DNA of 64,000 bases from an uncultured Pelagibacteraceae bacterium (lineage in GTDB: Bacteria > Pseudomonadota > Alphaproteobacteria > Pelagibacterales > Pelagibacteraceae). The notes under the pieces are model-generated. The model was not told the DNA's origin. It saw only the letters and a list, made by a program, of their open reading frames with translations, and made no database searches. The translations under genes were made by a program, and so were the position numbers. The stretch spans positions 25,890-89,889 of the forward strand of contig CACFOR010000004.1 of the NCBI GenBank assembly GCA_902567785.1, in the 5' to 3' direction. Shown here piece after piece: positions 1 to 64,000 of the stretch; positions within the stretch are counted from its first letter, which is position 1; each line of letters starts with the position of its first letter.

Positions 1-2693
1 TGGAAAAGAAAGAAATACCCAAAAAAATTCCAGCCCGCTCTAATGGTTCAGATATTGATCCAATAGAAACTAAAGAGTGGTTAGATTCATTACATGCTGT
101 TATTACACAAGACGGATCCGAACGAGCTCATTATTTGTTAAAAAAACTAATTGATGAAGCTTATAAAGAAGGTTCTAACAGACCTTTAACTAGAATTACT
201 CCTTATATAAATAGTATATCCGCAGAATCTGAAGTCAAATCTCCAGGTGATCAAAATATAGAAAGAAGAATTAGATCTTTGATTAGATGGAATGCTGCAG
301 CCATGGTAGTTAAGGCGAACAAAAAAAATCCTGAACTTGGGGGCCACATAGGAACTTTTGCTTCTGCAGCCACGCTTTATGATGTAGGAATGAACCATTT
401 CTGGAGAGCAAAAAACAATAAATTTGGTGGAGATTTAATTTATTTTCAAGGTCATAGTGCACCAGGTATGTATGCTAGAGCTTTTTTAGAAGGCAGACTT
501 ACAGCTGAGCAGCTTGGCAACTTTAGACAGGAAGTTGGAGTTAATGGACTTTCATCTTACCCTCATCCGTGGCTGATGCCTAAATTTTGGCAATTTCCAA
601 CTGTGTCAATGGGGTTAGGTCCTATTCTTTCAATCTATCAAGCAAGATTTACTAAGTATTTAATTAACAGAGGTTTATTAAAAGAAGAGAACAGAAAAAT
701 TTGGGCTTTTCTTGGTGATGGAGAAATGGATGAACCGGAGTCTTTGGGAGCAATTAGTTTAGCTTCAAGAGAAAAACTAGATAATTTAATATTTGTTATT
801 AATTGTAACTTACAAAGACTAGATGGTCCTGTCAGAGGAAATGGAAAAATTATTCAAGAGCTAGAGGGACTTTTTAGAGGAGCAGGATGGAATGTGATCA
901 AAGTAGTATGGGGATCTTATTGGGATCCCTTGCTAGCAAAAGATAAAACAGGGTTATTGATAAAAAGAATGAACGAATGTGTTGATGGAGAATATCAGGC
1001 ATTTAAAGCAAAAGGTGGTTCCTATGTTAGAGAAAATTTTTTTGGAAAATATCCTGAGTTAAAGGAACTAGTATCTACAATGACTGATAGAGATGTGTGG
1101 AAGCTGAATAGGGGTGGTCACGATCCTCATAAAGTATATGCAGCTTATCACGAAGCAATAAAAACAAAAGGTCAACCAACCGTCATTCTAGCCAAAACAA
1201 TCAAAGGTTACGGTATGGGTAAATCTGGAGAAAGTATTAATACAACCCACCAACAAAAAAAACTAGGAGAAGAAGATTTGCTCTACTATAGAGATCGATT
1301 TGATATTCCTCTTACGGACAAACAAGTAAAGGATATAGAATTTTATAAGCCCAAAGAAAATTCTGAAGAAATTAAATATATTAAAGAAAGAAGAATGAAG
1401 CTAGGAGGTAACTTGCCCGAAAGAAGTTCTTATGCAAAACCAATTAAAAAACCAGGAAAAGATATTTTTGAAAATATGATGAAATCTTCTGGTAGTCGCG
1501 AAATGTCTACCACAATGTCTTTAGTAAGAATGTTAACAAGTTTACTGAGAGATAAAAATATAGCACCAAGATTAGTGCCAATAATACCCGATGAAGCAAG
1601 AACTTTTGGAATGGAGGGGTTTTTTCAAAAAATTGGAATTTATGCCCATGAGGGCCAAAAATATGAACCAGTAGATGCTGAACAGCTTAGTACATACAAA
1701 GAAGACAAAAAAGGACAAGTGTTAGAAGAAGGAATTACCGAATCGGGTGCTTTATCTTCTTGGATAGCTGCCGGGACTTCATATACTAACCACGATCTGG
1801 AAATGATTCCAATTTACACTTTTTATTCTATGTTTGGATTTCAAAGAGTAATGGATCTTATTTGGTCTGCTGGAGATTCTCAGACCAGAGGTTTTTTGAT
1901 AGGGGCGACCGCAGGAAGAACTACTTTGGCTGGAGAAGGATTACAACATCAAGATGGCCATAGTCATTTGCTTGCTTCAACGATACCAAATTGTATTAGT
2001 TATGACCCAACATTTGCTTATGAATTAGCAGTTATTTTAAGAGAAGGTCTAACAAGAATGCACGATAATCAAGAAAATATTTTTTACTACATAACTGTTA
2101 TGAATGAAAATTACAAACATCCCACGATACCAAAAGATTGTGAAAAAGGAATCCTGAAAGGAATGTATCTGTTTAAAGAGTTTAACAACAAAGGTAAAAT
2201 AAAAATCCAACTATTAGGATGTGGAACAATTTTGAGAGAGATGATATCTGCTGCAGAAGTTTTAAGCAAAGAATATAATATTGATAGCGATGTTTGGAGC
2301 GTCACAAGCTTTAATGAATTAAGAAAAAATGGTATGGAAACTGAGAGAAAAAATCTATTAAATCCTGACCAAAAACCAGAGAAAAGCTATGTAGAGAAAT
2401 GCTTAAGTAAAAGAGATGGACCAATAATTGCAGCGTCCGATTACATCAGAACTTACGCAGATCAAATTAGACCTTACATTTCTAAACCTTTCTATTCTTT
2501 TGGTACTGATGGTTATGGAAGAAGTGATAGTAGAAAAAAACTAAGAAAATTCTTTGAAGTAGATAAAGAGCATATTGTAGCCTACACTTTAAGTGCGTTG
2601 GCTAAAGAACAGCTTATTCCATCAAAACAGGCTGAGAAAGCTATTAAAAAATATAATATTGATAAGAATAAACCTATTCCAACAGAATTATAA
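1..2693 (+). CDS. aceE: Pyruvate dehydrogenase E1 component, homodimeric AceE type (5' end at or 1 nt beyond window edge)
   Basis: The ORF track entry 135..2693 starts at an internal TTG. The same frame stays open back to nt 3 and reads ...DIDPIETKEWLDSLHAVITQDGSERAHYLL, an AceE-like N-terminus. Window nt 1-2 'tg' could complete an ATG. A ThDP-binding GDGEMDEPE motif is present. Confidence 0.9.
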   Translation, partial: EKKEIPKKIPARSNGSDIDPIETKEWLDSLHAVITQDGSERAHYLLKKLIDEAYKEGSNRPLTRITPYINSISAESEVKSPGDQNIERRIRSLIRWNAAAMVVKANKKNPELGGHIGTFASAATLYDVGMNHFWRAKNNKFGGDLIYFQGHSAPGMYARAFLEGRLTAEQLGNFRQEVGVNGLSSYPHPWLMPKFWQFPTVSMGLGPILSIYQARFTKYLINRGLLKEENRKIWAFLGDGEMDEPESLGAISLASREKLDNLIFVINCNLQRLDGPVRGNGKIIQELEGLFRGAGWNVIKVVWGSYWDPLLAKDKTGLLIKRMNECVDGEYQAFKAKGGSYVRENFFGKYPELKELVSTMTDRDVWKLNRGGHDPHKVYAAYHEAIKTKGQPTVILAKTIKGYGMGKSGESINTTHQQKKLGEEDLLYYRDRFDIPLTDKQVKDIEFYKPKENSEEIKYIKERRMKLGGNLPERSSYAKPIKKPGKDIFENMMKSSGSREMSTTMSLVRMLTSLLRDKNIAPRLVPIIPDEARTFGMEGFFQKIGIYAHEGQKYEPVDAEQLSTYKEDKKGQVLEEGITESGALSSWIAAGTSYTNHDLEMIPIYTFYSMFGFQRVMDLIWSAGDSQTRGFLIGATAGRTTLAGEGLQHQDGHSHLLASTIPNCISYDPTFAYELAVILREGLTRMHDNQENIFYYITVMNENYKHPTIPKDCEKGILKGMYLFKEFNNKGKIKIQLLGCGTILREMISAAEVLSKEYNIDSDVWSVTSFNELRKNGMETERKNLLNPDQKPEKSYVEKCLSKRDGPIIAASDYIRTYADQIRPYISKPFYSFGTDGYGRSDSRKKLRKFFEVDKEHIVAYTLSALAKEQLIPSKQAEKAIKKYNIDKNKPIPTEL

Positions 2694-2695
2694 AT

Positions 2696-3607
2696 ATGGC
2701 TGACAAGAAAGAAATAATTAGCGCAAGTCCAAAGGTCAGAAAATTGGCAAGAGAATTTGGTGCTAACATATATCAAATCAAGGGATCTCAGAGAGAAGGG
2801 AGAGTTTCAGAAGAAGATGTAAAATCATTTATAAAAGAATCAATTTCAGGAGAAATTAAAAAAAAACAAACACCAATATCTCAACAGTATGATCATTCTG
2901 AATTTGGTGAAATTCATATAAAACCATTACCTAGAGTAAAAAAAATAGCAGGACCGCATCTAGAAAAATCGTGGAGTGAAATACCACATGTTACACAGCA
3001 TGATGAAGCAGATATTACTGAAATGGAGCAATTTAGAAAAACTTTAAGAGATTTATACACGGGTGAAAAACTTTCTATTACACCATTAGCATTTATTATT
3101 AGAGCAGTAGTGAAGGCGTTAAAAGAATATCCAAATTTTAATTCATCTTTGGATTTAAAAAAAGAGAATCTTGTTTATAAAAAATATTTTCATATAGGGA
3201 TAGCTGTTGACACACCACATGGATTAATGGTGCCAAAGATTAGAGATGTTGATAAAAAGGATATAACCGAGTTGGGCAATGAATTGAAAAAAATTACAAA
3301 ACTTTCCAGAGAGCTAAAGATTAATAAAAAAGAATTATTTGGAGGATCAATGACAATTTCAAGCCTAGGAAGTATTGGTGGAAGTTTTTTTACACCAATT
3401 ATTAATCAGCCAGAAGTAGCTATTCTTGGGATTGGAAGGGCAACAACTAAACAAGTATTTATGGGAAATAAATATGAAAATAGAATTATGCTTCCATTAT
3501 CATTATCCTATGATCATAGAGTTATTGATGGAGCAGAAGGTGCTCGTTTTTGTGTTCATTTAAAAGAAAGTCTAGGCAAAGATTTTGCATATAAATTAGC
3601 GGTATAG
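2696..3607 (+). CDS. aceF: Dihydrolipoamide acyltransferase (E2) with only a peripheral-subunit-binding domain and catalytic domain; no lipoyl domain
   Basis: 303 aa. The N-terminus has a PSBD-like segment (SASPKVRKLAREFGANIYQIKGSQREGRVSEEDV). The C-terminus has the 2-oxoacid dehydrogenase acyltransferase active site (SYDHRVIDGAEGARF). It starts 3 nt after the aceE stop. Confidence 0.8.
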   Translation: MADKKEIISASPKVRKLAREFGANIYQIKGSQREGRVSEEDVKSFIKESISGEIKKKQTPISQQYDHSEFGEIHIKPLPRVKKIAGPHLEKSWSEIPHVTQHDEADITEMEQFRKTLRDLYTGEKLSITPLAFIIRAVVKALKEYPNFNSSLDLKKENLVYKKYFHIGIAVDTPHGLMVPKIRDVDKKDITELGNELKKITKLSRELKINKKELFGGSMTISSLGSIGGSFFTPIINQPEVAILGIGRATTKQVFMGNKYENRIMLPLSLSYDHRVIDGAEGARFCVHLKESLGKDFAYKLAV

Positions 3608-3617
3608 TTTTTACTTT

Positions 3618-4511
3618 ATGAAAAAAATAATATCGTTTATTTGTTTATTTGTTTGCACATTAATTTGGGGAACTACCTTTATTGCACAAGATCAGGGCAT
3701 GGATAATATAGGTCCCTTTACTTTTAATAGTGTAAGATTTTATGTTGGTTTCCTAGCTGTGGCTCCTTTCGTTTTTTTATTTGAGAGAAAAAAAATAAAG
3801 TATCAAATCAACAACAAGACATCTGAATTCATAAAACTTTCAATTCCAATAGGAATATTTTTAACTTTAGGATGTATTTTTCAACAAGTATCTTTGCTTT
3901 ATACAGATGTAGCCAATTCTGCTTTTTTTACAATTTTTTACGTACCAATGGTTCCTATTATTGTTTATTTTTTATTTTCCGAGAAATTACATTGGTCGAT
4001 ATGGCCATCTGTGTTTGCATGTGTAATTGGTGGTTATTTTTTAAGTGATATTAATAATGTCGAAGTTAGATTTGGAGATACATTAGTTTTAATTGGTGCT
4101 GTATTCTGGGCATTGCATATTATTTATATTGGAAAAATTATCCGAAAATTTGATTTACCTTACTTCATTGCTTTAGTGCAAAATCTAATAGTAGCGACCT
4201 TATCTTTTATACTTGTTTTAATATTTGAGGAAATTGATTTTTCAAAAATTAAATTAGAAACAATAGAAATTTTATATGCAGGAATTTTGTCGGGAGGAGT
4301 CGCATTTGCTTTACAAATTTTTGGTCAAAAAAATATTTCATCAGCTCCAGCCGCAATAGTTATGTCGTTAGAAGGGGTTGTTGCGGCAATAGCAGCTTGG
4401 ATAATTCTAAATCAAATTTTAGGCTTTAATAATATAGTTGGCTGCTTATTTATTCTAGGTGGTATTTTGTTATCTCAGTTAGCCCCAATTTATGAAAAAA
4501 ATTATAAATAG
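3618..4511 (+). CDS. EamA/DMT-family permease
   Basis: 297 aa and highly hydrophobic. It shows about 10 TM segments in two similar halves, typical of the drug/metabolite transporter superfamily. Confidence 0.7.
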   Translation: MKKIISFICLFVCTLIWGTTFIAQDQGMDNIGPFTFNSVRFYVGFLAVAPFVFLFERKKIKYQINNKTSEFIKLSIPIGIFLTLGCIFQQVSLLYTDVANSAFFTIFYVPMVPIIVYFLFSEKLHWSIWPSVFACVIGGYFLSDINNVEVRFGDTLVLIGAVFWALHIIYIGKIIRKFDLPYFIALVQNLIVATLSFILVLIFEEIDFSKIKLETIEILYAGILSGGVAFALQIFGQKNISSAPAAIVMSLEGVVAAIAAWIILNQILGFNNIVGCLFILGGILLSQLAPIYEKNYK

Positions 4512-5272
4512 ACAAAAGAAAGTATTAATATAGAAATAATTATTCGATAAATAACAAATATTTTTAAACTAAATTTTCTAATGAAATTTAAAAAAATAGC
4601 AATTGTTAAATAAGAAAAGGCGAAAGAAAATATTACTGCTATAATAGCCAAAAAGTTAAGTTCTGAACTTCCTTCCTTATAAATATTGTAAATTCCTAAT
4701 ATGCTTGCAGCGAATAATGTTGGTATTGATAATAAAAAAGAAATTTTAGCAGAATCAAATCTATTAAAACCTAATAATCTACCAGAAGTAATTGTAATTC
4801 CAGCTCTACTTACACCAGGGATTAATGCTAGTATTTGAAATAATCCAATTGTAATTGCTGATTTAACTGAAAATTGTGTATCAATTTTTTTATTTATTTT
4901 GGATTTGTCACTTATATATAATAATATACCAAAAATTAAACTCATCCAGCCTATGATCTCAAGATTTCTCAATTGGTTAATTATACCAGTTTGATAAAAA
5001 ATATAACCCACTGGAATGATTGGAAGAGTCCCGATAAGAATTTTAATTAAAAAATTTCTATTTTTTATAAAATTAAATAAATCATTTCTGAAATAAAATA
5101 TAACTGCTAGTAACGATCCCAAATGTAAACAAATATCAATTAGTAAATTTTGGTTAGTGAAAGCATAGTATTTTGAAACTAAAACTAAATGAGCTAAAGA
5201 GCTTATCGGAAGAAATTCTGAGACTCCTTGAATTATAGAAAGAATTAATATTTCAATAGAAGAAAGCATCAA
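4502..5272 (-). CDS. uppP: Undecaprenyl-diphosphate phosphatase (BacA/UppP)
   Basis: 256 aa polytopic membrane protein with the SEFLPISSLAHL motif and a PGVSRAG motif characteristic of UppP. Confidence 0.85.
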   Translation of the reverse strand: MMLSSIEILILSIIQGVSEFLPISSLAHLVLVSKYYAFTNQNLLIDICLHLGSLLAVIFYFRNDLFNFIKNRNFLIKILIGTLPIIPVGYIFYQTGIINQLRNLEIIGWMSLIFGILLYISDKSKINKKIDTQFSVKSAITIGLFQILALIPGVSRAGITITSGRLLGFNRFDSAKISFLLSIPTLFAASILGIYNIYKEGSSELNFLAIIAVIFSFAFSYLTIAIFLNFIRKFSLKIFVIYRIIISILILSFVYL

Positions 5273-5280
5273 TTACCACT

Positions 5281-5301
5281 ATTGCATAGCTGTTATGCAA
5301 T
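5281..5301. promoter_or_regulatory. Perfect 8-5-8 inverted repeat ATTGCATA-gctgt-TATGCAAT in the uppP/gltD divergent intergenic region (candidate operator)
   Basis: Read directly from the sequence. It lies between the divergent starts of uppP (5272) and gltD (5412). Confidence 0.3.
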
Positions 5302-5411
5302 ATAAATCACTAATTTCCTTGATTTTTTAAAATATATGTCAGTATTTATGTCCTAAAAGTGCTTTTAGCCCCATATATATTGATATAAAAACAATCACTG
5401 AAAGATAATTT

Positions 5412-6851
5412 ATGTCTGAAAAGATGCTTAAATTTGTAAATGTTGGTTTGCAAACACCAAATAAAAGGGATGTTGATAAAAGAGTTGATGACTTTAAAGA
5501 AATTTACGATGAGTTTATCAATGAAAAGGCCAAGGAACAATCAAGCAGATGTTCCCAATGCGGTGTTCCATTTTGTCAAGTTCATTGTCCCTTACATAAT
5601 AATATTCCGGATTGGTTAAAACTTACTGCAGAAAATAGAATAGAAGAAGCTAACGAATTAGCACATAGCACAAACAATATGCCAGAAGTTTGCGGCCGTA
5701 TTTGCCCACAAGATCGTTTATGTGAAGGGAATTGTGTTATAGAACAATCAGGTCACGGAACAGTAACAATAGGTTCTGTAGAAAAATATATAACAGACAC
5801 GGCATGGGAAAAAGGGTGGATTAAACCTATAAAAATTAAAAAAGAAATTGATCAATCAGTTGGAATTATTGGAGCTGGTCCAGCAGGGTTAGCTTGTGCT
5901 GAACAACTTAGAAAATTGGGATATAAAATAACCGTCTATGATCGTTATGATAGACCTGGGGGTTTATTAATTTATGGAATACCAAATTTTAAACTAGAAA
6001 AATTTGTTGTAGAAAGACGAACTAATCTTTTAAAAGAAAGTGGAATCAAATTTGTACAAAATATAGAAATAGGCAGAGATAAATCTCTTCAAGAATTAAG
6101 TGATAAACATGATGCCATTTTAATTTCTACAGGTGTTTATAAACCCAGAGAAGTAAATTTGCCAGGAAATAATTTAGAAAATATTTTTCCAGCAATGGAA
6201 TTTCTTACGGCTTCTAACCGCAAGGGTTTAGGAGATAAAGTTGAAAAATTTGACAATGGATTACTTAATGCAGAACATAAAAATGTTGTTGTTATTGGTG
6301 GTGGAGATACAGCAATGGATTGCGTAAGAACTGCCGTAAGACAAAACGCAAAATCTGTTAAATGCCTTTACCGAAGAGACAGAAAGAATATGCCTGGATC
6401 TGCAAGGGAAGTATATAATGCAGAGGAAGAAGGTGTAGAATTTATTTGGCTTTCAAATCCAAAAAAGTTTAGTGGAACAAAAAAAATTTCATCAGTTTTA
6501 GTTGAAAAAATGAAACTTGGTGAGCCAGATTCATCTGGTAGACAAAAGCCAGAATCTATAAAAAATTCTGATTTTGAAATTAAAGCTGATATAGTAATTA
6601 AAGCTTTAGGCTTTGATCCTGAAAATTTACCTGTTCTTTTTAAACATCCTAGTCTTCAAGTTTCAAAATGGGGAACTATTAAAATTAATTTAAAATCAAT
6701 GGAAACTAATATTCAAGGTGTCTTTGCAGCAGGAGATATAGTAAGAGGCGCGTCACTAGTTGTATGGGCAATTAGAGATGGTAGGGAAGCGGCAATAGCC
6801 ATCAATGAATATTTAAAATTTAAACAATTTAAAAAAACAGAAGCAGCATGA
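5412..6851 (+). CDS. gltD: Glutamate synthase (NADPH) small subunit
   Basis: 479 aa with an N-terminal Fe-S cysteine cluster (CSQCGVPFCQVHCP), GAGPAGLACA and GGGDTAMD dinucleotide folds. Its stop overlaps the gltB start (TGAATG). Confidence 0.9.
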   Translation: MSEKMLKFVNVGLQTPNKRDVDKRVDDFKEIYDEFINEKAKEQSSRCSQCGVPFCQVHCPLHNNIPDWLKLTAENRIEEANELAHSTNNMPEVCGRICPQDRLCEGNCVIEQSGHGTVTIGSVEKYITDTAWEKGWIKPIKIKKEIDQSVGIIGAGPAGLACAEQLRKLGYKITVYDRYDRPGGLLIYGIPNFKLEKFVVERRTNLLKESGIKFVQNIEIGRDKSLQELSDKHDAILISTGVYKPREVNLPGNNLENIFPAMEFLTASNRKGLGDKVEKFDNGLLNAEHKNVVVIGGGDTAMDCVRTAVRQNAKSVKCLYRRDRKNMPGSAREVYNAEEEGVEFIWLSNPKKFSGTKKISSVLVEKMKLGEPDSSGRQKPESIKNSDFEIKADIVIKALGFDPENLPVLFKHPSLQVSKWGTIKINLKSMETNIQGVFAAGDIVRGASLVVWAIRDGREAAIAINEYLKFKQFKKTEAA

Positions 6852-9800
6852 ATGGAATTATATAAAAAAAATTTAAAAAAATTAATACAAGGAAAAGTAT
6901 ATGATCCAAGTTTTGAACACGATGCTTGTGGAGTTGGTTTTATTGCATCCACTGAAGGTAAAAAATCACGAAAAGTAGTAGAATTTGGAATTCAAGCATT
7001 AAAAGCAGTTTGGCATCGAGGAGCTGTGGATGCAGATGGAAAAACTGGAGACGGAGCGGGTATACATGTTGAAATTCCCAAAGATTTTTTTATCGAAAGA
7101 ATTGAAAATGCTGGAAGAAAACATAAAGAAGGAATAATTTGTGTTGGCATGATATTTCTTCCAAGAAATGATTATGCTTCACAGGAAAAATGCAAAACAA
7201 TAGTGGAAAATGAATTACTTAGTAAAAATTATTATATTTATAGGTGGAGACAAGTTCCGGTTAATACAAAAGTTCTTGGAATCAAAGCTGAAAGTAATAG
7301 ACCAGAGATAGTACAGATTATTTTCAAGTCTAATAATAAAAGTTTAAAATCTGATGAACTTGAAAGGGAATTGTTTGTTGTCAGAAAGAAAATTGAAAAA
7401 CAATCAAATTTACAGAAAATAAAAGATTTTTATATAGCTTCTTTTAGTTCTAGATCCATTATTTATAAAGGTATGTTTTTGGCTGAAGCTTTATCAGAAT
7501 TTTACCCAGATTTATTAGATGAAAGATTTATTTCAAGATTTGCAATTTTTCATCAAAGATACTCAACAAATACCTTTCCAAGTTGGGATTTGGCTCAACC
7601 TTTTAGAACATTAGCCCACAATGGAGAAATTAATACAATAAAAGGAAATATTAATTGGATGAAAATTCACGAGAAAGATATGAATAGCAAACTTTTTGAG
7701 GAAATTGAATCTTTAAAGCCAGTTATTGGACTTGGAAATTCTGATTCTGCAGCTTTGGATAATGTTTTTGAATTACTAGTTAGATCAGGAAAATCCGTAC
7801 CACTCGCAAAACTTATGCTTATTCCAGATGCTTGGTCAAAAAGAAGAAAAACAGTTTCAAAAGCACATCAGCAATTATTTAATTTTTTAAATAGCACTAT
7901 CGAACCATGGGATGGGCCAGCCGCTATTGCAGCTACTGACGGAAAATGGATTATTGCCGCACAAGACAGAAATGGATTACGCCCTTTAAGATATACAATT
8001 ACTTCTGACAAGTTGTTATTTGCGGGTTCTGAAACTGGAATGATTTCTTTTCCAAACGAAAAAATTATTTTCAAAGGAAGACTTGGGCCAGGCCAGGCTA
8101 TTGCTATAGATTTTGAAAAAGGTCAGGTTCACGATAGCAAAAGTTTAAAAAATAAAATCTCAAAAGATTATAAAAAGTATAATAAGCAAATTATAGATTT
8201 GGATAAGAAATTTAATATTACGAAGGAAAAATTTATTTTTAGAGGAGAAGAATTGCGAAGACGCCAGTTTCTAGCTGGAATGAATGTCGAAGATATGGAA
8301 CTAATTTTACATCCAATGGTAGAGGATATAAAAGAAGCTGTAGGTTCGATGGGCGACGATACTCCTGCTGCTGTATTATCTGATAAATATAGACCTTTTG
8401 CGCATTTTTTTAGACAAAACTTTAGTCAGGTAACAAATCCACCAATCGATTCCTTAAGAGAAAATGAAGTTATGAGTTTAAAAACTCGCTTCGGTAATAC
8501 AGGAAACATACTTGATTTTGAAAATTTAACAGAAGAAAATATTTATGTTTTAGACAGCCCAGTATTATCAAACTCACAGTTCGAAAAATTTTTTGAGTTT
8601 TTTAAAAGAAATACTAAAATTCTTGATTGTACTTTTAATATAAAGGATGGTTTAAAAAAAAGGTTAGAAGATCTGCGTTTAGAAGCAGAAACTTCTGTAC
8701 GCGAAGGAGGAAAACACTTGATATTAAGTGATAAAGGAACTGATGAAAAAAAAGCACCAATACCAATGGCTTTAGCCATTGGAGCTATTAATTCAAGACT
8801 TGTAAATATGGGTATCAGGGGTTTTGCTTCAATTAATGTTCAAACCTCAGAAGTTTTAGACACGCACTCTTTTGCTGTTTTATTAGGTGTTGGAGCTACA
8901 ACGGTAAATCCTTACATTGCTTTTGATTCTATTTACCAAAGATATGAAAAAAAATTATTTGGAAAACTTAGTTTTAAAGAATGTGTCGAGAGATATGTAA
9001 AATCAGTAGATAACGGTTTGTTGAAAATAATGTCTAAAATGGGTATCTCAGTTTTAAGTGCTTATAGAGGTGGATGCAATTTTGAAGCTGTCGGACTAAG
9101 TAGATCAGTTGTAGCTGAGTATTTTCCAGGCATGATATCTAGAATATCGGGCATAGGAATTATCGGTATTGAGAAAAAAATAAAAAAACTTCACCAAAAA
9201 GCTTTTGAAAAAAATATTTCAATTCTTCCAATTGGTGGAATTTACAAGTACAGAAAAAATGGCGAAACCCACCAATACCAAGGAAATTTAATTCATACAT
9301 TGCAGTCTGCAGTAAGTTCTAATTCTTATGAGGTGTACAAAAAATATGCAGAGGGAATTTATAACTTACCCATAATAAATTTACGAGATCTTTTAGAGTT
9401 TAAAAAATTAAATAAATCTGTAAGTCTTGAAGAAGTTGAAAGTATTGAAAGTATTAGGAAAAGATTTGGAAGCGGAAGTATGTCACACGGAGCTTTGTCT
9501 TCCGAAGCACATGAAACTTTAGCTATCGGAATGAATAGAATGGGAGCTGCTTCCTGTAGTGGAGAGGGAGGAGAAGACCAAAAGAGATTCATAAGAAAAG
9601 AAAATGGAGATAGTTCAAATTCAAAAATTAAACAGATAGCCTCCGCACGATTTGGAGTGACAATAGAATATTTAAATAATTGTAAAGAAATTGAAATCAA
9701 GATTGCACAAGGAGCTAAACCTGGTGAAGGCGGACAACTTCCTGGTTTTAAAGTATCGAAAGAAATTGCAAAATTAAGGCATTCTACACCAGGAGTAACT

Positions 9801-11351
9801 TTAATATCACCTCCCCCACACCATGATATTTATTCTATAGAAGATTTAGCACAGCTTATTTATGATCTTAAACAATCGAATCCAAAGGCAAGAGTTGGAG
9901 TAAAATTAGTAGCTTCCAGTGGAGTTGGGACTATTGCAGCCGGGGTAGCAAAGGCAAAAGCAGATGTTATTTTAATTTCAGGACATTCAGGAGGAACAGG
10001 TGCCAGTCCACAAACCAGTGTTAAATATGTTGGTGTACCTTGGGAAATGGGTCTTACTGAAGCAAATCAAATTTTAACTTTAAATAGTTTAAGACATCAA
10101 GTCACTCTAAGAACTGATGGAGGCATTAAAACTGGAAGAGATGTTGTAATGGCAGCCATGATGGGAGCGGAAGAATTTGGAATTGGAACCACATCTTTGG
10201 TAGCCATGGGCTGTATAATGGTAAGACAATGTCATTCAAATACTTGTCCCGTTGGCATATGTACTCAAGACGAAAGTTTAAGAAAAAAATTTACAGGAAC
10301 ACCAGAAAAAGTTGTAAATCTTTTTACTTTTATTGCAACAGAAGTTCGAGAAATTTTATCTGAATTGGGATTTAGAAATTTAAACGAAATTGTAGGAAGG
10401 ACAGATCTTTTAAAACAAGTAAGCAGAGGAACATCTGACTTAGATGATCTAGATTTGAGTCCTCTTTTAGTTCAAGCTGACCCAGGCCAAAATAATAGAT
10501 ATTGCTCGCCCGATTTAATAAATAAAGTCCCAGATACTTTAGATGAAAAAATTTATAAAACTATAGAAAGTTATATTGGTAAAAAAAGTAATAAAATTCC
10601 AAGTTTTGAAATTAAAAATACTCATAGAGCAGTGGGAACAAAGTTATCACACTATATTTATAACAAATATAAAAAAAATAATAATGAAAAGAATCTTCTC
10701 GAAATTAATTTATTTGGGTCGGCCGGCCAATCTCTAGGAGCTTTTGGAATTAAAGGTTTAAAAATAAATTTAACAGGAGATGCTAATGATTATGTAGGAA
10801 AAGGACTTTCGGGAGCAACAATAGTTATCAAGCCACCTTTTGAAAGTGGTTTAGTTACAAATGAAAATACAATTATAGGTAATACAGTTCTTTATGGAGC
10901 TACATCAGGCAAATTGCTTGCAGCAGGACAGTCTGGCGAAAGATTTGCAGTGAGAAATTCTGGAGCTGAAGCAGTCGTAGAAGGCTGTGACTCAAATGGT
11001 TGTGAATATATGACTGGAGGTATTGTAGTAATACTAGGAAAAATTGGAGATAATTTTGCAGCAGGTATGACGGGTGGTATGGCATTTGTTTATGATAAAA
11101 AAAATGAATTTGAAAATTATGTAAATTCTAACTCAGTAATTTGGCAAATACCCGAAACTGATTACTGGAAAGCTTGTTTAAAAAATTTAATTAAAGAACA
11201 TTTAAAAGAAACGCAGTCCCAAATAGCTAAAAGCATAATAGATAATTTTGATAGTGAACTAAAAAATTTTAAACAAATTTGTCCAAAAGAAATGCTTAAT
11301 AAATTATCAAATCCTATATCTTTAAAAAGAAAATTTTCTCAGGCTATTTAA
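6852..11351 (+). CDS. gltB: Glutamate synthase large subunit
   Basis: 1499 aa with an Ntn amidotransferase N-terminus (CGVGFIA), an FMN/Fe-S central domain and a C-terminal GXGXG beta-helix domain. Confidence 0.95.
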   Translation: MELYKKNLKKLIQGKVYDPSFEHDACGVGFIASTEGKKSRKVVEFGIQALKAVWHRGAVDADGKTGDGAGIHVEIPKDFFIERIENAGRKHKEGIICVGMIFLPRNDYASQEKCKTIVENELLSKNYYIYRWRQVPVNTKVLGIKAESNRPEIVQIIFKSNNKSLKSDELERELFVVRKKIEKQSNLQKIKDFYIASFSSRSIIYKGMFLAEALSEFYPDLLDERFISRFAIFHQRYSTNTFPSWDLAQPFRTLAHNGEINTIKGNINWMKIHEKDMNSKLFEEIESLKPVIGLGNSDSAALDNVFELLVRSGKSVPLAKLMLIPDAWSKRRKTVSKAHQQLFNFLNSTIEPWDGPAAIAATDGKWIIAAQDRNGLRPLRYTITSDKLLFAGSETGMISFPNEKIIFKGRLGPGQAIAIDFEKGQVHDSKSLKNKISKDYKKYNKQIIDLDKKFNITKEKFIFRGEELRRRQFLAGMNVEDMELILHPMVEDIKEAVGSMGDDTPAAVLSDKYRPFAHFFRQNFSQVTNPPIDSLRENEVMSLKTRFGNTGNILDFENLTEENIYVLDSPVLSNSQFEKFFEFFKRNTKILDCTFNIKDGLKKRLEDLRLEAETSVREGGKHLILSDKGTDEKKAPIPMALAIGAINSRLVNMGIRGFASINVQTSEVLDTHSFAVLLGVGATTVNPYIAFDSIYQRYEKKLFGKLSFKECVERYVKSVDNGLLKIMSKMGISVLSAYRGGCNFEAVGLSRSVVAEYFPGMISRISGIGIIGIEKKIKKLHQKAFEKNISILPIGGIYKYRKNGETHQYQGNLIHTLQSAVSSNSYEVYKKYAEGIYNLPIINLRDLLEFKKLNKSVSLEEVESIESIRKRFGSGSMSHGALSSEAHETLAIGMNRMGAASCSGEGGEDQKRFIRKENGDSSNSKIKQIASARFGVTIEYLNNCKEIEIKIAQGAKPGEGGQLPGFKVSKEIAKLRHSTPGVTLISPPPHHDIYSIEDLAQLIYDLKQSNPKARVGVKLVASSGVGTIAAGVAKAKADVILISGHSGGTGASPQTSVKYVGVPWEMGLTEANQILTLNSLRHQVTLRTDGGIKTGRDVVMAAMMGAEEFGIGTTSLVAMGCIMVRQCHSNTCPVGICTQDESLRKKFTGTPEKVVNLFTFIATEVREILSELGFRNLNEIVGRTDLLKQVSRGTSDLDDLDLSPLLVQADPGQNNRYCSPDLINKVPDTLDEKIYKTIESYIGKKSNKIPSFEIKNTHRAVGTKLSHYIYNKYKKNNNEKNLLEINLFGSAGQSLGAFGIKGLKINLTGDANDYVGKGLSGATIVIKPPFESGLVTNENTIIGNTVLYGATSGKLLAAGQSGERFAVRNSGAEAVVEGCDSNGCEYMTGGIVVILGKIGDNFAAGMTGGMAFVYDKKNEFENYVNSNSVIWQIPETDYWKACLKNLIKEHLKETQSQIAKSIIDNFDSELKNFKQICPKEMLNKLSNPISLKRKFSQAI

Positions 11352-12117
11352 TGTCAGGAATTTTTTTTACAATATGATTTAACTCAGAACAAATTTTTTT
11401 TAAATCATTTGTTTTTGATAAACTGTGTTGACCATTATTAATTATAATTAATTTTTTTTCAGATTTTTTACAAAAAATAAGAATTTTTTTTGAATATTTT
11501 AAAGGAACTACATCATCTTTATTACCATGAAATAGTGTTATAGGAATTTTTAAATTAATTTTATTATTTAAAACTTTATTTTTTCTTCCATCAAAAATTA
11601 ATTGTTTAGTAATTGGATAGTTATATTCTCCATGCTGAACATTATAAATTTTTTTAGCCATTATAATCCTTTTTATTTTTTTACTAAACTTCTTCCACAT
11701 TAAATTTTCAAGAAATTCAGGAGCAGAGCCAATTCCAATAAAACCTTTTATTTTTTTATTAAAAAATGAAAATAAATTTAATCCTATCCAGCTACCCATA
11801 CTTGAGCCAATAAAAATTAATTTTTTACTTTTTTTTAATTTAATACTAATTATCTCTCTGGCTTCGCTCGTCCATTTGGATATATTTCCTTTAGTAAACT
11901 CTCCGGTTGATTTTCCATGTCCTGAATATTCAAATTTAAGAAAATTTAAACCTTTTTTATTGCAAAATCTTTGGATTGCCTGGGGTTTTTTTCCAACCAT
12001 ATCAGACATAAATCCGTGAAAAAAAACTACTGTTATTTCACTATCTTTTTTAATATGTAGATATTTAATTTTATTACCACTACGTGTTGTAAAATATTTA
12101 GATCTTTTGTAACTCAT
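11344..12117 (-). CDS. Alpha/beta-fold hydrolase
   Basis: 257 aa with an HGFMSD oxyanion region, a GSSMGSW nucleophile elbow and a late GQHS histidine. It converges on the gltB end with an 8-nt overlap. Confidence 0.7.
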   Translation of the reverse strand: MSYKRSKYFTTRSGNKIKYLHIKKDSEITVVFFHGFMSDMVGKKPQAIQRFCNKKGLNFLKFEYSGHGKSTGEFTKGNISKWTSEAREIISIKLKKSKKLIFIGSSMGSWIGLNLFSFFNKKIKGFIGIGSAPEFLENLMWKKFSKKIKRIIMAKKIYNVQHGEYNYPITKQLIFDGRKNKVLNNKINLKIPITLFHGNKDDVVPLKYSKKILIFCKKSEKKLIIINNGQHSLSKTNDLKKICSELNHIVKKIPDIK

Positions 12118-12143
12118 TTAACATATTATAATATTTCAAAAAG

Positions 12144-13310
12144 ATGAAAAAAAAAATCAAAGTTTTACAAGTCATACCCAGCCTAGGTTATGGTGGAGCA
12201 GAAACAGGATGTTATGATTTAGCACATTTTTTACCAGAACAAGGTTGGAAATCTTATATAGCTACTAGTGGAGGCGATCTTCTTAAATATGTTGATAAAA
12301 AAAAAGTGAAAATATTTAAATTACCTGTTCATTCAAAAAACCCGATATTAATTTTGCTTAATACAATAATACTTCTTTTTATAATAATTTTTTATAATAT
12401 CAACATTGTTCACGCTAGAAGCCGAGCTCCAGCTTGGTCTTGCTATTTTGCAACAAAGCTTAGCTTTAGAAAATTTGTTACAACTTTTCATGGAACATAT
12501 AATTTTAATAATAAAATTAAAAAATTTTATAACTCAATTATGGTTAGATCAGATCTAGTTATTGCAGGTTCTAATTTTATTTTTTCTCATATTAATGAAA
12601 ATTACGGAAAATTTTTTTTAAAATCTAAAAGAAAACTTTTAGTAATATTTAGAGGTATTAATACCAATTACTTTAATCCTCAAAAAATTTTACCGATGAA
12701 ATTGGATAAATTTTCTAAACAAAATAATATAGATAGAAATAAGTTTATTATTTTATTACCAGGAAGATTAACACACTGGAAAGGCCAAAAAATATTTATT
12801 GAAGCTATTAAATTAATTTCAGAAAAAAGTGATATCCCTTCTTTTGAAGCTATTATTTTAGGAAGTGACCAAGGTAGAAATGTTTACAGAAAACAACTTC
12901 TTGTTTTGGTTCAGCAATATAGATTGGGTAAAGTTATTAAATTTATTGACAAGTGTGAAGAGATGCCACTTGCTTATGGAATTTCAAATTTAGTATGTTC
13001 ATGTTCTTCTGAACCTGAAGCTTTTGGAAGAGTTTCTGTCGAAGCTCAATCAATGCAATTGCCAATTATTGCTAGCGATATAGGAGGTTCAAAAGAAACT
13101 ATAAAAAATGAAAAAACTGGATATTTATTTAAGAATAAAGATCCAAAAAATTTAGCGGATTTAATAGTTATGGTGATGCAAAAAGACTATAATTCACTAA
13201 AAACTGTTGGCTTTGAAGGTAGAAAAAATGTATTAAAAAGGTTTGATGTTGATAAAATGTGTCAGACTACCTTTACTGAATATAAAAAATTGATAGAGTT
13301 ATTTCAATAA
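12144..13310 (+). CDS. Glycosyltransferase, GT4 (GT-B fold) family
   Basis: 388 aa with GGAE near the N-terminus and a C-terminal EPEAFGRVSVEAQSMQLPIIASDIGG motif (the E-x7-E type). Confidence 0.75.
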   Translation: MKKKIKVLQVIPSLGYGGAETGCYDLAHFLPEQGWKSYIATSGGDLLKYVDKKKVKIFKLPVHSKNPILILLNTIILLFIIIFYNINIVHARSRAPAWSCYFATKLSFRKFVTTFHGTYNFNNKIKKFYNSIMVRSDLVIAGSNFIFSHINENYGKFFLKSKRKLLVIFRGINTNYFNPQKILPMKLDKFSKQNNIDRNKFIILLPGRLTHWKGQKIFIEAIKLISEKSDIPSFEAIILGSDQGRNVYRKQLLVLVQQYRLGKVIKFIDKCEEMPLAYGISNLVCSCSSEPEAFGRVSVEAQSMQLPIIASDIGGSKETIKNEKTGYLFKNKDPKNLADLIVMVMQKDYNSLKTVGFEGRKNVLKRFDVDKMCQTTFTEYKKLIELFQ

Positions 13311-15227
13311 ATGCCAGATATAAAATTGTCAGATGGTAAAAAGATTCCATTTTCAAAAAAAATTGATGGTTTTGAAATAGCAAAAAAAATTAGTAAAACT
13401 TTAGAAAAAACTGCATTAATAATGGAAGTTGATGGAGAATTAAAAGATTTAAGTTATCAAATTAAAAAAAATGCTAAAGTAAAAATTATTACATCTAAGG
13501 ATGAGCAAGGGTTAGATGCGATGAGACATGACGCTACGCATGTCATGGCAATGGCAGTTCAAGAATTATTTCCCGGTACTAAAATAGCTATTGGCCCAGC
13601 AATTAAAGATGGTTTTTATTATGATTTTTCTAGAAAAGAACCTTTTACTCCTCAAGATCTAGAAAAAATTGAAAAAAAAATGAAAAAAATTGTTGAGAAA
13701 GATGAACCTACAAAAAGAGAAGTTTGGGAAAGAAAAAAAGCAAAAGATCATTACAAAAAGATTGGGGAAAATTATAAAGTCGAGCTTGTTGATAGCATAC
13801 CTCAGGATCAAGAGGTTTCTATATATTACCATGGAAAGTGGTACGACCTTTGTAGGGGACCGCATCTATCATCAACTGGGAAAATTGGTAAATATTTTAA
13901 ACTCACAAAGGTATCCGGAGCCTATTGGAGGGGTGATTCAAATAATGAAATGCTTCAAAGAATTTATGGAACATCCTGGCCATCACAAAAGGAACTTGAT
14001 GAATATTTAAAACGTCTTGAAGAAGCGGAAAAAAGAGATCATAGAAAACTTGGTAAAGAAATGGATTTATTCCATTTTCGAGAAGAAAGTCCCGGTGCAG
14101 TATTCTGGCACCACAAAGGATGGGCTTTATTTCAATCTCTTGTAAATTATATGAGGCAAAAACAAAGAAAGTCTGGTTATAGGGAAATTAATACTCCAGA
14201 AATACTTGATAAAACTTTATGGGAACAATCAGGTCATTGGGAAAAATTTGGAGAAAACATGTTTACTTCTGAGACTCCAGATGAAAAAGTTTTTGCTATT
14301 AAACCAATGAATTGTCCAGGGGGGATACAAGTATTTAATCAGGGATTAAAAAGTTATAGAGATCTTCCTCTTAAGCTATCTGAATTTGGAAAAGTCCATA
14401 GGTATGAGCCCTCTGGTGCCTTACATGGTTTACTAAGAGTTAGAGCTTTTACACAAGATGATGCTCATATTTTTTGTACCGAAGATCAAATTACTGAAGA
14501 ATGTTTAAACGTTACAAATTTAATATTAGAAATTTATAAAGATCTTGGTTTTGAAAATGTTTTGCTACAATTTTCAGATAGACCAATAAAACGAGTAGGA
14601 GATGATAAAGTTTGGGACAAAGCAGAATCTGCATTATTAAAAGCAATAAAACATTCAAAACTAAAATATGAAATTAATAAAGGTGAAGGAGCTTTTTATG
14701 GTCCAAAAATAGATTTTGTTCTTCGCGACAGCATCGGAAGAGATTGGCAGTGTGGTACTTTGCAAGTAGATCTGAATCTTCCTGGGAGGCTCGGATCCAC
14801 GTATGTTGCTAGCGATGGTTCAAAAAAAGTTCCCGTAATGTTACACAGAGCATTGTTTGGTTCACTCGAAAGATTTATTGGAATACTATTAGAGCACTAT
14901 GCTGGAAAGTTGCCATTATGGCTGGCTCCTTTACAAGCAGTAGTTTTGCCAATTTCTTCAGAATTTGATAATTATGCAAAAAAAATATTTGAACAATTTG
15001 TGAAAGCAGGTATAAACACCGAAGTGGATTTAAAAAATCAAAAGATAAATTACAAAATTAGAGAACATTCATTGTCCAAGGTGCCTTTGCTATTAATTTG
15101 TGGAAAAAAAGAAGAGGATAAAAAAAGTATTACAATTAGAGAATTAGGATCCGAAAAACAAGAAACTCTTTCAATTAATGATGCAATAAAAAAAATATCT
15201 AAAAAAATTAATTTTCCTATAAACTAA
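13311..15227 (+). CDS. thrS: Threonyl-tRNA synthetase
   Basis: 638 aa with TGS, editing, class II core and anticodon-binding domains (e.g. HRKLGKEMDLFHF, FTQDDAHIFC). Confidence 0.95.
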   Translation: MPDIKLSDGKKIPFSKKIDGFEIAKKISKTLEKTALIMEVDGELKDLSYQIKKNAKVKIITSKDEQGLDAMRHDATHVMAMAVQELFPGTKIAIGPAIKDGFYYDFSRKEPFTPQDLEKIEKKMKKIVEKDEPTKREVWERKKAKDHYKKIGENYKVELVDSIPQDQEVSIYYHGKWYDLCRGPHLSSTGKIGKYFKLTKVSGAYWRGDSNNEMLQRIYGTSWPSQKELDEYLKRLEEAEKRDHRKLGKEMDLFHFREESPGAVFWHHKGWALFQSLVNYMRQKQRKSGYREINTPEILDKTLWEQSGHWEKFGENMFTSETPDEKVFAIKPMNCPGGIQVFNQGLKSYRDLPLKLSEFGKVHRYEPSGALHGLLRVRAFTQDDAHIFCTEDQITEECLNVTNLILEIYKDLGFENVLLQFSDRPIKRVGDDKVWDKAESALLKAIKHSKLKYEINKGEGAFYGPKIDFVLRDSIGRDWQCGTLQVDLNLPGRLGSTYVASDGSKKVPVMLHRALFGSLERFIGILLEHYAGKLPLWLAPLQAVVLPISSEFDNYAKKIFEQFVKAGINTEVDLKNQKINYKIREHSLSKVPLLLICGKKEEDKKSITIRELGSEKQETLSINDAIKKISKKINFPIN

Positions 15228-15773
15228 GTGCCTTTTCCTAAACAAAATTATTTTCAAAAAAGGACAAAACCGAAAGGTCCTAGAACGAATGAAAGAATTC
15301 GTGCTCAAGAAGTTCAGGTAATAAGTAGCGAAGGAAAAAATTTAGGAACCTTTAATACACATGAAGCTATTAATATGGCAAGAGAGGAAGGACTAGATTT
15401 AATAGAGATTTCACCAAATGCCAATCCTCCCGTTTGTAAAATTATTGATATTGGTAAGTATAAATATGATATGCAAAAAAAAGCAAATAAAGCAAAAAGA
15501 AAACAAAAAATTATTAATTTAAAAGAAATAAAACTTAGGCCTGTTACCGAAATTCACGACTATAATTTTAAAATTAAAAATGCACAAAGATTTTTAGAGA
15601 AAGGAGATAAAGTTAAGTTTACAGTTTTATTTAAAGGAAGAGAAATGCAGCATACTCATTTAGGGCACGATTTAATGAAGAGAATTATTAATGATACCGC
15701 CAAACTTGGTAAAATTGAGGTGGAACCTAAATTTGAAGGAAAGCAGATCATTATGATAATTCAACCACTATAA
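15228..15773 (+). CDS. infC: Translation initiation factor IF-3
   Basis: 181 aa with an IRAQEVQVISSEG N-domain. The only upstream in-frame start is a GTG directly after the thrS stop. It sits in the thrS-infC-rpmI-rplT synteny. Confidence 0.9.
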   Translation: MPFPKQNYFQKRTKPKGPRTNERIRAQEVQVISSEGKNLGTFNTHEAINMAREEGLDLIEISPNANPPVCKIIDIGKYKYDMQKKANKAKRKQKIINLKEIKLRPVTEIHDYNFKIKNAQRFLEKGDKVKFTVLFKGREMQHTHLGHDLMKRIINDTAKLGKIEVEPKFEGKQIIMIIQPL

Positions 15774-15820
15774 TCCTGTTGTAAATCAAATATAAAATTT
15801 GTATAAACTGCCTTAACTTT

Positions 15821-16027
15821 ATGCCTAAATTAAAAACTAAAAGTTCAGCGAAAAAAAGATTTAGATTAACTGCAAGAGGTAAAGTAAAAATGCCACAAGC
15901 AGGCAAAAGGCACGGTATGATAAAAAGAACAAATTCTCAAATAAGAAAACAAAGAGGCACTACTATAATGTCCAAGCAAGATTCAAAAATTGTAAAGTCT
16001 TATATGCCTTATAGTTTAAGAGGTTAA
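15821..16027 (+). CDS. rpmI: 50S ribosomal protein L35
   Basis: 68 aa starting [14 protein letters not shown]. Confidence 0.9.
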
Positions 16028-16028
16028 T

Positions 16029-16385
16029 ATGGCAAGAGTAAAAAGAGGAGTAACAGGTCACGCTCGACATAAAAAGGTTTTAAAGCAAGTCAAAGGTCAG
16101 TACGGAAGAAGAAAAAATACAATTCGCGTAGCAAAGCAGGCTTTGGAAAAAGCAATGCAATATGCTTATAGAGATCGTAGAGCAAAAAAGAGAGAATTTA
16201 GATCATTATGGATTCAAAGAATAAATGCAGGAGTTAGAGCTGAAGGAATTACATATTCAAAATTTATTAATGGTCTTAATAAGTCTGGAATTAAGCTAGA
16301 TAGAAAAGTTTTAGCAGATATTGCATATAATAACCCAGAAGTATTCAAATCTATTGTAAAAAAAGTACAATCCTCCCTTAACTAA
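16029..16385 (+). CDS. rplT: 50S ribosomal protein L20
   Basis: 118 aa starting [19 protein letters not shown]. Confidence 0.95.
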
Positions 16386-16441
16386 TAAGGGTATTTCTAT
16401 TATCGTCATCAAAAGAGAGAATCAATAAAGAAAACTTTGAT

Positions 16442-17509
16442 ATGGAAAATTTTAGTCAAATAGAGTCAGATATTTTAAGTAAAATAAAAAATATAAATGA
16501 TCGTAAATCTTACGAATCAATCAAAACAGAAATTTTTGGTAAAAAGGGAATTATTACTGAGCTTTTTAAAAAAATAGGAAGTTTAGATCAGTCACAAAGA
16601 AAAGATTTTGCTTCAAAATTAAATTCTTTAAAAACGAAAGCAACAGAATTGCTCGAAAATAAACTTGAGAATTTTGATCAATCAGAAATAAATAAAAAAC
16701 TTAAAAACGAAAAAATAGACGTAACTTTACCTGGCAGAACTTATTTTACAGGTAAAATTCATCCAGTTTCACAAGTTATAGACGAAGTCACTTCTATATT
16801 TTCTGAAATTGGATTTTCAGTGGAGGAAGGTCCTGACGTTGAAAACGAGTATTATAATTTTTCTGCACTTAACACCCCTGAAAATCATCCGGCACGGGAT
16901 ATGCATGACACTTTTTATCTTAGTAACTCTAAAGATTTACTTTTAAGAACACATACATCGCCAGTACAAATTAGAACAATGTTAAAGAGCAAACCACCTT
17001 TTAAAATAATTGCTCCTGGAAGAACTTATAGACACGATAGCGATCAAACACATTCACCAATGTTTCATCAATTAGAAGGTTTGCATATTGATAAAAATAT
17101 TAATATGGGTCACCTTAAAGGTTGCTTGTATTATTTTGTTAAAAAATTTTTTGAAGTTGAAAAAGTCAAAATAAGGTTTAGACCAAGCCATTTTCCTTTT
17201 ACCGAACCTTCGGCAGAGGTCGATATTGGATACAAAATTCAAGATGGAAAAATTAAGATTGGCGAAGGTGACAAATGGTTAGAAATACTTGGTTGCGGAA
17301 TGGTACACCCCCAAGTTTTGAAAAATGTAAAAGTTAATCCAAAACAATATCAAGGATATGCTTTTGGCGTAGGAATAGATCGATTAGCTATGTTGAAATA
17401 TGGAATAAATGATCTCAGAGCTTTTTTTGAAAGCGATATTAGATGGTTAGAATTTTACGGATTTGATCCACTTGACGTACCTACAAATTACAGAGGTTTA
17501 AGCAGATGA
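16442..17509 (+). CDS. pheS: Phenylalanyl-tRNA synthetase alpha subunit
   Basis: 355 aa with class II motifs ([34 protein letters not shown]-like). Confidence 0.95.
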
Positions 17510-19908
17510 TAACTTCTTTGTCATGGTTAAAAAATCATTTAGAAACGAAAGCAAACTTAAATCAAGTAGCAGAACGTTTGACAGAAATTGGACTAGAGGT
17601 AGAAAATATAAAATCATCAAATGAAAATTTAGATAACTTTATTGTTTGTAAAGTTGTGAAATCTCAAAAACATCCTAACGCAGACAAATTAAAGCTTTGT
17701 GATGTAGATATAGGATCGGGAGCATTAGTCAAAGTTGTATGTGGAGCTCAAAATGCTAGAGACGGCTTATTTGCGGTCTATGCACCTCCTGGAGCAGTTA
17801 TTCCAAAAACTAACATGAAATTAAAAATAGCAAAAATAAGAGGAATAGAATCTCATGGAATGCTTTGTTCAGGTTATGAACTTGATGAATCTTCAGACAA
17901 AGAAGGAATTATTGAATTAAATAAAAAAGAAAAAAATATTGGAGAAAAATATTTTAAAAATACTGGGGAAAAAACTATGGACATTGCTATTACTCCAAAT
18001 AGACCCGATTGTTTAGGAGTCAGAGGAATTGCTAGAGATTTGGCATCATCTGGTCTTGGACGTTTAAAAAAACAACCTCTTATCAAAATAAATCAAAAAT
18101 TTAAAAATCCAGTTAAGGTTTCAATAAGGAAAGAAAAAGGACAAGGATGTGCTATTTTTGGAAGCGTTTATATTAGAAATGTTCAAAACAAAGAGAGTCC
18201 TGATTGGTTAAAAAAAAGAATTATTTCTTTAGGTTTAAAACCAGTTTCAGCAATCGTAGATGCTACTAATTATGTAATGTTTGATTTAAACAGACCTTTG
18301 CACGCTTATGATGCTGATAAAATTAACCAAGAAATTATTGTTAGAAATTCAAAAAAAGGAGAGTCATTCGAAGCTCTAGATAATAAAAAATATACACTTG
18401 AAAATAACATGTGTGCAATAACTGATAAATCAGGCGTTTTAGGTCTTGGAGGAATTATTGGTGGAACCAGATCTGGTACGGAGATTTCTACAAAAAATAT
18501 TTTATTAGAATCTGCATATTTTTTTCCATCATCAACCAGAAAAACCTCAAAAATACTAAATATTGATACTGATGCAAAATTTAGGTTTGAAAGAGGGATA
18601 GATCCAGATTCTATAAAATTAGGTCTAGAACTTGGTATGTGCATGATATTGGATATGTGTGGTGGTGAAGCAAGTAAATTTTCAATAGTAGGTAAGTTAA
18701 AAGATGAAAGAAAAATGATTGATTTAGAACCAGAGAAATTTTCAAAAGTTATCGGATTTACAATTACTAGTGTAGAAATAAAGAAAATTTTAACGTCTCT
18801 AGGCTGTTCTCTGAAAACGAATGGAAAGAAAATGAAAGTTCTTCCACCGACTTGGAGACCAGATATTAAAGAAGATATAGACCTTATAGAAGAGTTAACA
18901 AGAATTAAAGGATACGATAAAGTACCTTTAATTAGTCCAGAAAAAGAAAATGTTAAAGATACATTAAATTATAGACAAAAACTTTTTCATTTTGCTCAAA
19001 GATCAGTTGCGTCAAAAGGCTATACAGAAGCAGTTACTTGGTCGTTTACAGATTCAAAAACAAATGTTCTATTTTCAGAATTAAAAAGTGAGATAAAATT
19101 ATCTAATCCTATTTCAACCGATTTAGATGTACTGAGGTCATCTCTTTATTCAAATTTAATTATTGGAGCTAAAAAAAATATTCATAGAAATTTTGAAGAT
19201 CTAATGTTATTTGAGATAGGGCCTGTTTTTAAAGGTAATAAGCCTGGGGAACAATTAACCATGATTGGTGCAATTAAAACTGGAAAATATTCAAGAAAAA
19301 ATTGGATTGAAAAAGAAAGAAATTTTGATGTCTTTGATATTAAAAACGATGCTTTGAGAACTTTAAACGAAATTGGCATTGATAGTTCAAAGATAACAGT
19401 AAGCAATAAATCAAAAAAATGGTACCACCCAGGAAGATCTGGCTTATTGTCATTGGGATCGGAAAGTGGTCTAGAATTGGCATACTTTGGAGAAATTCAT
19501 CCATCAATTATTAAAAAATTAGATCTAAAAGCAGATAATATTTTAGGTTTTGAAATTTTTTTAGAAAATGTACCTGAGTCTAGAAAAAAAATTAGAGAAG
19601 CAAAGCCCCAATTTGCTGTTTCTGATTATCAAAAAGTGATCAGAGATTTTGCTTTTGTTATTGATGAAAAATATAGTTCTGGAGAAATTATAAATTTTGT
19701 TAAAAAAATTGATAAGGATTTGATCAAAAATGTTAAAATTTTTGATGTTTATCAGGGAGAAAATATTACACCAGGTAAGAAATCTATTGCCTTTAGTGTA
19801 ACGTTGGAACCTAAAGATAAAACTTTAGAAGAAAAAGATATTGATGAAATAAGTAAAAAAATCATATCTACAGTTCAAGAAATAACGGGTGCCACTTTAA
19901 GAACCTAA
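17506..19908 (+). CDS. pheT: Phenylalanyl-tRNA synthetase beta subunit
   Basis: 800 aa with a tRNA-binding N-domain, B3/4, B5 and FDX-ACB domains. It overlaps pheS by 4 nt. Confidence 0.95.
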
Positions 19909-21716
19909 TGTCTACAAATGAAAATATACGCAATTTTTCAATAATTGCGCACATTGATCACGGAAAATCTACTCTGGCAGATAGATTGATACATAAGTGT
20001 GGAGGTCTTACGGAAAGAGAAATGAAGGATCAAGTTTTAGATTCAATGGATATAGAGAGAGAAAGAGGAATTACTATAAAGGCACAAACAGTTCGATTAA
20101 ATTATAAAGCTCAGAATGGAAAAGACTATATTTTAAATATCATTGATACGCCGGGTCATGTAGATTTTAGTTATGAAGTAAGCAGATCTCTGTCAGCTTG
20201 CGAAGGATCTATATTGATAGTTGATAGTGCACAAGGTGTTGAGGCACAAACTTTGGCGAATGTGTATCAGGCTCTTGATAATAATCACGAAATTATTCCA
20301 GTACTTAACAAGATAGATTTGCCTGCTTCAGATACAGATAAAGTAAAAAAACAAATAGCAGATGTAATAGGAATAGATGTTACTAACACAATAAATTGCT
20401 CAGGAAAAACGGGAGAAGGAGTAGACGAAATTTTAGAATCCATAATAAAAATTTTACCTCCGCCAAAAGGTAACATAAAAAATCCCTTGAAATGTTTACT
20501 CGTGGATAGTTGGTATGACAGTTATTTAGGAGTAGTAATTTTAGTTAGAACTATAGACGGAAGCTTGAAAAAAGGAATGCAAATAAAAATGATGTCAAAT
20601 AATAGTAAACACACAATTGAAAAAGTGGGTGTGTTTACTCCAAAACCAAAAGATATGGATGTAATTTCATCAGGAGAAATTGGTTTTATTATTACTGGGA
20701 TTAAAAATTTATCAGATACTAAAGTTGGTGACACCATATGTGATGTAGCAAATCCAATAGATAAACCTCTGCCTGGATTTAAACCCAGCAAGCCAGTAGT
20801 TTTTTGTGGTTTATTTCCAGTAGATAATTCTGAGTATCAAAAACTTAAAGATGGTATCGCAAAGTTAAAACTTAATGATTCTAGTTTTTCTTATGAGCCT
20901 GAGGCCTCAAGTGCTTTGGGCCTAGGTTTTCGTTGTGGTTTTTTAGGTTTGCTTCACTTAGAGATAGTAACCCAAAGATTAGAAAGAGAATTTAATATTA
21001 ATCTCATTACAACAACACCTGGTGTAATTTATAAGATTAACAAAAGAGATGGTTCAACTAAAGAATTACAGAATCCAACAGACATGCCAGATCCAACTCA
21101 AATTTTATCAATAGAAGAGCCTTGGATAAAGGCAACAATAATTACTCCCGACAAGTATTTGGGATCAATAATAAAAATATGCCAGGATAAAAGAGGAATT
21201 CAAAATAATTTAACTTATTCCGGAAATCGTGCTGTCCTGAATTATGAATTACCACTTAACGAAGTAGTTTTTGATTTTTATGATCGACTAAAATCTATTT
21301 CAAGCGGATATGCTAGTTTTGACTATGAAATAACAGAATACAAAGAAGGAAATTTAGTTAAAATGGGTATACTTGTTAATTCAGAACCTGTCGACGCTTT
21401 ATCTATGATTATTTATAAAGATTTTGCTCAATCACAAGGAAGACTAGTTTGTGAAAAGCTTAAAGAATTAATCCCTAGGCATAATTTTCAAATTCCAATT
21501 CAAGCTGCTATCGGAGGAAAAATTATTGCTAGAGAAACAATTAAAGGATTTAAAAAAGATGTTCTCACAAAAATTCATGGGGGAGGAGCACGAGACAGAA
21601 AAAGAAAGCTGTTAGATAAACAGAAAAAAGGTAAAGCAAGAGCTAAACAGTTTGGAAAAGTGGAAATTCCGCAAGAAGCTTTTATTGGAGTTTTAAAAAT
21701 AAATAAGGAAACTTAA
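19908..21716 (+). CDS. lepA: Elongation factor 4 (LepA)
   Basis: 602 aa with GTPase motifs [14 protein letters not shown] and NKID, and a LepA C-terminal domain. Confidence 0.95.
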
Positions 21717-21718
21717 AT

Positions 21719-21808
21719 GGAGAGATGGCCGAGCGGTTTAAGGCGCAGGCTTGGAAAGCTTGTGTACTGTCAAAGGTACCGTGGGTTCGAATCCCACTCT
21801 CTCCGCCA
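21719..21808 (+). tRNA. tRNA-Ser (anticodon GGA), long variable arm, CCA encoded
   Basis: Hand-folded. The acceptor is GGAGAGA/TCTCTCC. The anticodon stem is CAGGC/GCTTG with loop TTGGAAA. The T arm is GTGGG-TTCGAAT-CCCAC. Total length is 90 nt. Confidence 0.9.
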
Positions 21809-23380
21809 TTAACTCTGATCCTTTTTTTCTTGGTCTGAATTTTCCTGTTCGAGAGGTAGACCTAACCTTCTTTCTTCCATTTTTTTTAAATTTTCCCTTT
21901 CAATCTCTTTTGTTGTTTCAACTTCTTTAATTTGTATTTTTCTAGCTTCTTCTGCCCTTTGTTTTCTTTCTTGTTCTTCTTTTAATCTCCTGCTTTTCTC
22001 TTCTTCTTTTAATTTTTTTTCTATTATTCTTTTTGCCTCTTCAAGACGGTTTGATCTATCTCTTTCTATTTCTTCTATTTTATTTTTATGAATTTTATCC
22101 AATTTTCTTCTAGCTTCATTTTCTTCTGATATTCTTTTTTCTTTTAATTTATTTATTTCCTCAAGGTGTGAGAGTTTTTTTTGTTCAGCGTCATCTAATT
22201 TATTTTTGTAAGTTTGTTCCGTTTTTTCAATTAATTTTCTCTCTTCTTCAATTCCTTTTTCTTTTTTTATTTTTATTAAATTTAATTTTTTTGAAGTTTC
22301 ATCTTCATCTGCTTTTATTCTTCTTTCCTCTTCTTCTAGCAATCTTCTTTCTTCATCTTCTTCTAATTTTATTCTTTTTTCTTTTTTAATTTTTCCCTCT
22401 TCTTCTTTCAATCTCCTATTTTCTTCTAGCAATCTTCTTTTTTCTTCTTCTTTAAATCTTATATTTTCTTCCTCTTCTAATATTCTTATAGATTCTTCTT
22501 CTAAGCTTTTTTCTCTTTCTTTTAGTAATATTTGTTCATCTCTTATTTTTCTTATGATCTCATCATTTGATCTTCTTTTTTCTTCAGCTTTTAACCTTCT
22601 TTCTTTTTCTTTTTTTAAATTATTCTCTTCTTTTTCTTTTAGTATTCTGTTTTCTTCTTTTATCTTTGATAGTTCTTCTAATTCTAATCTTCTTGTTTCT
22701 TCAGCTTTAGTTTTTTTTAATTCTTTTTTTGCGATTCTTCTTTGTTTTTCTTTTTCTATTTTTTCCTTATAATGTTGATCCAATTTCCCCTTTTCTATCT
22801 GTTCTTCTTCTATTCTTTTTTCTTTTAATTTATTTATTTCCTCAATAGCTATTATGTTTTCATTTTCTATTTTTTCTAATTTTTCATTGTAAGTTTGGTT
22901 CATCTCTTCCAATTTTTGTTGCTCATCTATTATTCGCTTTTCTTTTAATTGGGAAATCCTTTCAAGTTCTCCCAGTTTTTCTTGTTCTGCTTTTGCTATA
23001 CCCTCCTTATAAATTGGATCAATTTTTTCCCGCTCTTCTTGTTCTTCTTTTGTCTTTCTCTCTTGTTCAATTCTTATAAAGCTAATTTCTTTTAATCTAT
23101 TTTCTTCCTCTTTTTTTAACTGTTTTTCTTCTTCTTTTAACTGTTTTTGTTCTTCTTTAATTTGTTTTTCCCTATTTTTTTCTTTTAATTTTTCTTTTTC
23201 CTTTTTTTCTCTTTCGCGTTTTTCTGTAAAATTTTTATAAATTTTGCCTAGAGTTTTAAATTTAAGATCTACAGCTTTTTGCAGATCTATACCCGCTCCA
23301 TTAATTTTATTTTTATTATAATTTTTGGTTTTTCTTTTTTTAACTCTCTTTTTAGTTTTTTTTCTCATAATCCCTCTCAA
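21809..23380 (-). CDS. E/K/R-rich charged coiled-coil repeat protein (function unknown)
   Basis: 523-aa uninterrupted ORF, which is unlikely by chance in AT-rich DNA. It has a basic N-terminus followed by near-continuous EEKRRLKEEE-type heptad-like sequence with three (E)INKLKEKRI..E...KLD..YK.KIE repeats. Its stop codon directly abuts the tRNA CCA. Confidence 0.6.
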   Translation of the reverse strand: MRGIMRKKTKKRVKKRKTKNYNKNKINGAGIDLQKAVDLKFKTLGKIYKNFTEKREREKKEKEKLKEKNREKQIKEEQKQLKEEEKQLKKEEENRLKEISFIRIEQERKTKEEQEEREKIDPIYKEGIAKAEQEKLGELERISQLKEKRIIDEQQKLEEMNQTYNEKLEKIENENIIAIEEINKLKEKRIEEEQIEKGKLDQHYKEKIEKEKQRRIAKKELKKTKAEETRRLELEELSKIKEENRILKEKEENNLKKEKERRLKAEEKRRSNDEIIRKIRDEQILLKEREKSLEEESIRILEEEENIRFKEEEKRRLLEENRRLKEEEGKIKKEKRIKLEEDEERRLLEEEERRIKADEDETSKKLNLIKIKKEKGIEEERKLIEKTEQTYKNKLDDAEQKKLSHLEEINKLKEKRISEENEARRKLDKIHKNKIEEIERDRSNRLEEAKRIIEKKLKEEEKSRRLKEEQERKQRAEEARKIQIKEVETTKEIERENLKKMEERRLGLPLEQENSDQEKKDQS

Positions 23381-23473
23381 ACAAAGAATTATTGTACACC
23401 TATTTTAACTGATAAAGGATACTAAATAGTTCGCTTTGGGTTTCGTAATTGAGGCATATATACCAATGTTCTC

Positions 23474-23540
23474 GGCGCAGGCTTGGAAAGCTTGTGTACT
23501 GTCAAAGGTACCGTGGGTTCGAATCCCACTCTCTCCGCCA
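23474..23540 (+). repeat. Direct repeat copy 2 of the tRNA-Ser 3' 67 nt (att core-like)
   Basis: Identical by eye to 21742..21808 (ggcgcaggcttggaaagc...ctctctccgcca). Confidence 0.9.
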
Positions 23541-23620
23541 TTAATTTAAGCTTTTCTATTCTTAAGTGTGGCGTTAAAATCGGTTTGGTCGCACTATGGT
23601 CGCAAATGAAATGAAAAAAA
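23541..23620 (+). repeat. Left (P'-like) arm, copy 1
   Basis: About 75/80 nt identical to 24557..24636. It contains GGTCGCActatGGTCGCA, two direct motifs 11 bp apart. Confidence 0.8.
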
Positions 23621-24162
23621 ATGAGAAATACTTTGTTGAGAATTCAAAAAAACTAGACGAAGCTTTTAAAATTCTAGAGTTGGAGCCCGAAACTGATATA
23701 GCCAAAGATAAAACAGAAGGTTATTTAATAGACGTTAATAAGATGGCTGAAAATATAAAAGGCGATATTATAAAAATGGCGCATTTTTTAAAAAATTTAA
23801 AAGATGTTCCAACTTATCCAGATGGTCCAATAAATGACGTTCTAAAAAAAAGATTTTTTGAAGTTTTTAACGCCATGTCAATTTATGTGTGTGCTATTAA
23901 AAAAATAAAAAATAAAGATGAAGCGATCTCAGAAATTAATCGCCATCTATATAGAGAAAAAACGTATAATGACCCAATAAACAAATTTATGATGCCAATA
24001 GCTGGTGTTTTTTTGCTAGCATGTTCAGTTTTAATGATCACAACGGACGCACCAAATATTATGAAAATTCCAGATAATAATCGTTGGTGGCTGACAGTAT
24101 TTCTTGCTGCGGTGGGTTTTAGCATCCTTGTTAGAAGTTATTGGTTTCGAAATAAAAAATGA
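23611..24162 (+). CDS. Hypothetical protein with two C-terminal TM helices
   Basis: The ORF track gives 23596..24162. The first 15 nt lie inside the conserved arm repeat, so the ATG at 23611 (MKKNEKYF...) is preferred. The C-terminus carries hydrophobic segments MMPIAGVFLLACSVLMI and WWLTVFLAAVGFSILV. Confidence 0.5.
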   Translation: MKKNEKYFVENSKKLDEAFKILELEPETDIAKDKTEGYLIDVNKMAENIKGDIIKMAHFLKNLKDVPTYPDGPINDVLKKRFFEVFNAMSIYVCAIKKIKNKDEAISEINRHLYREKTYNDPINKFMMPIAGVFLLACSVLMITTDAPNIMKIPDNNRWWLTVFLAAVGFSILVRSYWFRNKK

Positions 24163-24407
24163 AAAAGATTAAAAAAAAAACGGAAACAAAAAAGGAAATT
24201 GAAGAAAGGGTAAGAAAAGAAGAAAAAGAATCAAATTTTCGTGAAAAAAAAAGAAATAGCCACATACTCTTCATGGGGATTTTCGGTGCTATAATTGGAA
24301 TAATATTTGTTAGTGTTAAATATCCATACGCAACTACCTTTGGAATAATAGGTGGAGCTATCACTGGTGGTTTGATTGGTGCAGCGATCGGAGATCATAC
24401 TGGATAA
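24159..24407 (+). CDS. Small membrane protein with glycine-zipper C-terminus
   Basis: 82 aa with an ATGA overlap to the upstream ORF. It has a K/E-rich N-terminus, then GIFGAIIGIIF...GIIGGAITGGLIGAAIG (GxxxG repeats). Confidence 0.45.
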   Translation: MKKIKKKTETKKEIEERVRKEEKESNFREKKRNSHILFMGIFGAIIGIIFVSVKYPYATTFGIIGGAITGGLIGAAIGDHTG

Positions 24408-24408
24408 C

Positions 24409-24489
24409 GATCGCACTCTGGTCGCAATCCAACTTAAATTTTAAGATTTCTCTGTTAAATAAATATTGATTTTGCTACGTTAAAAAATT
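24409..24489 (+). repeat. Right (P-like) arm, copy 1
   Basis: About 75/81 nt identical to 26651..26731. It begins GaTCGCActctGGTCGCA and ends ...attgattttgctacgttaaaaaatt directly before the tRNA fragment. Confidence 0.8.
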
Positions 24490-24556
24490 GGCGCAGGCTT
24501 GGAAAGCTTGTGTACTGTCAAAGGTACCGTGGGTTCGAATCCCACTCTCTCCGCCA
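24490..24556 (+). repeat. Direct repeat copy 3 of the tRNA-Ser 3' 67 nt
   Basis: Identical by eye to 21742..21808. Confidence 0.9.
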
Positions 24557-24636
24557 TTAATTTAAGCTTTTCTAATATTAAGTGTGGCGTTAAAATCGGT
24601 TTGGTCGCACTGTGGTCGCAAATGAGATGAGAAAAA
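24557..24636 (+). repeat. Left (P'-like) arm, copy 2
   Basis: See 23541..23620. It contains GGTCGCActgtGGTCGCA. Confidence 0.8.
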
Positions 24637-25427
24637 TACAAAAATGCCCTGCATGTAGAAAAGCAAAAGGCGGAAAAAGAATAACACTAATTAATGCAAA
24701 ATTCGTTCACGAAAATTGCGCTGAATTTTTAGAAAACAGACCAAATGAAATTTCTCGTGAAATGAACTATCTTTATATAAAAAAAAACAGCTTAATAAAT
24801 AAAATAAAATCTATATTTAGTTTTAACCTAGAAAATAGCACTGAATTTATTGAAGCTAAGTTAACTTTATTAAGTCATGAAAGTCAGAAAATTCAAAATT
24901 TAAGAAAAAAAATTTATCACTTTTGGCCTGACTACCCGCCAGATTGGGAGGAAAGACGACAAGAAGCTTTAGAAAAAGCAGAAGAACAGTGTGAGGATTG
25001 TGGAGAATCAAAAGATTATTATGGTTTTTTGCACGTTCACCATATCAAATTCAGAGGAAGAGGTGGAAATCATAAGCCTTCAAATCTAATGGTTCTTTGT
25101 CACAACTGTCACGAGGAAAAACATGGAGGAATCACTTTCGGTGATAACAAAAAAACTTATAGACCCTCAGCTTATCCTGAACGTATAAAAACTATAAAAA
25201 AAGCAATTAAATTGAAGAAAATTGTTAATTTCACTTATTATAAAGTTAAAGAAAAAAGATTTATGAAAAGAAAAGTGAAACCTCATAAGCTAACAAAGGA
25301 AATTTTAGTTGATGGAAAAATAAAGTATATCGTTGATAATTTATATTTGGTTGGATATTGTTTTTTGAGAGAAGATAGAAGAACTTTTAGATTAGACAGA
25401 ATGAAGGGTTTAAAAATAGAAAAATGA
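24627..25427 (+). CDS. HNH endonuclease fused to a C-terminal WYL domain (N-terminal Cys-rich segment)
   Basis: The ORF track gives 24612 (GTG) to 25427; the first ATG is at 24627. The HNH core is CEDCG...HVHHIKFRGRGGNHKPSNLMVLCHNCHEEKH. The WYL-like C-terminus is VNFTYYK...RKVKPHKL...LYLVGYCFLREDRRTFRLDRM. The N-terminus has CPACRK...HENC. Confidence 0.75.
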   Translation: MRKIQKCPACRKAKGGKRITLINAKFVHENCAEFLENRPNEISREMNYLYIKKNSLINKIKSIFSFNLENSTEFIEAKLTLLSHESQKIQNLRKKIYHFWPDYPPDWEERRQEALEKAEEQCEDCGESKDYYGFLHVHHIKFRGRGGNHKPSNLMVLCHNCHEEKHGGITFGDNKKTYRPSAYPERIKTIKKAIKLKKIVNFTYYKVKEKRFMKRKVKPHKLTKEILVDGKIKYIVDNLYLVGYCFLREDRRTFRLDRMKGLKIEK

Positions 25428-25597
25428 AAACATTTGAAAAAGAATTTGAACTTAAAACTAAATTAGAAACATTAGATCACTACGTTCGATCCATACTTAA
25501 TAAATTTGATCCTGACGATGAAATAGAAGTTGATATTCAAGAATTTGATGGAAAGAAGATAGTGAACGTTAAGATATTAGATAGGGTGCTGAATTAA
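25424..25597 (+). CDS. Small hypothetical protein (57 aa, acidic), below the ORF-track size cutoff
   Basis: Hand-translated as MKTFEKEFELKTKLETLDHYVRSILNKFDPDDEIEVDIQEFDGKKIVNVKILDRVLN*. It has an ATGA overlap with the HNH-WYL stop and a TAATG overlap with the next ORF. Confidence 0.4.
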   Translation: MKTFEKEFELKTKLETLDHYVRSILNKFDPDDEIEVDIQEFDGKKIVNVKILDRVLN

Positions 25598-25830
25598 TGG
25601 ACGACAAAGATTTCAAAAAAAAGTTTGAGGAAGCAAATCCAAATATAAAACTTGTACGAAGAACAAAAGAAAGAACTGAAGCATCAGCAAAACGCGTGAC
25701 ATTTGCGTTAGGTGGAATGGGTCTATTTATATTTATGGGCATAATGTCTGGAGCACCGTTCTGGGTACATCTTGTGGTGGTTCCATTAATTGGTGCGATT
25801 TTTTATTTTGGAGCTCCAAGTGAAAAATAA
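25597..25830 (+). CDS. Small membrane protein (two predicted TM helices)
   Basis: 77 aa with a charged N-terminus followed by FALGGMGLFIFMGIMSGAPFWVHLVVVPLIGAIFYF. Confidence 0.45.
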   Translation: MDDKDFKKKFEEANPNIKLVRRTKERTEASAKRVTFALGGMGLFIFMGIMSGAPFWVHLVVVPLIGAIFYFGAPSEK

Positions 25831-26107
25831 AAAAAAACATAAATATGGAACTGGAAATATTATAGATGATTTTCCGCATTATCCCGACAATTATAGGGAT
25901 CACCGCACATATATTTATCAACTAAGTGAATCAAAAATACAAACACATCCAAATAAAAGTATGGAAGGGAAAAAACAATGGTCTGTTGTTCAATATCGAA
26001 ATGTTTTGCCACCGCGTGTAGTTAATCTTTGGAGCTTTCCAACAAAAGAAGAAGCAGAATCATTCATGAAAAAACATGATTTTGTGATCCCTTCAAAACA
26101 AAATTAA
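25790..26107 (+). CDS. Hypothetical protein (start uncertain; an in-frame GTG near 25817 would remove most of the overlap)
   Basis: 105-aa ORF with no recognisable motif. It ends TAATG-coupled to the nuclease gene. Confidence 0.4.
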   Translation: MVRFFILELQVKNKKKHKYGTGNIIDDFPHYPDNYRDHRTYIYQLSESKIQTHPNKSMEGKKQWSVVQYRNVLPPRVVNLWSFPTKEEAESFMKKHDFVIPSKQN

Positions 26108-26562
26108 TGAAAAAACTTTTAACGATCTTGGTTCTGGGCTTGTTGTTTTGCAGCAACAGTTTCGCAGATAGCCTAAGAGTAGTGGATGGCGACACAATCG
26201 TGCTCAATGGTGAGAAAATTCGTTTCTCTGGCATAGACACACCTGAATTAAAACAAACGTGCATGAAGGGAGATGAAAAGGTTTTCTGTGGAAAAACAGC
26301 AAAGATGCTTCTTATTAAAAAAATAGGCAATGAAACACCTGAATGTATCAGCGAAGGAAAGGATGCTTATAAAAGAACGTTAGCAGAATGTTTTGTTAAC
26401 GGGGAAAGTTTATCATCATATCTTGTGAGAAGTGGTTATGCTTTTGCTTATCGAAAATACTCAAAAAAATTTATTAAAGACGAAGAGTTTGCAAAAGAAA
26501 ATAAACTAGGGATGTGGGCGATGATGTTTCAATATCCATGGGATTTTAGAAAGGCATCATAA
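26107..26562 (+). CDS. Secreted staphylococcal-nuclease (SNase/thermonuclease)-like nuclease
   Basis: 151 aa with a signal peptide (MKKLLTILVLGLLFCSNSFA). It carries the SNase signature VVDGDTIVLNGEKIRFSGIDTPE, plus ...RTLAECF...LVRSGYAFAY...EEFAKENKLGMW. Confidence 0.8.
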   Translation: MKKLLTILVLGLLFCSNSFADSLRVVDGDTIVLNGEKIRFSGIDTPELKQTCMKGDEKVFCGKTAKMLLIKKIGNETPECISEGKDAYKRTLAECFVNGESLSSYLVRSGYAFAYRKYSKKFIKDEEFAKENKLGMWAMMFQYPWDFRKAS

Positions 26563-26650
26563 TAATATGCAATATTTCTTTGTTCCTATAATTGGTTTGA
26601 TTATATTCATACTTATCGTGATGCTGGTCTGAAAAAATGATAAATAATCT

Positions 26651-26731
26651 GGTCGCACTCTGGTCACAAACCAACTTCAATTTTAAGATTTTTCCGTTAA
26701 ATAAATATTGATTTTGCTACGTTAAAAAATT
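26651..26731 (+). repeat. Right (P-like) arm, copy 2
   Basis: See 24409..24489. It begins GGTCGCActctGGTCaCA. Confidence 0.8.
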
Positions 26732-26798
26732 GGCGCAGGCTTGGAAAGCTTGTGTACTGTCAAAGGTACCGTGGGTTCGAATCCCACTCTTTCCGCCA
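26732..26798 (+). repeat. Direct repeat copy 4 of the tRNA-Ser 3' 67 nt (one C>T difference at 26791)
   Basis: 66/67 identical to 21742..21808. It reads ctctTtccgcca where the tRNA has ctctCtccgcca. The downstream flank differs from the arms. Confidence 0.9.
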
Positions 26799-26826
26799 TC
26801 TGTGGGATTTTATAAAAAATAAAAAT

Positions 26827-28119
26827 TTAGACACATTCTATAACTCCATTGATTCCCAATTTAACTTTAGCTTCCAGGCCATAAGCAGGAGTTTCATCTA
26901 TTTCTAATACAGTAACTCTTTTTTCTAGTACATTGTAACTACTTTTAGTTGAGCACAGCTCTGACGCTTTACTTTCAAAGTCAGATTTTAACTGATCCAT
27001 AATTTTTTTTCCTTTTTTGGTGTTGGTTTCGTACTGACTAAGTCTTACCCATTTCTTTGCGACAATTGATATATTTAACGTATCCTTTCCTGAGTATTTT
27101 TTTGTTAGAACATCTGTTTTACTTATACATGGAACGCTAGATCCATCTTTATTAATGCATTGGCCCATTCCTTCCTCTTGCCCTTCGAGAAATTTACCTA
27201 CATAGGCAGTTCCATCTTCATAACTAAAAGTTCCTTGTCCGTGCCTTTTTCCATTAGCAAATTCTCCAACGTATTTTTTTCCATCAGGGTAAAACAAGGT
27301 TCCTTCGCCGTGTAATTTATCATTTTGAAAATCTCCTAAGTACTTTCTTCCGTCATTCCAAATTTTGGTACCATTTCCATGACTTTTACCGTCTTTCCAC
27401 GCACCAAAATATTTGTCTCCATTAGACCATTCAAACGTTCCATATCCATTTGGCAAAAAATTTTTAAATTCACCAACATATTTTGCACCACCCGGATATA
27501 AAGATATTCCTTTAAGAATTTTTCCATTTATAAAATAGCCAATGTATTTATGACCACTATTAGATATGTATGAACCCCTACAATTTGTCCATTTTTCATA
27601 TTTATTACCCTGGCACTCGCTTAATGAACTTTGTTCTTTTTTAATTTTTTCTTGTGCTTTTAATATTTCTTTTTTCTCTTTACTAATTTTCACTTCATCA
27701 ATTTTTTTTTTGTCCCAATCAGCTTTTACGTTTTTACATAAGCTTTGTCTTTTATCATACAAATTATATAAATCGATATCAGATCCCTTTTCTCTTTTGA
27801 ATTGTAATTTAAGTACAGATTTAGAATCAGAATTTAAAAAATATTGATAGTAAAGATTTTCACCTTGGGCACTCTTTATTTTTTCGCTTGTAATTTTATT
27901 TTTTTCAATTAATTTTATTTTGTCCTTAAAATTTTGCACGGCTCCATCAGCAGCTCTTAATTCCACTTCAATAACATTTTTATTAATATCAATCACATAA
28001 TTCCCTTCTACTGCATTGCTTATTATACATTCTTTAAAATAGTACGATTCCGCAAAGCTTAGGTTGCAAAAAAATATGTTTAATATAGCTATAAAAAGTA
28101 CTCTTTTCATATTAATCAT
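26827..28119 (-). CDS. Secreted MORN-repeat protein
   Basis: 430 aa with a signal peptide (VLFIAILNIFFCNLSFA). It has about 6-7 tandem YxGxxxxxxxxGxG MORN units (YVGEFKNFLPNGYGT, YFGAWKDGKSHGNGT, YLGDFQNDKLHGEGT, YVGEFANGKRHGQGT...). Confidence 0.8.
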   Translation of the reverse strand: MINMKRVLFIAILNIFFCNLSFAESYYFKECIISNAVEGNYVIDINKNVIEVELRAADGAVQNFKDKIKLIEKNKITSEKIKSAQGENLYYQYFLNSDSKSVLKLQFKREKGSDIDLYNLYDKRQSLCKNVKADWDKKKIDEVKISKEKKEILKAQEKIKKEQSSLSECQGNKYEKWTNCRGSYISNSGHKYIGYFINGKILKGISLYPGGAKYVGEFKNFLPNGYGTFEWSNGDKYFGAWKDGKSHGNGTKIWNDGRKYLGDFQNDKLHGEGTLFYPDGKKYVGEFANGKRHGQGTFSYEDGTAYVGKFLEGQEEGMGQCINKDGSSVPCISKTDVLTKKYSGKDTLNISIVAKKWVRLSQYETNTKKGKKIMDQLKSDFESKASELCSTKSSYNVLEKRVTVLEIDETPAYGLEAKVKLGINGVIECV

Positions 28120-28183
28120 TTTGGCATTCTATTATATGTTGTATTTTTTAAATCTGTACATTGTTTATAAAAATAATATTTTT

Positions 28184-28192
28184 TGTTATAAT
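28184..28192 (+). promoter_or_regulatory. Extended -10 promoter element TGtTATAAT upstream of the mini-ORF
   Basis: Consensus TGnTATAAT read at 28184..28192, about 45 nt upstream of the AGGAGG-preceded ATG at 28239. Confidence 0.35.
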
Positions 28193-28238
28193 ATATCGAT
28201 AAGATTCGTTTATACATTTAACAAATAGGAGGTAAAGT

Positions 28239-28289
28239 ATGATCTGGGTTGTTGCAGCTGTAGCAGTGATTTGGTACATGAATAAGTAA
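28239..28289 (+). CDS. 16-codon hydrophobic mini-ORF (MIWVVAAVAVIWYMNK)
   Basis: A near-consensus Shine-Dalgarno sequence (AGGAGGtaaagtATG) precedes the ATG, which looks unusual in this window. One TM-length hydrophobic stretch follows. Confidence 0.35.
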   Translation: MIWVVAAVAVIWYMNK

Positions 28290-29027
28290 TTAAGTAATTC
28301 TTCTTATTCCTATCACTTTTAAATTTGCCGTTTTGTAAATTCTATCAATTGTATTTTTGATAGGCATTCTAACTGTACTTTTCAGAGGACCATAAGCGTG
28401 TATTAGGCTTTTATTTGAAATAGCAATAGCCACGTGCCCTTTCCAAAATATTAAGTCATTTTTGCGAATATTTTTTAGTTTAATTTTTTTTTTAAAATAA
28501 CTAATTTGATCTTTGCTATCTCTTGGACAATATTTGTTATTAAAATTAAAAAAAAGCTGAATCAGGCCCGAACAATCAACCCCTGAAAAATGCTTTCCTC
28601 CCCAAACATATTTTGTTCCCAAAAATTTATTTAAACCATTAAACATATCTTTGCTTTTATATTTAATTTTTTTTAAATCATTTTTCTTTATCCAGAAATT
28701 ATCAAATTTATAGAACTTATTTTTTTTGTGTGTAATTATAATTTTGGATCCAAAGGATATTTTTTTTTTAGTTTTAAATTTCAAATTTGGTTTCGTGTAT
28801 AGGTTCGCAAATAAATTATATACTTTGTGTGTACACTTTTTATTAAGAGGAAAATTTTTTTTTTTAATAAATCCTTTATAACCGTCTAAATTATTTTTGA
28901 TTTTAATCCAAGATCCTTTTTTTTTAATTATCTTAAAAGAATCTCCATATAAAAGTTGAGTTACAAGTAGTTTTGATTGAATACTTTTTTTTTTATATAC
29001 GTTTATGACTGAGAGATTGCTTCTCAC
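28290..29027 (-). CDS. NlpC/P60-family cell-wall peptidase with N-terminal SH3-like region
   Basis: 245 aa with the catalytic Cys context YVWGGKHFSGVDCSGLIQ and His context GHVAIAIS...IHAY. It overlaps ampG by 4 nt. Confidence 0.8.
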   Translation of the reverse strand: MRSNLSVINVYKKKSIQSKLLVTQLLYGDSFKIIKKKGSWIKIKNNLDGYKGFIKKKNFPLNKKCTHKVYNLFANLYTKPNLKFKTKKKISFGSKIIITHKKNKFYKFDNFWIKKNDLKKIKYKSKDMFNGLNKFLGTKYVWGGKHFSGVDCSGLIQLFFNFNNKYCPRDSKDQISYFKKKIKLKNIRKNDLIFWKGHVAIAISNKSLIHAYGPLKSTVRMPIKNTIDRIYKTANLKVIGIRRIT

Positions 29028-30394
29028 TGCAATTTAAGTTTGTCTCGAATAAACCAAAGAAAAATTAATGAAGGTATTACCATGACAGCTGTAATTACAA
29101 AGAATATACCCCAGTCACCATTTAACCAATCTACCAATGCCCCAGATGAAGCGGCTAAAGTTGTTCTTCCTGCAGTTCCTATTGAAGCAAGAAGAGCATA
29201 CTGCGTTGCAGTATAGGTTCTATCAACTAATAATGAAATAAAAGCAACAAAGGCAACAGTAGCAAATGCAGCTGCCATGTCATCAAAAATTACAGCTATA
29301 GCAAAAAGCCATTCAGATTTTCCTGACCACGCAAGTAAAGAAAACAAAAGATTTGTTGAAGCCATAAGTATTCCAGAAATAAACATAGCTTTTATAACTC
29401 CAGAACGAATTGCAAACAAACCTCCCAACAAGGTAAATACGACTGTCGTTATCCATCCCAAACCTTTTGAATAAAGAGCTATATCTCCTTTAGAAAATCC
29501 TATTTCTTTATAAAATATAATTGACATTCTTCCAAGAAAAGCCTCACCAATTTTAAAAAGAAAAACAAATCCCAAAATACCTATAGCAATTTTAAATCCA
29601 TTTTTTTTAAAAAAACTTATTATTGGGCCAGCAACAGTACCACTAACCCATGCAATTGATTTAGTAGCAACGTTAGAAGAGCCTAATTTTTGTTCTATCA
29701 TTTGATCTGTATTTTTTTGAGATTCTTGTCGTTCATTGGTCTCTTTTTCATCAACAAACATTAAGCCAATGTTGCAGGCGATAATAACAATACCAAGAAC
29801 TAAAAAAGTAATTTGCCAATAATTTTCAAATCCAGCTTGCTGTAAATATTCTGCCGCATTTAAAGCTATTACTCCACCTAATTTATAACCTGTCCACCAA
29901 CCAACAACTGCCATAGCAGCTCCAGCTTGCATCGATGAACCTTCATTTACACCAATCTGTTCTATTCTTAATGCATCTACCGTGATGTCTTGAGTAGCAG
30001 AAGCAACAGCAATAATTAATCCAACCGTAATTACTAAAGCTAAATTTGTTGTTGGATCTATAATACTCCAGCATACCAAGCTAATCAAAATAACAGCTTG
30101 CATAGTAACGATCCAACCACGACGATGTCCAATTTTATTAGTTAACCAAGGGATTCTAATTCTATCTATTATTGGAGCCCACAAATAATTAAAGGCATAG
30201 ACTGCAAATATAAGTCCGGCCCAACCGATTGTACTTCGACTTAATCCATCTTCTTTAAGCCACAAGCTTAAACTGCTGCCAATCAAAACCCAAGGAAATC
30301 CACTGATAATTCCCAAAAGTAAAATTCTTGCCATCCGTTTTTCAAAGTAGACAGAAAAAGTTTCAGACAAAGTTTGTTTTTTATATATTTCCAT
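29024..30394 (-). CDS. ampG: AmpG-family muropeptide MFS permease
   Basis: 456 aa with about 12-14 TM segments and an AmpG-like N-terminus (LLGIISGFPWVLIGSSLSLWLKEDGLS...YLWAPIIDR). Confidence 0.85.
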   Translation of the reverse strand: MEIYKKQTLSETFSVYFEKRMARILLLGIISGFPWVLIGSSLSLWLKEDGLSRSTIGWAGLIFAVYAFNYLWAPIIDRIRIPWLTNKIGHRRGWIVTMQAVILISLVCWSIIDPTTNLALVITVGLIIAVASATQDITVDALRIEQIGVNEGSSMQAGAAMAVVGWWTGYKLGGVIALNAAEYLQQAGFENYWQITFLVLGIVIIACNIGLMFVDEKETNERQESQKNTDQMIEQKLGSSNVATKSIAWVSGTVAGPIISFFKKNGFKIAIGILGFVFLFKIGEAFLGRMSIIFYKEIGFSKGDIALYSKGLGWITTVVFTLLGGLFAIRSGVIKAMFISGILMASTNLLFSLLAWSGKSEWLFAIAVIFDDMAAAFATVAFVAFISLLVDRTYTATQYALLASIGTAGRTTLAASSGALVDWLNGDWGIFFVITAVMVIPSLIFLWFIRDKLKLQ

Positions 30395-30409
30395 TGTTAT
30401 CTCAACTTT

Positions 30410-31807
30410 CTAATTTTTCCAAAAAGATGGAAAAAACAAAACCAATACAGCAAACAGTTCAAGCCTACCAAGAAGCATTCCTAAACTCAAACTTAATTTA
30501 GAAAAATTAGGTAAATTACTGAAATTTCCATTAGGGCCTATTGTTTCACCTAATCCAGGACCTACATTCGATATTGCAGAAGCAGAGCCTGATATTGCAG
30601 TTACAAAATCTAGACCATTAATAGATAAAATAGCAGCTAAAATAAAAAAAATAAAAAAGTAGAGAAAAATAAAAGTTATTATTGAATATATGAATGTATT
30701 ACTAATTTTTTCATCATTATATTTTATAGAAAAGATACCGCGTGGATAAACTAATTTTTTTATTTGATTTATTATAAAATAACCTAATATTTGAAATCTA
30801 AAGATTTTAATACCACATGTGGTTGATCCAGCACATCCACCAATAAACATTAAAAAAAGGAAAAATATTAACGGAAATTTTCCCCAAGAACTAAAATCTG
30901 CTGTAACATAACCCGTTCCAGATAAAATAGAAACTACATTAAAAGTTGATATTCTAAAATTTTCTAAAACATTATATTCTCTATTGGATATTATTAAATA
31001 TAAAAAAATTAATAAAATTGAAGTTATTAAAATATAAATCAAACCTTTTATTTGTTTATCTTTTAAAAAAGTTTTTTTTTCACCTTTTATGAATTTTAAA
31101 TAAGCAATAAAAGGTATGCTTCCTAAAATTATAAAAATAATGGAAACAACTTCAATTTTTGGATTATTAAAATAACCAATTGATTCACCGTATGTTGAAA
31201 AACCACCAGTGGCAATTGTTGTCATAGAGTGAGCTATGCTGTCAAAAATATTCATACCAGTAAGCCAATAAGAAACTCCACAAGCAAAAGTTAAAGATAG
31301 ATATATGATTGAAATAGAAATTGTAATTTCACGCGTCTTGGGTAAAATTTTTTCCGTAGTATCAGAGCTTTTCATTCTAAAAAGTTGCATTCCTCCAATG
31401 TTTAATAAAGGAAGTATTGTTATTGCCATTACAATTACACCTATTCCCCCTAACCATTGTAAAATAGCTCTCCAAATAAGAATGCTTTTTGGAGTATTTT
31501 CCAAATTAGTAATGATTGTTGAACCTGTAGTTGTTATTCCAGACATGCTTTCAAAGAAAGCGTCAACAACTGATAAATTGATACTAGAAAATAAAAACGG
31601 AATACATCCAAAAATTGCAATACTTAACCAAGATAAAGTTGTTAAAAGAAAAGCTTGTTGTAAATTTAATTTTTTATTTTCTTCTAGATTAGTAAGTATT
31701 AATAGAACCCCTATAAACGCAGTTATTGATGCTGAAGATAAAAAAATTTTATTTTCTTCATCATATATAAACTCTACTAATAGTGGTATAAGCATGAATG
31801 TCCCCAA
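30410..31807 (-). CDS. trkH: TrkH-family potassium uptake protein (start unresolved; see finding on the T8 tract)
   Basis: 465 aa from a TTG start. It is a polytopic membrane protein with repeated selectivity-filter-like GTGY, GGFST and GPGLG segments. Confidence 0.85.
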   Translation of the reverse strand: MGTFMLIPLLVEFIYDEENKIFLSSASITAFIGVLLILTNLEENKKLNLQQAFLLTTLSWLSIAIFGCIPFLFSSINLSVVDAFFESMSGITTTGSTIITNLENTPKSILIWRAILQWLGGIGVIVMAITILPLLNIGGMQLFRMKSSDTTEKILPKTREITISISIIYLSLTFACGVSYWLTGMNIFDSIAHSMTTIATGGFSTYGESIGYFNNPKIEVVSIIFIILGSIPFIAYLKFIKGEKKTFLKDKQIKGLIYILITSILLIFLYLIISNREYNVLENFRISTFNVVSILSGTGYVTADFSSWGKFPLIFFLFLMFIGGCAGSTTCGIKIFRFQILGYFIINQIKKLVYPRGIFSIKYNDEKISNTFIYSIITFIFLYFFIFFILAAILSINGLDFVTAISGSASAISNVGPGLGETIGPNGNFSNLPNFSKLSLSLGMLLGRLELFAVLVLFFPSFWKN

Positions 31808-31957
31808 TATTAACAGGAGAATACCAATTGAAAAAAAACTGTTTTATTATTATTCATTTTTGAACTCGGAGACTATTTAAAAATATTCGAAATTCAACAT
31901 AATAAGACCTTATTATATCTGTATTTTACTTATGAAATTTAATAAATCTTTTATATT

Positions 31958-33520
31958 GTGATTGATAAATCAATAATTGAAACAAGCAGTTCTTGGCCAT
32001 TAGTTGAGGCAAGAAAACTTATTAAAGAAAGAAAAAAAATCTACGAAAAAAAGGGAAAAATTACTTTACAAACTGGTTACGGACCAAGTGGCCTTCCACA
32101 TATTGGAACTTTTGCAGAAGTAGCAAGAACAACAATGATGGTTAATGCAATTAAGCGACTAATTGATATACCAACTGAAATTATTACTTTTTCTGATGAT
32201 ATGGACGGTTTAAGAAAAGTACCAAGTAATATTCCAAATAAAGAAATTTTAGAAAAAAATCTTCATAAGCCACTTACAAGTGTACCTGATCCTTTCCAAA
32301 AATATAGAAGTTTTGGGGAACATAATAACGAAATGCTTAAAAAATTTTTAAATGAATTTAAATTTACTTATACTTTTGTAAGTTCAACAGATTCGTATAA
32401 AAAAGGAAAATTTAACAATGCGTTATTATTAGTTTTAGAAAAATATGAACAGATAAAAGAAATAATTCTTCCTACACTTGGTCAAGAAAGACAAAAAACA
32501 TATAGTCCTTTTTTGCCAGTATGCCTTGAAACAGGGAAGGTATTGGAAGTTCCAATTCTTGAAATAAAAAAAAAAGAAGGAAAAATTGTTTATCAAAATG
32601 GTAGCAAAAAAGTTGAGACAGAAATTATAAATGGAAAATGCAAATTACAATGGAAAGTAGATTGGGCGATGAGATGGTACGCTTTTGATATAGATTACGA
32701 AATGTACGGAAAAGATTTAATTGAGAGTGCAATTCTTTCAGGTAAAATTTGTCAATTACTTGGAAAAAAAAATCCGAATGGTTTTGCATACGAGATGTTT
32801 TTAGATGAAAAAGGAGAAAAAATTTCTAAGTCGAAGGGCAATGGAATAACTATTGAACAATGGTTAAAATATGCTTCGCCTGAGAGTTTATCTTTGTACA
32901 TGTATCAAAATCCAAAAAGAGCAAAAAAACTTTATGCAGATGTTGTTCCAAAAGCTGTTGATGAGTATTTAATGTGTATTGATAAATTTAGTGAACAAGA
33001 TGATAAACAAAAACTTCTTAATCCTGTTTGGCATGTTCATAATGGAAATCCTCCTAAAGAAAAATCAATTATGCCATTTTCAGTTTTACTGAATCTAGTT
33101 GGAGCGAGCAATGCTACTGACAAGAATGTATTATGGAAATTTATTAAAAAAAATAAAAAAAATATTGATATATCAGATCATCCAATTCTAGATAGTTTAG
33201 TAGGATATGCATTAAAGTATTTCCAAGATATAGTTAAGCCAAATAAAAAGTATAGAAAACCTAATGATAAAGAAAAAAAGGCATTGCAAGACTTGGTTCA
33301 AAGGTTAAAAGATTGCAAGGATCAGATGAATCCAGAAGATATACAAACAATCGTTTACTCTGTTGGAAAAGATAATGGATATAAAGAAAATTTAAGAGAA
33401 TGGTTTAAAGCAATTTATGAAATAATTTTTGGCGATCAGGACGGTCCAAGAATGGGATTTTTTATAAGTTTTTTTGGTATAAAAGAAAGTATAGAATTGA
33501 TTAATAAATATATTAAATAA
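31958..33520 (+). CDS. lysK: Lysyl-tRNA synthetase, class I
   Basis: 520 aa from a GTG start with a HIGH-like PHIGTFAE and KMSKS-like KISKSKGNG. Class I LysRS is typical of many Alphaproteobacteria. Confidence 0.9.
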   Translation: MIDKSIIETSSSWPLVEARKLIKERKKIYEKKGKITLQTGYGPSGLPHIGTFAEVARTTMMVNAIKRLIDIPTEIITFSDDMDGLRKVPSNIPNKEILEKNLHKPLTSVPDPFQKYRSFGEHNNEMLKKFLNEFKFTYTFVSSTDSYKKGKFNNALLLVLEKYEQIKEIILPTLGQERQKTYSPFLPVCLETGKVLEVPILEIKKKEGKIVYQNGSKKVETEIINGKCKLQWKVDWAMRWYAFDIDYEMYGKDLIESAILSGKICQLLGKKNPNGFAYEMFLDEKGEKISKSKGNGITIEQWLKYASPESLSLYMYQNPKRAKKLYADVVPKAVDEYLMCIDKFSEQDDKQKLLNPVWHVHNGNPPKEKSIMPFSVLLNLVGASNATDKNVLWKFIKKNKKNIDISDHPILDSLVGYALKYFQDIVKPNKKYRKPNDKEKKALQDLVQRLKDCKDQMNPEDIQTIVYSVGKDNGYKENLREWFKAIYEIIFGDQDGPRMGFFISFFGIKESIELINKYIK

Positions 33521-34566
33521 TGTTTTCTGTCTTAAGACCATTTTTATTTAAATTAGATCCTGAAACCGCCCACGATTTAGCTGTCAAATCGCTTAAGTTT
33601 AATCCTTTTCCTAGCAAAATGTTTGAGGTTGCAGATGAGCAAATGTTAAATATTGAATTATTAGGAAAAAGTTTTCCTAATCCTATTGGTCTTGCAGCAG
33701 GTTTTGATAAAAGTGCAGAAGTTTATAATTCATTGTTGAAATTAGGATTTGGATTTGTAGAAGTTGGAACGGTTACGCCACTAAAACAATACGGAAACCC
33801 AAAACCTAGAATATTTAGGCTGGAAGACGATAGGGCTTTAATCAATAGACTGGGATTTAATAACGAAGGAATGGAAATAATAAAAGATAGAATAAAATCA
33901 GAGAAGAAAAAAGGTATACTGGGAGTTAATATTGGACCAAACAAAGAAACCAAGGATCAAAAAAATGATTTTTGTTTGGGTTTAAAAAATTTTTTTGATG
34001 TAGCAGATTATATTACTATAAATATTTCTTCCCCGAATACCAAAGGTTTAAGAGATTTTCATGATCAGAAAAAACTTATAGATCTTATAATAACTCTTAA
34101 TAAAATAAAAAAAGATAATGAAACTGATATTCCATTATTATTAAAAATTTCACCAGATCTTAACAATAGTCACATTCCAGAAATTGCAGAAGCTGCAATA
34201 AGAAATAATGTTTCTGCAATTATCCTAACAAATACTACAAATGGTAATAGAGATCATTTGATCAGTGAACTAAAGAAGGAAGAAGGTGGGCTTTCAGGGG
34301 ATCCTTTGCATCAAATATCAACAAATATCATTAAGAAGTTTTACAAAGAATTAAATTCAAAAATTCCCATCATTGGTGTTGGGGGAGTCAATTCAGGAAA
34401 ATCAGCTTATGAAAAAATTATAGCAGGAGCATCATTATTACAACTTTATACCAGCTTTGTTTATAGGGGACCTTTTGTAGCTAAGGATATAAAAAAAGAA
34501 TTAATTCAAATTTTAAAAGTTGAAGGAATCAAAAATATAAAAGAAGCAGTTGGTGCCGGTCTATAA
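33520..34566 (+). CDS. pyrD: Dihydroorotate dehydrogenase (quinone), class 2
   Basis: 348 aa with GFGFVEVGTVTP, NRLGFNN, NISSPNT and GVGGV motifs. Confidence 0.9.
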   Translation: MFSVLRPFLFKLDPETAHDLAVKSLKFNPFPSKMFEVADEQMLNIELLGKSFPNPIGLAAGFDKSAEVYNSLLKLGFGFVEVGTVTPLKQYGNPKPRIFRLEDDRALINRLGFNNEGMEIIKDRIKSEKKKGILGVNIGPNKETKDQKNDFCLGLKNFFDVADYITINISSPNTKGLRDFHDQKKLIDLIITLNKIKKDNETDIPLLLKISPDLNNSHIPEIAEAAIRNNVSAIILTNTTNGNRDHLISELKKEEGGLSGDPLHQISTNIIKKFYKELNSKIPIIGVGGVNSGKSAYEKIIAGASLLQLYTSFVYRGPFVAKDIKKELIQILKVEGIKNIKEAVGAGL

Positions 34567-35286
34567 CTAACCGATATTTTCAAAGTAAGGGAAGTATTCT
34601 AGAATAAAAAAACCTAGAACTTGCAATTGGCCAGTCAAAATAGCTATTCCCGTTAGTAATAAAATGATCCCAGCCACTTTTGTAATATTTGATAAATATT
34701 TTTTAAAAGTTTTAGAAAAAAATAAAAATTTATCAATCATTACTCCTGAGATAATAAAAGGTATAGCTAACCCTAAAGAATAAAATGATAGTAATAAAAT
34801 TCCCCTAGCCATATTTTCTTCTAATGCCGCTAATGTTATAATTGATCCAAGAATAGGGCCTATGCAAGGCGTCCAACCAAAAGCAAAAGCTGCACCAACT
34901 ATTAACGGAAATATTAAGCTATTATTATATTGGTTAGTAAAAAATCTTATATCTTTGTTCATAAAATTAAATTTTAAAATGCCAATTAACTGAAGAGAAA
35001 ATAATATTATGACAAAACCAGCTATAATTCTAAAAATATTTGAATTAGTTAAAAAAAATTGCCCAATAAATGTAGCTGTTGAGCCAAGTGCTATAAAAAC
35101 AAAAGAAAATCCTATGGTAAAATAAATTGTTTTAACTACTACAAGATTCCTTTTTTTTTCATTTATTTTATTTAACGACGTTCCTGAAATGTAAGAAATA
35201 TATCCGGGAATCAAAGGAAGGACACAAGGCGATAAAAAACTAATTAAACCAGCTAAAAAAGCTATGGGTAATGTTGTGCTCATCAA
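34567..35286 (-). CDS. ccdA: Cytochrome c biogenesis thiol-disulfide transporter CcdA/DsbD-family
   Basis: 239 aa with the two conserved cysteines (FLSPCVLPLIPGY and WTPCIGPILG). Confidence 0.8.
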   Translation of the reverse strand: MMSTTLPIAFLAGLISFLSPCVLPLIPGYISYISGTSLNKINEKKRNLVVVKTIYFTIGFSFVFIALGSTATFIGQFFLTNSNIFRIIAGFVIILFSLQLIGILKFNFMNKDIRFFTNQYNNSLIFPLIVGAAFAFGWTPCIGPILGSIITLAALEENMARGILLLSFYSLGLAIPFIISGVMIDKFLFFSKTFKKYLSNITKVAGIILLLTGIAILTGQLQVLGFFILEYFPYFENIG

Positions 35287-36378
35287 TTAATACATTGCTG
35301 GTTGATTTGTTCTTTGAGATCTCCACCTGCTTATTTGTCTCCTGATAAAAGATATTGCTACACCACTAATTAATGCTAGGAAAATAGATGAAATAGCGTA
35401 AGTGATTGGATATTTTATTGATAAATTGTAAATTGTATTTCCGAATTCACTTATTTCTGCAATTTTATTTGTTGCAAAACTTATGCTTGGAGTTCCATTT
35501 TTAAAGAAAGTATCGTAAGCCATTAAGATTCCCACTGATATTAAAAGTAAGGCTAGTAAGGTTTTTAATTCTGATCCTTGAAGTTTTTGACCAATTTTTT
35601 GTCCAGCGTGAACACCAGCTATTGATCCGGTAATTAGTATCATAACAAGAACTAAATCGATTGTTTGAAAACTTAAAGCATGAGAGATGGTAACAAAAGC
35701 AGTTATAAATATTGTAACAAACAAAGAAGTTCCCGGTACCAATTTTGTTGGCATTCCGATCAAATATATCATTGCAGGCACCATTAAAAATGCACCCCCA
35801 ACTCCCATAATAGCTGCTATGTACCCAACAATTATACCAAGTATAATTGGAACAAGAGCACTTTCATATACCTGTGATTTTCTAAATCTCATTCTAAAAG
35901 GAAGTCCATGTATCCAATAGTGAGTATGTAGTTTTTTTTTAATTACTACTTTTTTTTTAATTCTATCAATTTCCATAATACCGTCTCGCAACATGAAACT
36001 TCCTATGATGGCAAGAACATACATATATGCCAGAGTAATTATTAAATCGATTTTTCCTAGCTCTTTAAAATAAGCGAAGGTTAAAATTCCTAATCCTGTA
36101 CCAACCACACCGCCAGCTGTTATTAGCCAACCAATTTTTAGATCCATAGTTTTTTTCCAAAAATGAGTTAAAGATCCAGAAGTTGAAGAAGCTAAAATAT
36201 TATTAGCCTCATTTGCCACTGCGTAAGCTGGAGGTATACCCATAAAAATCAAAAAGGGAGTCATTAAAAAACCTCCTCCCACACCGAATAAACCTGACAA
36301 AAAACCAATTACAAAACTTACGAAAAGTACTAGTACTACATTTATTTGAACTTCTGCTATAGGTAGGTAAACTTCCAT
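35287..36378 (-). CDS. TauE/SafE (DUF81) family anion exporter
   Basis: 363 aa polytopic membrane protein with repeated GVGGGFLMTP and GVGGAFLMVP halves. Confidence 0.7.
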   Translation of the reverse strand: MEVYLPIAEVQINVVLVLFVSFVIGFLSGLFGVGGGFLMTPFLIFMGIPPAYAVANEANNILASSTSGSLTHFWKKTMDLKIGWLITAGGVVGTGLGILTFAYFKELGKIDLIITLAYMYVLAIIGSFMLRDGIMEIDRIKKKVVIKKKLHTHYWIHGLPFRMRFRKSQVYESALVPIILGIIVGYIAAIMGVGGAFLMVPAMIYLIGMPTKLVPGTSLFVTIFITAFVTISHALSFQTIDLVLVMILITGSIAGVHAGQKIGQKLQGSELKTLLALLLISVGILMAYDTFFKNGTPSISFATNKIAEISEFGNTIYNLSIKYPITYAISSIFLALISGVAISFIRRQISRWRSQRTNQPAMY

Positions 36379-36486
36379 TTAAAATCTTTAAATATAACTA
36401 TTCCTCAACGTTAAAGTTGTCAATATTTTAATATATAGTCTTGATTCCATTTTTTACAGGCTCTATATACTGCTTAGGAAAATATT

Positions 36487-36765
36487 ATGTCAAAAAAATG
36501 TGAACTTACAGGCAAATCACCCTTAAAAGGCCATGTCGTTAGTCATGCAAACAACAAAACAAAAAGAAAATTTTTTCCAAACTTAAAAAATGTTACTTTT
36601 AAAAGCGATATATTAAAAAGAAACATAACACTTAACGTAAGCAACGCTGCACTTAGAACGGTTGATCATAAAGGTGGATTAGACTTTTACCTTAAAAGCG
36701 TTAAATCATTAAAACTATCATCTAGAGTAAAAAAACTTAAAAATAAAATAGTTGCAAAAGCCTAG
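36487..36765 (+). CDS. rpmB: 50S ribosomal protein L28
   Basis: 92 aa starting MSKKCELTGKSPLKGHVVSHANNKTKRKFFPNL. Confidence 0.9.
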   Translation: MSKKCELTGKSPLKGHVVSHANNKTKRKFFPNLKNVTFKSDILKRNITLNVSNAALRTVDHKGGLDFYLKSVKSLKLSSRVKKLKNKIVAKA

Positions 36766-36771
36766 TTATTA

Positions 36772-37356
36772 ATGCTTAAAAAAGAAAATTTTTTTTTGAT
36801 CTTAGCATTTTCTATGGCTTTTATAGTAGCTTTATCAAATTATCTTGTTCAGTTTCCGGTTAATTATTTTGGTCTTAAAGATTTTTTCACCTATGGAGCT
36901 TTTAGTTATCCTGTTGCTTTCTTAATAACCGATCTAGCAAATCGAAAATTTGGAAAAATAACTGCTAGAAAAATTGTTTATGTAGGTTTTGTTTTTGGTT
37001 TAATTCTTACATTATGTTTCTCTACAGATTTTTCAAATTTAATATCAAAAAGAATTGCAGTTGGATCAGGAGTTGCCTTTTTGATTGCCCAATTATTTGA
37101 TGTACAAATTTTTGATAAATTAAGAAAAAAAATTTGGTTTGTTGCTCCTTTGGTTTCTTCTTTAATTGGTTCTTTTATTGACACTTTTTTATTTTTTTCG
37201 ATAGCATTTTATGGAACAGGAATAAATTGGATAACATTATCTTTAGGAGATCTGTCCGTGAAAATATTTGTTGCTTTGGTGATGTTGATTCCTTTTAAAA
37301 TTTTAATTTATAAATTTAAAGATGTTTCAAATGTGAAAAAAAAAGTTAGTGTATAG
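36772..37356 (+). CDS. YhhQ/DUF165-family queuosine-precursor transporter
   Basis: 194 aa membrane protein with [12 protein letters not shown]...KFG and [12 protein letters not shown] family-like motifs. Confidence 0.65.
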
Positions 37357-39148
37357 TTCTCTGCTTATCTTCTGAAAAAAGTTTTGTTAACTGATTTATC
37401 ATTACATCTCCAAGTTCCTGAACATCTGCTATTTTAATTGCTTTTTTATAGTATCTCGTTACATCATGACCTATGCCGACTGCAAGAATTTCTACGTCTG
37501 AATTCTCTTCAATCCACTTAACAGTTTGTTTTAAATGCTTTTCCAGGTAATCACCTGAATTTACAGACAAAGTTGAATCGTCAACTGGAGCTCCATCTGA
37601 AATAACCATCAATATTTTTCTTTCTTCTTTTCTCGCAACAATTCTTTTGAAAGCCCATATTAGAGCCTCTCCATCAATATTTTCTTTCAATAAACCTTCC
37701 TTTAACATTAAACCAAGATTTTTTTTTGCTTGTCTCCATTGTTTGTCAGCAGGTTTATAAATTATGTGTCTTAAGTCATTTAATCTACCGGGATTAATAG
37801 GTTTATTTTCTTGATTCCATTTTTCTCTACTTTGTCCGCCTTTCCAATTTTTTGTTGTGAATCCTAAAATTTCCACTTTAACCGAACATCTCTCTAAAGT
37901 TCTAGACAAGATGTCGGCACATATTGCAGCTACAGAAATGGGTCTACCACGCATGGATCCAGAGTTGTCAATGAGAAGAGTAACCACGGTATCTTTAAAC
38001 TCAGTTTCTTTTTCTATTTTGTAGGATAACGAATGTAGAGGATTAACTATAATCCTAGATAATTTTGATGCATCAAGCATTCCTTCTTCTAGATCAAATT
38101 CCCAAGATCTATTTTGTTTTGCTAAAAGTTGTCTTTGTAGTTTATTAGCTAGTTTAGCAATCAAATTTTGAAGATTTGTTAGCTGTTGATCTAAATTTTT
38201 TCTAAGTCTTGAAATTTCTTCCTCTTTTTCTAGTTCTTCAGCATTTTTTACTTCATCGAACTTACTTGTAAATACTTTATATTTTTCTTTTGAAGGACTC
38301 TTTTTGTTTACTCTAGATTCAATACTAACTTCTTTCTCGCTTTTTTGTTCAGAATCTTCATTTTCACTTGAAGGCTCCATATCACTTTCGGCCAAGCTTA
38401 GATCTGAATCTACACTATTCTCATCTTTACTTTGTCCTTGGTTATTTTCATTATTATTTTCTTCAGATGAAGAAGGATCTTCTTTTGTTGTATCTTTATC
38501 TTCTGTTTTATCTTTTGAAACTGAATCTTCAAAATTTAAATTTTCAATTAAATCCACTACTAATTCACTATAAGAATTTTGGTTTTCTATACATTTTTCT
38601 AATTCTTTTAATTTTGGTTTTAAATTTTTATCAAATGATTCTTGCCAATAACTCAATACTTTTTTTGTTGTCTGGTTTTGTTTAATCTTAAAAAAATGAT
38701 TTCTTAGATATAATTCAAAAGCTTCAGTTATAGGTACGTCAGCTTCGGTTGCTACTTCATCTATTTTTCTTTTTTTATATTTGTTTTCATAACATTGAGT
38801 AATATTGTTTTTTACTCCTTTTAATTTATTGCACCCTATTTTTTCATATCTGATTTTTTCGGCAATTGCATATAAAGTTTTGCTCATAGAACCGCTTGGC
38901 TCATTTTTTAAATATATATTTTTATTATTATATTTGATTTTTAAAGCTTCAGAATCAGCAAATGCTCTTAAGTTTGTAAAATCTTGAAGACTTGTTAAAT
39001 TTACAATTTCAGGCAAATTTAATGAATTTTTTTTAGTAATTGAGCTATTGTCAAATTTGATTTCAAGATCAAAATTTTCAGATATGGCCTTAACAGCAGA
39101 AGAAACTGCGGATTTAAATCTTTCTTTTAATAACTCTTTTTCATCCAT
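37346..39148 (-). CDS. cobT: CobT-like vWA-domain protein (partner of CobS-like AAA+ ATPase)
   Basis: 600 aa with a C-terminal vWA domain carrying a MIDAS motif ([11 protein letters not shown]). A central acidic low-complexity insert runs [24 protein letters not shown]...SENEDSEQ. Confidence 0.75.
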
Positions 39149-39157
39149 TTGGATTGT

Positions 39158-40132
39158 TTAAATTTTTATATTTATTGAAGATTCAGGCAAATCTTCCCCA
39201 AAGCATCTTTGATAATATTCAGCAATTATATTTTTTTCTAAGTCATCACACTTATTTAAAAAAGTCACTCTAAAAGCATATCCTACATCTTTAAATATTT
39301 CGGAATTTTCAGCCCAGTGCAAAACAGTCCGTGGGCTCATTACAGTTGAAATATCCCCATTTACAAATCCTTTTCTTGTTAAGTCAGCAACCTTTATCAT
39401 GTTCGAAACAATTTCTTTGCCTTCTTTTGTGTTATAATTTTTTGTTTTAGCAAGAATTATTTCTAATTCTTTTTCAAATTTTAGATAATTTAATGTTGTA
39501 ACTATATTCCATCTATCCATCTGCCCCTGATTTATCTGTTGAGTACCCTGATAAAGACCAGTAGTGTCACCAAGTCCTATGGTATTTGTTGTAGCAAACA
39601 ATCTAAATAAAGAGTGCTGTTTTAAAATTTTATTTTGGTCTAGCAATGTGAAACTTCCTTCTTTCTCAAGAACTCTTTGAATTACAAACATTACATCTGG
39701 CCGACCAGCATCATATTCGTCAAATACTAAAGCAATAGGATTTTGAATTGACCATGGTAGTATTCCTTCTTTAAATTCTGTAATTTGTTTGTTGTCTTTA
39801 ATAACAATTGCATCCTTGCCGATTAAATCTATACGACTTATATGACTATCTAAATTTACTCTTATACATGGCCAATTCAGTCTTGCAGCTACCTGTTCTA
39901 TATGAGTTGATTTTCCCGTTCCATGATAACCTTGAATCAAAACTCTTTTATTAAAAGCAAAACCATAAATTATTGCTAGTGTAGTATCTCTATCAAATTT
40001 ATAATTACTATCTACCTCAGGTACATATTTACTTTTTTTTGAAAATCCATCTATCTTCATATTAGTATCTATGCCAAAAATTTGATTTACAGAAACTTTT
40101 ATATCCGGAGTCAATTCACTTAAATTTGTCAT
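39158..40132 (-). CDS. cobS: CobS-like MoxR-class AAA+ ATPase
   Basis: 324 aa with Walker [10 protein letters not shown] and Walker B ALVFDEYD, directly upstream of the CobT-like gene. Confidence 0.8.
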
Positions 40133-40136
40133 AATT

Positions 40137-40655
40137 TTACTTTTTTATCATTATAATTTTCAAATGGCTATAAGCCAAAGTTATTTTTTTCAATTTATCT
40201 TCAAATTGCTTATTACCCGCGTTTTTATCAGGATGAAATTTTTTTACAAGGGATTTAAATTTTTTTTGTATGATTGGCCAACTTGCATTTAATTCTAAAT
40301 CCATAATTCTAAATGCATCTTTATCTCTTTCGCTTAACTTTTTTTCATTTAGTTTATTTATGTCCCCATCTTTTTTGAAAAAATTGAACTTGTCATTTAG
40401 GGCATTATTCCACAATATACTAAAAAAATTATCAGCCGAACCAAATTTTTGAGTAGGCCGATGCCATGTGACATCTGATTTTATAAAACTTTCAATTTCT
40501 TCTTGATTCATACCATCAAAATAATTCCAGTTTTTATTAAATGATTTTATGTGTTCTTTACACAACCATCTATAATTTTTACTATTATCTCTTTCCAAAG
40601 GTGCTTTGAAATCACCGTTTTCGTTACAGTTGTACCATTCACAAATATTTTTCAT
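40137..40655 (-). CDS. J-domain (DnaJ-like) protein with Cys-rich N-terminus
   Basis: 172 aa with a C-terminal J domain carrying HPD ([18 protein letters not shown]). The N-terminus is CEWYNC...WLCKEH. Confidence 0.7.
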
Positions 40656-40698
40656 TGTTTAAAACTATTATATGTTCTAAGCTTTTTGAAGCAAAATC

Positions 40699-40950
40699 AT
40701 GACTTTATTTGATAAAATAAAAGGAAAAATTGATCAAAAAATTAATCCTAAAAATATAACACTAATTGATAATTCTAAATTTCATACCAAACACAAATCT
40801 TTTGATTCGAATAAGGTTCATTTAAAAATTATAATAGAATCTAATGAATTAAAAAATATGACCAAGATTGAAGCTCATAAGGAAATTTTTTCAATTTTAA
40901 AAGATGAAATGAAAAATAAAATCCATGCACTTGAAATTGAAATTAAATAA
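40699..40950 (+). CDS. BolA-family protein
   Basis: 83 aa with BolA-like HTKHKS...HLKIIIES..F......EAHKEIFSIL....IHALEI. Confidence 0.7.
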   Translation: MTLFDKIKGKIDQKINPKNITLIDNSKFHTKHKSFDSNKVHLKIIIESNELKNMTKIEAHKEIFSILKDEMKNKIHALEIEIK

Positions 40951-40952
40951 GC

Positions 40953-42065
40953 TTAATTATAATAGGAATTTAAAAAATTTCTTATTTCCAAATCTCTTAA
41001 TGAAACTTGTTTAGGATTTGTAGTTTTGCCAATTTTTTTCAATAAGATTAAATTGATTTTATCACTAGTATTTTTTTTATCTCTTTTCATAAAATTTATA
41101 ATTTTTTTAATATCTCCTTTTTTAAATATTTTTTTAATATTAAATAATAAATTTAAATTATAGTAATGTTTCTTTATTGATAATAAATCCTTTTCTGATA
41201 ATAGTTTTTTTTGCTTTGATAATTCACTAGCAATTATCATTCCTAGTAAAACTGCTTCACCATGATTTAATTTTTTTGAAAAATTTTTTGCACCTTCAAA
41301 ACCGTGTGCAAAAGTATGTCCAAAATTTAATATCATTCTTAAGTCTTTTTCTTTCTCATCTTTACTCACTATTTTACTTTTAATTATGCAACTTTTAAAA
41401 ATTGCATTTACCAGATAGTTTTTATTTTTTTTATATAATATTTTTTTTCCATTTTTAGAAAGCCATAGAAAGAATTTTTTGTCATATATTAAAGAATGTT
41501 TTAATATTTCACCATATCCGGAAATTAATTCTCTTTGAGGCAAACTCTTAAGAGTTGAAACGTCACTTAATATAAAGTCTGGCTGATAAAATGTTCCTAT
41601 TAAATTTTTTCCCTGCTTTGTATTAATACCAGTTTTACCACCAATCGAAGCATCAACTTGTGCTAATAGCGTCGTAGGAATATTAACAAATTTTAATCCT
41701 CTTTTTGTTAGACTAGAAACAAAAGCAGATAAATCTCCAAAAATACCACCACCAAAAGCTATTATGCAATCTGATCTATTAAAATTATTTTTTAAAAGTT
41801 TTTCAATAATTTTATTTGCAATTTTTAAGCTTTTAGTTTTTTCCTGGGCTGGTAGTTTAAATAAAGTAATTTCATATTTTTTTAGTGAAGTAATTGTTTT
41901 TTTCAATAAATGTTTTGGTAGTTTATTATCAGTAATTATGCATATTTTTTTTACGCCAGGTAATTGAGATTCAATTATTTTTCCAGTTTTGTTTAAAAGA
42001 TTACTACCAAAATAAATTGGATATATTTTACTTTTAGTTTTAATAAATAATTTAGTTTTTTTCAT
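40953..42065 (-). CDS. aroB: 3-dehydroquinate synthase
   Basis: 370 aa with GGGIFGDLSAFVSS, VDASIGGKTGIN and NFGHTFAH...HGEAV motifs. Confidence 0.9.
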   Translation of the reverse strand: MKKTKLFIKTKSKIYPIYFGSNLLNKTGKIIESQLPGVKKICIITDNKLPKHLLKKTITSLKKYEITLFKLPAQEKTKSLKIANKIIEKLLKNNFNRSDCIIAFGGGIFGDLSAFVSSLTKRGLKFVNIPTTLLAQVDASIGGKTGINTKQGKNLIGTFYQPDFILSDVSTLKSLPQRELISGYGEILKHSLIYDKKFFLWLSKNGKKILYKKNKNYLVNAIFKSCIIKSKIVSKDEKEKDLRMILNFGHTFAHGFEGAKNFSKKLNHGEAVLLGMIIASELSKQKKLLSEKDLLSIKKHYYNLNLLFNIKKIFKKGDIKKIINFMKRDKKNTSDKINLILLKKIGKTTNPKQVSLRDLEIRNFLNSYYN

Positions 42066-42564
42066 AAAAAGATATAATTTTTTTTGCTATTTTTTTTTTG
42101 CTTATACCGTCACAATTGATTTTATATTTGGCCAATTTATATATATTTTTTCTTTCATTGTATAATTTTTTTATTATTTCTTCAGTATTTTCACCTTCTA
42201 GCAAAGGTCTTTTTTTACTCCATTTTGTTCTTTTGTATAAAGTTTTTAAGTTTAAGTCTAACCAGATAGAGATTGAATTTTTTAAAATTGCATCTCTTAT
42301 TTTTTTGTTAATAAACGCTCCACCACCAACGGCTACAACAGAATTATTTTTTTTTAGCGATTTTATGACCTCCTGCTCTTCTTGGTGCCTAAAAAATTCT
42401 TCACCCTTTTTTTTAAATATTTCATGAATTTTCATAGAACAATTCTTTTCGATGTTAAAATCTGTATCGATAAATTTTATATTGAGCATTTTAGCCACAA
42501 TTTTACCCAAGGTAGATTTACCAGTACCCATCATTCCCAATAAAATTAGGTTTTTTTTCAACAC
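42052..42564 (-). CDS. aroK: Shikimate kinase
   Basis: 170 aa with P-loop GMMGTGKST and GGGAF. It overlaps aroB. Confidence 0.9.
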   Translation of the reverse strand: MLKKNLILLGMMGTGKSTLGKIVAKMLNIKFIDTDFNIEKNCSMKIHEIFKKKGEEFFRHQEEQEVIKSLKKNNSVVAVGGGAFINKKIRDAILKNSISIWLDLNLKTLYKRTKWSKKRPLLEGENTEEIIKKLYNERKNIYKLAKYKINCDGISKKKIAKKIISFYEKN

Positions 42565-42634
42565 TACAAGATATTTTAAATTTGATTTTTCACAATTATG
42601 TCTTATTTTTCAGTGTAAATATAATTTGATAAAT

Positions 42635-42820
42635 ATGCAACTTAGATTAAGACCAAGAACAAGTAGAAATTTAATTAGTAAAAATTTGATAATCAAAGCC
42701 GTTTTGATTCTTGTGGTTTTGTTTTTGGGAATATTTTTGCTTGATAAAATAGATTTTCCAGCTCCTACAAAACCTATCAAGCAAGTAATTAGTAATGATA
42801 AGCTTATCACACTTAAATAA
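42635..42820 (+). CDS. Small single-pass membrane protein (61 aa), distal part of ORF-track entry 42452..42820
   Basis: From the ATG at 42635 it reads MQLRLRPRTSRNLISKNLIIKAVLILVVLFLGIFLLDKIDFPAPTKP..., a basic N-terminus followed by one TM. The upstream part of the tracked ORF is antisense to aroK and is discounted. Confidence 0.35.
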   Translation: MQLRLRPRTSRNLISKNLIIKAVLILVVLFLGIFLLDKIDFPAPTKPIKQVISNDKLITLK

Positions 42821-44534
42821 AATAACACTTTACATAATTTTATTTACAATTTTAGTTTCAAGCATTGTGCGCAGTGACGATGAACCTGCAGATATTTGGA
42901 AAAAAGAAGAAAAAAAAGTGGAGACGGAACAAAATGATAATAATGAAAATGATATTACTATAAAAAGTCCTATTCTTTCAAAAGACATAAATAAAATTGT
43001 AATAAAAATTGATGAAGATGAAATTAACAACAAAGAAAAAACCGTAATAGGTATATTTGATCCTGAAGAAAATAATTTCAATTTAAACATGTGGTCCAAA
43101 ACTGATGGTGCAGAAATTACAAAAATTTTAAAAAGAATAGATAAATTAAAACTTTCAAAACTTTCAGAAGATTTACTTTTTCAAGTATTATTTACTAATG
43201 CGTATGCACCTAAAAAAAATTTGAGTGAAGAAAATTTTTTAAAAATAAAAATTGAATGGCTAATTAATAAAAATAGAATTAAAGATTTAGAAAAATTTTT
43301 AAAGACCAACTCAGAAGCAGGAAAAAGCACTAAGGCAATAAAATTTTTAGTTAATGAATATCTCTCTTCAGGGGATATAAAATCAGCTTGTGAAAAAATA
43401 AGTTTTATTGATCAAAAAGTACAAAATAACTATTTAGAAAAATTTACAATTTATTGTTTAATAAATAATAATCGTAAAGAAGAAGGTCAATTACTTTTTG
43501 ATCTTTTAATGGAAAGAGGTTTCAAAGACGCTTTTTTTGTAGACAAAATTAATTTTTTGTTAGGAATGAAAAATACAACTAATCAAAAAATTAGAGATGA
43601 TAATCTTTTAAATTTTTATTTATCTTATGTTACTAGTAATGATTTTAAATATGAACCTGATAGCAAAACAGATAAGTATATATGGAGATATCTTTCTTCA
43701 GCAAATTTAATACAAATAAATAATATTGAAGATGAAAATATAATATTATCATACGAGCAAGCTGCGGCAGAAAATTCTTTTGATAGTGATGAAATTTTTA
43801 AAATTTATTTAGGCATGAATTTCAATTTTAGCCAACTAAAAAATTCTGATGAAATTTATAAAAATTTATCAAATTATAAAGCTAGAGCTTTAATTTATCA
43901 AAGTATGTTATTAAGTGATAATATAGAAAAAAAACTTAGTTTAGCTTTTCTTTTAAAAGAATTATTTATTAAGGATAAAATTTTAAATGTTTACACTGAA
44001 GAATTATCAAATTTTTTAAAATCAATAGACCCTAAAGAAATTCCAGAGGATTATAAAGATTTAGTGGAAAAAAATTTAGATGTAAAAACGGCAACAAAAG
44101 TAAAATTTGATAATGACATTTTACATAGATCTAAAGTTATCAAACACTTCTTAAATGAAGAAGTGGAGCCTAGTAAAACTGAAAAAGATTTAAAGTCGGT
44201 TTATAAAAAAATTAAAAAAAATAAAAAATATTTCATTTCTATAAATGATATTGTTGTTCTAGATTCTTTGGTTGCCGATGGTATAAATTTACCTGAAGGT
44301 TTAGATTATTCAGAATTTTCTTCTCAACTGACAGTTCCAAAAAATCTATATGACTTGGCCAACAATAATGAAATTGGTCTAGTTATGCTTAAAATTGTAG
44401 AAATAATTGGAGAAGATAATGTTAAAGATTTAGATCCCGAAACAATATATTTTTTAAATAAGATATTAAATGAACTCAAATTAAAAAAAATAAGAAACAA
44501 TATTTTAAGTACAGCATTACCTGTTAGAGTTTAA
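42795..44534 (+). CDS. Secreted hypothetical protein (helical-repeat-like)
   Basis: 579 aa with a signal peptide (LYIILFTILVSSIVRS). No catalytic motifs were recognised. Confidence 0.55.
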   Translation: MISLSHLNKITLYIILFTILVSSIVRSDDEPADIWKKEEKKVETEQNDNNENDITIKSPILSKDINKIVIKIDEDEINNKEKTVIGIFDPEENNFNLNMWSKTDGAEITKILKRIDKLKLSKLSEDLLFQVLFTNAYAPKKNLSEENFLKIKIEWLINKNRIKDLEKFLKTNSEAGKSTKAIKFLVNEYLSSGDIKSACEKISFIDQKVQNNYLEKFTIYCLINNNRKEEGQLLFDLLMERGFKDAFFVDKINFLLGMKNTTNQKIRDDNLLNFYLSYVTSNDFKYEPDSKTDKYIWRYLSSANLIQINNIEDENIILSYEQAAAENSFDSDEIFKIYLGMNFNFSQLKNSDEIYKNLSNYKARALIYQSMLLSDNIEKKLSLAFLLKELFIKDKILNVYTEELSNFLKSIDPKEIPEDYKDLVEKNLDVKTATKVKFDNDILHRSKVIKHFLNEEVEPSKTEKDLKSVYKKIKKNKKYFISINDIVVLDSLVADGINLPEGLDYSEFSSQLTVPKNLYDLANNNEIGLVMLKIVEIIGEDNVKDLDPETIYFLNKILNELKLKKIRNNILSTALPVRV

Positions 44535-44600
44535 ATTCTTAATTATTTATAAAGCCCCTATTACTTGACTATAATAACCTTATAATTTATTCATATTTAC

Positions 44601-45125
44601 ATGGCTTTAAGACAAATTTTAACTGAACCAAACAAAATATTAAGGGAAAAATCAACGAATGTTGAAAAAGTTGATGATGAAATAAGAAAACTTATGGATG
44701 ATATGTTAGAAACTATGTATGCAGCACCTGGTATTGGTTTAGCAGCAATTCAAGTTGGCATACCAAAAAGAATAATTGTTCTAGATATATCAGGCAAGGA
44801 TCAAGTAAAAAAACCAATGTATTTTGTTAATCCAGAAATATTAGATAAGTCTAGCACCAACTCTACCTACGAAGAAGGATGTCTTTCTGTTCCAGGTCAA
44901 TTTGCAGAAATAGACAGGCCAGAAAAATGTTATATAAAATTTTTAGATTATTATGGCAAACCACAAGAAATTAAAGCTGAAGGTATGCTCGCTACTTGTA
45001 TTCAGCACGAAATAGATCACTTGGAGGGTATATTGTTTATTGATTATCTATCAAAATTAAAAAAATCTATGATTATAAAAAAGCTTTCAAAACAAAAGAA
45101 AGCAATTGAAAGGATTATAGTTTAA
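44601..45125 (+). CDS. def: Peptide deformylase
   Basis: 174 aa with GIGLAAIQVG, EGCLSVPG and HEIDHLEG motifs. Confidence 0.95.
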   Translation: MALRQILTEPNKILREKSTNVEKVDDEIRKLMDDMLETMYAAPGIGLAAIQVGIPKRIIVLDISGKDQVKKPMYFVNPEILDKSSTNSTYEEGCLSVPGQFAEIDRPEKCYIKFLDYYGKPQEIKAEGMLATCIQHEIDHLEGILFIDYLSKLKKSMIIKKLSKQKKAIERIIV

Positions 45126-45141
45126 ATTCACTAATACATCG

Positions 45142-46062
45142 ATGTCACTTAAAATAGTTTTTATGGGAACACCTAATTTTTCGGTTTCCGCCCTAGATGC
45201 TCTTTTAAAAAATAAATTTAATCTAGCGTGCGTTTATACTCAGCCACCTAAAAAATCTAAAAGAGGACAAAAAGTTAATTTTTCACCAGTAGAAGAATTT
45301 TGTAAAAAAAATCAACTACTTATTAAAAATCCAATAAATTTAAATAATCATAATGAATTTGAAATTTTCAAAAAATTGTCTCCCGATATAGTTATTGTAG
45401 TTGCTTATGGAAAATTAATTCCAAAGAATTTTTTGAACATACCTAAATTTGGTTTTATAAATATTCATGCATCCTTACTTCCAAGATGGAGAGGAGCCGC
45501 ACCAATTCAAAGAGCAATAATAAACGGAGATAAAACGACAGGTATAAGCATAATGAAGATTGAAGAAAAATTGGATAGCGGTCCTGTTTTAGTAACAAAA
45601 AAATTGGAATTAAATAATACTGATACTCATGGTCTAGTTGAAAAAAAACTATCAACAATAGGAGCAAATTTGTTAATTGAAAGCCTAAAGATCATTGGGT
45701 CTGGTAAAGCAAAGTTTTTAGACCAAGATAAATCTCAAGCCACATATGCCAAAAAAATAGAAAAAAACGAAACAAAAATAAACTGGAATTTGAACGCAGA
45801 TAAAGTTTTAGGACATATTCATGGTTTAAGCCCGTATCCTGGAGCATGGTTTCAATATAAAGGGGAACGTTTTAAAGTTTTAAAAGCAAAAATATCTTCA
45901 AAAATAGGAAAGGCAGGTTTTGTACTTGATGAAAATTTAACAGTAGGATGCAATACAAATTCTATTCAAATTTTAGAACTACAAAGACAGGGAAAAAATA
46001 AGCAAACTATGAAAGAATTTTTATTAGGTAACAAAATTAACAAGGATACAAATTTAATTTGA
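45142..46062 (+). CDS. fmt: Methionyl-tRNA formyltransferase
   Basis: 306 aa with FMGTPNFS, NIHASLLPRWRGAAPIQRAI. Confidence 0.95.
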   Translation: MSLKIVFMGTPNFSVSALDALLKNKFNLACVYTQPPKKSKRGQKVNFSPVEEFCKKNQLLIKNPINLNNHNEFEIFKKLSPDIVIVVAYGKLIPKNFLNIPKFGFINIHASLLPRWRGAAPIQRAIINGDKTTGISIMKIEEKLDSGPVLVTKKLELNNTDTHGLVEKKLSTIGANLLIESLKIIGSGKAKFLDQDKSQATYAKKIEKNETKINWNLNADKVLGHIHGLSPYPGAWFQYKGERFKVLKAKISSKIGKAGFVLDENLTVGCNTNSIQILELQRQGKNKQTMKEFLLGNKINKDTNLI

Positions 46063-46799
46063 TGCAAAGGTATAAAATAAAAATAGAATATGAAGGAACA
46101 CCATTTGTTGGATGGCAATTTCAAAAAAATGGCCAATCTGTTCAAGAAGTATTACAAAAAGCAATATTCAATTTTACAAGTGAAAAAGTTGCTGTTATTG
46201 GAGCTGGAAGAACAGATTCAGGAGTGCACGCTTTAGCACAAGTTGCACACTTTGATTTAAAAAAAAAAATTGATTACAAAAATATTTTACCAGCTATTAA
46301 CCAAAATATCAGTAACAAAGCAGTAACAGTTTTAAAAATATACAAAACAAATAACAAATTTCATGCACGACATGATGCAAAAAAAAGGACTTATCATTAT
46401 TCGATTGTTAATAGACCTTCTCCTTTAGCGCTTCAAAAAAATAAAGCTTGGCATATAAGGAAAAAGCTAAGTGTAAATTCTATGCAAAAAGGTGCTAAAT
46501 TTTTGCAAGGAACTCATGATTTTTCAACTTTTAGGGCAGCGTCTTGTGGTGCTAAATCACCAATCAAAACTATTGAAAAAATTTTAGTAAGAAAAAATAA
46601 AGATAAAATTACTTTGGAGTTTACTTCCAGATCGTTTTTACAACAACAAGTTAGATCAATGGTAGGATGTTTAAAGTATTTAGGTGAAGGAAAATGGAAT
46701 TTAAATGATTTTATAAAATCATTTAAATCAAAAAGTCGGGCAAAGTGTGCTCCTCCCGCACCTGCTTGTGGTCTTTATTTGGTAAAAATTCAATATTAA
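46059..46799 (+). CDS. truA: tRNA pseudouridine(38-40) synthase
   Basis: 246 aa with GAGRTDSGVHA carrying the catalytic Asp. It overlaps fmt by 4 nt. Confidence 0.9.
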   Translation: MMQRYKIKIEYEGTPFVGWQFQKNGQSVQEVLQKAIFNFTSEKVAVIGAGRTDSGVHALAQVAHFDLKKKIDYKNILPAINQNISNKAVTVLKIYKTNNKFHARHDAKKRTYHYSIVNRPSPLALQKNKAWHIRKKLSVNSMQKGAKFLQGTHDFSTFRAASCGAKSPIKTIEKILVRKNKDKITLEFTSRSFLQQQVRSMVGCLKYLGEGKWNLNDFIKSFKSKSRAKCAPPAPACGLYLVKIQY

Positions 46800-47722
46800 T
46801 ATTCTAAAAAAGATTTTATATGGTAATCAACACTTTCTTTAAGTGCATTTAAATCATACCCACCTTCTAAAATAGATACAACTTTTCCGTCACAAAGTTC
46901 TCTAGATAATGTTAATATTCTTTTTGTTAAAGTATAATAATCTTTTGATCTCAGATTAATTTGTGCAAGAGGATCATCTTTGTGAGCATCAAATCCAGCA
47001 GATAATAAAATAAATTCAGGTTTAAATTCTTTTAATTTTTTAAAAATACTTTCATAAGCATTTAAGAATTCATGAGATTGTGTACCGGCACTTAAAGGTA
47101 TATTTAATATATTATTTTTATTCCCTTTTTCACTCGCAGCACCTGAGCCGGGATAATATGGATATTGATGGGAAGAAATATAAAGAACTTTTTCATTATC
47201 ATAAAAAATGTCTTGAGTTCCATTGCCATGATGAACATCAAAATCAATAATTGCGACTTTTTTCAATTTATATTTTTCTAATAAATAACAGGCACCTACA
47301 GCTATATTGTTATAAACACAAAATCCCATAGCTTTTTGTTTTTCGGCGTGATGTCCTGGTGGTCTTACAGCACAAAAAGCATTTTTGAATTCTTTTTTTA
47401 TAACACCATCTATACCTGTTAGTATTGATCCAACCGCATCAATGGTTGCCTCCTTGCTTCCAGGTGAAACTATTGTATCCCCATCTAAAAAATTTAAACC
47501 TTGTTTTGGAAAAGATTCTTTAATTGTATTTAGGTAATTTGTATCATGAGCATACTCAAGATACTTAAGATTGAATTTTACAGGTTTTTTCCATATTAGA
47601 TTTTTAGAATTTATTTTTTTTAGATGTTCAATAACAACAGTTACACGATCTGCTCTTTCAGGATGACCTTGGCCAGTATTGTGATTCAAATAAGAGTCGG
47701 TTGTTACAATACAAGTTTTCAT
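46796..47722 (-). CDS. Histone deacetylase-family (class II-like) deacetylase / acetylpolyamine amidohydrolase-like
   Basis: 308 aa with RPPGHHA, DFDVHHGNGTQ and GFDAH motifs. Confidence 0.85.
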   Translation of the reverse strand: MKTCIVTTDSYLNHNTGQGHPERADRVTVVIEHLKKINSKNLIWKKPVKFNLKYLEYAHDTNYLNTIKESFPKQGLNFLDGDTIVSPGSKEATIDAVGSILTGIDGVIKKEFKNAFCAVRPPGHHAEKQKAMGFCVYNNIAVGACYLLEKYKLKKVAIIDFDVHHGNGTQDIFYDNEKVLYISSHQYPYYPGSGAASEKGNKNNILNIPLSAGTQSHEFLNAYESIFKKLKEFKPEFILLSAGFDAHKDDPLAQINLRSKDYYTLTKRILTLSRELCDGKVVSILEGGYDLNALKESVDYHIKSFLEY

Positions 47723-47733
47723 TACAAATATTA

Positions 47734-48675
47734 TTATTCCCCAATAGTATCTTTTCTTATCTTAAACCACTCTTCTTTTGAAGTTGTTATAGTTCTTTTT
47801 TTTATTACTTCCTCATTACTTTTAACTTTTTGAGCCAATAGTATTTGATGATTTCTCAAATGTGGAATAATGAAACCAGTATTTTTTATTAATTCAAATA
47901 AAATATTTTTTAAACTTTTTTTAATTTTATGTTTTTTTATAGAATTATTTTTACTATCTATAAAATAATCGCCTTGTTTTCTATCAAAGTATTCGTGTTC
48001 AATAATTTTATATCCACAACGATTTAACATAAATTCAAGTTCTTCTTTACTAAATTCTTTATGATGTGGTCGGTGATTTCCCCTGTATACCATAGAAGAT
48101 AAAACAGGATGAACATTTGGGCTTCTTCCTTTTCTTAACATATCAGCTACATATAAAAAGTTAGTTATATTGTCTGTTGTAATTAATAGAAATCCATTAA
48201 TTTTTAGAGATTTATTTATTTGATCTAAACAATAAATGGGATCGACCAAGTGTTCAATTGTGTCCAGTAAAAAACAAATATCAAAATCTTTTACTTCCCA
48301 GTTAACAATTTTTTTTGCATCTGGAAATTGGGGGTCAATTTCTGTATCAATGCACCTAACATTATATTCTTTCATTTTTTCTATAAATTTTTTATCTATA
48401 TCAAGTCCAACGGCACAGTATTCAGATATATTTTCAAAAATCATATTACTCATCTTTACCATGTTTCCAGGATATGCTCCGATATCTAAAATTTTTAATT
48501 TCTTTGAATTTTTTTCTTTTACTTTTTCTAAGTAAAGAAAAACTTTATAGAATCTTATAAAGTTTGATATAAAACTATGTTTTCCTTTAAAGGCAGGTCT
48601 CAAATCTGATTCATTAATCTCCCATTGATACGGTTTGTAATTTAAGACAAATTCTTTATATTTTTTATTTTTCAT
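47734..48675 (-). CDS. Class I SAM-dependent methyltransferase
   Basis: 313 aa with a motif I-like ILDIGAYPGN and a downstream acidic loop. It overlaps dapE by 4 nt. Confidence 0.6.
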   Translation of the reverse strand: MKNKKYKEFVLNYKPYQWEINESDLRPAFKGKHSFISNFIRFYKVFLYLEKVKEKNSKKLKILDIGAYPGNMVKMSNMIFENISEYCAVGLDIDKKFIEKMKEYNVRCIDTEIDPQFPDAKKIVNWEVKDFDICFLLDTIEHLVDPIYCLDQINKSLKINGFLLITTDNITNFLYVADMLRKGRSPNVHPVLSSMVYRGNHRPHHKEFSKEELEFMLNRCGYKIIEHEYFDRKQGDYFIDSKNNSIKKHKIKKSLKNILFELIKNTGFIIPHLRNHQILLAQKVKSNEEVIKKRTITTSKEEWFKIRKDTIGE

Positions 48676-49811
48676 TTAAAGTAATTTTCTAAAATTCTTA
48701 GATATATATTGCTTAGTTTTTTAAGATCAGAAATTGGTACAGATTCATTTACTTTATGCATAGTTTTTCCAACAAGGCCAAATTCTAAACAAGGTGCTAT
48801 TTTCCTAATAAATCTAGCATCCGAAGTTCCGCCCGCAGTAGATAATTTAGGTTTAATTTTAGTAATTTTTTTAATTGTGTTTTGAATCATATATGTTGTT
48901 TTGTTTGGTTTTGTCAAAAAAGATTCACCTGAAATTTCATATTTTATATTAAATTTGCATTTAGCTTTTGTTGTTATAGATCTAAATACTGTATTTAATT
49001 TTCTTTTTAAAGAACTAGAAGAATGTTTGTCGTTAAACCTAATATTAAATACCGCTTTAGCTGATCCCGGAATCACGTTGTCAGCATAGTTATCAATGTT
49101 AATTTTTGTTATTTCTAAATTAGATGGTTGAAAATTTTTTGTTCCTTTGTCTAATTTCATTTCCTTTATTTTTTTTAAAATTTTGACCATTGCGTTTGAT
49201 GGATTGTTGGCTCTATGTGGATAAGCCACATGTCCTTGTGTGCCAATTATAGTTAATCTTCCAGTAATACTTCCTCTTCTTCCAATTTTTATCATTTCTC
49301 CTAACCTATTAGGATTTGTAGGTTCTCCTACTAAGCAAAAGTTAATTTTCTCTTTTTTTCTTTTTAAATATTTAACAACTTTTTTTGTTCCGTTAATTGC
49401 TAAACCTTCTTCATCCCCTGTAATTAATAAACTTATAGAACCTTTGAATTTTTTATTTTTTATTTTAAATTTGCTTACTGCAGCTACAAAACAGGCTATT
49501 GAAGCTTTCATGTCATTGGCCCCTCTGCCAATTAATTTATTATTTTTTACAGTTGGTTTAAAAGGGTTTACGCTCCATTCATTTATATTTCCTGGAGGAA
49601 CTACATCTGTATGGCCCGCATAACAAAAATTAGGTTTTGATTTTCCAAGTTTTGCATATAAATTTTTGATATTTTTAAAATTTATTATTTGGCATTTAAA
49701 ACCAAGAGATCTTAATTTTTTTGCCAAAAGGTTTATTGTTCCTGCGTCTTTTGGTGTGACGCTGGGTCTACGAATCAATTCTTTTGCTAACTTTAGTTCA
49801 CTGATTGGCAT
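48672..49811 (-). CDS. dapE: Succinyl-diaminopimelate desuccinylase
   Basis: 379 aa M20 peptidase with GHTDVVP, GRGANDMK and ITGDEEG motifs, next to dapD. Confidence 0.9.
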   Translation of the reverse strand: MPISELKLAKELIRRPSVTPKDAGTINLLAKKLRSLGFKCQIINFKNIKNLYAKLGKSKPNFCYAGHTDVVPPGNINEWSVNPFKPTVKNNKLIGRGANDMKASIACFVAAVSKFKIKNKKFKGSISLLITGDEEGLAINGTKKVVKYLKRKKEKINFCLVGEPTNPNRLGEMIKIGRRGSITGRLTIIGTQGHVAYPHRANNPSNAMVKILKKIKEMKLDKGTKNFQPSNLEITKINIDNYADNVIPGSAKAVFNIRFNDKHSSSSLKRKLNTVFRSITTKAKCKFNIKYEISGESFLTKPNKTTYMIQNTIKKITKIKPKLSTAGGTSDARFIRKIAPCLEFGLVGKTMHKVNESVPISDLKKLSNIYLRILENYFK

Positions 49812-49817
49812 GAGTTT

Positions 49818-50648
49818 TTAGTCTCTCAACAAATCATTAATTGAGGTTTTACTTCTTGTTTTTTCGTCCACTTTTTTTACAATTACTACACAATATAATG
49901 ATGGTCCCTCAGGATTATTTTTGCTTGGCATTGTTCCTGGTACCACTACAGAGTAATTCGGAACTTTTCCATAATGTATTTGACCCGTTGCTCTATCAAA
50001 AATTCGTGTTGATGCTCCTATATAAACTCCCATAGATAACACTGATCCTTTTCCAACAATAACTCCCTCAGCTATTTCTGCTCTAGCTCCCACAAAACAT
50101 TCATCTTCAATGATAGTAGGATTTGCTTGCATAGGTTCTAATACTCCACCAATTCCAGCACCGCCTGATATATGGCAATTTCTTCCAACTTGTGCACAAG
50201 ATCCTACAGACGCCCATGTATCAATCATACTTCCTTGATCTACATAAGCTCCAACGTTTACAAACGAAGGCATTAATACAACATTCTTTGAAATGTACGC
50301 TCCTTTTCTTACAACACCATTAGGAACATATCTAAAACCTTCTTTAATAAATCTTTTTTCATTCCATTTATGAGTTTTACCTTCTACTTTATCAAACCAA
50401 GCAGCATAGGGGCCTTTAGAAATTTTCATTTTATTAACTCTAAAGCTTAATAAAATTGCTTTTTTAATCCATTGATTAACAATCCACTCATCATTTTTCT
50501 TTTCCGCAACTCTTATTTTACCCGAATCTAACAAGTCTATAGTTTTACTAATAGAATTTAATATTTTTCTACTAGATTTAGAATTTATTTGACTTTTGTT
50601 ATTCCAAGCTTCATTTATTATTTTTTCAAAAGAATTTATATTCATCAC
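49818..50648 (-). CDS. dapD: Tetrahydrodipicolinate N-succinyltransferase
   Basis: 276 aa with a hexapeptide-repeat left-handed beta-helix and a DapD-type N-terminus. Confidence 0.9.
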
Positions 50649-51316
50649 GTAGCTCTTACTAAGTTAATTTTTTTTAAAAATTCAGATAAATTATTTGTTT
50701 TATAATTTACAAATTTACTATCTGAAAATTTGCTTGCCCATGGTTCTTCATTTTTTATCCAGACTGTTTTCATACCCATTTCATATGCTGGTTTTAAATT
50801 TCTTGCAATATCTTCAACAAATACACATAATTTTGGGTCAATTTTATGTTTTTCTATCAATTTATTATAAGGTTTCACAGATGGTTTTGGAACAAATTCT
50901 GAATCAACAATATCAAAAATATCATCAAAATATTCATCTATGCCAATTTTTTGAGTTATGTTTATTGCATGTTTTTTTGAGCCATTTGTAAATATGATTT
51001 TTTTTCCATCAAGTTTTTTAAGTTCCTCTCCAAGCTGTATATCTTTTTTAAGAAAATCTATATTTATATCGTGGACAAAATCCAGAAATTCATTTGGGTC
51101 TATTTTGTGATTTTTAATCATGCCGTTCAAGGTTGTGTTATATTCATGAAAATAATTTTTTTGAATTTTTTTAGCTTCCTCTATAGTGACGTTTAGTTTT
51201 TCTGATATGTATTTTGACATTTTCTTATCCACTTGTTCAAAAACTTTAGTTTTTCCTGAATACAAAGTGTTATCTAAATCAAATATCCAAAATTTAATTG
51301 ATTCAAATTCTTTCAT
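50645..51316 (-). CDS. HAD-superfamily hydrolase (pyrimidine 5'-nucleotidase-like)
   Basis: 223 aa with motif I FDLDNTLY and later TNGSKKHA and FVEDIARN. Confidence 0.7.
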
Positions 51317-52185
51317 TTTCTTATAAGTGTTCCGGCACCCTTGTCTGAGAATAATTCGAATAAAATTGAATGTGAACTTCTGCCATCAATAATAACAACA
51401 CCTCTAACTCCATCATTTAATGCTTTAATACAGGTTCTTATTTTTGGTATCATTCCTTCGCTAATCGTTTCGTCATAAATCAATTTTTCCGCATCGGTTG
51501 ATTTAATTTCAGAAATTAATTTTTTATTTTTGTCATAAACCCCCTCAACATCGGTCATTAACATCAATCTTCTTGATTTTAAGCTTCTAGCCAAAGCTCC
51601 TGCAGCAGTATCAGCATTAATGTTATAAGCTTGTTTTTTACTGTCCAACCCCATAGGAGAAACAACAGGTATAAAATTTTCTTTAATTAAATTTTTGATT
51701 AGTAGGTCATCAATTTTTGTTGGTTTGCCAACATAACCTAATTCCCTATTTTTTTGTTCTGCATAAATAATGTTATTCTCTCTAATTGTTATTGATTTAG
51801 CTAAACATCCTTTTTTTTCTAAAGCAGATACAATTTCTTTGTTGAACTCAATCATTACGTTTTCTACTACTTTTATAACTTTTTCATCAGTTATTCTGAG
51901 TCCCATAATAAATTTAGTTTCTATATTTAGCTCATCCAATTTTTTCTTTATTCTGGGTCCTCCACCATGCACTACAATAGGTGTTAGCCCTAGTTTTTTT
52001 AAAATTACGATATCATTTATAAAATTATCAAAAAGATCAGGATCCAAAAGAACTCGCCCACCGCACTTTATAACTATTTTTTCTTTTGAATATTTTTTTA
52101 TGTATTTTTTTATTTCTTCAGTAGGAGGACCATCTTTTGGCCAAAACTCTTTTACTTTACTATCTAAATTTTCAGCTGAGAGCAT
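51313..52185 (-). CDS. argB: Acetylglutamate kinase
   Basis: 290 aa with IKCGG, VVHGGGP and NINADTAAGALA motifs. Confidence 0.9.
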   Translation of the reverse strand: MLSAENLDSKVKEFWPKDGPPTEEIKKYIKKYSKEKIVIKCGGRVLLDPDLFDNFINDIVILKKLGLTPIVVHGGGPRIKKKLDELNIETKFIMGLRITDEKVIKVVENVMIEFNKEIVSALEKKGCLAKSITIRENNIIYAEQKNRELGYVGKPTKIDDLLIKNLIKENFIPVVSPMGLDSKKQAYNINADTAAGALARSLKSRRLMLMTDVEGVYDKNKKLISEIKSTDAEKLIYDETISEGMIPKIRTCIKALNDGVRGVVIIDGRSSHSILFELFSDKGAGTLIRK

Positions 52186-52188
52186 TTT

Positions 52189-53874
52189 CTAGACTGTTTT
52201 AACTTTTGTTCCTCTCATAATTACCCATTGTTGTGCAATGGTTAATATATTATTTACAGTCCAGTAAACAACCAAACCTGAAGGGAAAGGAGCTAATATA
52301 ATTGTTAAAAAAATAGGAAAAAACATAAATATTTTTGCCTGTATAGGATCAGGAGGCGTTGGGTTTAATTTTTGTTGAACCCACATACTTAATCCCATCA
52401 ATATAGGCCAAGCACCAATCATTAAAAAAGTTGGAGGATCCCAAGGAATTAATCCAAATAGATTAAAAATGGAAGTAGGATCTCTTTCAGATAAATCTTT
52501 TATCCATCCAAAAAAAGGCTGATGCCTCATTTCCAATGTTACATAAAGCATTTTATAAATCGCGAAGAAAAATGGAATCTGAATTAATACTGGCAAGCAT
52601 CCAGAAATAGGGTTAACTTTCTCTCTTTTATACAGAGCCATCATATCTTGTTGTAATTTAACTTTGTCGTCTTTATGCAATTCTTTAAGTCTTATAATTT
52701 CTGGTTGAAGTATTTTCATTTTTGCCATTGATTTAAATGAATAATTTGCAAGTGGAAAAAATATTAATCTGACCAAAGCAGTAATAATTACGATGGCCCA
52801 ACCAAAATTACCTGTAAGTTTGAAAAAATAATCAATTACAAAAAATAGTGGTTTTGTAAAGAAATAGAACCAACCCCAGTCGATTGTTAAATCAAATTTT
52901 TCTATTCCTAAAGTTTCGGCATAGTTATCAATAACCGCAACTTCCTTTGCTGCTACAAAAGTATTTATACTGTTTGAAATAGAATTACCTGGATTAAGAA
53001 TTTTTGCTTCTTTTATTATATAATTTGCTCTGTACTTTTGATTTTTAGCAACAAATTCAGCCTTAAATTCTTTTCCTTTTTCCGGAACTATCGCAGTTAA
53101 CCAATACTTGTCGGTAATACCAAGCCAACCTTTTGAGCTATTAATACTGAATTTTTCTTTTTCAATATCATCATAATCTTTTTCCTGTAGCTCATCTCCA
53201 AATACTCCAAGAAAACCTTCGTGTAAAATATATATTTTCATCCCCTCGGGTATTCCTCTTCTAGTTATTTGTGCGTACGGATAAAATTGGTAAGCTTTGT
53301 TTGATTTATTTTTAATATTTTGAGTAATTTTAAATAAAAATTTATTATCTATTTCAATTTTTTTTGTAAAAATTAAACCGTTTCCATTATTCCATTCTAA
53401 TGTAACAGGATTATTTGGTGTTAGAGTATTATTTCCTTTAACTTCCCAGATCGTGTCAAGCAAAGGAAGTTTTACTTTTTCATCTCCACTTGCCGCCCAA
53501 CCGCTTTCAACGAAATATTCTCTTGATGAATTTTTTGGACTTAAAAAAACAACTTTATCTTTACCGTTCAGTTCCTCATTATAATTTTTAAAAATGATAT
53601 CATCTATTATTGCACCTTCTAATGATATTGAACCTTTAATATTTTCATTTTCAATTTTAATTCTTTTTGTTTTATTGACTATCTCATCTCTTGTTATCTC
53701 ACTTTCAACCTTTTTGCTATCGTCATCAACAGAGGGGGAATTTTTTTCCTCCATTTTTGTTATTTCATTATTAGAATTTGTTTGATCAACAATTGGAGCT
53801 TCAAAGAAGACAGCCCAAACAATTAAAACCATAGTAGAAAGTATAATTGCCAATAAGACGTTTTTAAATTCCAT
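52189..53874 (-). CDS. yidC: Membrane protein insertase YidC
   Basis: 561 aa with an N-terminal TM, a large periplasmic domain and a conserved C-terminal 5-TM core (GCLPVLIQIPFFFALY-like). Confidence 0.9.
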   Translation of the reverse strand: MEFKNVLLAIILSTMVLIVWAVFFEAPIVDQTNSNNEITKMEEKNSPSVDDDSKKVESEITRDEIVNKTKRIKIENENIKGSISLEGAIIDDIIFKNYNEELNGKDKVVFLSPKNSSREYFVESGWAASGDEKVKLPLLDTIWEVKGNNTLTPNNPVTLEWNNGNGLIFTKKIEIDNKFLFKITQNIKNKSNKAYQFYPYAQITRRGIPEGMKIYILHEGFLGVFGDELQEKDYDDIEKEKFSINSSKGWLGITDKYWLTAIVPEKGKEFKAEFVAKNQKYRANYIIKEAKILNPGNSISNSINTFVAAKEVAVIDNYAETLGIEKFDLTIDWGWFYFFTKPLFFVIDYFFKLTGNFGWAIVIITALVRLIFFPLANYSFKSMAKMKILQPEIIRLKELHKDDKVKLQQDMMALYKREKVNPISGCLPVLIQIPFFFAIYKMLYVTLEMRHQPFFGWIKDLSERDPTSIFNLFGLIPWDPPTFLMIGAWPILMGLSMWVQQKLNPTPPDPIQAKIFMFFPIFLTIILAPFPSGLVVYWTVNNILTIAQQWVIMRGTKVKTV

Positions 53875-54126
53875 TTACTTTCTCCGTTTTTTTAAGTTAG
53901 GAACAGGATCGTAGCCACTTCTTCCACCAAAAATTTTAATGGGATGGCATCTTAAAATTCTTTTTAATCCTAAGAAAGAACCTTTAAAAGGACCGTAAAG
54001 TTTCAATGAGTCTATAAAATATTCCGAGCATGTAGGAAGGTACCTACAATTAGAAGGAAAATAAGGTGATATAAAATATTTATAAAATTTAATTACTAAG
54101 ATAAAAAAATTATTTATAAATTTCAT
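53875..54126 (-). CDS. yidD: Membrane protein insertion efficiency factor YidD
   Basis: 83 aa with the [10 protein letters not shown] motif. Confidence 0.85.
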
Positions 54127-54128
54127 AG

Positions 54129-54482
54129 TTATATACTCTTTTGATTAATTTTTTTAAAAGTTTCATTTACTTCATTTAAAACATTTATAAATTTATCTTT
54201 GTATACATTATTTTTACCAAAAATTACATAAGTGTAATTTAAGTCTATTATTTTACTTTCTCTGCAAATCTTCTGAACAGCGTACTTTAGTTTTCTTTTT
54301 ATCTTATTTCTTATTACAGCATTTCCAGTTTTTTTCTTCATAACAAAGCTTATATTTAAATACTTATTAATATTTTCTGAATTTTTATTAAAATAAATTG
54401 TAAAATATTTTGTGTTTATTCTTTTTTTTTTTAAAATTTTTAAAAATTCCTTGTTTTGATTTAAACTCTTAAATTTTATCAT
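54129..54482 (-). CDS. rnpA: Ribonuclease P protein component
   Basis: 117 aa and basic with an RNR-like motif ([14 protein letters not shown]). It sits in the rpmH-rnpA-yidD-yidC synteny. Confidence 0.8.
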
Positions 54483-54496
54483 TTCACGAATGTAGT

Positions 54497-54631
54497 TTAG
54501 GTGGATATTTTTTTTCTTCCTTTTGATCTTCTTCTTGCCAGCGTCTTTCTGCCACCCTTTGTTTTCATTCTAGATCTGAATCCGTGTCTTCTTTTTCTTA
54601 CAATTCGGCTTGGTTGGTAGGTTCTTTTCAT
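54497..54631 (-). CDS. rpmH: 50S ribosomal protein L34 (below ORF-track size cutoff)
   Basis: Hand-translated from the minus strand as [44 protein letters not shown]. Confidence 0.9.
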
Positions 54632-54710
54632 AAAATTTATTTAGTTGTTCTTAAAATTTTTTGATATTTATAGGTAATAAGCACATATAAGTACAGATAA
54701 AAATCAATTT

Positions 54711-55436
54711 ATGAATTTAAACTCTTTAAATCTTAAACTTCTTCTAGGGGCAACTTATTTAGCTATTTTTTCAATTGGCTTATATTTTTTATTTTCAGTC
54801 ATCGATATTAAAGATTTGATGAGCTATGAATTTATTAGATCGCACAAGGATATCATTTTGAAATACAAAAATGACAACTTCTTGTTCTTAACAATTATTT
54901 TTTTTATTTTTTCAATAATTTGGGTTTTGCTATTGGGTTTTGCCATGCCTTTATTAATATTTTCAGGTTTTGTGTTTGGAAAGTGGTGGGGTATAACAAT
55001 TGTTTTAACATCCACAACAATCGGCGCAACATTATTATACATATTGTCAGGATTTTTTTTTCGGCAAATGATACAAGAAAAATTAGCTCCAAAATTTTCT
55101 AAATTAAAAGAATTTTTTAATAAAAATGATATAGTTTATTTTATGACTTTTAGGTTTGTTGGAGGAGGAGGGGTACCTTATGCTGTACAAAATGTACTTC
55201 CTGTATTATTTAATATGTCATTGAAAAATTATATTGTCGCAACTTTTATTGGCAGCATGCCATCAATGTTTGTTACCGTTTCTCTTGGAAATGGAATTGA
55301 ACAGGTTATTGATCAAAATCAAGAACTAAGTATCTCAACTGTATTGTTCTCTCCCGAAATATATATTCCAATAATGGCATTCTTTATTATTTTATTTTTA
55401 GCATTTGTAATTAAAAAAATTTATTTTAGGACATAA
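54711..55436 (+). CDS. TVP38/TMEM64 (DedA-related) family membrane protein
   Basis: 241 aa with multiple TM segments and family-like segments (F.GF.FG...G......G..LG....F). Confidence 0.65.
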   Translation: MNLNSLNLKLLLGATYLAIFSIGLYFLFSVIDIKDLMSYEFIRSHKDIILKYKNDNFLFLTIIFFIFSIIWVLLLGFAMPLLIFSGFVFGKWWGITIVLTSTTIGATLLYILSGFFFRQMIQEKLAPKFSKLKEFFNKNDIVYFMTFRFVGGGGVPYAVQNVLPVLFNMSLKNYIVATFIGSMPSMFVTVSLGNGIEQVIDQNQELSISTVLFSPEIYIPIMAFFIILFLAFVIKKIYFRT

Positions 55437-55443
55437 AAAATTT

Positions 55444-56139
55444 ATGAAACGTAAATATTTAGATAAAATAAAAAAGTTAGAATCTGCGCCAAAAAAAATA
55501 AATCTTTTTTCTCAAAAGGAGATAGAACAAATCGAAGACTTGTATAAGATACTTCCCGAAACAGTTTTTAACAAAAAACAAAATGTTAGAAAAAAAGGTT
55601 GGTTACCAAATTACAATAAAGAATTGGATAAAATATATATCGAAAAAATAAATGAAGCCATAGGTGATTTTAAATTTGATACTTTAAAATCTGAATCTGG
55701 CGAAGACTACTATGGTCTTTATCACGAAAGTTTTTCACCTCTCAAAGTACATGTTGATTCAGGATTTAAAGAAGATGATATTATTTATAAGCAAATAATT
55801 ACTCCTTTGAGTCCTATTGGGGATACAATTTTTTTTACGAAAAGATGGTATGGACCATCTACGACATTTACTAACGATCCAGAAGAATTAAATTTTAAAC
55901 CAAAACCAGGTCAAAATGAGAGATCAAACAAACATTTGGGCGATAAGGAATTTGACAAGGAAATTCATAAAAAATATTTATCTCATATAGATATTAATAA
56001 TTTAAAAGGTCTCGAGGTAGAATATATATATCCTTGGAAGATTGGAGAAACTCTTATTGTTGACAGGAGTCATATTCATTGTGCATCTTCAAGAATTAGT
56101 GGTAAAAAATTAGGTTTAACCACTTTTACTAAAAAATGA
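55444..56139 (+). CDS. Hypothetical protein; possible Fe(II)/2-oxoglutarate-oxygenase-like fold
   Basis: 231 aa with an HxD (LKVHVDSG) and a distal H followed by RxS (DRSHIHCASSRIS), which resembles the facial triad plus 2OG-binding Arg. This is a motif-level observation only. Confidence 0.4.
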   Translation: MKRKYLDKIKKLESAPKKINLFSQKEIEQIEDLYKILPETVFNKKQNVRKKGWLPNYNKELDKIYIEKINEAIGDFKFDTLKSESGEDYYGLYHESFSPLKVHVDSGFKEDDIIYKQIITPLSPIGDTIFFTKRWYGPSTTFTNDPEELNFKPKPGQNERSNKHLGDKEFDKEIHKKYLSHIDINNLKGLEVEYIYPWKIGETLIVDRSHIHCASSRISGKKLGLTTFTKK

Positions 56140-57065
56140 TTAAAATTGTTCTTTCTAAAATAATATCAATTTTTTCAAAAATTTTTATAAAATTAAAATT
56201 GAATTCAAGAATAGTTAATCAGCTCAACAGACTACGCTCAGAATCTCATAGTGTTGATGACCATAGAAATATTATTTCAAAATTAATTGAAAAAAGAAAA
56301 TTGATAGCATTAGATGTTGGAGCGCAAGATGGTTTTTTTAATGGATCTATATTTTCCAAAAAATACAATCAATTTTTTGATCCTGTATTAGTTGAGCCAA
56401 TACCAAGCGAGGCAGAAAAATTAGTTAAACAAAATTATAAAGTGATTTCAAACGGGCTTTGGAGCACACCTTGTGAAAAAAAACTTTATGTTTTAGGAAA
56501 TCGTCCTGGGAGTTCATCAATGTATGTGCCTGATAAAAATGCATTTAGTTTATATGGGTTTAAAAAGAAGAATTTTTCATTATTTGATGTTACTGATGAA
56601 ATTCAAATTAATTGCACAACAATTAAAGAAAGCTTACAAAAATTTGAGATAAATAATTTAGATTTTTTAAAAATCGATACACAAGGTTCTGAATTGGAAA
56701 TATTAAAAGGTCTAGGAGAATATTTTCCGTTAATGATGAAAATAGAAGTTCAAATAATACCAATGTACAAAAATGTTCCTAGTTGGACCGAACTACTAAA
56801 TTATTTATATAAAAAGAATTATATGTTGTGTGAATGGATAGAAATAGGTAAACATTCAACCAGAACACCAGCTGAAATGGATATGATTTTTATTCCAAAT
56901 TATTTGAATGAATCTGGGAAAAAAACAATTTTATCTAGAGAGAAAGAATTTATTTCTCTCATGCTAATTTTTGGCCACATTAAATTATTACAAGAAATAT
57001 CTATGAAGTTGAATTTTTCTCTTAATTTAGAATTGAAAAAAATTAAAGATACATTTTTTCATTAA
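56136..57065 (+). CDS. FkbM-family methyltransferase
   Basis: 309 aa with LDVGAQDG and FLKIDTQGSELEILKG, characteristic of the FkbM domain. It overlaps the upstream ORF by 4 nt. Confidence 0.7.
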   Translation: MIKIVLSKIISIFSKIFIKLKLNSRIVNQLNRLRSESHSVDDHRNIISKLIEKRKLIALDVGAQDGFFNGSIFSKKYNQFFDPVLVEPIPSEAEKLVKQNYKVISNGLWSTPCEKKLYVLGNRPGSSSMYVPDKNAFSLYGFKKKNFSLFDVTDEIQINCTTIKESLQKFEINNLDFLKIDTQGSELEILKGLGEYFPLMMKIEVQIIPMYKNVPSWTELLNYLYKKNYMLCEWIEIGKHSTRTPAEMDMIFIPNYLNESGKKTILSREKEFISLMLIFGHIKLLQEISMKLNFSLNLELKKIKDTFFH

Positions 57066-58309
57066 TGAAAACTTTTGAATGGATAATTGTTGGCGGCGGC
57101 GTGGCAGGTATAGCTTTATCTGAAATATTAACAAGACAAGGTCATACCGTAGCTTTAATTGAAAAAAATAATCAATTAGCATCAGAAACTACAAAAGAAT
57201 TTCATGAATGGGTTCACACAGGATCCTTGTATACTTTAGTAAAAGATAAGATGAATACACTGAAATATGTTTTGGGTTCTCTTGATGATCTTTTAGAATT
57301 TTATTCATCTTTCTCTAGAATGAATATAAAGCCATCAGAAGATGGTTTAAAAATTGAAAAAAATGATAAGGGATGGTTTAATTCAAATTATATAAATTTT
57401 AAATATAGGTTAAAAAATAGAAAATTTATATTTCCTTGGTTGTTTTCAGTTGCCAGATCAATAGCGTTAATAGATAGAATTCACAAACATGATTGGTTGC
57501 GTCGTCGTGCTGGAATTTTGGAAAGCCTAACTGCAAAGTATCATTTGCCAATTATTAAAAATTTAATAAAAATTATATTAAGTAGAAAAAAATTCTTTAA
57601 AATTAAAACAACAGATTTTACTACTAATTCAAGATATTTATTGAGGGACATGATAGCTACTTCAATAAATAACGGTTTAGAAATTTTTACAAATAATGAA
57701 TTACTTGAAATAAAGAATATAGATGAAAATGTGGTGGCCAAGTGCAATAATGGAACTTTTCAAAGCAAAAATATGGTTGTTTGTTTAGGTGCGGGTATTG
57801 AAAAATTTAGCAATTTTAAAATTAAAAAAAGTTTTGCACCTATCGCGGTAGTAAAAAATATAGAATCAAAAACAGAATCTTTTGTTGAGCTAGACTGTTT
57901 TAAAAAAAATTGTATCAATATTGTTACTAAAAAAAATTCATTTGGCCTAGTAGGTGGCATAAGTTTGAGCAAGAGGGATGAAGTTGAAAAATATTTTGAT
58001 TTTATGATTAATGAACATAAAAAACAAAATCCTCAAATGGAAATTATAAAAAAATATATTGGTATTAAAAATGAAGTATCCGTAAACAAAGAAAATAGAA
58101 ATTATTTATTTCATATTGATCCAGTTGCTAAATATAAAAATGTATGGTCAGTTATTCCAGGTAAATTTACTTTAGCATTTAGTTTGGCGCCAGAGTTTTA
58201 TAGGATAGTATATAAAAAAAATCCAAGAAAATTTTTTCGTACTCTTCCAGATGATGGAAAATTTTCACATTTAGTGGCAGATACCATTTGGGAGGATTCG
58301 CAGAATTAG
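57065..58309 (+). CDS. FAD-dependent oxidoreductase
   Basis: 414 aa with an N-terminal Rossmann fold (IVGGGVAGIALSEILTRQGHTVALIEK). It has a TAATG overlap with the FkbM gene. Confidence 0.7.
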   Translation: MKTFEWIIVGGGVAGIALSEILTRQGHTVALIEKNNQLASETTKEFHEWVHTGSLYTLVKDKMNTLKYVLGSLDDLLEFYSSFSRMNIKPSEDGLKIEKNDKGWFNSNYINFKYRLKNRKFIFPWLFSVARSIALIDRIHKHDWLRRRAGILESLTAKYHLPIIKNLIKIILSRKKFFKIKTTDFTTNSRYLLRDMIATSINNGLEIFTNNELLEIKNIDENVVAKCNNGTFQSKNMVVCLGAGIEKFSNFKIKKSFAPIAVVKNIESKTESFVELDCFKKNCINIVTKKNSFGLVGGISLSKRDEVEKYFDFMINEHKKQNPQMEIIKKYIGIKNEVSVNKENRNYLFHIDPVAKYKNVWSVIPGKFTLAFSLAPEFYRIVYKKNPRKFFRTLPDDGKFSHLVADTIWEDSQN

Positions 58310-58320
58310 AAAATATTAAT

Positions 58321-59370
58321 ATGGGTACAATTAAACTTCCAAAAAAATCAATTAAATTTTTTAAAACTAATCAGAATAAAATATTTAAATCTGGTAAACT
58401 TGCGGAAGGACCATGGAACAGTAAACTTTCGGAAAAAATAAAAAGTATAACAAACTCTAAAAATGCAATTCCAGTCAATTCGAATGGTAGCGGGTTAACG
58501 GCTCTCTTACTAATTTACAAGGAATACTATGGAAGAACCGACATAATGATACAGTCGAATACAATGTATGGAGTAAAAGTAATTACAAAAACAGCAGGAT
58601 ATAATCTTGTTGATTATATTGATTGTAGACTTGAGACATTAATGCCGAATTTTGAAGATTTAAAAAAAGCAGTTGATCATTATAACAATAAAACTGAAAA
58701 ATTAGTTATCATGCTAAGTGACATTGGAGGAATAATTAATCCAGATATTAAAAAAATTTCAGAATTTTGCAAAGAAAAAAATATTATTTTAATAGAAGAT
58801 AGCGCTCATAGTTTTGGCTCAACACTAAATAATAAATTTTCAGGTACATTTGGGAATGCAGGAGTATATTCTTATTATTCTACCAAAGCGATTTTTGCTG
58901 GAGAAGGAGGAATAGTAGTTACCAATGATAATAATCTTGCTGAGTTGATAAAAGATTTTATTGCATACGATCGATTTAAACAAAAAATGGAAATTGGTTG
59001 CAACTTTAGACTAGCAGAATTGCAGGCTTTGATGATTTATTCAGTGGTTAAGGAATATAGAGAAATAATAAAAAATAAATCGAAAATAGCTAATAAATAT
59101 TCTAAAATTTGTGACAAACTTAAAATTAAGTATATATCTCAAAAAACTGATATTATTACCGGAAATTATTATAAATTTATTCTAATTTCTCCAAATAAAA
59201 AAATTTCTGAATTGTTACCAAAGGTTAAAACTATAACTTCGAAAGTTTATGATTATTCTCTTGGGAATAGCACGCAGATTCCTTCGCAACATCTATGCTT
59301 GCCTATATGGTATAATTTGGAAAAATCTATATCTAATAAAGTTGTTAAAGAATTATTATTATCAAAATAA
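58321..59370 (+). CDS. DegT/DnrJ/EryC1/StrS-family PLP-dependent (sugar) aminotransferase
   Basis: The ORF track starts at TTG 58288; the first ATG is 58321 (MGTIKLPKK). It has EDSAHSFGS and the PLP-lysine context YSYYSTKAIFAGEGGIVVTND. Confidence 0.8.
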   Translation: MGTIKLPKKSIKFFKTNQNKIFKSGKLAEGPWNSKLSEKIKSITNSKNAIPVNSNGSGLTALLLIYKEYYGRTDIMIQSNTMYGVKVITKTAGYNLVDYIDCRLETLMPNFEDLKKAVDHYNNKTEKLVIMLSDIGGIINPDIKKISEFCKEKNIILIEDSAHSFGSTLNNKFSGTFGNAGVYSYYSTKAIFAGEGGIVVTNDNNLAELIKDFIAYDRFKQKMEIGCNFRLAELQALMIYSVVKEYREIIKNKSKIANKYSKICDKLKIKYISQKTDIITGNYYKFILISPNKKISELLPKVKTITSKVYDYSLGNSTQIPSQHLCLPIWYNLEKSISNKVVKELLLSK

Positions 59371-59383
59371 ATCTAAATAGCGA

Positions 59384-59456
59384 AGTTCACAATTAGAATT
59401 GAATTCATGACCTCTTACTTACCATGTTGATGCTCTACTAAATAAGCCATATGAGC
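59384..59456 (-). pseudogene. tRNA-Thr(GGU)-like relic with exact 73-nt tRNA geometry but about 5 stem mismatches
   Basis: The minus strand reads GCTCATA-TG-GCTT-ATTTAGTA-GAGC-A-TCAAC-ATGGTAA-GTAAG-AGGTC-ATGAA-TTCAATT-CTAAT-TGTGAAC-T. It keeps T8, A14, A21, T33, A37, T54-T55-C56, A58 and C61. Mismatches are 2:71 C-A, 28:42 C-A, 29:41 A-A, 51:63 G-A and 53:61 A-C. There is no GG in the D loop and no CCA. Confidence 0.4.
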
Positions 59457-59581
59457 TCCCGTAAAATTAGAAATATCAAAAAGAGAGTTTTTAGTTAAGC
59501 AAGAAATTGCCATATTATTTAAGTAACTTGACAATAGAGCAAACAACAAAGTAAAAGCTAATATCAATTAATGGAAAATTT

Positions 59582-59785
59582 ATGGGCATACATTACGACT
59601 ATAAATCAAAACGTGGTGAAAGAGCTATGTTGAAAGAAGCAAAGAGAAAAGCGAGACTTGCTCAACGTAGAGCTAAAAGACTTTTGTCTTCTGGAACTCA
59701 GGATCAGGATAAAGAAGAAATCAAGACGCATGATATTAAAAAAACAATTACTTTAGATGATTTAACAAATCCAGGTCAAAAATAA
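59582..59785 (+). CDS. Small basic hypothetical protein
   Basis: 67-aa ORF in a region that is otherwise intergenic. It has a K/R-rich helix (KEAKRKARLAQRRAKRL). No family was recognised. Confidence 0.35.
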   Translation: MGIHYDYKSKRGERAMLKEAKRKARLAQRRAKRLLSSGTQDQDKEEIKTHDIKKTITLDDLTNPGQK

Positions 59786-59911
59786 GAAATGAATGCAAAT
59801 AAATCTAAAAAAAGAACAAAGAAAAAAAAGAATTGAAAGATCATTAAAAAATAATCTTAAAAAAAGAAAAATTTTTCAAAAAAAATATAACAGAGAAGTA
59901 TTAAATAACAA

Positions 59912-60466
59912 ATGAGCGTTTTATCAGATCGTTGGATTAAAAAAATGGCTCTAGAAAAAGAAATGATAACCCCTTTTGTATCTGAGCAGAAAAAAAATAA
60001 AGTAATATCTTATGGCCTATCTTCTTTTGGTTATGATGCGAGAGTTTCTGATGAATTTAAAATTTTTACAGACGTTGACTCTGCAGTTGTTGATCCTAAA
60101 AATTTCAAAAATAACAGCTTTGTATCAAGAAAAGTCAATGAATGTATTATTCCACCCAACTCTTTTGCACTAGCAAGTACTATAGAGTATTTTAAAATAC
60201 CAAAAGATATTTTGGTTATATGTTTAGGCAAATCAACTTACGCAAGATGTGGAATAATAGTTAATGTTACACCGCTTGAACCAGGTTGGGAAGGCCATGT
60301 GACGCTTGAATTTTCCAACACAACACCTCTGCCCGCAAAAATTTATGCTAACGAGGGAGCGGCCCAATTTGTTTTTTTAAAAGGAAATGAAGAACCAAGC
60401 ATTACTTATGAAAAAAGGGAAGGGAAATATATGAAACAAACTGGCGTAACTTTACCTAAAGTGTAA
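59912..60466 (+). CDS. dcd: dCTP deaminase
   Basis: 184 aa starting MSVLSDRWI with GYDARV and [29 protein letters not shown]. Confidence 0.9.
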
Positions 60467-60477
60467 CTTAAATATTA

Positions 60478-61731
60478 ATGGAAAAATTGGAAATTAAAGG
60501 TGGAAGAAAAATATCTGGGACAATTCCAATATCTGGATCAAAAAACGCAACTTTACCAATACTAGCCGCAACAATATTAACCGATAAAAAAATTATCATA
60601 AAAAACATACCAATTGTTCGCGATGTTCAAACGATGGCATTACTTTTGAGTACTATTGGATCAAATGTTAAATTAAGCCAAAAGAATAAAAAAATTGAAA
60701 TAATTAACAATAATAAACTAAAAACATTTGCCCCTTATAATTTACTTAAGACCATGCGAGCAGGAATTTTGGTTTTGGGCCCACTACTGGCGAAATATGG
60801 TGTGGCGAAAGTTTCTTTACCAGGAGGATGTTCTATAGGGTCAAGACCAATAGATTTACATTTAAATGCACTTAAAAAGATGGGAGCGAGAATCAAAGTA
60901 AAAAATGGATATATTATTGCGTCAGCAAAAAAAGGTTTAAGGGGGTGTTTAATAAAATTTCCAAAAATATCGGTAGGAGCAACAGAAAACATATTAATAG
61001 CAGCTTGCTTTTCAAAAGGTATTACTAAATTAAGAAATTGTGCAACAGAACCTGAGATTAAAGATTTAATTCAATTTTTAAAAAAAATTGGTTGCAGAAT
61101 TATACAATCTGGAAAAAGAAGCATAAATGTGATTGGTGTAAAAAAATTAAAATCAGCAACGCATAAAGTTATTTTTGATAGAATAGAAGCAGGGACCTAT
61201 ATTATTGCGGCTGCATTAACTAATGGTAGAGCAAAAATTACTGATATTGATCCAAAAATTATTTCTACAGAAATTAACTTACTAAACAAAATGAAAGTTA
61301 AAATAATTAAGAAAAAAAATCATATAATTGTATTTGGTTCAAAAAAAATAAAGAGTATTAATGTTACAACAAAACCATATCCAGGTTTTCCAACTGATTT
61401 ACAAGCTCAATTAATGGTTCTTATGACAATGGCAAACGGAATTTCAACGATAAAGGAAAATATTTTTGAAAATCGCTTCATGCACGTTTCTGAGTTAAGA
61501 AGAATGGGTGCACATATTCAAATTTTTGGCAATAAGGCAAAAATTTATGGTAAAAGTAAACTTTATGGAGCAGAAATAATGGCCACAGATTTAAGAGCTT
61601 CGGTTTGTTTAGTACTTGCTGGGTTAGTTGCAAAAGAAAAAACAATTTTAAATAGAATCTATCATTTAGATAGGGGATATGAAAAAATAGAAAAAAATTG
61701 TCAAATTGTGGTGCAAAAATTAGAAGATTAA
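60478..61731 (+). CDS. murA: UDP-N-acetylglucosamine 1-carboxyvinyltransferase
   Basis: 417 aa with GSKNATLPILAA, the active-site GGCSIGSRPIDLH, and FPTDLQAQ. Confidence 0.95.
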   Translation: MEKLEIKGGRKISGTIPISGSKNATLPILAATILTDKKIIIKNIPIVRDVQTMALLLSTIGSNVKLSQKNKKIEIINNNKLKTFAPYNLLKTMRAGILVLGPLLAKYGVAKVSLPGGCSIGSRPIDLHLNALKKMGARIKVKNGYIIASAKKGLRGCLIKFPKISVGATENILIAACFSKGITKLRNCATEPEIKDLIQFLKKIGCRIIQSGKRSINVIGVKKLKSATHKVIFDRIEAGTYIIAAALTNGRAKITDIDPKIISTEINLLNKMKVKIIKKKNHIIVFGSKKIKSINVTTKPYPGFPTDLQAQLMVLMTMANGISTIKENIFENRFMHVSELRRMGAHIQIFGNKAKIYGKSKLYGAEIMATDLRASVCLVLAGLVAKEKTILNRIYHLDRGYEKIEKNCQIVVQKLED

Positions 61732-61823
61732 AATAATAATTATTAAAAGGGGTTAATTTCAAAATATAATTGGATGTTGAAATTTGGTATTTTTTTTTAT
61801 AAAAACTGCGAAAGGATTAAAAA

Positions 61824-62039
61824 TTGGCAAAACAAGATTTTTTAGAATATAAAGGTGAAGTAAAAGAGCTATTACCTAATGCAATGTTTAGAGTTAAGCT
61901 TGAAAACAATCATGAAATCTTAGCACATACCGCTGGAAAATTAAAAAAAAATAGAATAAGAATATTGACCGGCGATAATGTTTTAGTTCAAATTACTCCT
62001 TACGATCTAACTAAAGGAAGAATAATTTATCGGTTTTAA
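61824..62039 (+). CDS. infA: Translation initiation factor IF-1
   Basis: 71 aa from a TTG start, reading [51 protein letters not shown]. Confidence 0.9.
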
Positions 62040-62042
62040 TTA

Positions 62043-62118
62043 GGCCAGGTAGCTCAGTCGGTAGAGCAGAGCCCTGAAAAGGCTTGTGTCGGCGGTTCGA
62101 TTCCGTCCCTGGCCACCA
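62043..62118 (+). tRNA. tRNA-Phe (anticodon GAA), CCA encoded
   Basis: Hand-folded. The acceptor is GGCCAGG/CCTGGCC. The anticodon stem is GAGCC/GGCTT with loop CTGAAAA. The T arm is GGCGG-TTCGATT-CCGTC. Total length is 76 nt. Confidence 0.9.
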
Positions 62119-62221
62119 CGTTTTGGCTATCTTTGAACTTGACATATGTATTCAAAATCTATTAAAGAGGTTTTGTTGTAGATAAACTGCAACACATTAT
62201 TAACAAACAAGGAACGAGTAA

Positions 62222-62428
62222 ATGAGTCTTAAAGGAAAAGTAAAATGGTTTAATGGAAAAAAAGGTTATGGTTTCATTGAACGTGAAGATAAAGAAAAAG
62301 ATGTTTTTGTTCATCACACAGCAGTAAGAGCTGCTGGCTTAAAATATCTTAATGAAGGCGATGAACTAACATTTGAAGTTGAGAACGGCGAAAAAGGTCC
62401 TTCCGCAGTAAATCTGCAAAAAGCTTAA
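62222..62428 (+). CDS. Cold-shock protein (CspA family)
   Basis: 68 aa with [16 protein letters not shown] (RNP1) and DVFVHH (RNP2). Confidence 0.9.
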
Positions 62429-62456
62429 TCGTATTTCAATAAATTTCATAAAATTT

Positions 62457-62493
62457 GGGGCAGAACTTATTAATATTTAATTTGAACTGCCCC
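62457..62493 (+). terminator. Stem-loop GGGGCAG...CTGCCCC between the two csp genes (possible terminator or processing site)
   Basis: A 7-bp GC-rich stem with a long AT-rich loop, read directly. The downstream tract is only weakly T-rich. Confidence 0.3.
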
Positions 62494-62555
62494 AATAAAA
62501 TTTGTTGTTAGATTGACTATCAATGAATTTATAATAAACAAAGAAAGGTAATAAC

Positions 62556-62759
62556 ATGAGTATCAAAGGAAAAGTAAAATGGTTTAACCCACAAAAGGGT
62601 TATGGTTTTATTGAACGAGATGACAAAGAAAAAGATGTTTTCGTTCATTCTTCTGCAGCCCAAGCAGCAAGCTTGGAATTAAATGAAGGGGACCAATTAA
62701 CATTTGATGTTGAGACAGGTCAAAAAGGTCCTTCCGCAGTTAACTTACAAAAAGTTTAA
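62556..62759 (+). CDS. Cold-shock protein (CspA family), second tandem paralog
   Basis: 67 aa with [16 protein letters not shown] and DVFVHS. Confidence 0.9.
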
Positions 62760-62773
62760 TTGTATACAATCTA

Positions 62774-62811
62774 TTGTTGCAAAGTAGAAAAAATATGTTA
62801 CTTTGCAGCAA
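62774..62811 (+). terminator. 13-bp stem-loop (TTGTTGCAAAGTA / TACTTTGCAGCAA) downstream of the second csp
   Basis: Read directly; the stem has one G-U pair. No clear U-tract follows, so its role as a terminator is uncertain. Confidence 0.35.
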
Positions 62812-62943
62812 TGATTGAAAATTTAAAAATCATAAACATTCTAAATGCAAAACACCATTTTGCACATGCTAGGCTATTGCTTAGCTAAATCATTACATAT
62901 TTAAAATACAAATTTATTAACAAATAATATAAAAAGGAGTTAT

Positions 62944-63020
62944 GCAGCAGTAGCTCAGTTGGTTAGAGCACTAGTTTGTGGAACTAGGGGTCGGTGGTTC
63001 GAATCCACCCTGCTGTACCA
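62944..63020 (+). tRNA. tRNA-His (anticodon GUG) lacking an encoded G-1; discriminator A73; CCA encoded
   Basis: Hand-folded. The acceptor is GCAGCAG/CTGCTGT (G1:U72). The anticodon stem is CTAGT/ACTAG with loop TTGTGGA. The T arm is GGTGG-TTCGAAT-CCACC. The base at -1 is T. Confidence 0.9.
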
Positions 63021-63025
63021 AAATA

Positions 63026-64000
63026 ATGAGTAAAGAAAAAAATCTTAAACCCTCAAAGGAATTACCTTTAGGTTTTGTAGATAGACAGGAAAAAGAATTA
63101 TTAATCCGAGATTTTATAATTTCTAATATTAAAGAGGTTATGACTAAGTACGGATTTCAATATCTCGAGACACCAAGTTTTGAGTATACGGATAGTATTG
63201 GAAAATTTTTGCCTGACAAAGAAAGACCAGACCAAGGAGTGTTTTCTTTCAAAGATGAAAATAAATGGTTATCACTTCGATATGACCTTACTGCTCCTTT
63301 AGCAAGGTACGTTGCAAAAAACTACCTAGAGATACCTAAACCTTTTAAACGTTATCAACTAGGAACTGTATGGAGAAACGAAAAACCAGGACCCGGGAGA
63401 TTTAGAGAGTTTTTGCAATTTGATGCAGATTATGTAGGGACAAAAAGTTTACAATCTGATGCTGAACTTTGTGTATTAATATCAGAGATATTAGAAAAAT
63501 GTGGATTAGATAAAAAAGATTATACTGTCAAGATTTCTTCTAGAAAATTCACTGATAAACTCTTTGGGCAATTAAAAATTAAAACAAAAGAGCAAATATC
63601 AACTACTTTACGTGCTCTTGATAAGATCGATAGACTTGGGTGGGAAGAGGCAAAGAAACTTCTTCGAGAAGGCAGAAAAGACAAATCTGGAGATTACACA
63701 AAGGGTGCAAATCTTAATAATGATCAGATAAAAATAATTGAAAATGCTTTAAAAAGCAAAACATCTGATAGTGAAGATGTTTTAGAAATTATCAAAATAT
63801 TTAAAGATTATAATTTTGAAAATTATAAATTTGATCCATCGGTGATAAGAGGTTTGGAATATTATACAGGTCCTATTTTTGAGGTTAATTTAAATTTTCA
63901 GGTAAAGAATTCAAAAGGACAAGCTATTCAATTTGGTTCAATAGGGGGAGGCGGAAGATACGATAATCTTGTAAGCAATTTTGGAAATTTTGATTGTCCC
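63026..64000 (+). CDS. hisS: Histidyl-tRNA synthetase (3'-truncated by window end)
   Basis: This open frame is absent from the ORF track because it has no stop in the window. It reads MSKEKNLKPSKELPLGFVD...LRYDLTAPLARY...RYQLGTVWRNEKPGPGRFREFLQFDAD...GLEYYTG...GGGGRYD, which are class IIa HisRS motifs. Confidence 0.85.
   Translation, partial: MSKEKNLKPSKELPLGFVDRQEKELLIRDFIISNIKEVMTKYGFQYLETPSFEYTDSIGKFLPDKERPDQGVFSFKDENKWLSLRYDLTAPLARYVAKNYLEIPKPFKRYQLGTVWRNEKPGPGRFREFLQFDADYVGTKSLQSDAELCVLISEILEKCGLDKKDYTVKISSRKFTDKLFGQLKIKTKEQISTTLRALDKIDRLGWEEAKKLLREGRKDKSGDYTKGANLNNDQIKIIENALKSKTSDSEDVLEIIKIFKDYNFENYKFDPSVIRGLEYYTGPIFEVNLNFQVKNSKGQAIQFGSIGGGGRYDNLVSNFGNFDCP

Follow-up and report, generated by a model that had tools for sequence, protein, structure and literature searches.

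Tandem small modules without an integrase at a tRNA-Ser(GGA) gene of an uncultured Pelagibacteraceae bacterium

No bacterial group in the ocean is more abundant than SAR11. Cis-mobilizable elements (CIMEs), which use the 3' end of fda as their integration site, stem from conjugative elements tens of kilobases long; they and accretion-mobilization by ICEs in Streptococcus were reportedly described by Pavlovic in 2004 and Bellanger in 2011. The tycheposons of Prochlorococcus carry a tyrosine recombinase and a primase/helicase and integrate into tRNA genes (Hackl et al., bioRxiv 10.1101/2020.12.28.424599); such elements can lie side by side, split only by a partial tRNA copy, and their islands contain degenerate remnants with extra partial tRNAs (bioRxiv 10.1101/2020.12.28.424599). 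In Pelagibacter, the phage-satellite-like VEIMEs lack an integrase in about 20% of cases, use of an integrase in trans has been suggested for them, and the main text makes no mention of tRNA (Eppley et al., PMC9618062). A 2025 study of SAR11 islands in one population found, in the portions drawn on here, no canonical mobile elements and only one integrase, and mentions partial tRNA repeats merely in passing (PMC11796062); according to a 2026 preprint, the Pelagibacter pangenome is open (10.64898/2026.04.03.716430).

The window, the whole 64-kb stretch of Pelagibacteraceae DNA analysed here, contains a single intact tRNA-Ser(GGA) gene (ARAGORN) whose 3' end recurs behind it. An earlier note on this sequence had proposed that the last 67 nt of the gene are present in four same-orientation copies bounding modules of about 1.7, 1.0 and 2.2 kb. 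This was borne out: the copies are all in direct orientation (blastn E ~1e-34 per copy; one mismatch in copy 4), with start-to-start spacings of 1732, 1016 and 2242 nt, and lengths between cores of 1665, 949 and 2175 nt for modules 1, 2 and 3. The interval is laid out as follows.

19908-21716, + strand: lepA, conserved left flank (ORF; homologues)
21719-21808, + strand: intact tRNA-Ser(GGA) (ARAGORN; Rfam tRNA, 58 bits)
21742-21808, + strand: core copy 1, attL-like site, the 3' 67 nt of tRNA-Ser(GGA)
21809-23473, - strand: module 1, one gene and a 93-nt right-end relic
21809-23380, - strand: module 1 gene, 523-aa K/E-rich coiled-coil-like protein (ORF)
23381-23473: module 1 right-end relic, 93 nt
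23474-23540, + strand: core copy 2, 100% identical
23541-23609, + strand: module 2 left arm, P'-arm-like, with motif GGTCGCActatGGTCGCA at 23587-23605 at the arm end
23596-24407, + strand: module 2 cargo, two ORFs
23596-24162, + strand: 188-aa protein (ORF)
24159-24407, + strand: 82-aa glycine-rich membrane protein (ORF)
24405-24489, + strand: module 2 right arm, P-arm-like, with motif GATCGCActctGGTCGCA at 24409-24427 at the arm start
24490-24556, + strand: core copy 3, 100% identical
24557-24626, + strand: module 3 left arm, with motif GGTCGCActgtGGTCGCA at 24603-24621
24612-26562, + strand: module 3 cargo, five ORFs
24612-25427, + strand: HNH+WYL nuclease-like protein (Pfam WYL 1.3e-13, HNH 1.2e-9)
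25424-25597, 25597-25830 and 25790-26107, + strand: three small ORFs
26107-26562, + strand: staphylococcal-nuclease-like protein (Pfam SNase 9.4e-17)
26647-26731, + strand: module 3 right arm, with motif GGTCGCActctGGTCACA at 26651-26669
26732-26798, + strand: core copy 4, distal and attR-like, 98.5% identity, one C>T at 26791
26827-28119, - strand: MORN-repeat protein, right neighbour (Pfam MORN)
28290-29027, - strand: NlpC/P60, conserved right flank (ORF, Pfam; in 31 related contigs)
29024-30394, - strand: ampG-like permease, conserved right flank (ORF, Pfam; in 26 related contigs)

The 67-nt core begins at the 3' strand of the tRNA's D stem and runs through to CCA, and the substitution in copy 4 converts the acceptor pair G4-C to G4-U. 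The full gene alone passes the Rfam tRNA model, the other core copies do not, and no RNA family besides tRNA was found above threshold; Plastid-psbI-rps4 matches on the opposite strand of all four 3' copies were sub-threshold and were discarded. Beyond the four copies, the 64-kb window holds no additional core copy or relic. The tetranucleotide TTAA lies directly 3' of copies 1-3. The sequence TTAATTTA, which follows many cores, was considered as an element end and rejected, being the native tRNA-downstream sequence in cassette-free contigs (L204, L158, L224); it therefore belongs to an extended identity block and not to the cargo. A compositional anomaly of the modules was likewise rejected, their G+C being similar to that of the flanks, and promoter and terminator scans were uninformative, giving fewer matches than in shuffled sequence.

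Modules 2 and 3 carry unrelated cargo despite near-identical arms: between the two, the stretch after the core is 94% identical over ~89 nt (left arm itself, ~68 nt, 95.7%) and the stretch before the next core 96% identical over ~79 nt (right arm itself, ~85 nt, 93.7%). Each arm is closed by a tandem GGTCGCA-N4-GGTCGCA motif, which occurs four times in the 64-kb window, at cassette ends only (0.00 expected by chance), and both modules keep a complete unit of ~220 bp (right arm 85 nt, core 67 nt, left arm 68 nt). The 188-aa protein of module 2 probably starts at the ATG at 23611; neither protein of this module has a significant Pfam, PHROG or PADLOC family. The HNH+WYL protein of module 3 gives PADLOC ZorE-like HNH and WYL matches, and the N terminus of the staphylococcal-nuclease-like protein appears signal-peptide-like by eye. 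No ORF of modules 1-3 contains a Phage_integrase domain (Pfam), and neither the primase/helicase replication module nor the hallmark recombinase by which tycheposons are recognized was found in them; the cognate integrase family was not found anywhere in the 64-kb window (tblastn; family HMM best E = 0.13). The absence of integrase and replication genes makes the modules non-autonomous and explains why they are so small, which refines the earlier remark that each unit is of very small size.

Integrase genes do adjoin this core in relatives. A tyrosine integrase (Pfam PF00589, E = 1.2e-23) begins ~90 nt to the right of the core (core-adjacent integrase in contigs L139, L142, L182, L184, L239, L199, L200 and L213; in L199 and L200 it is pseudogenized), and the attP of the corresponding integrase and primase/helicase elements, ~5.4-6.9 kb in size, has the same core, arms and tandem motif as modules 2 and 3. 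The order in these autonomous elements is P arm with tandem motif, 67-nt tRNA-Ser core, P' arm, tandem motif and int; the motif consensus is GrTCrCw-N4-GrTCrCw, the motif next to int precedes the int start codon by 20-25 nt, and the int-proximal arm has a homologue in the left arm of module 2. In L139 the motif ahead of int, TGTCGCActgtTGTCGCAaatgaaagg, is identical to the one at the left end of cassettes L133 and L195, and that of a 5.39-kb circle, GATCGCAatgtGATCGCAaatgaaagg, is the motif of cassettes L123, L207 and L216. An integrase element with the exact GGTCGCA/GGTCGCA left-arm variant of the window was not found; the nearest variants are the GGTCGCA that L257 and L260 have in their P arm and, ahead of int, GATCGCA or TGTCGCA.

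Elements of 5,392 bp and 6,780 bp occur as circular or concatemeric contigs in marine metagenomes: L184 and L239 represent one 6,780-bp element, circularly permuted and with terminal repeats, the 5,392-bp period is common to six independent metagenome contigs, and tandem dimers are represented by L267 and L268. One Pelagibacterales genome of 1.08 Mb has the gene order lepA, tRNA-Ser, int, AAA_25, cargo and a second tRNA-Ser. The repeated tRNA-targeted integration postulated in the earlier note is supported by the existence of tyrosine integrases with precisely this core as their target, a family present both at lepA-tRNA-Ser and as circles; crossover would lie in the anticodon loop. Neither packaging or capsid-related genes nor conjugation genes were detected in the autonomous elements. 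Exact-pattern scans of IMG/VR (45-nt core; arm motif) gave no matches and integrase searches there only 21-27% identical relatives; in the GenBank phage collection the attP is absent from the records, with only generic similarity to the tRNA-Ser core.

Variation at the locus was assessed across 120 metagenome contigs with an identical core allele. The conserved flanks of the earlier description hold for lepA, whose homologues (87-97% amino-acid identity) adjoin the same tRNA in 40 metagenome contigs, and for NlpC/P60 and ampG, but not for MORN, which in related contigs is 38-66% identical, replaced or absent. Between these flanks, relatives show the variable module content that had been anticipated, and a differing order as well; three modules in one identical order throughout were not what the 120 contigs displayed. 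Empty sites (L204, L155, L223, L181, L206) pass from the tRNA to NlpC/P60 directly or through MORN, whereas other contigs (L123, L215, L169) have other cassettes or orders, one with the SNase cassette, core and module 1 in succession. Among the 120 contigs, 10 or more distinct cargos lie between the same arms, and one arm set occupies different array positions. Arm types mix freely across core junctions. RecA-dependent recombination between repeats of 67-220 nt would give identical junction patterns. A 29-nt left-arm pattern had no match in the metagenome contigs, and the SNase protein of module 3 had an exact counterpart only on a 755-bp contig. The pattern scanned against genome contigs comprised the T arm and acceptor, which are common across phyla; among the matches listed, at least 17 Pelagibacteraceae loci have a single tRNA-Ser copy with a different anticodon-stem allele.

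We regard it as probable that this interval is an integration hotspot of small SAR11-type elements, and that its non-autonomous cassettes, modules 2 and 3, are most likely mobilized in trans by the integrase of autonomous relatives. An autonomous element would insert at tRNA-Ser, regenerating the gene and leaving a displaced 67-nt copy behind, and successive insertions between lepA and NlpC-ampG would produce a tandem array, represented in the window by three non-autonomous units. Judged from their sequence, modules 2 and 3 are minimal-attP cassettes whose cargo begins exactly at the usual int start position. Most likely, an integrase acting in trans would cut such cassettes out and insert them again at whichever core copy; they may also travel together with an autonomous element after accretion. 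The tandem motifs are putative arm-type binding sites of the integrase, although they could instead be an operator of the int promoter. Because the interiors of modules 2 and 3 have no match among the 120 contigs, and no circular or excised form of either was seen there, the evidence for their mobility is at the level of the family.

The locus might go further and function as an integron-like platform without a resident integrase, a proposal we put forward tentatively. Cassettes of less than 2 kb with a minimal attP would be captured, reshuffled and exported by integrases arriving transiently on 5-7 kb circles, the first cassette gene occupying the position of int, with the promoter/arm region of int in front of it. 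As in integron arrays, the tandem cassettes are small and mostly integrase-less, each with its own recombination site, a co-oriented first gene and one fixed insertion point. Unlike integrons, the window appears to lack a resident intI, attI and Pc (C3-family probes, which could miss a distant IntI, detected no tyrosine recombinase), the site looks like an attP of ~220 bp derived from the tRNA, its arm motifs being direct repeats, instead of an attC hairpin, and the integrase is lambda-like in having arms and is itself mobile.

Mobilization in trans has to be weighed against a past in which integration laid down the repeats and arms, with present gain, loss and reordering due to homologous recombination without an integrase, either among the repeats of 67-220 nt or with imported DNA carrying the same repeats. 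The free mixing of arms at the core is also expected from exchange within the core, the 64-kb window has no integrase, and the cassettes are mosaic: the SNase gene of module 3 recurs in other cassettes in three contexts and two orientations, so that recombination at sites other than the core is needed. We nevertheless consider this account unlikely. In no fewer than 10 cassettes whose cargos are unrelated, arm conservation runs precisely up to the tandem motif on either side and no further, a boundary expected if a protein-binding attP must persist but not required by homologous recombination; the arms match integrase-encoding elements that occur as circles; and unused core copies decay, yet copies 1-3 are identical.

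Module 1 is the part of the array that fits a third explanation, in which all three modules are immobile fossils, remnants of once complete, integrase-bearing elements that lost int and rep through deletions and have become plain chromosomal DNA. Its 523-aa protein has no Pfam match, in no fewer than 12 contigs homologues with 62-96% identity lie directly against a tRNA-Ser core, the core to the right of these homologues shows graded decay from contig to contig, and its left arm is truncated up to the stop codon of the gene. In the favoured reading, too, module 1 is a widespread insertion of a single gene, old and with its arms truncated or diverged, and the repeated integration of the earlier note stands overall, module 1 being no recent event. 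The pseudogenized integrases of two relatives also suit fossilization. For modules 2 and 3, however, arms and cores are intact, independent deletions would not yield one cargo boundary in many cassettes, and one arm set accompanies many cargos at different array positions, which renders the explanation quite improbable for the array as a whole. That the array is an assembly artefact, wrongly joined across the repeats from the sequences of different cells, is scarcely credible: many short-read contigs do end right at the core, assemblers can be misled by repeats of 150-240 nt and it takes a few arm differences to tell how modules 2 and 3 are ordered, but all junction types of the window except module 1, core and type-A arm are found independently elsewhere, contigs with multiple core copies exist (L123, L169, L207, L211, L221, L238), and the four copies have distinct flanks, copy 4 with its own SNP.

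With mobilization in trans as the favoured reading, the array adds to two known kinds, tRNA-anchored additive islands and tycheposon-like elements. As in tRNA-adjacent additive flexible genomic islands, cassettes lie behind a tRNA, separated by its recurring 3' end, and content varies among strains between conserved flanks. The direct repeats of the tRNA 3' end with an intact tRNA, and the content polymorphism, are those of additive islands and tRNA-targeted elements; the element-encoded site-specific recombinase of the latter is not found in modules 1-3. Whereas reports of additive islands concern repeats only, the cassette ends here can be connected with one defined integrase family, through its attP and its circular forms. 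The likeness to tycheposons is one of host, a streamlined marine bacterium in both cases, of integration into tRNA genes, with neighbouring units split only by a partial tRNA copy and with degenerate remnants, and of gene layout, the autonomous relatives combining int, primase/helicase and small cargo; SAR11 as host, tRNA-Ser(GGA) as target and units that lack a recombinase yet retain an intact, conserved attP-like unit set the window apart.

At the sequence level, the array keeps attL and attR of an autonomous family and lacks recombination genes, as CIMEs do. Like CIMEs, which sit in tandem and can be mobilized by an autonomous element, its units are non-autonomous and have their att site in common with such an element, but the cassettes measure only 0.5-2.2 kb and their partners are 5-7 kb replicative circles without conjugation genes. 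VEIMEs are likewise small, integrase-bearing and concatemeric, and also integrated in Pelagibacter genomes; the elements here target a tRNA, and packaging or capsid-related genes were not detected in them.

The locus offers a concrete mechanism, a tRNA-Ser(GGA)-specific integrase family with circular forms together with integrase-less attP cassettes. Should it act as a platform of the integron-like kind, single genes, including defence nucleases, would be exchanged cheaply in an organism regarded as nearly free of mobile elements. If the cassettes are mobilized in trans, single genes such as those for defence nucleases and surface proteins would move among streamlined genomes at minimal cost, and the tycheposon concept would extend from Prochlorococcus to SAR11 in a more miniaturized, integron-like form.

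A single intact tRNA-Ser(GGA) gene was detected by ARAGORN at 21719–21808, and its last 67 nt (21742–21808; the core), which begin in the 3' strand of the D stem, span the anticodon, long variable and T arms and the acceptor strand, and end with the encoded CCA, recur three times downstream at spacings of 1732, 1016 and 2242 nt. The four direct copies of the tRNA 3' end described in the earlier note are therefore correct as written. Only the full gene, not the partial copies, passes the Rfam tRNA model, and no further core copies or relics were found in the 64-kb window. The copies and the modules between them are as follows.

21809–23473: module 1, one ORF on the minus strand (21809–23380), 523 aa, lysine/glutamate-rich
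23474–23540: core copy 2, direct orientation, exact
23541–24489: module 2, a 188-aa protein and an 82-aa membrane-type protein, no family match
24490–24556: core copy 3, direct orientation, exact
24557–26731: module 3, HNH+WYL protein, three small ORFs, staphylococcal-nuclease (SNase) homologue
26732–26798: core copy 4, direct orientation, one C>T at 26791

None of the modules encodes a recombinase or replication protein, and searches of the 64-kb window by tblastn with the cognate integrase and by a family HMM revealed no homologue of that integrase. The stop codon of the module 1 ORF directly adjoins the tRNA-Ser CCA, and 93 nt of non-coding sequence form the right end of the module; its product has no match in Pfam, PHROG or PADLOC, and the gene is internally repetitive, with a period of 120 nt (40 aa). 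The N-terminus of the SNase homologue resembles a signal peptide, as judged by eye. The G+C content of the modules resembles that of the flanks.

Despite unrelated cargo, modules 2 and 3 share ends at 94–96% identity: ~68 nt that immediately follow the core and ~85 nt that lead up to the next one without a gap. Towards the cargo, every shared end terminates in two direct copies of a heptamer 4 nt apart (GGTCGCA-N4-GGTCGCA); this tandem motif occurs four times in the window (expected 0.00), exclusively at these ends.

23587–23605: tandem motif, module 2
24409–24427: tandem motif, module 2
24603–24621: tandem motif, module 3
26651–26669: tandem motif, module 3

A circularized cassette (cargo between such ends, without integrase) would thus hold a unit of ~220 bp consisting of motif, 62 nt, 67-nt core, 46 nt and motif; judged by the lambda-type paradigm, this geometry would correspond to an attP with putative arm-type sites. 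Both half-sites of each motif co-vary between elements (GGTCGCA/GGTCGCA, GATCGCA/GATCGCA, TGTCGCA/TGTCGCA, GATCACA/GATCACA and TGGACACT/TGGACACT), for which homogenization and selection for identical half-sites are both possibilities.

In at least eight contigs, among them L182 (lepA, tRNA-Ser, int), a gene for a 330-aa tyrosine recombinase (PF00589, E = 1.2e-23) starts ~90 nt to the right of the identical 67-nt core. Two separate contigs, L184 and L239, represent one circularly permuted element of 6,780 bp, with a terminal repeat in each and the gene order int, two unknown ORFs and a 724-aa primase-like protein (DUF5906). Left of its core lies a G+C-rich non-coding stretch (L184 ~265–565, equivalent to L239 ~4700–5010) with inverted and repeated GTCGCT/AGCGAC motifs, a possible origin or P-arm region. 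Six independent contigs have a period of 5,392 bp and code for int together with a primase/helicase, and tandem dimers of integrase elements have units that are 98% and 83% identical. Integrated contexts include a 1.08-Mb Pelagibacterales genome (lepA, methyltransferase, tRNA-Ser, int, AAA_25, three cargo genes, second full tRNA-Ser) and a locus with lepA, tRNA-Ser (other allele) and int. In a database search the integrase family comprised about 96 clusters at ≥45% identity, one of them named as coming from Candidatus Pelagibacterales.

Some elements carry full-length tRNA-Ser rather than the 67-nt part (contigs L257, 9820–9909 and 15444–15534; L260, 51–140 and 6514–6603; and L140), and integrated elements of this type are flanked by two complete tRNA-Ser(GGA) genes. 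Interrupted integrase genes, with split ORFs, lie beside the same core in contigs L199 (260–1234) and L200 (105–1172), the first ORFs measuring 56 and 143 aa; as pseudogenes or sequencing errors, they are consistent with decay from autonomous to non-autonomous elements. The integrase-family homologue P0096 (284 aa, on a 3-kb contig) is annotated with HNH domains and, fused to them, part of a Phage_integrase domain, which is of interest because an HNH gene takes the int position in module 3.

In every integrase-bearing member, a tandem motif lies 20–25 nt upstream of the int ATG and is followed by AAATGAAAGGAAG. The motif upstream of int in contig L139, TGTCGCActgtTGTCGCAaatgaaagg, recurs unchanged as the left-arm motif in cassettes L133 and L195; that of the 5.39-kb circle, GATCGCAatgtGATCGCAaatgaaagg, is identical in cassettes L123, L207 and L216; and the P arm of L257 and L260 has GGTCGCAttacGGTCGCA, the window's motif variant. 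Furthermore, alignment places the start of cassette cargo at the exact position where the int ribosome-binding site would lie. The cassette ends thus share homology with each of the two attP arms found in the autonomous elements, int and all else having been replaced by cargo.

Among the contigs listed, at least ten different cargos are flanked by arms of the module 2/3 type, and on either side similarity breaks off precisely where the tandem motif lies. Other right-end types have the same layout, with the motif at about −85 followed by the block ATTTTrAGATTAAATwAayGTTGAT. The module 3 SNase gene is also found in other cassettes, twice inverted, and contig L227 has only this gene and the right arm in common with module 3; the cassettes are therefore mosaic. 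Homologues of module 1 occur in at least 12 contigs (62–96% identity), with a right-hand core that differs by one mismatch (L238) or ~15 (L127), or is almost erased (L164). Module 1 is an old resident, and its distal repeat decays once it is no longer used; the window's copy is undamaged, which integration of module 2 at this copy would plausibly explain.

Scanning metagenomes for the window's core allele yielded at least 120 contigs; many of them break off right at the core, the behaviour expected of a repeat whose neighbours vary. Gene maps of related contigs display a conserved frame of pheS, pheT, lepA, a variable 0–4 kb of glycosylation genes, tRNA-Ser, a variable stretch, NlpC/P60, ampG and trkH. 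The earlier note would have been contradicted by the same three modules in the same order everywhere; instead, L215 carries an SNase cassette, core, module 1 and MORN, and L123 a different cassette, core and module 1. Its view of MORN as a conserved flank did not hold: between tRNA-Ser and NlpC/P60, same-allele contigs are empty (L204, L155), encode a MORN protein of only 38–66% identity (L223, L181, L206) or a SHOCT lipoprotein (L158, L189, L224), or hold cassettes. The window's MORN-repeat gene (26827–28119), variable among L223, L181, L206, L225, L201 and L144, may be old cargo. Upstream, 2 nt separate lepA from tRNA-Ser in the window (21716–21719); in many relatives the gap is 0.8–5.7 kb, with glycosyltransferase, methyltransferase, epimerase and radical-SAM genes (L137, L147, L192, L140, L153, L126), and two such genes of L126 instead lie downstream of tRNA-Ser. 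This differing content makes the upstream side a variable region as well.

The anticodon stem of the window's tRNA-Ser(GGA) (21745–21762) has the CAGGC/GCTTG allele. A genome-collection scan, whose pattern was too generic, yielded at least 17 other Pelagibacteraceae species, all of which have the CACGC/GTGTG allele in their only tRNA-Ser(GGA); the 8-kb blocks contained no partial copies. Elements carry the tRNA-Ser allele of their own host lineage (loci L004–L115, L263), which suggests that core and host tRNA co-evolve. Near the window end lie tRNA-Phe (62043–62118) and tRNA-His (62944–63020), with no partial copies of either in the window; a 2026 preprint gives this pair as the conserved boundary, on the left side, of hypervariable region HVR2 in Pelagibacter (10.64898/2026.04.03.716430).

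The best reading of the array is repeated integrase-mediated insertion at tRNA-Ser, in which modules 2 and 3 would be non-autonomous minimal-attP cassettes that an autonomous relative mobilizes, either in trans or through accretion, and module 1 an older remnant. Integration sites in tRNA genes fall into known classes, reportedly those of Williams in 2002; by these classes, an identity block that starts just 5' of the anticodon stem, as here, points to the anticodon loop as the probable crossover site. The main rival, homologous recombination between the repeats, would yield the same junctions, but the sharp limit of conservation at the tandem motifs and the decay of unused core copies make a protein-recognized site the likelier of the two. 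An assembly artefact is unlikely, as all but one of the window's junction types have independent counterparts in other contigs; the order of modules 2 and 3 is less secure.

As a kind, tandem elements and islands with partial tRNA repeats are already known: Prochlorococcus tycheposons form tandem elements separated by partial tRNAs, along with degenerate remnants (10.1101/2020.12.28.424599); additive islands of Methylophilaceae are defined by recurring tRNA 3'-end repeats; a 2025 SAR11 study reports partial tRNA repeats in four islands, with only one integrase and no canonical mobile elements found there (PMC11796062); and VEIMEs, ~20% of which lack an integrase, are present in Pelagibacter (PMC9618062). 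The 2026 preprint, on 135 Pelagibacter genomes, makes no mention of tRNA-Ser or partial tRNAs (10.64898/2026.04.03.716430). What is new is the SAR11 tRNA-Ser system itself, together with integrase-less cassettes that would retain a complete conserved attP corresponding to that of one defined family of integrase-bearing circles.

Follow-up and report, generated by a model that had tools for sequence, protein, structure and literature searches.

SAR11 genomes contain few recognisable mobile elements and yet hold a large flexible gene pool, and the locus described here raises the question of how gene cassettes that encode no recombinase of their own could have accumulated beside a single tRNA gene. 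The locus lies in a 64-kb stretch of DNA from an uncultured Pelagibacteraceae bacterium (GCA_902567785.1, CACFOR010000004.1:25890-89889), hereafter the window, which is AT-rich with 29.3% GC. Genes run in the order thrS, infC, rpmI, rplT, pheS, pheT, lepA, tRNA-Ser(GGA), followed by three modules that we call A, B and C (Table 1), and the order from thrS to tRNA-Ser is identical in the Pelagibacterales contigs L053 and L069. The modules are separated by a 68-nt core, GGCGCAGG...CCGCCAT, which occurs four times in the window and is the chromosomal target itself: the second and third copies match the tRNA-Ser segment at every position and the fourth at all but one. Downstream (3') of the fourth copy lie a non-arm flank and a terminator-like hairpin (26791-26807). 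What follows lepA and tRNA-Ser differs among contigs L013, L019, L037, L045, L047, L049, L052, L053 and L069, such that the locus combines a tRNA-adjacent hot spot, recurring tRNA 3' ends and variability between strains, as an additive island does. We read lepA, tRNA-Ser(GGA) and modules A, B and C as a small additive genomic island that probably arose through repeated integrations at the 3' part of the tRNA-Ser gene, a reading that shares one probability with the overall explanation given below.

Table 1. Positions in the window (counted from its first nucleotide) of the tRNA-Ser target, the core copies, the arms and the cargo of the three modules.
Feature	Position	Strand	Remarks
tRNA-Ser(GGA), intact, directly 3' of lepA	21719..21808	+	ARAGORN; Rfam tRNA 58 bits; attachment target
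Core copy 1	21742-21809	+	3' 67 nt of tRNA-Ser plus one base beyond the tRNA end
Module A, distinct insertion between cores 1 and 2	21810..23473	.	without arms or heptamer pairs
Module A, sole gene: K/E-rich 523-aa ORF	21809-23380	-	no Pfam, PHROG or PADLOC match
Core copy 2, 68 nt	23474-23541	+	68/68 against cores 1 and 3 (alignment)
Module B	23542-24489		948 bp
Left arm of B	23542..23620	+	pair GGTCGCActatGGTCGCA at 23587-23604, 46 nt from core end; ATG 23611 inside
Cassette B cargo	23611..24407	+	two membrane-protein ORFs without family assignment
B ORF 1, 183/188 aa, membrane-anchored	23611 or 23596 to 24162	+	
B ORF 2, 82-aa TM ORF	24159-24407	+	
Right arm of B	24409..24489	+	pair GATCGCActctGGTCGCA at 24409-24426, starting 81 nt before core
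Core copy 3, centre of 228-bp attP-like composite 24409-24636	24490-24557	+	68/68 against core 1 (alignment)
Module C	24558-26731		2174 bp
Left arm of C	24558..24636	+	pair GGTCGCActgtGGTCGCA at 24603-24620; HNH-WYL start codon 24627 inside
Cassette C cargo	24627..26562	+	HNH+WYL nuclease, three small ORFs, SNase
C HNH+WYL nuclease	24627 or 24612 to 25427	+	Pfam WYL 1.3e-13, HNH 1.2e-9
C small ORFs	25424-25597; 25597-25830; 25790-26107	+	
C secreted SNase-family nuclease	26107-26562	+	Pfam SNase 9.4e-17
Right arm of C	26651..26731	+	pair GGTCGCActctGGTCACA at 26651-26668
Core copy 4, distal displaced tRNA fragment	26732-26799	+	67/68; C>T mismatch at 26791

Modules B and C share more than the tRNA fragment. 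Their left arms (23541-23620 and 24557-24636) are identical at 75/80 positions (93.8%) and their right arms (24409-24489 and 26651-26731) at 75/81 (92.6%), a similarity that breaks off sharply at the outer border of the pair in the right arm and, in the left arm, some 16 nt past the pair. Each arm carries two G[AG]TC[AG]CA heptamers 11 bp apart, and the corresponding pattern, GRTCGCACTNTGGTCRCA, has only four matches in 64 kb (at 23587, 24409, 24603 and 26651), all on the + strand and all in arms, against 0 expected (no match in any of 100 shuffles of the window); the heptamer GGTCGCA occurs just six times in the 64 kb, every time within an arm. The right arm of B also bears a conserved GTTAAATAA...TTG box and a degenerate look-alike of the tRNA 5' half. 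Realignment thus reproduced the arm coordinates, identities and motif description of the first-pass annotation, with the pairs unique to the arms across the 64 kb, so its observation was correct; its proposal that positions 24409-24636 form an attP-like composite also held, the segment being the attachment site of a tRNA-targeting integrative element, in the order right arm, core, left arm. A role of the arms as an RNA element was considered and rejected, as Rfam matches were confined to tRNA fragments and the arms folded no better than shuffled versions (z from -0.14 to +1.06).

Evaluating the cargo revealed that neither cassette is equipped to move itself. No recombinase was found among the ORFs of modules A, B and C by Pfam (no integrase domain), PHROG or PADLOC, and relatives of the cognate integrase family introduced below were absent from the whole 64-kb window by tblastn and by a six-frame profile search (best E = 1.1), which bears out the earlier statement that none of the modules encodes a recombinase. 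B and C likewise lack a primase/helicase replication module and a packaging gene. The domains of cassette C have a defence flavour, with PADLOC giving domain-level matches only and no defined defence system, and its SNase shares 85% amino acid identity with the final gene of a metagenomic cassette on contig L022. Homologues of the HNH-WYL protein and of the 183-aa protein lie in surroundings that hold no cores or arms, which speaks neither for nor against mobility of the cassettes.

The left arms also reach into the genes that follow them. The first cargo ORFs of B and C begin at ATG 23611 and ATG 24627, both 6 nt past the pair, and other gene calls agree on both starts (P0135 and P0119, each 100% identical); this position within the conserved arm is the one at which the integrase gene starts in the autonomous elements described below. 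The left arm of B and C therefore supplies the start codon of the first cargo gene and probably its expression signals. The first-pass annotation had suggested that the arm provides both promoter and start region, of which the start stands for B and C; across the family, a + strand ORF follows only 13 of the 31 left arms that could be assessed, and no sigma-70 consensus was found in the left arm, which contains fewer promoter-like sites than shuffled sequence does. As there is no terminator between the tRNA and the arm, read-through from the tRNA promoter into the cassette is a possibility.

To place these two cassettes in a wider setting, metagenomes were scanned with a pattern made up of the core end, 35-55 nt and a heptamer pair, which returned 44 marine contigs of 25-36% GC carrying the core and a left-arm pair. 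All but three (L018, L044 and L051) of the 44 have the cassette-type left arm or its one-base indel variant. Counting the two of the window, 36 distinct left arms stand in exact register and align without gaps, showing a common layout of core, a near-invariant TTAATTTAAcCTTTT, about 25 variable bases that fall into three subtypes, GGTTTG and the pair. Fourteen distinct right arms, found 5' of internal cores, can also be aligned without gaps and run through CACTCTG, the pair, AATCCAA and the GTTAAATAA..TTG box to a degenerate copy of the tRNA 5' half at their end. The register is strict over these 36 + 14 arms, with the left pair placed +46 nt after the core end and the right pair -81 nt before the next core, and the 4-nt spacer within the pair is mostly (A/C)TGT on the left versus mostly CTCT on the right. 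The two heptamers of a left-arm pair are identical to each other in 30 of 36 arms where 9.8 would be expected if they were independent. This identity is real, yet relatedness and the modular reassortment of pairs and spacers confound the comparison, so it is no proof of selection.

Twelve complete cassettes with both a left and a right arm could be delimited (ten metagenomic ones together with B and C), ranging from 126 to 2174 bp and all in register. Their cargo is essentially unrelated, with two exceptions: the SNase common to C and L022, and one cassette found on both L013 and L026, where it is the first of the array in the former and the second in the latter. The smallest, on L042, is an 'empty' cassette whose 126 bp consist of left arm, a single pair and right arm with zero cargo. 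It led us to consider the pair as a site of cargo insertion, which we judged less likely than a deletion between two direct-repeat pairs, because left and right spacers differ systematically and L042 retains a left-type pair joined to the right-arm flank. Contig L020 has a left arm with no detectable right arm or core downstream. Beyond the terminal cores of the arrays, on their 3' side, come unrelated flanks, which marks the left arm as part of the cassettes and not of the chromosome.

In IMG/VR, the heptamer-pair scan produced four matches, which lie in unrelated sequence of 47-65% GC and are therefore attributed to chance, and scans with the cassette left- and right-arm blocks produced nothing or chance matches. 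When the 228-bp composite was compared with GenBank phages by blastn, only its tRNA-like part aligned, within phage tRNA-Ser genes, with no match to the arms. A scan of genome contigs with the strict pair pattern found it in no SAR11 genome, its three matches being a chance occurrence in Nocardia coding sequence and the AT-rich contigs L005 and L006; L006 contains a longer run of heptamers spaced at 11 bp. Circularised cassette junctions, which the first-pass annotation had proposed to look for, were sought among the contigs by terminal overlap and none turned up, such overlaps being positive for integrase-bearing contigs only.

It is these integrase-bearing contigs that offer a candidate for the missing enzyme. 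The same core and the same type of pair occur in elements of about 5.2-5.6 kb that encode a tyrosine integrase and an AAA_25 replication protein, and a core with an 11-bp-spaced pair lies beside a tyrosine recombinase in L018, L044, L051, L062-L068, L073, L053 and L069. In L018, L044 and L051 the order is right arm, core (lacking the tRNA 5' part, and with no tRNA called), a spacer different from that of the cassettes, pair and int. Here the right arm has 11-bp repeats of the GGACTCA/GATCTCA type, the left pair is GATCGCA or GGTCACA, and immediately after it come a ribosome-binding site and the start of a 329-330-aa ORF that is a tyrosine recombinase (Pfam Phage_integrase 5e-23). The AAA_25 replication protein has 618-640 aa, and L018 additionally encodes a small terminase subunit, terS (Pfam Terminase_2). 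An integrase with AAA_25, and terS in some, makes these elements phage-satellite-like, resembling VEIMEs and tycheposons. The partner, for which the first-pass annotation had named a phage or a larger island as examples, is thus, in the data we searched, neither a pelagiphage nor a large island but a satellite-like integrase-primase element of about 5 kb. When IMG/VR was queried with the L044 integrase, no relative turned up.

Several of these elements were observed both free and integrated. L044 begins and ends with one and the same 140 nt, so that it represents a 5.19-kb circle or concatemer; P0019-type elements form contigs of 5.4-5.8 kb in several circular permutations, with terminal overlaps of 55-168 nt in L064-L067; and tandem dimers exist of both the P0028 and the P0019 elements. 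The P0072 and P0054 elements are integrated directly after lepA/tRNA-Ser in Pelagibacterales genomes, among them the complete 1.08-Mb genome OZ247816.1 (L053), and those of L053 and L069 sit exactly between lepA/tRNA-Ser and the downstream genome. In OZ247816.1 the element reads tRNA-Ser, pair, int, AAA_25, three cargo genes, pair, 94 nt and core. Public data contain 118 homologues of the integrase (E <= 0.001); above about 45% identity they originate from marine metagenomes, with one named Pelagibacterales. Six integrase subtypes each have a repeat of 8-10 nt at 11-bp spacing located 33-40 nt upstream of the int start (TGATCGCAA, TGATCACA, ACTTGTCACA, TGGACACT, ATGCTCCA and TCGACACAC), such that the sequence of the pair varies with the integrase subtype, which lends indirect support to binding of these motifs by Int.

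How closely the cassettes and these elements correspond depends on the part compared. The GGTCGCA pairs of the window are closest to those of the L044/L018/P0019/P0028 clade. Over its final 35 nt the window core matches the cores of L044 and L018 exactly; its differences from the core of the closest integrase elements fall in the anticodon and variable-arm region. What cassettes share with integrase elements is limited to the core, the pair and the core-proximal half of the right arm, and part of that right-arm similarity is the tRNA 5'-half look-alike that both carry, which may descend from the tRNA and not from a common attP. The cassette-type left-arm spacer (TTAATTTAAcCTTTT...) was found beside an integrase for 0 of the 36 distinct arms, and across 21 integrase-bearing loci we found neither cassette arms nor a cassette adjoining the element. 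The first-pass annotation would have been refuted had the arms occurred beside no recombinase in any related genome or phage; this refutation fails, as the core and an 11-bp-spaced pair of this kind do adjoin a tyrosine recombinase in related elements.

Modelling of the integrase suggests what the pairs are for. An AlphaFold model built from a 31-sequence alignment (mean pLDDT 89.8) places three beta-strands and a helix in residues 1-45 (pLDDT 86-93), after which come a core-binding domain (Pfam Int_N, weak) and, last, the catalytic domain. Searched as a full chain with Foldseek, it matched lambda Int (1z1b/1z1g, 346-352 columns, E ~5e-11) and also Tn1549 Int; at the sequence level an arm-binding domain appeared as a weak Arm-DNA-bind_4 match in one distant homologue (E 0.03). 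In the integrases of lambda, L5 and Tn916, an N-domain of such a fold binds arm-type repeats, and the attP of heterobivalent integrases is organised around these sites: P1/P2 and P'1-3 in lambda, paired arm sites in L5 and the DR2 repeats in Tn916. The modelled integrase of the relatives has the N-terminal fold needed for binding arm sites. Like the lambda, L5 and Tn916 systems, ours joins a core shared with a tRNA to direct repeats in both arms that lie one helical turn apart, at fixed distances and unrelated to the core, and to an integrase N-domain of three strands and a helix (structural matches 1z1b, 1z1g and 6en2). It differs in that the G[AG]TC[AG]CA consensus is unrelated to the arm sites of lambda and L5, and in that one pair is evident per arm, some right arms perhaps having a third copy in inverted orientation; we identified no RDF, IHF or accessory sites. 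The heptamer pairs are thus most likely arm-type sites for the integrase N-domain, an assignment we infer from position and fold, and an added or alternative role as operators upstream of the first gene is possible.

Our preferred explanation, to which we assign a probability of roughly 60%, is that B and C are integrase-less cassettes within an additive island, that their ends are attachment arms of the type used by the SAR11 elements of about 5.2-5.6 kb, and that the integrase of those elements can mobilise them. Under this explanation, successive site-specific integrations at the 3' part of tRNA-Ser would each have added one copy of the 68-nt core. The partner elements' integrase would be heterobivalent (lambda-type), its N-domain engaging the heptamer pairs 46 nt 3' and 81 nt 5' of the core and its catalytic and core-binding domains acting within the T-arm/acceptor part of the core. 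Provided by a co-resident or incoming element, it could recombine any two cores, so that a cassette would be excised as a circle with right arm, core and left arm joined (the 228-bp composite) and then be re-inserted. Alternatively, a cassette might be co-excised with a neighbouring autonomous element (cis-mobilisation), in which case the two joined together could replicate and be packaged. Binding of Int to the heptamers, mobility at the present day and the route of transfer are the steps of this scheme that we infer.

Other explanations account for some of the same observations. That the pairs are instead iterons or an origin for the AAA_25 replication protein, or operators of a regulator of int or cargo, is suggested by the left-arm pair always standing 33-40 nt before the int start and just ahead of the ribosome-binding site, as an operator would, and the 11-bp-spaced heptamer run of L006 does recall iterons; the pair also changes with the element subtype, as do both the integrase and the replication protein. 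We consider such a role improbable as the main function, since the pairs flank the core on both sides at fixed distances in the manner of intasome arms, since the cassettes retain them while encoding no replication protein or regulator, and since the integrase, as modelled, has an N-terminal arm-binding-type domain that would require such sites. Operator and arm-site functions would be compatible in any case, because Int could autoregulate. Another reading is a simple local segmental duplication within this genome, which the first-pass annotation had named as one that would undo its own. The arms of B and C are indeed 93% identical and adjacent, but the cargo between them is unrelated, and the identical arm type surrounds many other cargos in the 44 independent metagenomic contigs, so this reading is refuted and keeps next to no probability.

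More weight attaches to the view that B and C are inert, decayed remnants of once autonomous elements that have lost int and primase, with arms persisting because they are recent or because they serve as homology anchors. Cargo would then turn over by homologous recombination across the conserved tRNA and arm blocks, as in an island of the replacement or additive type, and not by site-specific recombination. The 64-kb window yielded no integrase, no cassette was seen as a circle or adjoining an integrase element, and degenerated remnants are reported from tycheposon islands (10.1101/2020.12.28.424599). Within the family, the empty 126-bp cassette of L042 resembles a deletion between direct-repeat pairs, many left arms precede truncated ORF starts or genes on the opposite strand, and the left arm of L020 has no right arm or core that could be detected downstream. 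Neutral decay should, however, erode spacing and pairs, whereas the register (+46, -81) is exact and blocks are near-invariant over 36 and 14 arm versions around unrelated cargo. The left-arm spacer of the cassettes, moreover, forms a lineage of its own, unlike the left arm of any integrase element seen, and simple deletion of int from those elements would not yield such a spacer; in addition, one cassette occupies different array positions in L013 and L026. We therefore regard decay alone as a doubtful explanation, if one to be taken seriously, and retain mobilisable integrase-less cassettes as the better account.

Comparing these mobilisable cassettes with described systems, the nearest counterpart is the CIME, an element that keeps attL and attR after losing its genes for integration and transfer (PMC5704250) and that occurs in tandem accretions with ICEs or IMEs, as defined in the same work and catalogued in ICEberg 2.0 (PMC6323972). 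B and C resemble CIMEs in being flanked by attL/attR-type sites at a tRNA 3' end, in lacking integrase and transfer genes of their own and in standing in tandem, and by analogy their mobility would be expected solely through the integrase of a related element, which could excise, re-insert or co-excise them in the manner of CIMEs (PMC5704250). The partner here differs, being a SAR11 integrase-primase element of about 5 kb that is not conjugative, and the cassettes are tiny (0.1-2.2 kb). Because both attachment arms are kept with no integrase, we consider B and C CIME-like, and probably non-autonomous hitch-hikers of a SAR11 satellite family of the VEIME/tycheposon kind. A further difference from CIMEs is that the cassette left arm forms a conserved lineage apart, which no integrase was seen to accompany; this gives the cassettes the look of a non-autonomous lineage that is being maintained, more than of random decay products. 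Tentatively, then, they may constitute a dedicated lineage of this sort and not products of decay, MITE-like within a tyrosine-integrase system, whose own conserved arms exploit the satellite integrase and possibly its replication or packaging in an integron-like, tRNA-anchored exchange of cassettes within the most abundant marine bacterium.

The autonomous relatives themselves can be set beside two groups of marine elements. Virion-encapsidated integrative elements (VEIMEs) are described as abundant in Pelagibacter (Eppley et al. 2022, PMC9618062), and tycheposons as tandem elements parted by partial tRNAs, with degenerated remnants (Hackl et al., 10.1101/2020.12.28.424599). The elements of L018, L044, L053, L062-L069 and L073 share with them a tRNA-specific tyrosine integrase, a primase/helicase and, in some, terS, together with tandems separated by partial tRNAs, cargo and defence genes, streamlined marine hosts including Pelagibacter, and circular or concatemeric forms. 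By description, the autonomous relatives fit Pelagibacter VEIMEs and PICI-like or cargo tycheposons. B and C, in contrast, do not have the defining integrase and replication module and so are not members of these groups themselves. The text of the VEIME and tycheposon papers that was searched describes neither arm-type repeat pairs nor arm-bearing cassettes without integrase.

Two further comparisons concern the arrangement of the island. The fGI-2 of 'Ca. Methylopumilus' is an additive flexible island with tRNA-fragment repeats (PMC10872708), and it shares with our locus a tRNA-adjacent hot spot and gene cassettes parted by repeats of a tRNA 3' end. The repeats here measure 68 nt versus 20 there and are flanked in both directions by about 80 nt of conserved arm, and it is these arms beside the cores that, unlike the situation in fGI-2, point to the recombinase system responsible. 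With integrons, the locus has in common small, promoter-poor cassettes with diverse cargo, a conserved recombination unit and the implication of a tyrosine recombinase. It differs in having no IntI or attI, in that the unit is a 228-bp double-stranded attP-like composite and not a folded attC hairpin, and in that cargo may comprise several genes in either orientation. An assignment as integron cassettes was rejected on the grounds that the arms fold no better than shuffles, that Rfam recognises tRNA fragments only and that the window holds no integrase.

Tandem tRNA-anchored insertions, att-flanked elements without integrase, arm-type sites and satellite-like elements of SAR11 are all already known, and what we did not find described are this cassette family, its conserved arm signature at the SAR11 tRNA-Ser(GGA) and the way it corresponds to a defined family of integrases. 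The locus provides a concrete, sequence-defined route for small-scale gene gain in SAR11, and the matching integrase-primase elements of about 5 kb occur as circles as well as integrated into this tRNA-Ser site. The conserved arm and heptamer signature also offers a simple key for finding such cassettes in metagenomes. If they are mobilised as we propose, the cassettes would be a vehicle for defence-type and envelope genes that incurs no recombinase cost per cassette, and if the view of them as a dedicated lineage is true, each cassette would in effect ride on a satellite that in turn rides on a phage.

Comparison of cassette content revealed that the SNase-family gene is the last before the right arm both in cassette C, the window module that also carries an HNH+WYL nuclease and three small ORFs, and in the cassette of locus L022, with the two copies sharing 85% amino acid identity, whereas the cargo upstream of this gene differs between the two cassettes. 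This combination of a common last gene and differing upstream cargo indicates that within-cassette cargo is mosaic. Locus L042 has a 126-bp 'empty' cassette flanked by one core on each side; it carries no cargo, and just one heptamer pair lies between its left and right arms. Module A likewise has cores at both ends, but without left and right arms, and its sole ORF is extremely K/E-rich, with internal repeats of 24- and 120-nt periodicities in a repeat search; no family match was found for this ORF.

Coordinates of features in the window and in related loci
Feature	Locus	Position	Detail
Module A sole ORF	window	21809-23380	minus strand; 523 aa
Candidate third heptamer	window	24383-24389	AGCGATC
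SNase-family gene	window	26107-26562	cassette C
SNase-family gene	L022	893-1348	oriented cassette
tRNA-Phe	window	62043-62118
tRNA-His	window	62944-63020
tRNA-Ser look-alike	L062	3616-3703	ARAGORN
tRNA-Ser look-alike	L066	1655-1742	ARAGORN
tRNA-Ser look-alike	L053	15444-15534	ARAGORN
Empty cassette	L042	5652-5777
Tandem elements	L061	1-9298
Tandem elements	L073	1-11139
Integrase remnant	L033	1392-1457	21-22 aa
Heptamer repeats and 24-mer	L006	1800-2290	Gammaproteobacteria MAG JAQWQE010000032.1
24-mer	L005	2554-2573	Leptotrichiaceae MAG

In the circular integrase-primase elements, a near-full-length tRNA-Ser look-alike, called as a tRNA by ARAGORN, forms part of the attachment site, and only a degenerate version of the look-alike's 5' half is left in the cassette right arms. 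Many loci (L010, L013, L028, L031 and L050, and also the integrase-bearing L018, L044 and L051) carry an inverted third heptamer (TGAGTCC or TGCGATC) ahead of the right-arm pair, 5-9 nt upstream, with a weaker candidate lying before the B right arm in the window. Contigs L061 and L073 each hold two tandem integrase-primase elements, and because in both contigs the tRNA-type core and the 11-bp repeat pair (ATGCTCCA twice; TCGACACAC twice) ahead of the second integrase are different ones, their arrangement suggests heterologous tandems or concatemers. An integrase remnant, 73-90% identical to residues 244-265, sits in an intergenic gap upstream of the tRNA-Ser of contig L033.

As the tRNA-Phe/tRNA-His pair is reported to form the conserved left boundary of HVR2, a universal Pelagibacter hypervariable region (2026 preprint, 10.64898/2026.04.03.716430), the window probably ends at the HVR2 edge.

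Outside SAR11, the 24-mer ATTGGTCGCACTTTGGTCGCAAAA is identical in L006 and L005 and lies in AT-rich intergenic DNA in both. Within L006 it is preceded by 3-4 GATCAGAAATA repeats at 11-bp spacing, with a tRNA-Ser(UGA)-like 5' fragment ~130 nt away and satellite-like genes (GIY-YIG, HK97 capsid-protease, AAA_25 and Xis-like HTH) adjoining; no integrase was found inside the 8 kb of locus sequence. Given this shared 24-mer and its L006 surroundings, related integrases beyond SAR11 may use the same heptamer pair.

What the first reader, a model, noticed from the sequence alone, without database searches (positions are those of the whole stretch)
24627..26562. Module C: HNH-WYL fusion nuclease plus secreted SNase-like nuclease, a candidate undescribed defence or exclusion cassette
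The first gene fuses a Cys-rich N-terminal segment, an HNH nuclease core (HVHH...N...CHNCH) and a C-terminal WYL domain (LYLVGYCFLREDRRTFRLDRM). WYL domains are ligand- or nucleic-acid-sensing modules that recur in regulators and effectors of prokaryotic defence systems. Direct fusion to a nuclease suggests a sensor-effector in one polypeptide. The cassette ends with a signal-peptide-bearing staphylococcal-nuclease homologue. Three tightly coupled small ORFs lie between the two, one of them membrane-embedded. Two nucleases of different families on a 2.2-kb tRNA-integrated cassette in a genome that otherwise looks minimal is unusual. The combination may act in anti-phage defence, in inter-element competition, or in DNA scavenging (the secreted nuclease).
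Basis: partly seen in the sequence, partly recalled or inferred. Interest (0 to 1): 0.7.

Follow-up and report, generated by a model that had tools for sequence, protein, structure and literature searches.

The report
Nuclease cargo on integrase-less tRNA cassette
A small gene cassette with no integrase of its own sits at a serine tRNA gene of a probable SAR11 (Pelagibacter) genome and carries an uncharacterised HNH-WYL nuclease, a small acidic partner protein and an exported nuclease; it is a plausible but untested anti-phage module and suggests how these streamlined ocean bacteria might swap genes.

Summary
ORF 24627-25427 encodes a 266-aa protein with a zinc ribbon, a coiled coil, an intact HNH nuclease and a WYL domain. 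ORF 26107-26562 encodes a signal-peptide staphylococcal-type nuclease with intact catalytic residues.

The genes lie on a 2.2-kb cassette bounded by exact 68-nt copies of the 3' part of tRNA-Ser(GGA). It is the third cassette in a tandem array, and no integrase lies in the window.

New here: cassettes B and C carry a 19-nt double-heptamer motif (GGTCGCACTNTGGTCRCAA) at both inner ends. In other low-GC marine contigs the same motif flanks the attachment site and abuts the integrase gene of about 6.4-kb integrase+primase elements. One of these lies in a Pelagibacteraceae single-cell genome and one assembles as a circle. The cassettes are therefore probably non-autonomous relatives moved in trans (inferred).

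HNH-WYL is a widespread unnamed family; the domain fusion was listed in 2014. Its WYL domain keeps the arginines implicated in single-stranded-DNA binding in Pif1. Some relatives sit beside restriction-modification genes or a candidate defence gene. In marine low-GC lineages it usually pairs with a small acidic protein.

The defence role rests on association only. The five genes are a mosaic, not a fixed system.

The parts
21719..21808 (+). Intact tRNA-Ser(GGA), directly downstream of lepA (19908-21716). It is the anchor of the cassette array. Its 3' 67 nt plus the next base form the 68-nt att core (21742-21809).
   Evidence: ARAGORN; Rfam tRNA 58.1 bits; lepA TIGR01393 931.6 bits; core coordinates
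21810..23473 (-). Cassette A: a 523-aa Glu/Lys-rich repetitive protein (21809-23380, minus strand). It has no 19-nt motif.
   Evidence: In L065 the same gene is flanked by an att copy and a degenerate att copy, and lies distal to an SNase cassette.
23474..23541 (+). att copy 2 (68/68 identical to the tRNA 3' part)
23542..24489 (+). Cassette B: left arm with motif 23587-23605, two membrane-protein genes (23611-24162 and 24159-24407), right arm with motif 24409-24427.
24490..24557 (+). att copy 3 (68/68)
24558..24629 (+). Left arm of cassette C. It is nearly identical to the left arm of B. The 19-nt motif GGTCGCACTGTGGTCGCAA lies at 24603-24621 and is followed by ATGAGATG, whose second ATG (24627) starts the first gene.
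24627..25427 (+). HNH-WYL protein, 266 aa: CCHC zinc ribbon (C7, C10, H28, C31), helical hairpin (29-97), HNH (C122, C125, H138, H139, N153, C158, C161, H162, H166) and WYL barrel (182-264).
   Evidence: Pfam; alignments A1 and A3; AlphaFold2 pLDDT 92.7, pTM 0.82; Foldseek; PDB profile search
25424..25597 (+). p57: a 57-aa acidic protein (pI 4.8). Its start overlaps the HNH-WYL stop (ATGA). It is the recurrent neighbour of HNH-WYL.
25597..25830 (+). p77: a small protein with a hydrophobic C-terminal half (two likely transmembrane helices). No homologues were examined.
   Evidence: sequence reading
25820..26107 (+). p95: a basic 95-aa protein starting at GTG 25820. It is a conserved gene and is found elsewhere without SNase.
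26107..26562 (+). Exported staphylococcal-type nuclease, 151 aa: signal sequence, 4 Cys in the mature part, catalytic residues conserved.
26651..26731 (+). Right arm of cassette C. The motif GGTCGCACTCTGGTCACAA lies at 26651-26669 and is followed by 62 nt that are 96% identical to the right arm of B.
   Evidence: (family D4)
26732..26799 (+). att copy 4 (67/68), the last copy. Chromosomal flank follows (MORN-repeat protein gene 26827-28119, minus strand).

Best explanation
Module C is the cargo of a small mobile cassette with no integrase (24558-26731). It is integrated in tandem with two others at tRNA-Ser(GGA) of a probable Pelagibacter chromosome.

The cassette keeps only the cis parts of an integrative element. 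These are tRNA-derived att cores and, at both inner ends, a double-heptamer site (GGTCGCA twice, 11 bp apart). In related elements this site flanks attP and abuts the integrase gene. I infer that the site is the arm-type binding site (and int-promoter operator) of a phage-type tyrosine integrase. I further infer that the cassette is excised and inserted by such an integrase supplied in trans. The first cargo gene is expressed from the position where the integrase gene used to be.

The cargo is nucleic-acid-conflict equipment.
(1) A stand-alone HNH-WYL DNase. Its WYL barrel binds single-stranded DNA (phage replication or recombination intermediates, or damage) and thereby recruits or activates the HNH active site.
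(2) A translationally coupled small acidic protein, p57, which may restrain or tune the nuclease.
(3) An exported Ca-dependent-type SNase that degrades DNA outside the cytoplasm.

Shown: the anatomy, the domains, intact catalytic and ssDNA-binding residues, the recurrence of the motif, the existence of autonomous relatives including a circular form, and the defence-gene neighbourhoods.

Inferred: trans-mobilisation, ssDNA triggering, the role of p57, and the anti-phage function.
For: Cassette:
- Four att cores.
- The motif occurs 4 times, exactly at the inner ends of B and C, against 0 expected.
- No integrase or primase homologue lies in the 64-kb window.

Relatives:
- The motif flanks both ends of a 6.3-kb element with an integrase (PF00589, 68.8 bits) and a DUF5906 primase at tRNA-Asn in Pelagibacteraceae SAG AG-893-K09.
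- The motif lies 13 nt upstream of the integrase ATG in about 18 metagenome loci targeting tRNA-Asn or tRNA-Thr.
- L051 is circular, with a 123-nt exact terminal overlap and a 6445-nt unit. Two motifs 229 nt apart flank the tRNA fragment.
- L080 and L081 keep only about 20 and about 48 codons of the integrase gene after the motif.
- Cassette order and junction partners differ between strains (L065, L073, L078).

Nuclease:
- Pfam and a model with pLDDT 92.7.
- The WYL domain matches ssDNA-bound DriD and CapW structures.
- The best sequence match is the WYL domain of Pif1, E 5e-15. Its five ssDNA-contact arginines align to R215, R248, R252, R255 and R258 (PMC9964779).
- HNH and zinc ligands are invariant in 34 diverse homologues.

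Partner: p57-like genes abut HNH-WYL in 4 of 6 marine low-GC lineages, on either side. pI is 4.8 against 9.7.

Defence context:
- L102: type I REase, 4e-129. L103: PDC-S19, 4e-134. L001: type II MTase plus Vsr.
- p57 in L105 lies between Mza genes and a GajB-like helicase.
Against: - No experiment or complete known system supports defence (PADLOC).
- No integrase was found that targets tRNA-Ser. All nine tRNA-Ser left-arm copies seen (window x2, L042, L059, L067, L082, L083, and the shorter L078 and L073) lack an adjacent int gene.
- The known integrase-bearing relatives use other tRNAs, with the core in the opposite orientation to the arms. Trans-mobilisation would therefore need relaxed or different core recognition.
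- No excised circle of an integrase-less cassette was seen.
- Two of five distant HNH-WYL neighbourhoods (L100, L104) show no PADLOC hit.
- p57 is much commoner than HNH-WYL and occurs without it. It may be a backbone or hot-spot gene rather than a partner.
- The Pif1 precedent shows that a WYL domain can be a passive ssDNA-binding module rather than a switch.
Confidence: 0.5

Rival explanations
1. Fossil array. The att copies and arms are scars of old integrations whose integrases were deleted. The cassettes no longer move. Differences in order between strains come from homologous recombination between the 68-nt repeats or from replacement of the whole island.
For: - No integrase lies in the window, and none is adjacent to any tRNA-Ser arm.
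- Truncated integrases exist (L080, L081).
- Cassette A has lost or degraded its motif, and att copy 4 has a mismatch.
- SAR11 islands are thought to diversify by homologous recombination (Biller 2025, PMC11876622, citing Lopez-Perez 2014).
Against: - Three att copies are 68/68 identical.
- The arms of B and C are 94-96% identical although their cargo is unrelated.
- The same arms with yet other cargo occur in many metagenome contigs (L082, L075, L095, L078).
- Together these argue for purifying selection on the cis sites or for recent movement.
Confidence: 0.3
2. Addiction or stabilisation pair. HNH-WYL is a toxin and p57 is its labile antitoxin or immunity protein. The pair mainly keeps the cassette in the genome rather than defending against phage.
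For: - Tight, often overlapping adjacency in either gene order in four lineages.
- A small acidic protein next to a basic nuclease.
- The location on a mobile cassette.
Against: - HNH-WYL relatives outside the marine low-GC group lack any p57-like neighbour.
- p57 is about 40 times more diverse or abundant than HNH-WYL and sits beside other genes.
- The model leaves the WYL domain unexplained.
Confidence: 0.15
3. Nutrient scavenging. The selected cargo is the exported SNase, which releases nucleotides or phosphate from environmental DNA for a nutrient-limited cell. HNH-WYL is an unrelated passenger.
For: - The SNase has a signal sequence, disulfide-type Cys and an intact active site.
- SNase plus the right arm is the most conserved cassette end (88-96% identity in L065 and L073) with changing upstream genes.
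- Tycheposon cargo in Prochlorococcus is often nutrient acquisition (bioRxiv 10.1101/2020.12.28.424599).
Against: - No phosphatase, nucleotidase or transporter accompanies it.
- SNase also links to HNH-WYL in an independent arrangement (L002).
- It hits a PADLOC candidate model (SNc+LTD, 1.9e-9).
Confidence: 0.15
4. Selfish homing endonuclease. HNH-WYL is a free-standing homing nuclease that inserts next to the highly conserved p57 gene, with the WYL domain and zinc ribbon as DNA-binding modules.
For: - The gene is sporadic: 16 clusters against at least 709 for p57.
- It occurs on either side of p57.
- p57 alleles 89% identical to the window's lack it (L105).
- PHROG hits are all 'HNH endonuclease'.
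Against: - The full-length architecture is conserved across distant bacteria with no p57 and in non-phage contexts next to restriction or defence genes.
- p57 co-diverges with HNH-WYL (35% against 52-59% identity), which suggests old linkage.
- No close relative lies in 2.9 million viral contigs or 50,697 phage records.
Confidence: 0.1

Closest known systems
wHTH-WYL-WCX regulators (CapW, BrxR, DriD, PafBC)
   Same: The WYL beta-barrel has the same fold (Foldseek E 4e-6 to 1e-4). The canonical R..P / R.FR.DR residues that bind ssDNA are kept. The defence-island neighbourhood is similar.
   Different: There is no N-terminal winged helix and no C-terminal WCX domain; the protein ends at the WYL barrel. 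The output is a fused HNH nuclease, not transcription control. The whole-protein TM-score is at most 0.27.
Bacterial Pif1 helicases with a C-terminal WYL domain (8bns, 8bnv; PMC9964779)
   Same: This is the closest WYL by sequence (E 5e-15), including the preceding helix. All five modelled ssDNA-contact arginines align. In both, the WYL domain is fused to a DNA-processing enzyme.
   Different: The enzyme is an HNH nuclease with a zinc ribbon and coiled coil, not an SF1 helicase.
HNH nucleases of McrA, IscB/Cas9 and ZorE type
   Same: A beta-beta-alpha-metal core with two CxxC zinc pairs and H-N-H residues. Hits: McrA 6ghc 2.9e-10, IscB about 1e-9, ZorE PADLOC 4.8e-11.
   Different: Scores are far below the family cut-offs (IscB 52.7 against 175; ZorE 28.5 against 600). 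There is no RuvC domain, guide RNA or Zor partner, and no modified-base reader.
Tycheposons and tycheposon-like or P4/PICI-like small integrative elements of marine bacteria (Hackl et al., bioRxiv 10.1101/2020.12.28.424599; Biller et al. 2025, PMC11876622)
   Same: Integration into tRNA 3' ends, partial tRNA repeats, tandem arrays, degraded remnants inside islands, and tyrosine recombinase + primase backbones in the autonomous relatives (L018, L051).
   Different: The window cassettes have no recombinase or replication gene at all. They are 0.9-2.2 kb long and keep only the arms. The related integrase is an ordinary phage-type enzyme (37% identity to Pseudomonas phage integrases). Membership in the tycheposon recombinase clade was not tested.
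Cis-mobilizable elements (CIMEs) that accrete with ICEs at tRNA or fda sites in Streptococcus (from my own knowledge, not checked here)
   Same: Elements bounded by att sites that lack recombination genes, sit in tandem with related elements, and are thought to be moved by an integrase in trans.
   Different: No autonomous partner with the same core site was found. The host, size and arm architecture differ.
Integron cassette arrays
   Same: Arrays of short, promoter-poor cassettes with unrelated cargo separated by a repeated recombination site. The first gene begins right after the conserved end.
   Different: The repeats are tRNA fragments plus arms, not attC hairpins. There is no IntI or attI.

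Membership tests
HNH endonuclease (PF01844) | Profile match above the curated cut-off | tested here: met
   38.6 bits against 21.4
HNH endonuclease (PF01844) | Catalytic His, structural Asn and metal-ligand His, plus two CxxC zinc pairs | tested here: met
   H138, H139, N153, H162, H166, C122, C125 and C158 are invariant, and C161 is at least 90% conserved, in 34 diverse homologues
WYL domain (PF13280) | Profile match above the cut-off, and an Sm-like barrel fold | tested here: met
   51.1 bits against 21.8. Foldseek matches to PafBC, BrxR, CapW and DriD, probability 1.00, on a model with pLDDT 92.7
WYL domain (PF13280) | Basic ligand-pocket residues that contact ssDNA | tested here: met
   R215, R248, R252, R255 and R258 align with DdPif1 R464, R491, R495, R498 and R501 (PMC9964779). 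Actual binding was not tested.
wHTH-WYL-WCX transcription regulators (CapW/BrxR/DriD) | N-terminal winged-helix DNA-binding domain and C-terminal WCX domain | tested here: not met
   No HTH hit. The N-terminus is a zinc ribbon plus helical hairpin, and the protein ends at residue 266 right after the barrel.
Staphylococcal nuclease (PF00565) | Profile match and catalytic or Ca-ligand residues D21, R35, D40, T41, E43, R87 | tested here: met
   61.9 bits against 21. Pairwise alignment to S. aureus nuclease (sequence and residue roles from my own recollection) shows the DGDT, R-x4-DTPE and Y-x-R motifs conserved.
Any known anti-phage system in PADLOC-DB v2 | Full complement of system proteins | tested here: not met
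   Only generic domain hits: WYL, ZorE-like HNH, SNc+LTD candidate. p57, p77 and p95 have no hits.
Zorya type II (ZorE) | ZorE equivalog score, and ZorA/ZorB partners | tested here: not met
   NCBIfam ZorE 28.5 bits against a cut-off of 600. No Zor hit among the seven cassette B and C proteins scanned with PADLOC; the flanking chromosomal genes were not scanned.
Autonomous integrative element (tycheposon / PICI / P4-like) | Flanking full and partial tRNA att repeats | tested here: met
   68-nt cores, four copies
Autonomous integrative element (tycheposon / PICI / P4-like) | Own tyrosine recombinase and replication module inside the element | tested here: not met
   No integrase or primase homologue in the cassettes or in the 64-kb window
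Non-autonomous, cis-mobilizable cassette | att sites and arm sites shared with an integrase-bearing relative | tested here: inconclusive
   The arm motif is shared exactly. However, the relatives use tRNA-Asn or tRNA-Thr cores in the opposite orientation, and no tRNA-Ser integrase was found.
Non-autonomous, cis-mobilizable cassette | Excision or integration by an integrase supplied in trans | not testable with these tools
   This needs long-read junction evidence or an experiment. Only indirect evidence is available: different cassette orders and partners between strains.
Integron gene cassette | attC site and IntI integrase | tested here: not met
   The repeats are tRNA fragments. No integron integrase was found.
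Toxin-antitoxin / nuclease-immunity pair (HNH-WYL + p57) | Conserved adjacency and translational coupling | tested here: met
   4 of 6 marine low-GC lineages, with overlaps of 1-4 nt
Toxin-antitoxin / nuclease-immunity pair (HNH-WYL + p57) | Physical binding and neutralisation | not testable with these tools
   No complex prediction or experiment was available

The most novel reading that the evidence does not exclude
SAR11 cells, which are usually described as lacking canonical mobile elements, run an integron-like gene-exchange system. Integrase-less cassettes of 1-2 kb are bounded by tRNA-derived cores and a conserved double-heptamer arm that also supplies the expression signals and start codon. 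Integrases of small integrase-primase episomes shuffle these cassettes in trans, building arrays at tRNA-Ser(GGA). One cassette delivers a new two-protein immune module: an ssDNA-triggered HNH-WYL nuclease held in check by the acidic p57.
Probability: 0.2. Interest if true: 0.85.

Novelty: new variant of a known kind. Interest (0 to 1): 0.55.

Why it matters
SAR11 is the most abundant bacterial group in the ocean. How its streamlined genomes acquire flexible genes is an open question. Recent surveys report partial tRNA repeats inside its islands but 'no canonical mobile genetic elements' (PMC11796062).

A defined cis site shared by autonomous integrase-primase elements and by integrase-less cassettes gives a concrete hypothesis for cassette exchange. 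The site can be searched for in sequence data and tested in experiments.

Separately, HNH-WYL is a widespread and compact (about 265 aa) single-chain candidate for a nuclease controlled by ssDNA. This would extend the WYL 'ssDNA as danger signal' logic from transcription factors to a direct effector.

Tried and rejected
- Protein-pattern scan of 185,579 species genomes for HNH-WYL: no relative found.
- Viral contigs and INPHARED phages: only bare HNH hits, no full-length relative. Foldseek against BFVD: domain-only matches.
- Arm motif and left arm in IMG/VR: 0 hits. A pelagiphage origin of the attP is rejected: phage hits to the attP-like junction are ordinary tRNA-Ser genes of unrelated phages.
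- First AlphaFold run with 14 close sequences failed (pLDDT 49). It was replaced by a 34-sequence alignment.
- A broad alignment was too divergent for a second viral scan.
- p57 as an exclusive partner is rejected, because it is far commoner than HNH-WYL.
- p95 as a dedicated SNase inhibitor is rejected, because its homologue lies in another island without SNase.
- Rfam and promoter/terminator scans of the array found only the tRNA fragments and nothing above chance.
- Metagenome contigs with HNH-WYL (L001-L010) contain no arm motif or tRNA-Ser core. The gene is therefore not tied to this cassette type.
- The HNH-plus-terminase packaging role is rejected, because no terminase lies in any neighbourhood examined.
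Full report
1. OBSERVATION

Pfam places HNH (PF01844, 38.6 bits) and WYL (PF13280, 51.1 bits) in the ORF ending at 25427, and SNase (PF00565, 61.9 bits) in ORF 26107-26562. All three are above the curated cut-offs.

A database protein 100% identical over 266 aa supports ATG 24627 as the start.

Three coupled genes lie between the two nucleases:
- p57 (25424-25597).
- p77 (25597-25830), which is hydrophobic.
- A gene whose homologues, where full-length, are 91-97 aa long. It therefore starts at GTG 25820, not at the TTG that gave 105 aa.

The SNase has a signal-like N-terminus and conserved catalytic residues.

The base composition (about 30% G+C), the lepA-tRNA-Ser synteny with low-GC marine contigs and the taxon label of the one genome sharing the arm motif (Pelagibacteraceae) make a SAR11/Pelagibacter chromosome very likely. 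I did not test the taxonomy directly.

2. ANATOMY OF THE LOCUS

tRNA-Ser(GGA) lies at 21719-21808, immediately after lepA. Its last 67 nt plus one base (21742-21809) recur at 23474-23541 and 24490-24557 (68/68) and at 26732-26799 (67/68). This defines three tandem cassettes:
- A (21810-23473): a 523-aa Glu/Lys-rich repeat protein.
- B (23542-24489): two membrane proteins.
- C (24558-26731): the finding.

B and C have unrelated cargo but near-identical ends. A 19-nt site, GGTCGCACTNTGGTCRCAA, occurs exactly four times in 64 kb against 0 expected. All four copies are on the + strand. Each lies either 45 nt inside a left att core or 62 nt inside a right att core. The site consists of two GGTCGCA heptamers 11 bp apart.

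The left arm stays conserved through ...GGTCGCAAATGARATG, and the second ATG is the start codon of the first cargo gene in B and C.

No integrase or primase homologue is in the window.

3. WHAT THE MOTIF IS

A pattern scan of one genome per species found the motif twice in a single relevant genome, Pelagibacteraceae SAG AG-893-K09. There it lies in direct orientation at both ends of a 6.3-kb insertion at tRNA-Asn. The insertion is bounded by a 52-nt partial tRNA copy and encodes:
- a 326-aa tyrosine integrase (PF00589, 68.8 bits);
- a 689-aa DUF5906 primase/helicase-like protein.

The metagenome scan gave 72 loci, of which about 50 have low GC.
- In about 18 of them the motif sits 13 nt upstream of the ATG of this integrase family. 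The elements target tRNA-Asn or tRNA-Thr(UGU).
- Eight contigs carry two motifs 227-229 nt apart around the tRNA fragment, which is the attP or junction configuration.
- L051 has a 123-nt exact terminal overlap (6445-nt unit) and L056 repeats after 6451 nt. An excised circle, or a tandem form, therefore exists.
- L080 and L081 retain only about 20 and about 48 integrase codons after the motif. This is direct evidence that integrase-less derivatives arise by deletion.

I conclude that the motif is a cis site of this element family. It is most probably an arm-type integrase site overlapping the int promoter region. This is an inference from its position and repeat structure; binding was not tested.

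4. THE tRNA-Ser LOCUS IN OTHER STRAINS

About fourteen further metagenome contigs carry tRNA-Ser cores next to the same arms. None has an adjacent integrase.
- L042 is the syntenic locus with other cargo (pilin-like genes and a MORN-protease) behind a variant left arm.
- L065 is the syntenic locus read from the other side. An SNase-ending cassette (SNase 88% identical) is followed by an att core, then cassette A, then a degenerate att core, then the MORN gene. The order is therefore C'-A there and A-B-C here.
- L073 has the SNase (96% identical) and right arm but different upstream genes.
- L078 shows right arm-att-left arm of another pair.

The array is thus mosaic and differs between strains. 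Either cassettes move singly, or the identical repeats recombine.

5. THE HNH-WYL PROTEIN

Close relatives are rare: 16 clusters among 5.8 billion proteins, all on short marine contigs.

A profile search of 1.84 billion representatives shows a different picture for the full-length architecture. At least 174 clusters at E<=1e-30 and 1,328 at E<=1e-10 match, mostly about 265 aa long and aligned end to end. The ten fetched range from AT-rich to GC-rich in composition and none carries a functional name.

Makarova et al. 2014 already list WYL fused to HNH among WYL architectures (PMC4012209). I found no characterisation of such a protein.

Among 34 diverse members the following are invariant or nearly so:
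- a CCHC zinc ribbon (C7, C10, H28, C31);
- a PPDW..R motif;
- the two HNH CxxC pairs, H138, H139, N153, H162 and H166;
- the WYL residues R215, P219, R248, R252, F254 and R258.

With that alignment AlphaFold2 gives pLDDT 92.7 and pTM 0.82. The model has a zinc ribbon, a long helical hairpin (29-97), an HNH domain, a linker and a helix plus beta-barrel.

Foldseek against the PDB matches only the WYL part: PafBC, BrxR, CapW bound to ssDNA, and DriD bound to ssDNA (E 4e-6 to 1e-4). The HNH part matches only weakly. No solved structure matches the whole protein (TM at most 0.27). BFVD gives only single-domain matches.

By sequence, the nearest WYL is that of thermophilic Pif1 helicases (8bns and 8bnv, E 5e-15; identified through PMC9964779). 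The five arginines implicated there in ssDNA binding (by modelling, supported by TePif1 mutagenesis and DriD/PafBC structures) align with R215, R248, R252, R255 and R258 of the window protein. CapW and DriD use the same pocket to sense ssDNA as a damage or infection signal (PMC11662680; PMC9186387).

6. THE OTHER CARGO GENES

p57-like genes (35-79% identical) abut HNH-WYL in four of six marine low-GC lineages, upstream or downstream, often with overlapping stop and start codons. p57 is acidic (pI 4.8) and the nuclease is basic (pI 9.7).

However, p57 is far commoner (at least 709 clusters at 85-96% identity). In L105-L109 it lies without HNH-WYL between an Mza-type block (MzaC 1e-106, MzaE 8e-81, plus a Dcm-type methylase and TerB) and a GajB-like UvrD helicase or small ORFs.

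p95 is a real, conserved gene. Its 67% homologue lies in a different SAR11 island without SNase.

SNase links to HNH-WYL a second time in L002, in a different gene order.

The recurrent core is therefore p57 + HNH-WYL, loosely linked with SNase. The five-gene set is not a fixed system.

7. CONTEXT OF RELATIVES

Among neighbourhoods with several kb of flank:
- L102 has HNH-WYL beside a YgjP-like gene and a type I restriction subunit (4e-129), next to an integrase/ERF/YqaJ block.
- L103 has it beside PDC-S19 (4e-134) and an integrase.
- L001 has it beside a type II methyltransferase and Vsr.
- L100 and L104 have no PADLOC neighbour.

This is association evidence from only six contexts, so it is suggestive and not statistical.

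8. MECHANISM AND RIVALS

My best reading (confidence about 0.5 overall) has two parts.
- That C is a non-autonomous att-and-arm cassette of an integrase-primase element family: about 0.8.
- That it is still mobilised in trans: about 0.45.
- That HNH-WYL is an ssDNA-responsive defence nuclease: about 0.45.

On the nuclease: HNH-WYL binds ssDNA through its WYL pocket and cuts DNA with its HNH site. p57 may modulate it. The exported SNase acts on DNA outside the cytoplasm.

The rivals are:
- a fossil array reshuffled by homologous recombination;
- a toxin-antitoxin stabilisation pair;
- nutrient scavenging by the SNase;
- a homing endonuclease targeted next to p57.

The main weakness of the mobility model is that no tRNA-Ser-specific integrase was seen. 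In addition, the autonomous relatives carry their tRNA core in the opposite orientation to the arms.

9. COMPARISON AND NOVELTY

The protein works like a WYL-controlled effector, but it fails the membership test for the wHTH-WYL-WCX regulators (no wHTH, no WCX). It is far below the cut-offs for IscB and ZorE.

The cassette resembles tycheposon remnants, and tycheposon-like recombinase-primase elements have been reported in Pelagibacter (PMC11876622). Partial tRNA repeats have been noted in SAR11 islands (PMC11796062). It also resembles the cis-mobilizable elements of streptococci (from my own knowledge).

I did not find these points described elsewhere:
- the shared double-heptamer arm site;
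- the replacement of the integrase gene by cargo at the same start position;
- the tRNA-Ser(GGA) cassette array;
- the p57/HNH-WYL pairing.

I therefore rate the finding as a new variant of known kinds, of moderate to good interest.

10. LIMITS

- The contigs are short.
- No complex prediction was possible.
- There is no experimental evidence.
- Taxonomy is inferred.
- The literature search covers open-access text only.

Noticed in passing
window 23587-23605, 24409-24427, 24603-24621, 26651-26669; L016 7443-7461; L018 5649-5667; L028-L099: A 19-nt double-heptamer motif, GGTCGCACTNTGGTCRCAA, marks both inner ends of the integrase-less cassettes. In other low-GC marine contigs (one from a Pelagibacteraceae single-cell genome) the same motif flanks attP and lies 13 nt upstream of a 326-aa tyrosine integrase gene. 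The half-site GGTCGCA also occurs inside the tRNA-Asn core that those elements target.
   Followed up: yes
L051 (6568 nt), L056 (6800 nt): These metagenome contigs of the integrase + DUF5906-primase element are circularly permuted. L051 has a 123-nt exact terminal overlap and a 6445-nt unit. This indicates an excised circle or a tandem form.
   Followed up: partly
L080 ~1044 (-), L081 ~9983 (-): After the motif, the integrase gene is cut down to about 20 and about 48 codons, and unrelated sequence follows. These are snapshots of integrase loss that produces non-autonomous cassettes.
   Followed up: partly
window 24622-24629 and 23606-23613; L082 ~73-80: The conserved left arm ends in ATGARATG(A). 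This forms a two-codon mini-ORF (M-K/R-stop) whose stop overlaps the ATG of the first cargo gene in cassettes B and C. L082 has a three-codon variant. This may be a translational coupling or regulatory device.
   Followed up: no
window 21809-23380 (-): Cassette A encodes a 523-aa protein that is almost entirely Glu/Lys/Arg coiled-coil-like sequence, with a 120-nt (40-aa) periodicity. It has no Pfam hit. A homologue (74-84% identical over the aligned segments) lies in L065, where it is the cassette nearest the chromosomal flank.
   Followed up: partly
window 23611-24162 and 24159-24407: Cassette B carries two small membrane proteins (183/188 aa and 82 aa, the latter with a Gly-zipper-like C-terminus). 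No family assignment was found.
   Followed up: no
L105-L109 (p57 at 8001-8174): On low-GC marine contigs, p57 homologues (89% identical) sit between a complete-looking Mza-type defence block (Dcm methylase, AIPR/MzaE, DUF4420, Z1/MzaC, HATPase, TerB) and a GajB-like UvrD helicase. The helicase is absent in L109. The position next to p57 therefore looks like an insertion hot spot for defence genes.
   Followed up: partly
L001 334-939 equivalent (L002 334-939); L110 52-633: A Cys-rich protein of about 200 aa precedes p57 + HNH-WYL in two lineages. In L002 it has an HNH-like C-terminal CxxC/H motif and a weak PtuB hit. The two upstream proteins are not detectably related to each other.
   Followed up: no
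window 62043-62118 and 62944-63020: tRNA-Phe and tRNA-His lie close together near the window's end. A 2026 preprint (10.64898/2026.04.03.716430) reports a Phe/His tRNA pair as one anchor of the universal Pelagibacter hypervariable region. The window may therefore end at that region.
   Followed up: no
window 26827-28119 (-); L042 1962-3182; L065 2459-3745: A secreted MORN-repeat protein is the conserved chromosomal flank of the array. L042 carries a paralogous MORN-trypsin-like fusion and type IV pilin-like genes as island cargo at the same tRNA-Ser.
   Followed up: no
L046 ~4082, L099 ~2679, L093 ~14: Integrase-less cassettes with the same motif also occur at tRNA-Thr. Their first genes encode small secreted or membrane proteins. 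The non-autonomous form is therefore not confined to tRNA-Ser.
   Followed up: no
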